Positions 1 to 5,982 of a DNA stretch of 5,982 bases are shown here, piece after piece. Positions within the stretch are counted from its first letter, which is position 1; the number at the start of each line of letters is the position of its first letter. Under the pieces are notes generated by a model. That model saw only the letters and a program-made list of their open reading frames with translations, had not been told where the DNA came from and ran no database searches. A program made the translations under genes and the position numbers. This stretch comes from a virus (lineage: Duplodnaviria > Heunggongvirae > Uroviricota > Caudoviricetes): IMG/VR virus record IMGVR_UViG_2734482004_000009. One strand, given 5' to 3'.

Positions 1-1196
1 TTTCAGGGCCTTATTCAGCTCTTTCTGACGGGCGGTATATTTATCCAGCGGCGTCTGCAGGCGCTCATACGCCTTCTGCGCCTCTCCGGTATACTTCAGC
101 TGTGACGACTCACGCTCAGCCCTGTCCCTTGCCGCCAGTTCACCGGCTTTTTCCATATCCGACTGCAGCGTGGCCGCTGCCAGACCCAGACGGGCATTTT
201 CCCGGTCATCCCATGCCCCCTGAAGGTTCGCACGAAAAGAGGAGGTCTTTCCCCGGCGCTGGCTCCGGCTCTGGTACCACTGCCATTTTTTATCCGCCTC
301 ATCAAATGCCTTCTGCGCACTGGCGAGCATATCCGCTGAGGATTCCGGACGACCGATATCCAGAATGGCATCCCACATCGATTTGAATGCCTTCCCTGTT
401 TTATCCGCCCAGGTCTCCAGTGTTCCCATGTTTTCTTTCAGGCGACGGGTCTGCTCATCAAAGCCTTTCGTGGCGATATCGTTCGCCGCCTGCAATGCCC
501 CGGCCTCGTCTCCGGAACGCTGCAGCTGTGCAACATACGCAATCTGCTCTGCCGTCACGTTACGGAACTGGCGCGCCATCGCCATCAGTCCCGACGTCGG
601 GTCAGTGGTCAGCTTCCCGAAGGCTTCAGCGACTTTATCCACCTCNNNNNNNNNNNNNNNNNNNNNNNNNNNNGCCCGGCTCTTGAGAGCGTCAGCATAC
701 GATCGGCAGTCAGTCCGGCCTGATTGCCGGAAAGGACCAGCGTTTTATTAAATTCTGAAAGCGTGGCGTCGCCCTGGTACCAGGCGTACGCCAGCGCACC
801 TGTCGCCACCGCCAGCGAGGTGACCCCGACCATCGGCAGGGTGATCGCACCGGCAAGCCCCCTGAACATGGGGATCATCCCGCCGAAGGAGTCCTTCACC
901 TGACCGCCCTGTTGCAGCAGGATCAACCAGGGATTCTGACCACCGGCAAGCTGCGTGGCGATATCCGTAAACTGTGCGGGCAGGGTTCGCATGGCCGCTT
1001 TATACTGCCCGACGGAAATCCCGGCTTTTTGTGCAGCCAGCGCCTGGCGGCTCAGGCCCTGTTCAACAGCACTGGCGGTTTTTCTGGCGTCGGTATCCAG
1101 ACCTGAAAAATGACGCCTTACCCGGCTCATCTGCTCATCGAAACGGACAGCATCCAGACTCAGGTCAATAACAAGATCACCAACCGGCTGGGACAT
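1..1196 (-). CDS. H: Tail tape measure protein gpH, N-terminal ~400 codons; 3' end lies beyond the window start; interrupted by the N-run at 646-673
   Basis: ATG at 1194-1196 with a GGGAGGTG Shine-Dalgarno about 8 nt upstream. The translation MSQPVGDLVIDLSLDAVRFDEQ... matches the lambda gpH N-terminus as I recall it. Below the N-run the reading continues in a different frame (codons ending at 645, 642 ... down to 1-3) as EVDKVAEAFGKLTTDPTSGLMAMARQF... and LETWADKTGKAFKSMWDAIL, still gpH-like and with no stop before position 1. The ORF-track stop at 609 is an artefact of the frame break in the gap. Confidence 0.92.
646..673. other. Run of 28 N (assembly gap or masked bases) inside H
   Basis: Literal N characters in the sequence. 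The H reading frame differs by one position on the two sides, so the true length is probably not 28. Confidence 0.99.
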
Positions 1197-2048
1197 ATCT
1201 CACACCTCCCGGAATCCCCGCTGAAGCCATCATTAATGCGGCATCATCCACCATGACATCCGCCACATCCGCAGACGATAAAATATCGCGCCCTCCGTCC
1301 CCACCGAACCGGACGCCTCCGGCAAGTCCTGCCGCTTTCTGCATCAGCATTTTGTCCTCATCCGGCCTCTCCACCTGCTCTTCCTCATGCCGGGGGACAA
1401 GCAGACTGAAATCAGAGGGATGCATATCCGGATCGCAAAAAAACAGGCTGAGTACAGCGTACGTCAGCCCGGAAAAATGCATATCCAGCTGGGTATCCTG
1501 AAAATAATGCGTGCGGTAAAAACGGTGCCAGTCGGCATATTCGGTGGATGTCATCCCGGCAAGCATGGCGCGCCAGTCGGGTCTCCCCATCTCACGCGCC
1601 AGTCTGAGGGCAAAGTTCAGCTCGCCGTCGAAGACTTTCCCGCAGAAAAATCATCATCAGTCAGCGTGTTATTTTTCGCCACTTCAGTAATATCAGTATC
1701 CGGACGAACAGCTTCGATCATCCCGGACAGGCACAACACCACGTCTTCCGCCCGGGCAATGGCATCGGCAGGCCAGGTGGTGAGCACTTCCTGCTCTATC
1801 TTCATCACGGCCTCATTCATTGACGGTGACTGCGTTTTCTGTGGATGGTTATGCCACAGGGACATCGCCACCAGAAACGCGCCGGTTCTGACGAGATCTT
1901 CCACGCTTACCTGCAGGTTGCCGCAGGATTCTGCCTGTTCTGCACGCCGTTTCAGGAGGGCAAGATGCTCGATACGCTGCAGCGCAGACAATTCGGAAAG
2001 CGTGACAGACACACCGTTATATTCAAATTGTTCTGTTTTCAGAAACAT
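1177..2048 (-). CDS. T: Tail assembly chaperone gpGT, made by a -1 programmed ribosomal frameshift from G into the T frame (about 290 aa)
   Basis: Slippery heptamer G GGA AAG on the minus strand (plus 1635-1641) in the G zero frame. A -1 shift reads ...SAGK-VFDGELNFALRLAREMGRPDWRAML... with no stop down to 1177-1179, which is the lambda gpGT junction motif. The T-frame ORF 1177..1590 has no independent ribosome-binding context. The 3' end overlaps the H start by 20 nt. Confidence 0.85.
1617..2048 (-). CDS. G: Tail assembly chaperone gpG (zero-frame product)
   Basis: 143-aa ORF, MFLKTEQFEYNGVSVTLSELSALQRIEHLALLKRRAEQAE..., closely resembling lambda gpG. ATG at 2046-2048 is preceded by GGAGG (minus strand), 13 nt after the V stop. 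The slippery heptamer lies near its 3' end. Confidence 0.93.
   Translation of the reverse strand: MFLKTEQFEYNGVSVTLSELSALQRIEHLALLKRRAEQAESCGNLQVSVEDLVRTGAFLVAMSLWHNHPQKTQSPSMNEAVMKIEQEVLTTWPADAIARAEDVVLCLSGMIEAVRPDTDITEVAKNNTLTDDDFSAGKSSTAS
1635..1641 (-). promoter_or_regulatory. -1 programmed frameshift slippery heptamer GGGAAAG (G/GT)
   Basis: Plus-strand ctttccc is GGGAAAG on the minus strand, positioned as G-GGA-AAG in the G frame, 6 codons before the G stop. Confidence 0.85.
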
Positions 2049-2061
2049 GTATTACCTCCGT

Positions 2062-2814
2062 TTACCCTGCAGCGCCCGCTTCAGTAACGGTGACTTCAGC
2101 CACTGCGGCGAACTGACCATTTCCGCTCACCACAGGGATCTGCACCTTACCTGTCGCCACGCCGTTTACCGTAATTGTCATATCTTTCACACTAATGGTG
2201 GCTTTCGACGGATCGGCGGAAACCGCTCTGAACGTCTTGTCGGTTGCACTTTCCGGCTCAAAAGAAACCGTCAGGGTGGTTGTTTTCCCTTTTGCCACCG
2301 TACCGGATGTCGGCGTCACCTTAATCGCACTGACCGGCGTAATTTTGCTGCGTTCTTCCGCTACAGAAGGTTTACCCACGTTAGTGACTTTCACCGTGCG
2401 GGTGATCACTTCTTTCGCCGTCACGGCCTTACCGATACTGCTGACCCAGCCACGAAACACATCCACCGTGCCATTCGGAAAACGGATTTTATAGGCCCGG
2501 ACATCGCCGCTTTCAAACCAGCCTATAAGCCCNNNNNNNNNNTCCTCTCCCGGTTTCCAGGCCAGCGTAAAACTGGTATCACCTGCAGATTTCTGCCCCT
2601 GCCCGGTCGCGGTCCAGTCCGCGTCTTCATCATCCAGGTAGTTATCATCGTAGGATTCTGCCGTCATCTCGCCCGGCGTCAGATCCTTCACCTTAGCCAG
2701 TCGCTGCCAGTCATCGTCTGACAACGGGTTTGCATAAGCATCACCCTTGCCGTTGTAAACCCACAGAGTGGTACCGGCACCTTTTACCGGCTCAAGGGGA
2801 TTTGGTGTTGCCAT
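2062..2814 (-). CDS. V: Major tail tube protein gpV with a C-terminal Ig-like domain; 10-N gap at 2534-2543
   Basis: 250-aa [52 protein letters not shown]...[37 protein letters not shown]..., near-identical to lambda gpV as recalled. ATG at 2812-2814; the U stop TGA overlaps the V ribosome-binding site (TGAGGA). Confidence 0.95.
2534..2543. other. Run of 10 N inside V (frame preserved; 4 codons unknown)
   Basis: Literal Ns; the V translation shows XXXX between WKPGE and GLIGWF with the frame intact. Confidence 0.99.
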
Positions 2815-2821
2815 ATCGTCC

Positions 2822-3217
2822 TCACATCTCGTATGTAATGGAATAAGTCAGATCTGCAGAACTCCATAACGCCATATCGTCATCACGACGATACTCATAG
2901 CCCTGCGTAACCATCGTGGTAATCAGTCCTGCCAGTGCCGGGATCGCGGTCATCGCCGGGTAAATCCGGCTTTCCATCCACTGATCAAGCTCTGAATCCG
3001 GTACCTGTGCCGGTAAAAACACCTCAATATGCAGCGTGGCCCGCCAGGTATCTGCATCCAGCTCTTCACCGGTATACTCTGCATCCGTCAGATAAACCGC
3101 GATCGCAGGAAAATCCTCTTCGTCAAAAACAACGGGGCGACCATCAAACAGCGTCGCCCCGTGTTCATGCTGCTCGAGTGCATCCAGCACTGCGGCACGA
3201 ATGTCAGTGTGTTTCAT
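2822..3217 (-). CDS. U: Tail terminator protein gpU
   Basis: 131-aa [57 protein letters not shown]..., same length as and near-identical to lambda gpU. Its start overlaps the Z stop in an ATGA arrangement (3214-3217). Confidence 0.95.
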
Positions 3218-3747
3218 CGTTTTATTGCAATCCTCAGTTGTTGTTTCAGCGCGTATGCCAGTTCTTTAGGCAGGCGTTCACGCCGGATACGGTCAACATT
3301 CTCATCAAATGCCTGTTTCAGTGGGGCCGCCATCGGGATTTTCACCACATCAATGGGGTAACGGTTTTTCCCGGCCACACGCTGCATGACATGCCAGCGA
3401 CCATTTTTTAATCTCTGAATAAATGCCCGCTGATACCGATGCTGACCGGCTTTAAGTATGCTGTTCGGGCGACGCCCCAGCATCCTGATCCCCAGCTTAA
3501 TCACAGGGAGATCACCGCGGTTAACGATAATTCTGGCATTCGGATTTCTGACCGTCGCCCGTTTCAGTCTGGACCGTTCCTTAACCAGTTTCCGGCGAAC
3601 CTTTGTCTCCCGGGCAACCTGTGATGAAGACTGATTAATCGCCGTTGTGGCCACGCGGTTAATGGCCATTGCTGAAGCCGCCGGAATGGCGTTTTTACGA
3701 ACCCGGCTCAGATTGTCAATCGCCTGATCAAGCCCTTTTATCGCCAT
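3214..3747 (-). CDS. Z: Minor tail / tail completion protein gpZ
   Basis: 177-aa ORF, MAIKGLDQAIDNLSRVRKNAIPAASAMAINRVATTAINQSSSQVARETKVRRKLVKERSRLKRATV...GRWHVMQRVAGKNRYPIDVVKIPMAAPL..., matching lambda gpZ. ATG at 3745-3747, 15 nt after the FII stop. Confidence 0.93.
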   Translation of the reverse strand: MAIKGLDQAIDNLSRVRKNAIPAASAMAINRVATTAINQSSSQVARETKVRRKLVKERSRLKRATVRNPNARIIVNRGDLPVIKLGIRMLGRRPNSILKAGQHRYQRAFIQRLKNGRWHVMQRVAGKNRYPIDVVKIPMAAPLKQAFDENVDRIRRERLPKELAYALKQQLRIAIKR

Positions 3748-3762
3748 AATTTCACCCTGCGT

Positions 3763-4116
3763 TTATCGTCGCCGGTTAACTGCGGGTGGTTGACCACGGT
3801 TGAGCCAGAGATAACAGCTGCCCCCGTCATCCGGAGAAACACGATCCACCCAGAATATCTCACCATTAATGGTCAGCGTGTCACCACGCCGCACGGCACG
3901 AACCGTATCCGTCCGCACAAATAATGACGGGCTGCTTCCTTCAATACGGACCCCGCCACCGGCAAACCCCAGCGACTCCGGATCATCAAAAACCCCCTGA
4001 ACTTCGCTGCCACACTGTGCCCCCGAGGTGAACTGCGCACAGAGCCCCATCACTTCAACGATCGTACTGTCTACCCCGGCGAGGGCAGCATCAAAGGCAT
4101 TCTGAAAATCACGCAT
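3763..4116 (-). CDS. FII: Head-tail joining protein gpFII
   Basis: 117-aa ORF, MRDFQNAFDAALAGV...GVFDDPESLGFAGGGVRIEGSSPSLFVRTDTVRAVRRGDTLTINGEIFWVDRVSPDDGGSCYLWLNRGQPPAVNRRR, matching lambda gpFII (same length). The start overlaps the 3' end of FI by 8 nt. Confidence 0.93.
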   Translation of the reverse strand: MRDFQNAFDAALAGVDSTIVEVMGLCAQFTSGAQCGSEVQGVFDDPESLGFAGGGVRIEGSSPSLFVRTDTVRAVRRGDTLTINGEIFWVDRVSPDDGGSCYLWLNRGQPPAVNRRR

Positions 4117-4492
4117 ATTCAGCCGTTCCGTGCTGTATCATGGCCGTTGCCAGTGATGATGGCACCAGAACACGCATACCCCGTAACGCCAGCTCAACGG
4201 GACGACCTGTCTCCGGGCAATACCCCATTACTTGCAGGCACTTCCGTACCCGGACGGCTTTAACATCATCCGGAGCATCCGTGTTGTTCAACTGCTCACC
4301 ATCGTCTGTGTGATTTTGATCAGCCCCGCTCTCATCAGAGTGCATAATGCCCTCCGGGGAAACAGCAAGCTCCTCTTCCCACTCAGACACACGTTGAGCA
4401 ATATCCGCAGCACTCCCCGACATATCCGCCTCGCGCCCCAGCAGGTCAGCCAGTTGACGAAGACGATTCAGATTTTCTTCTTTTGTTGCCAT
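4109..4492 (-). CDS. FI: DNA packaging / head maturation protein gpFI
   Basis: ORF with an acidic, gpFI-like sequence (MATKEENLNRLRQLADLLGRE...). Preferred start is the ATG at 4490-4492, preceded by AGGAGG (plus 4498-4503, 5-nt spacer). The longer ORF-track start at 4540 is a GTG with no ribosome-binding site, and the extension would be encoded by the intergenic hairpin. Confidence 0.85.
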   Translation of the reverse strand: MATKEENLNRLRQLADLLGREADMSGSAADIAQRVSEWEEELAVSPEGIMHSDESGADQNHTDDGEQLNNTDAPDDVKAVRVRKCLQVMGYCPETGRPVELALRGMRVLVPSSLATAMIQHGTAEYA

Positions 4493-4504
4493 CTCAGCCT
4501 CCTG

Positions 4505-4535
4505 TGAAAAAAGACACGGGGGCATTTCGCCCCCG
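4505..4535 (-). terminator. Candidate intrinsic terminator or RNA-stabilising hairpin between E and FI
   Basis: Minus-strand RNA reads CGGGGGC-GAAAU-GCCCCCG: a 7-bp all-GC stem (plus 4517-4523 pairing with 4529-4535) and a 5-nt loop, followed by UGUCUUUUUUCA (plus 4505-4516). It sits 9 nt after the E stop and just upstream of the FI ribosome-binding site. Confidence 0.5.
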
Positions 4536-4543
4536 CTCACGGA

Positions 4544-5562
4544 TTATTTCACCTGTACCACCACAAACTCATCCGGATCCGGCAGCACCATCAGCGGAGC
4601 GGACTGCGTCATGGTGAATTCACAGGACGGATCGCCCACGGTCAGCCAGTGTTTCGGGTAACGGGAAGAAGCCACCACTCCTTCAGACAACGCCTGTGCA
4701 TCCTTAATGGCACCATAGCAACGAATCCCCTCTGCCGCCGTATTCCCCAACACCAGCATGCCCTCCGGCAGATAACGTTTTTCGGTACCGTCCTCTGCCA
4801 CATAAGACGTTTTCGCCACCACAATGGCCAGATCGCCGTAATACCCCTTGAAGGACACCACTGCGCCCAGATCTTTCACTGCCGTTTCGAGTTGTGAATT
4901 TGAGCCGCGACGGGTATCCAGTTTTTCGCGGAACAGCTTAAAGCCATTCAGCAGACGCCAGACCGTACCGTCCATAATGGCGATATTCACAAGGCCGCTG
5001 GCCTGATCGCAGTAGAGGTCAATATCATGCGTCGGATCAAACGTATCACGGTCCTGCTCAGACCATTTTTTACCGTCAGCCTGCTCAATGTTATTTCCTT
5101 CAGAGCGCCCGAAATCCACCTCGACAGTATCAAACTGATCCCCTTCCATGGTGTATTTGCCATACAGCACGGCATTCACCGCCTGCATTTCTTCCACCTG
5201 GACAATGGCGTGCTCTTCCTGTTTGAGGTTATCGGTAATGATACGCAGACGACGGTAGGCCGGGTCGTTCAGCTGAGCCGGATCTTCACCAGGAAGGCGC
5301 TCAACCGCCTGCTGGTAATTAAATTCGTGTTTCGGCTTGACGTAGCCCGGACGTAACACGCGGGTTTCACCACCGCGATGGCGAAGCACTTTTCCTTCAA
5401 CGATCGGGGAGACATAGGCCGCCACCGGCGTTTTTCCGGTAATTTTGTCCAGCATCACCTCTTCGGTGTGGAAATTCACCGTACGGCGGAAAAACAGCTC
5501 CAGAAACAGCGCACGGAATTTCACTTTTTGTTCGGTATAACCNNNNNNNNNNAGGCCACCAT
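4544..5562 (-). CDS. E: Major capsid protein gpE; 5' end unresolved because of the N-run at 5543-5552
   Basis: Continuous frame from the gap to the TAA at 4544-4546 encodes ...GYTEQKVKFRALFLELFF...PGYVKPKHE...DPAYRRLRI...VQVEEMQAVNAVLYGKYTM...KLDTRRGSNSQLETAVKDLG...EFTMTQSAPLMVLPDPDEFVVVQVK, recognisably lambda gpE-like. The ORF-track start at 5524 is an internal GTG. The true start lies in or just beyond the gap; an ATG sits at 5560-5562 inside the palindrome but is out of frame if the gap is exactly 10 nt. The upper boundary is therefore approximate. Confidence 0.9.
5543..5552. other. Run of 10 N at the 5' end of E
   Basis: Literal Ns. Confidence 0.99.
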
Positions 5563-5570
5563 GGTGGCCT
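5553..5570. repeat. 18-bp perfect palindrome AGGCCACCATGGTGGCCT in the D-E intergenic region, abutting the N-run
   Basis: The sequence equals its own reverse complement. It lies 9 nt after the D stop and contains CCATGG and TGGCCA. Confidence 0.7.
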
Positions 5571-5579
5571 GATAACGTG

Positions 5580-5927
5580 TTACGGCAGAGCCGCGTGACT
5601 CAGGGCTGTGCCGGCAAAGGCATTTGCCTTTTTGTGTTCATCCACACTGTCAGGCCAGCGGATTGCCTCCGTCGCAAAGGTCCCCGACTTGTAATAGGTC
5701 AGCACCGTCTCTGTGCCTTCAAGCGGCAGTACCAGTATGCCAACCGCACTACCGGCTTTCTGTCCATCCCAGACCACCAGTTTCCCGGTGGCTTCATCCA
5801 GCATCAGGGGCGTCAGAGCCGGTGTTGCAGAAGAAATCCCGCTGCTGCCTGTGGCGGTATGAGCCGGATCATTACCGGCAAAAATACGTACTTCCGCACG
5901 CTGTTCAGTGATGGTTTTCGTCACCAT
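5580..5927 (-). CDS. D: Head decoration protein gpD
   Basis: 115-aa ORF containing ...NDPAHTAT...TPLMLDEATGKLVVWDG...AVGILVLP...YYKSGTF...AFAGTA..., the conserved blocks of lambda gpD. ATG at 5925-5927 with GAGG about 13 nt upstream, 4 nt after the upstream stop. Confidence 0.9.
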   Translation of the reverse strand: MVTKTITEQRAEVRIFAGNDPAHTATGSSGISSATPALTPLMLDEATGKLVVWDGQKAGSAVGILVLPLEGTETVLTYYKSGTFATEAIRWPDSVDEHKKANAFAGTALSHAALP

Positions 5928-5931
5928 TTTG

Positions 5932-5982
5932 TTAAAACCTCATATTGATGGTCAGCACTGACTTCATGGCATGGCCATGAGC
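5932..5982 (-). CDS. 3' end (16 codons plus stop) of the upstream head gene, presumably the shared C-terminus of the C protease / Nu3 scaffold
   Basis: Open frame entering the window at 5982 and ending at TAA 5932-5934 (AHGHAMKSVLTINMRF*). The assignment rests only on position in lambda gene order; the peptide is too short to recognise. Confidence 0.4.
   Translation of the reverse strand, partial: AHGHAMKSVLTINMRF

Follow-up and report, generated by a model that had tools for sequence, protein, structure and literature searches.

Why should a terminator-like hairpin stand directly past the major capsid gene in an operon that is transcribed by a terminator-resistant polymerase? Late transcription in phage 21 and lambda depends on a Q-modified RNA polymerase that resists terminators, and what sets the ratios of the late proteins in lambda is an old question, answered mainly at the level of translation initiation. 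The stretch of viral DNA analyzed here in its entirety (5,982 nt, IMG/VR record IMGVR_UViG_2734482004_000009, referred to as the window) raises this question at the junction between the major capsid gene E and the packaging gene FI, where a preliminary description, made from the sequence, had placed a GC-rich hairpin and proposed that it acts as a partial terminator or a barrier to 3' exonucleases. Should the hairpin determine how abundant capsid message is relative to the message downstream, it would be part of how a single late transcript of more than 20 kb gives very unequal amounts of protein; our literature search found no direct study of the E-FI hairpin of either lambda or phage 21.

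Gene content of the window

All genes in the window lie on the minus strand and, judged by their open reading frames and Pfam matches, form a lambda-like head-tail module. The features that define the E-FI junction are as follows.

5580..5927, minus strand: shp, head decoration gene and homologue of lambda D (Pfam HDPD, 5.7e-25; aligns with phage 21 shp)
4544..5542, minus strand: major capsid gene E, corresponding to phage 21 gene 7 (open reading frame at 4544..5524; Pfam Phage_cap_E, 7.2e-63; comparison with phage 21 gene 7)
4546-4544, minus strand: stop codon of E, UAA (read from the sequence)
4493..4543, minus strand: E-FI intercistronic spacer, 51 nt (read from the sequence)
4109..4492, minus strand: gene for the DNA-packaging protein FI (Pfam Packaging_FI, 3e-14; RefSeq annotation gpFI)
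4492-4490, minus strand: ATG of FI (read from the sequence)

The Pfam matches on either side of the spacer bear out the gene identities, E and FI, that had been assigned in the preliminary description. Upstream, shp leads the two cistrons (shp and E) for the abundant capsid proteins, and 3' of FI there follow, in order, FII, Z, U, V, G, T, and the start of H. The preliminary description supposed that FI is required at catalytic level only; the FI product is considered a packaging chaperone in a 2026 review, which states no copy number for it.

Three runs of N interrupt the window (646-673, 2533-2542, and 5543-5552). The last of these, 10 N long, stands for approximately 60 nt of phage 21, comprising the remainder of the shp-E spacer, the ribosome-binding site of E and the first ~14 E codons; the true start of E is lost within this run, and the readable portion of the gene amounts to 326 codons plus the stop. 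Phage 21 is the nearest named phage, with ~89% identity across window positions 4371-5000 by megablast. This match stops at ~4371, within FI, and the 3' two-thirds of FI are unlike phage 21 ORF1, which places a mosaic joint inside FI.

A stable stem-loop in the E-FI spacer

Between the E stop codon and the start of FI, the spacer contains the following elements.

4516..4536, minus strand: RNA stem-loop of seven G-C pairs, from C4535-G4517 to C4529-G4523, with the loop GAAAU at 4528-4524
4507..4516, minus strand: U-rich tail UGUCUUUUUU (read from the sequence)
4497..4502, minus strand: Shine-Dalgarno (SD) sequence of FI, AGGAGG, 4 nt upstream of the ATG (read from the sequence)

The hairpin begins 7 to 8 nt past the E stop codon, depending on an optional basal wobble pair (G4536-U4516) that extends the stem. 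The tail reads (U)GUCUUUUUU, with U at six of the first eight nucleotides past the extended stem and with G, U, and C as the three bases nearest to it, and it is confined to the sense side, there being no T-tract beyond the stem on the antisense strand. The preliminary description was exact in both the sequence and the coordinates of this terminator-like, GC-rich hairpin with its U-rich tail on the mRNA strand.

By several measures, the fold stands out from its surroundings. The 21-nt hairpin alone has a predicted energy of -16.8 kcal/mol and a 54-nt fold of the spacer one of -22.9 kcal/mol (z = -3.3, with none of 200 dinucleotide shuffles equaling it), both far stronger than the -8 kcal/mol that the preliminary description had named as the threshold for refuting its proposal; in a 147-nt context the stem pairs have probabilities of ~0.9. 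The hairpin is also the best match in the window in a terminator scan, which credits it with nine pairs, seven of them GC, and no comparable feature, defined as a perfect stem made up of 7 or more GC pairs with T at 7 or more of the 10 positions that follow, occurs on either strand of 300 windows simulated with a first-order Markov model. Judged from its sequence and conservation (see below), the RNA stem-loop that the late-mRNA strand forms in the spacer is genuine and under selection.

How well would such a stem-loop terminate transcription? Intrinsic terminators have GC-rich stems of ~5 to 14 bp and loops of 3 to 8 nt, ranges that include the seven G-C pairs (eight to nine pairs with wobbles) and the 5-nt loop seen here, and the position is likewise that of a terminator: on the transcribed strand, in noncoding sequence, between the E stop and the FI SD. 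In intrinsic terminators, a U-tract of ~7 to 9 nt follows the stem directly, and its stem-proximal residues matter most. The G, U, and C next to this stem predict at best moderate intrinsic termination, and the tail scores -3.08, compared with -7.15 for a pure U15 tail and -1.7 for mixed sequence. RNA polymerase in its unmodified form would probably terminate only partially at a tail of this type. A scan for sigma-70-like promoters found none in the entire window, on which grounds we reject an internal promoter in the spacer, and an Rfam scan of the whole window at E values up to 10 returned no match overlapping 4493-4543.

Conservation among close relatives

The E-FI spacer is identical to that of phage 21 save for two bases in the segment from the SD to the ATG. 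To gauge its conservation, we use 81 close relatives, consisting of phage 21 and 80 IMG/VR loci whose E proteins are 98 to 100% identical. Within this set the hairpin core is unaltered in 78 and the stem in 79 members, the three exceptions in the core being a change of C4535 to U (which retains a G-U pair), the deletion of a single G, and one change in the loop. The remaining variation falls in the 5' flank, in the SD region (where FI SD variants AGGGGG, AGAGGG, and AGGAGA are found), and, in one relative, in the U run, which there reads UUUAUU. Conservation extends to four Escherichia coli prophages whose 301-nt junctions are ~88% identical to the window and in all of which the sequence is preserved from the stop codon to the end of the U-tract. 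The junction of E. coli strain 120899 is 100% identical to the window over these 301 nt.

The junction is also widespread. A 301-nt query spanning it is matched in 1,563 of 5,426 complete E. coli genomes, usually at a single place in each (median, 1; maximum, 5), and among the matches listed, every place is annotated as major capsid protein on one side and gpFI on the other. The junction is therefore common without being a dispersed repeat, and we reject a REP-like identity on the same grounds. With an element this frequent, a single experiment would generalize widely.

Counterparts in lambda, N15, HK97, and P22

The preliminary description had left open whether lambda itself has an equivalent; the answer is that lambda has a positional counterpart, but one that differs in sequence from the hairpin of the window. 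The lambda E-FI spacer reads UAA-UC-AUGGCCC-UUCG-GGGCCAU-UGUUUCUCUG-UGGAGGAGUCC-AUG, and the corresponding hairpin of N15 and phi80 is GUGGCCC-(AUUC or UGUC)-GGGCCAC. Within this lambda group, the basal pair is A-U in lambda, G-U in IMG/VR variants of lambda, and G-C in N15 and phi80, a series that in sequence terms is a standard compensatory path, i.e., covariation.

The resemblance of the window to lambda and N15 lies in position and architecture. In each case, the hairpin occupies the junction between the major capsid gene and FI on the sense strand, consists of a 7-bp GC-rich stem with a loop of 4 to 5 nt, starts 3 to 10 nt past the stop codon, and is followed by a pyrimidine-rich tail and then by the FI SD. 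The sequences themselves are unrelated: the 21-type hairpin (GCGGGGGC-GAAAU) differs in both stem and loop from AUGGCCC-UUCG and GUGGCCC-AUUC and is not homologous in sequence to its counterpart in lambda or N15, and the capsid proteins are only ~60% identical. The tails differ as well, in that the 21-type U run (U6) is longer than those of lambda (UGUUUCUCUG) and N15 (CUUUCUGG) and uninterrupted, which gives the 21-type hairpin the more terminator-like appearance.

Several of these elements have been annotated. The N15 record (NC_001901) contains a stem_loop described as "putative rho-indep. transcription terminator" after each of genes 7 and 8, that between gene 8 and gene 9 being located at 7053-7073. 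The HK97 record has a "terminator, putative" directly past the major head gene 5, and the P22 record has a stem_loop directly past the coat gene 5, labeled [quoted passage not shown] HK97 and P22 resemble the window in having a GC-rich hairpin with a U-rich tail directly past the major capsid gene of a late operon under Q-type antitermination, and the stem in P22 (AGGGGC/GCCCCU) is similar to that of the 21-type, although their capsid families and downstream genes are unrelated to those of the window and their annotations are predictions. In the phage 21 records that we examined, the hairpin is unannotated.

Such post-capsid stem-loops can be defined as compact GC-rich hairpins on the mRNA strand in the spacer directly 3' of the capsid gene, a description that the hairpin of the window fits, and since it is position and structure that delimit the class, a mismatch in sequence is no bar to membership. 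On this definition, we classify the hairpin as the phage-21-type member of the stem-loops found directly past the major capsid gene in lambda-like phages. Given the lambda counterpart and the annotations in N15, HK97, and P22, the element is not novel: its exact sequence is already present in the phage 21 GenBank entry M81255, and the class to which it belongs is already present in the N15, HK97, and P22 records.

Survey of E-family head modules

We surveyed 18 E-family head modules, taken down a tblastn ranking with structure ignored in the choice and with capsid identities reaching down to ~26%. The sample consists of lambda, 21, N15, phi80, Aeromonas phage PhAER-5, Pseudomonas phage ZRG1, Vibrio phage K290, Nitratiruptor phage NrS-4, and ten Casjensviridae (including Xylella phage Salvo); with 10 of the 18 drawn from the Casjensviridae, the lineages are not phylogenetically independent. 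A compact GC-rich hairpin is located 3 to 30 nt past the capsid stop codon in 17 of the 18 modules, NrS-4 being the sole module without a convincing post-capsid hairpin.

The post-capsid junction is set apart from the 80 other junctions of the same loci in both length and folding. Its spacers have a median length of 59 nt, versus 2 nt at the other junctions, many of which overlap by 1 to 8 nt, and its best hairpins have a median of -16.7 kcal/mol versus -5.9 kcal/mol elsewhere (Mann-Whitney P of ~1e-10, noting that longer spacers offer more windows for folding and that the values were copied by hand). The hairpin is a specific feature of this junction.

The sequences of the hairpins are unrelated between lineages, and we regard the hairpins of different lineages as nonhomologous. 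Their tails vary widely: U occupies six of the first eight positions in the window and in MA11, five in lambda, at most four elsewhere, and none in Salvo and K290, and the U-tract is also poor in E21, KPN U2874, and YSD1, such that in about half of the lineages it is poor or absent. Several features of the hairpins favor RNA over DNA as the level at which they act. G-U pairs make up 16 of the 168 stem pairs across the sampled hairpins; 6 of the 14 tetraloops are UNCG or GNRA, compared with the ~8% expected by chance according to our own calculation; and stability is greater on the sense than on the antisense strand (Wilcoxon P = 0.0013), a comparison that is biased in that hairpin boundaries were picked on the sense strand. 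Together with the one-sided U tail and the position of the mosaic joint inside FI, these features suggest that selection acts on the sense-strand mRNA and not on a DNA palindrome.

Proposed function and alternatives

The role that we lean toward for the hairpin is to form or protect the 3' end of the shp-E message, thereby keeping capsid message above downstream message. The GC-rich hairpin and its U-rich tail would terminate those polymerases that lack the Q modification or have lost it, whereas Q antitermination would let most polymerases read through. Following endonucleolytic cleavage downstream, the hairpin, standing 8 nt past the E stop, would block 3'-to-5' exonucleases, and as an outcome the message for the capsid and decoration proteins would outlast and outnumber that for FI and the genes beyond. 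We infer all three elements of this proposal, namely, termination, exonuclease blocking, and an effect on the E:FI ratio.

The idea of a partial terminator or 3'-exonuclease barrier advanced in the preliminary description fits the comparative pattern, both in the specificity of the hairpin for this junction and in the apparent selection on the sense strand. Its two halves fare differently. Termination is unlikely to be the function shared by post-capsid hairpins because about half of the relatives are without a usable U-tract, which favors the barrier half of the proposal. For a stabilizer of mRNA 3' ends, the hairpin is appropriately placed, being a stable structure at the 3' boundary of shp-E, and no U-tract is needed. 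Post-capsid hairpins would then be weak terminators in those phages that have a U-tract and, in the general case, exonuclease barriers. As a counterpoint, a ribosome terminating at the E stop codon would hinder cotranscriptional folding, since it would cover the 5' arm of the hairpin, which starts only 7 to 8 nt further on. Moreover, Sampson et al. in 1988 reportedly traced differences in expression among the late genes of lambda chiefly to translation initiation; if this attribution is correct, the contribution made at the mRNA level may be small.

The breadth of the phenomenon (17 of 18 modules, plus HK97 and P22), combined with the frequent lack of a U-tract, points to a post-transcriptional role, and a more general proposal can be framed on this basis, which we offer tentatively. 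Post-capsid hairpins might constitute a near-universal, RNA-level punctuation of E-family modules, found by convergence in HK97/P22-type modules also, that acts post-transcriptionally, either as an exonuclease barrier or as a breaker of translational coupling, to set how much capsid protein is made relative to accessory proteins. The Q-antiterminated polymerase would ignore such a hairpin, and the released RNA would make use of it.

Among the alternatives to 3'-end formation or protection, the hairpin could be purely a safety terminator, stopping polymerases not modified by Q (those engaged in spurious transcription in the lysogen or active prior to Q) and so silencing the packaging and tail genes, with no part in lytic stoichiometry or message stability. 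The 21-type hairpin lends itself to this interpretation, being among the most terminator-like of the 18 in its six U residues within the first eight positions and its tail score, in addition to its rank at the top of the terminator scan. Nevertheless, we judge this explanation improbable, in view of the positional equivalents, about half of which have little or no U-tract (from the complete lack in Salvo and K290 to the poor tracts of E21, KPN U2874, and YSD1). A stop that operates in lysogens would, furthermore, be useless in the 10 Casjensviridae modules if these phages are virulent, as we assume those in the sample to be; a safety device of this kind leaves unexplained why the hairpin is placed specifically past the capsid gene and not where the late region begins; and no promoter-like site is found anywhere in the window. 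A role in translation is a poorer prospect still. The hairpin and long spacer would uncouple FI initiation from the ribosome traffic ending at E, with an outer helix masking part of the FI SD unless a terminating ribosome melts that helix. At most other late-gene junctions the genes overlap, and their translation is probably coupled; the post-capsid junction alone is long within these tight modules; also, the minimum free energy fold of the spacer contains an outer helix, pairing UCC-GUGA (just past the E stop) with UCAC-AGGA, in which the central bases of the SD are mostly paired (unpaired probabilities of 0.02 to 0.14 in an 87-nt context). The outer helix, however, finds no support in natural variation, in that substitutions of U4539 to G and of G to A in the SD break pairs without compensation and only A to G is compatible with wobble pairing. 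In addition, the accessibility of the SD varies with the length of the folded context, and lambda has no equivalent helix. Hairpins also follow D in lambda, 21, N15, phi80, K290, and PspYZU01, where insulation would be needless because E is required in an amount equal to or greater than that of D.

Two further readings, each of which we consider highly improbable, dispense with an RNA function altogether. As an inverted repeat at a gene boundary, the core could instead operate at the level of DNA, as a palindromic protein-binding site, a cruciform, or a boundary for recombination, and mosaic joints in lambdoid phages do often fall at gene boundaries. The joint with phage 21, however, lies at ~4371 within FI and away from the hairpin, leading us to discard a mosaic or recombination boundary at this site. 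We reject a palindrome acting as DNA on account of the G-U pairs of the stems, which correspond to A-C mismatches in the complementary strand, the RNA-specific UNCG and GNRA loops, and the one-sided U-rich tail, and because the hairpin sequences are unrelated between lineages, there can be no common protein-binding site. Alternatively, the hairpin could be a chance GC-rich inverted repeat devoid of function, a reading that draws on the abundance of terminator-like matches under lenient settings (10 in the window against 5.5 expected) and on the rank of the hairpin, which comes fourth when the coding strand is folded locally in 32-nt pieces, the three stronger folds residing inside genes. None of the shuffles folds equally well, however, none of the simulated windows contains a comparable feature, and the hairpin recurs in 17 of 18 modules as well as in HK97 and P22; the comparative data effectively refute the chance reading.

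Analogous elements

The formation or protection of a capsid message 3' end by a hairpin would have parallels in both bacteria and phages. The REP sequence in malE-malF and the hairpin of the puf operon are intercistronic stabilizers of mRNA that act as barriers to 3'-to-5' exonucleases and need no U-tract. As in these systems, the stable hairpin of the window lies where the upstream cistrons, which are those with the higher expression, come to their 3' end, and the likeness extends to its many relatives that have no U-tract. REP elements differ in being dispersed repeats, whereas the junction of the window has a median of one place per genome, between capsid gene and gpFI among the matches listed.

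Within phages, the terminator T-phi of T7 lies directly past the capsid gene 10, and experiments show that the abundance of transcripts falls downstream of it (PMC6938266). Like the element in the window, T-phi is a stem-loop with a U-run directly past the structural gene whose product is needed most abundantly; it differs in acting on T7 RNA polymerase and not on a Q-modified host polymerase, with no antitermination, and in that extra promoters also boost gene 10. In phage L, a terminator ends the procapsid module inside the late operon, and either partial termination or a stop to spurious, nonantiterminated transcription has been suggested (PMC8022706). Weak terminators that allow read-through have been proposed to help in tuning phage transcription (PMC9163698). 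As a compact element, the hairpin of the window is also a candidate part for the engineering of phages and operons.

The shp-E junction

The preliminary description held the E-FI spacer to be the only substantial noncoding stretch of the window. This does not hold, as the shp-E spacer (57 nt in phage 21) is noncoding too and has a hairpin of its own.

5553..5572, minus strand: companion hairpin just past the shp stop, with the palindrome AGGCCACCAUGGUGGCCU at 5570-5553 and a possible extension from U5572

The 3' flank of this companion is hidden by the N run at 5543-5552, as is most of the shp-E spacer. At the shp-E junction of phage 21, this stem is likewise present, closed by a CGCG loop (-17.8 kcal/mol) and with no U-tract after it, and the D-E junction of lambda, N15, and phi80 has a different terminator-like hairpin followed by U7.

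Additional predicted structures in the window

Three further inverted repeats lie on the minus strand of the window, as follows.

3163..3132, minus strand: top local fold of the coding strand, inside tail gene U (codons ~19 to 29)
5570..5553, minus strand: perfect 18-nt palindrome AGGCCACCAUGGUGGCCU in the spacer between the head decoration gene shp and the major capsid gene E, 9 nt 3' of the shp stop codon
1599..1568, minus strand: GC-rich hairpin GCGCGUGAG...CUGGCGCGC, just 3' of the G stop codon

The fold within gene U (−20.8 kcal/mol in 32 nt), than which there is no stronger local fold on the coding strand, consists of a 10-bp GC stem (ACGGGGCGAC/GUCGCCCCGU) with a loop of ~10 nt, followed by UGUUUUUGA. 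Across both 21-type and lambda-type loci in IMG/VR, its core, GGGGCGACGCTGTTTGATGGTCGCCCC, is nearly invariant while the flanking codons vary; the exceptions are occasional single-nucleotide changes, located in either loop or stem, and one deletion of a single G. The fold may represent a structured or terminator-like element within a coding region, or it may merely reflect conservation of the encoded peptide, GATLFDGRP.

At the shp-E palindrome, phage 21 has the same stem but a CGCG loop in place of the CAUG of the window, a swap that keeps the palindrome perfect in both phages. In phage 21, no U-tract follows the shp-E palindrome, whereas lambda, N15, and phi80 carry at the corresponding shp(D)-E junction a hairpin with U7 in its stead.

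Beyond the G stop codon, the hairpin (−19.9 kcal/mol) is preceded at a distance of ~36 nt by GGGAAAG, the slippery sequence of G/GT (at about 1641 to 1635). This distance seems too great for the hairpin to be a classical frameshift stimulator.

Punctuation of the major tail gene

Besides the one after its major head gene 5, the record of HK97 (L183) annotates three putative terminators, as follows.

HK97 3693-3720, 4444-4463, and 5399-5423: putative terminators

These are placed on either side of the major tail subunit gene and also after the gp15 moron. In the window, by contrast, the junction between V and G measures just 13 nt, too short to accommodate a hairpin, such that the major tail gene lacks the kind of punctuation seen at the capsid gene.

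Mosaicism and sequence gaps

Nucleotide similarity between the window and phage 21 stops at about 4371, about 120 nt into the packaging gene FI (4109-4492), and the FI of the window is therefore mosaic, with its 3' part derived from a different FI allele. Over the full 901-nt query (window 4100-5000), which includes all of FI, the related phages PhiR12_1 to PhiR12_5 show a ~98% match to the window.

The window also contains three runs of N, as follows.

646-673, 2533-2542, and 5543-5552: N runs

The last of these replaces about 60 nt of phage 21 sequence, including the E ribosome-binding site and first ~14 codons, and E thus appears to lack a start and the shp-E spacer appears shorter than it really is.

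Follow-up and report, generated by a model that had tools for sequence, protein, structure and literature searches.

A terminator-like hairpin without a U-tract between the decoration and capsid genes of phage-21-type lambdoid prophages

Junction hairpins in lambda-type head modules and the head-gene locus in the window

In lambda and several other phages, the spacer between the head decoration gene and the major capsid gene holds a hairpin. The lambda spacer reads AAAGGCCGCCTGTGCGGCTTTTTTT, and a hairpin made up of an A-tract, a GC stem and a T-run is found between the two genes in lambda, 2H10, N15, phi80 and Vibrio phage K279. In the N15 record (NC_001901), the stem_loop at this junction is annotated as 'putative rho-indep. 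transcription terminator', and a second one is annotated past the capsid gene. This GenBank annotation is the sole explicit prior statement that was found on the junction hairpin. Literature searches on the D/E (shp/7) junction of lambda or phage 21 gave no paper that discusses a hairpin or terminator there, and a hairpin annotation is absent from both phage 21 records.

The structure is common in the wider set. Among 37 non-redundant junctions from other species (one genome per species), the canonical A-tract/stem/T-run hairpin is present in 23, with hosts including Serratia, Buttiauxella, Erwinia, Kluyvera, Citrobacter, Enterobacter, Klebsiella, Pluralibacter, Trabulsiella odontotermitis, Aeromonadaceae, Pseudomonas, Motiliproteus and Amphritea. 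Four more junctions have a hairpin without a good T-run, namely the phage-21-type contigs L091 and L092, Trabulsiella guamensis and Halopseudomonas. The hairpin is absent in the remaining 10, where the spacer is short or missing altogether.

Some records met in these searches are odd in themselves. Contigs that are 100% identical to phage lambda across D/E (L100-L114, L147, L157, L105 and others) come from assemblies labelled Neobacillus, Kitasatospora, Paenibacillus, Shewanella, Pseudomonas, Leeuwenhoekiella, Methyloglobulus, Enterococcus, Bradyrhizobium and others, many of them with a coverage of ~1x. These are almost certainly lambda control-DNA contamination of those assemblies. In addition, the 254 kb record of Aeromonas phage AP1 (MT713136.1) holds an unannotated stretch of 214 nt (250183-250396) that is 95% identical to the E. 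coli prophage capsid gene studied here, which may be contamination or a chimeric assembly.

The DNA studied here, called the window, is a stretch of 5982 nucleotides of the viral contig IMGVR_UViG_2734482004_000009. By megablast, the region is the cluster of head genes found in phage-21-type lambdoid prophages, and all called bases that align to E. coli GN06489 (NZ_CP147608.1) are identical to it; only the first two bases of the window remain unaligned. The genes lie on the minus strand, so the sense direction runs from high to low window coordinates (Table 1). Downstream of the capsid gene follow FI, the head-tail joining gene, genes for tail proteins, G/T and the tape-measure gene. As annotated in phage N15, the capsid gene is bracketed by two hairpins: a palindrome in the 57-nt spacer between shp and the capsid gene, on the sense strand, and a canonical terminator-like hairpin past the capsid stop.

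Two further observations concern the edges of this locus. An AGGAGG ribosome-binding site and the FI ATG at 4491 come after the second hairpin; because FI starts at that ATG, the listed 143-aa GTG ORF at 4540..4109 over-extends the FI gene. In phage 21 (M81255, L003), 'Tri box' repeat regions are annotated at 1-178 inside the scaffold gene, upstream of shp, and their counterpart in the window lies at or past its right edge.

Table 1. Position of the features around the decoration/capsid junction in the window.
Feature	Position	Strand	Basis
Head decoration gene (phage 21 shp, lambda D homologue), 115 aa, stop at 5582-5580	5580..5927	-	ORF and annotated relatives
9-nt spacer from the decoration-gene stop to the 18-bp core	5571..5579	-	Invariant in 80 related copies
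Visible 20 nt of the 22-bp perfect palindrome TCAGGCCACCATGGTGGCCTGA (sense)	5553..5572	-	Reference alignment, fold
Assembly gap, 10 Ns standing for 60 real bases	5543..5552	.	Alignment to complete genomes
Major capsid gene (phage 21 gene 7, lambda E homologue), codons 11-342 and stop	4544..5542	-	ORF and annotated relatives
Terminator-like hairpin GCGGGGGCGAAATGCCCCCGT followed by GTCTTTTTTC, between the capsid stop and the FI gene	4506..4536	-	Sequence; canonical form

The palindrome in finished genomes and the assembly gap beside it

Both direct reading of the sequence and an inverted-repeat scan identify AGGCCACCATGGTGGCCT as a perfect 18-bp palindrome at 5553-5570, directly adjoining the run of ten Ns, and no other perfect palindrome in the window is as long. 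The earlier note had described a perfect inverted repeat 9 nt past the D stop and bordering the Ns, and the sequence reading, the palindrome scan and the ORF coordinates all agree with this description. In complete sequences the true length is 22 bp (positions 711-732 in L001): the last two bases of the 3' arm (GA in sense) have been swallowed by the N-run. The base of the full stem stands 7 nt from the shp stop. When the window was simulated under a first-order Markov model, a perfect palindrome of at least 18 bp arose in 51 of 2000 simulations (2.6%), and one of at least 22 bp in 2 of 2000 (0.1%).

Among complete E. coli records, 450 contain the 72-nt junction without a single difference, and 1596 of 5426 complete E. 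coli genomes, roughly 30%, carry a member of the junction family. In the alignment to complete genomes the palindrome is intact, with 60 bases where the Ns stand. Phage 21 itself (M81255) carries AGGCCACCGCGGTGGCCT at this place, likewise a perfect palindrome, in which a central GC replaces AT. With high confidence, the palindrome truly belongs to the head-gene operon of phage-21-type E. coli prophages.

This leaves virtually no probability for an artefact, i.e. a palindrome that is absent from the genome and arose where contigs were joined through a fold-back or chimeric read, as the earlier note had proposed for one of its two readings. The palindrome does adjoin an N-run, and there are three N-runs in the window; however, the identical sequence is present in 450 finished E. 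coli records, dozens of IMG/VR contigs carry the palindrome, and its perfect CGCG form already stands in the phage 21 record of the 1990s. What holds of the suspicion is the part that concerns the adjoining N-run, which is a real assembly defect hiding 60 bases; the palindrome itself is refuted as an artefact by the finished records and the phage 21 relatives.

The size of this gap explains the apparent trouble with the capsid gene. A 683-nt junction query corresponds to 733 nt in complete genomes, at 100% identity. The 60 hidden bases read GACTGATTTCTGAATGAAAGGAACTGATTTATGGGATTGTTTACGACCCGCCAGTTACTC in sense and contain the final two bases of the palindrome and, for the capsid gene, an AGGA ribosome-binding site, the true ATG and codons 1-10 (MGLFTTRQLL). 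The annotations of E. coli, phage 21 (M81255) and OL657228 all place the AGGA and the ATG of the capsid gene within this stretch, with the ribosome-binding site 16 nt and the ATG 28 nt downstream of the stem. Read from the complete sequences, the capsid gene starts normally, and the ATG of the palindrome is irrelevant to its start. The concern that E is out of frame and lacks a start codon arose because the gap had been mis-sized (10 Ns for 60 bases), and it becomes moot once the AGGA and the in-frame ATG are restored. For annotation, this means that the capsid start only seems to be missing or out of frame, owing to a scaffold gap of the wrong size and not to the phage. Gene callers truncate the capsid gene here, giving a GTG-start ORF of 326 aa in place of the true protein of 342 aa.

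The core of the palindrome also matches the Kozak/NcoI motif. This had been flagged as perhaps a coincidence, and a coincidence it is, as phage 21 has CCGCGG there. An engineered origin of the motif, such as a linker or vector, was considered and rejected, the sequence being native to hundreds of wild E. coli genomes and the centre being naturally AT or GC.

The window is a gapped scaffold with three N-runs in all. The run at 646-673 has 28 Ns for 131 real bases inside the tape-measure gene, and in that at 2533-2542, within the gene for the major tail protein, the 10 Ns match the true length of 10 bases (TTTCTGGCCT). No palindrome borders either run, and genes called across them will be wrong.

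With six gap edges in 5982 bases, an edge would fall within ~2 bases of a 22-nt element by chance in ~1% of cases, according to our own estimate. An independent IMG/VR draft contig, L064 (IMGVR_UViG_2703718870_000001), starts exactly at the first base of the palindrome (L064:1-22), which suggests that assemblies break at the palindrome repeatedly. Sequence-specific Illumina errors and assembly gaps are known to arise from inverted repeats and GGC motifs (PMC3141275). Genomes that carry the junction have a median of 2 copies. The gap at the palindrome may therefore reflect a disturbance of short reads by inverted repeats with GGC motifs, or else a junction that is multi-copy and polymorphic within the genome, at which the assembly graph would break.

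Folding of the junction RNA and comparison with intrinsic terminators

In the late mRNA, the palindrome is predicted to form a hairpin with a 9-bp stem, including 6 GC pairs, and a 4-nt loop. The hairpin alone has a calculated free energy of -16.4 kcal/mol, and the minimum free energy of the whole intergenic region, in which the hairpin is dominant, is -18.4 kcal/mol. Partition-function folding gives pair probabilities of 0.94-1.0 for the hairpin. The other reading of the earlier note, a real hairpin at the D/E junction, is thus borne out by the finished genomes, by pair probabilities of ~1.0 and by a counterpart in lambda-type head operons. A scan of the junction against Rfam 15 at a permissive E-value returned chance-level matches only, namely isrG (10.4 bits, with a gathering threshold of 100) and SpR20 (14.2 bits, with a gathering threshold of 45).

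The same folds bear on translation. That the palindrome acts by translational control, either carrying the capsid start or occluding the capsid ribosome-binding site, is very improbable. Its ATG is the only one visible near the expected start in the gapped window, and it could be taken for the capsid start; however, the gap, downstream of the stem, hides the real ribosome-binding site and ATG, the palindrome's ATG opens just ATG GTG GCC TGA in the full sequence, reaching a stop after three codons, and 39 of 82 related copies have GC for the central AT, so that this ATG reads GCG. Occlusion fares no better. The end of the stem is 16 nt from the Shine-Dalgarno sequence, whose predicted accessibility is 0.12-0.34 with the hairpin and 0.22-0.41 when the hairpin is removed in silico. 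As removal hardly alters these values, the earlier suggestion that the hairpin modulates E translation is unsupported.

To compare the hairpin with its counterparts, 18 spacers were aligned with MAFFT, which is blind to structure, and then analysed with RNAalifold. In the MAFFT alignment the phage-21 hairpin falls in the same columns as the lambda-type terminators. RNAalifold returned 8 pairs, of which 7 show double-sided (compensatory) changes. In this alignment 91% of the cells are paired, against 77% in shuffles and 37-63% in controls in which the partner was slid, and none of 500 shuffles reached the observed covariation score. At the sequence level, position and alignment show the phage-21 hairpin to be a homologue of the terminator-like hairpin at the lambda, N15 and phi80 junction. 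A junction hairpin kept with covariation across the lambda-type head modules of many Gammaproteobacteria is a modestly useful by-product of this work.

Homology to a terminator-like hairpin does not make the phage-21 form a terminator. The tail after its stem reads CUGAUUUCUG and has no contiguous U-run. When T-tracts were scored with a d'Aubenton-Carafa-type weighting that we implemented ourselves, the phage-21 type reached 1.1; lambda and N15 lie at 4.7-4.95, and the range widens to 4.3-4.95 when Serratia and Vibrio are included. Since the phage-21 version lacks a U-tract, it is expected to be a poor terminator, and on these sequence features it probably is one. Separately, a bidirectional terminator was considered and rejected, as the opposite strand also has no T-run past the stem (TAACGTGTTACGG).

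Lambdoid late transcription is carried out by a Q-modified, terminator-resistant polymerase. Because this polymerase resists terminators, the canonical junction hairpins too would be read through in lytic growth. It is in this setting that the hairpin might still work as an intrinsic terminator or attenuator, stopping or pausing RNA polymerase that is not Q-modified and so keeping the capsid and tail genes of the prophage silent, while the Q-modified polymerase reads through in lytic growth. The phage-21-type hairpin is flagged by a simple, lenient terminator scan (9 pairs, 6 GC, 5 T in the 8 bases past the stem), its homologues at the same junction are canonical terminator-like hairpins, and its N15 counterpart is annotated as a putative terminator. 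Against this stand the missing contiguous U-run, the low T-tract score and a far better terminator-like hairpin directly past the capsid gene, which together make a working terminator unlikely.

Variation, possible role and relation to known hairpins

Variation was followed in 82 related copies taken from IMG/VR and the references. The 22-mer is a perfect palindrome with an ATGG centre in 26 copies and with a CGCG centre in 19; the other haplotypes are G14T (19 copies), G14T with a loop change (1 copy), G17A (10 copies), T15C (6 copies) and a deletion of the element (1 copy). G14T (20 copies), G17A and T15C each break a pair, and none of them is compensated in any of the copies. All variants still fold, with stabilities between -17.4 and -9.2 kcal/mol. 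Of the 18 positions in the stem, three vary, all of them in the 3' arm, whereas the 5' arm and the 7-nt spacer are invariant in 80 copies. For comparison, 17-23% of third codon positions in the flanking genes are polymorphic, and the 28 nt with the ribosome-binding site (2 of 28 polymorphic) are more conserved than the stem. L092, a more distant relative, has a still weaker stem.

The one deletion is natural: ~110 nt before the capsid ATG, 49 nt between direct repeats of CCTGA are missing from L066. This copy has lost the shp stop together with the whole hairpin, and the new C-terminus of shp reads ...ALTDF. A separate observation concerns L002 (CP025907.1, 'Escherichia phage 204576'), in which a 1-nt deletion (CTG-CG vs CTGCCG) 4 nt before the shp stop would shift the shp frame through the hairpin; this is either a sequencing error, the record being unannotated, or a real frameshift.

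Overall, this pattern suggests weak constraint on any role of the hairpin in the phage-21 lineage. The hairpin is always retained where the region exists, but the perfection of its stem shows no visible selection.

Another possibility might be that the dyad acts at the DNA level, as an operator for a dimeric protein, a cruciform or a restriction-related element. The symmetry is perfect through the centre in both major haplotypes (ATGG and CGCG), as such a site would have it. However, asymmetric variants are common (36 of 82 copies), a central double change keeps the symmetry ~1/3 of the time by chance (3 of 9 possible changes, by our own count), no protein partner is known, and the covarying homology to RNA terminator hairpins is a simpler account of the dyad. 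A DNA-level site is accordingly a highly improbable explanation.

The main rival is a neutral relic, in which the ancestral D/E terminator has decayed, lost its U-tract and become functionless in phage-21-type phages. Uncompensated stem mismatches at appreciable frequency, a density of stem polymorphism about that of third codon positions, the weaker stem in L092, the natural deletion in L066 and the T-tract score of 1.1 are all consistent with decay. On the other hand, all variants fold (-9 to -17 kcal/mol), no change is seen in the 5' arm of 80 copies, distant hosts keep a covarying hairpin at the same place, and a perfect 22-bp palindrome would arise by chance in just 0.1% of simulations. 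On balance, a relic is the less probable account.

The reading preferred here, at a probability of roughly 72%, is that the palindrome is a genuine operon hairpin, homologous to the junction terminator but without its U-tract, that the gap beside it hides a normal capsid start, and that its role, if it has any, is at the RNA level. Late transcription would read through the hairpin, which would be a weak terminator even for an unmodified polymerase. The most plausible role, if any, would be that of a stem which, once the RNA has been cleaved, stops 3'-to-5' exonucleases and thereby shields the message upstream. Terminator-type hairpins at the 3' end have been found to raise the abundance of upstream mRNA (PMC11696848). 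The hairpin could also insulate the capsid ribosome-binding site from upstream structure. We put a stability role and a relic at roughly even odds.

A bolder version holds that in the phage-21 lineage the ancestral D/E terminator became an element with a perfect dyad, no U-tract and a job of its own, as a processing/stability element or as a DNA-level binding site, with the palindrome being a recurrent, sequence-specific breaker of short-read assemblies as well. We consider this quite unlikely. If a processing/stability element were true, decay of the head-gene and capsid messages would be uncoupled, and the ratio of decoration to capsid protein could be tuned in this way. In its plainest description, the feature is an ordinary, already-sequenced intercistronic terminator-like hairpin, notable only for the loss of its U-tract; it has little biological import, and its importance is mainly for annotation.

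Three known kinds of hairpin can be set beside it. Stabilising 3' stem-loops of polycistronic mRNAs, which act as exonuclease barriers and include intercistronic REP hairpins, are likewise stable, without a U-tract and placed between highly expressed genes, so that a similar mode of action is plausible for the phage-21-type hairpin; its sequence, however, is unrelated to REP elements and matches no Rfam family. Canonical intrinsic (Rho-independent) terminators resemble it as GC-rich hairpins a few bases past a stop in an intergenic spacer. The phage-21-type hairpin differs in lacking the defining U-tract, while a canonical example lies one gene downstream (4536..4506).

The closest match is the junction hairpin of lambda, N15 and phi80. 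It holds the same position between orthologous genes, in a spacer of 55-67 nt against 57 nt here, and shares an alignable GC-rich core (AGGCC.CC...GG.GGCC), a tetraloop and a stem of 8-9 bp, with compensatory changes between the lineages. The differences lie at the two ends of the stem and in its symmetry: the innermost pair is G-C in lambda and A-U in the phage-21 type, the AAA/UUU flanks (A- and U-tract) of lambda, N15 and phi80 are replaced by UCA/UGA in the phage-21 type, and the phage-21 form is a perfect 22-bp palindrome. With its stem kept and its U-tract lost, the phage-21 lineage offers a natural test case to tell a terminator role of intercistronic hairpins of this kind from a role in RNA stability.
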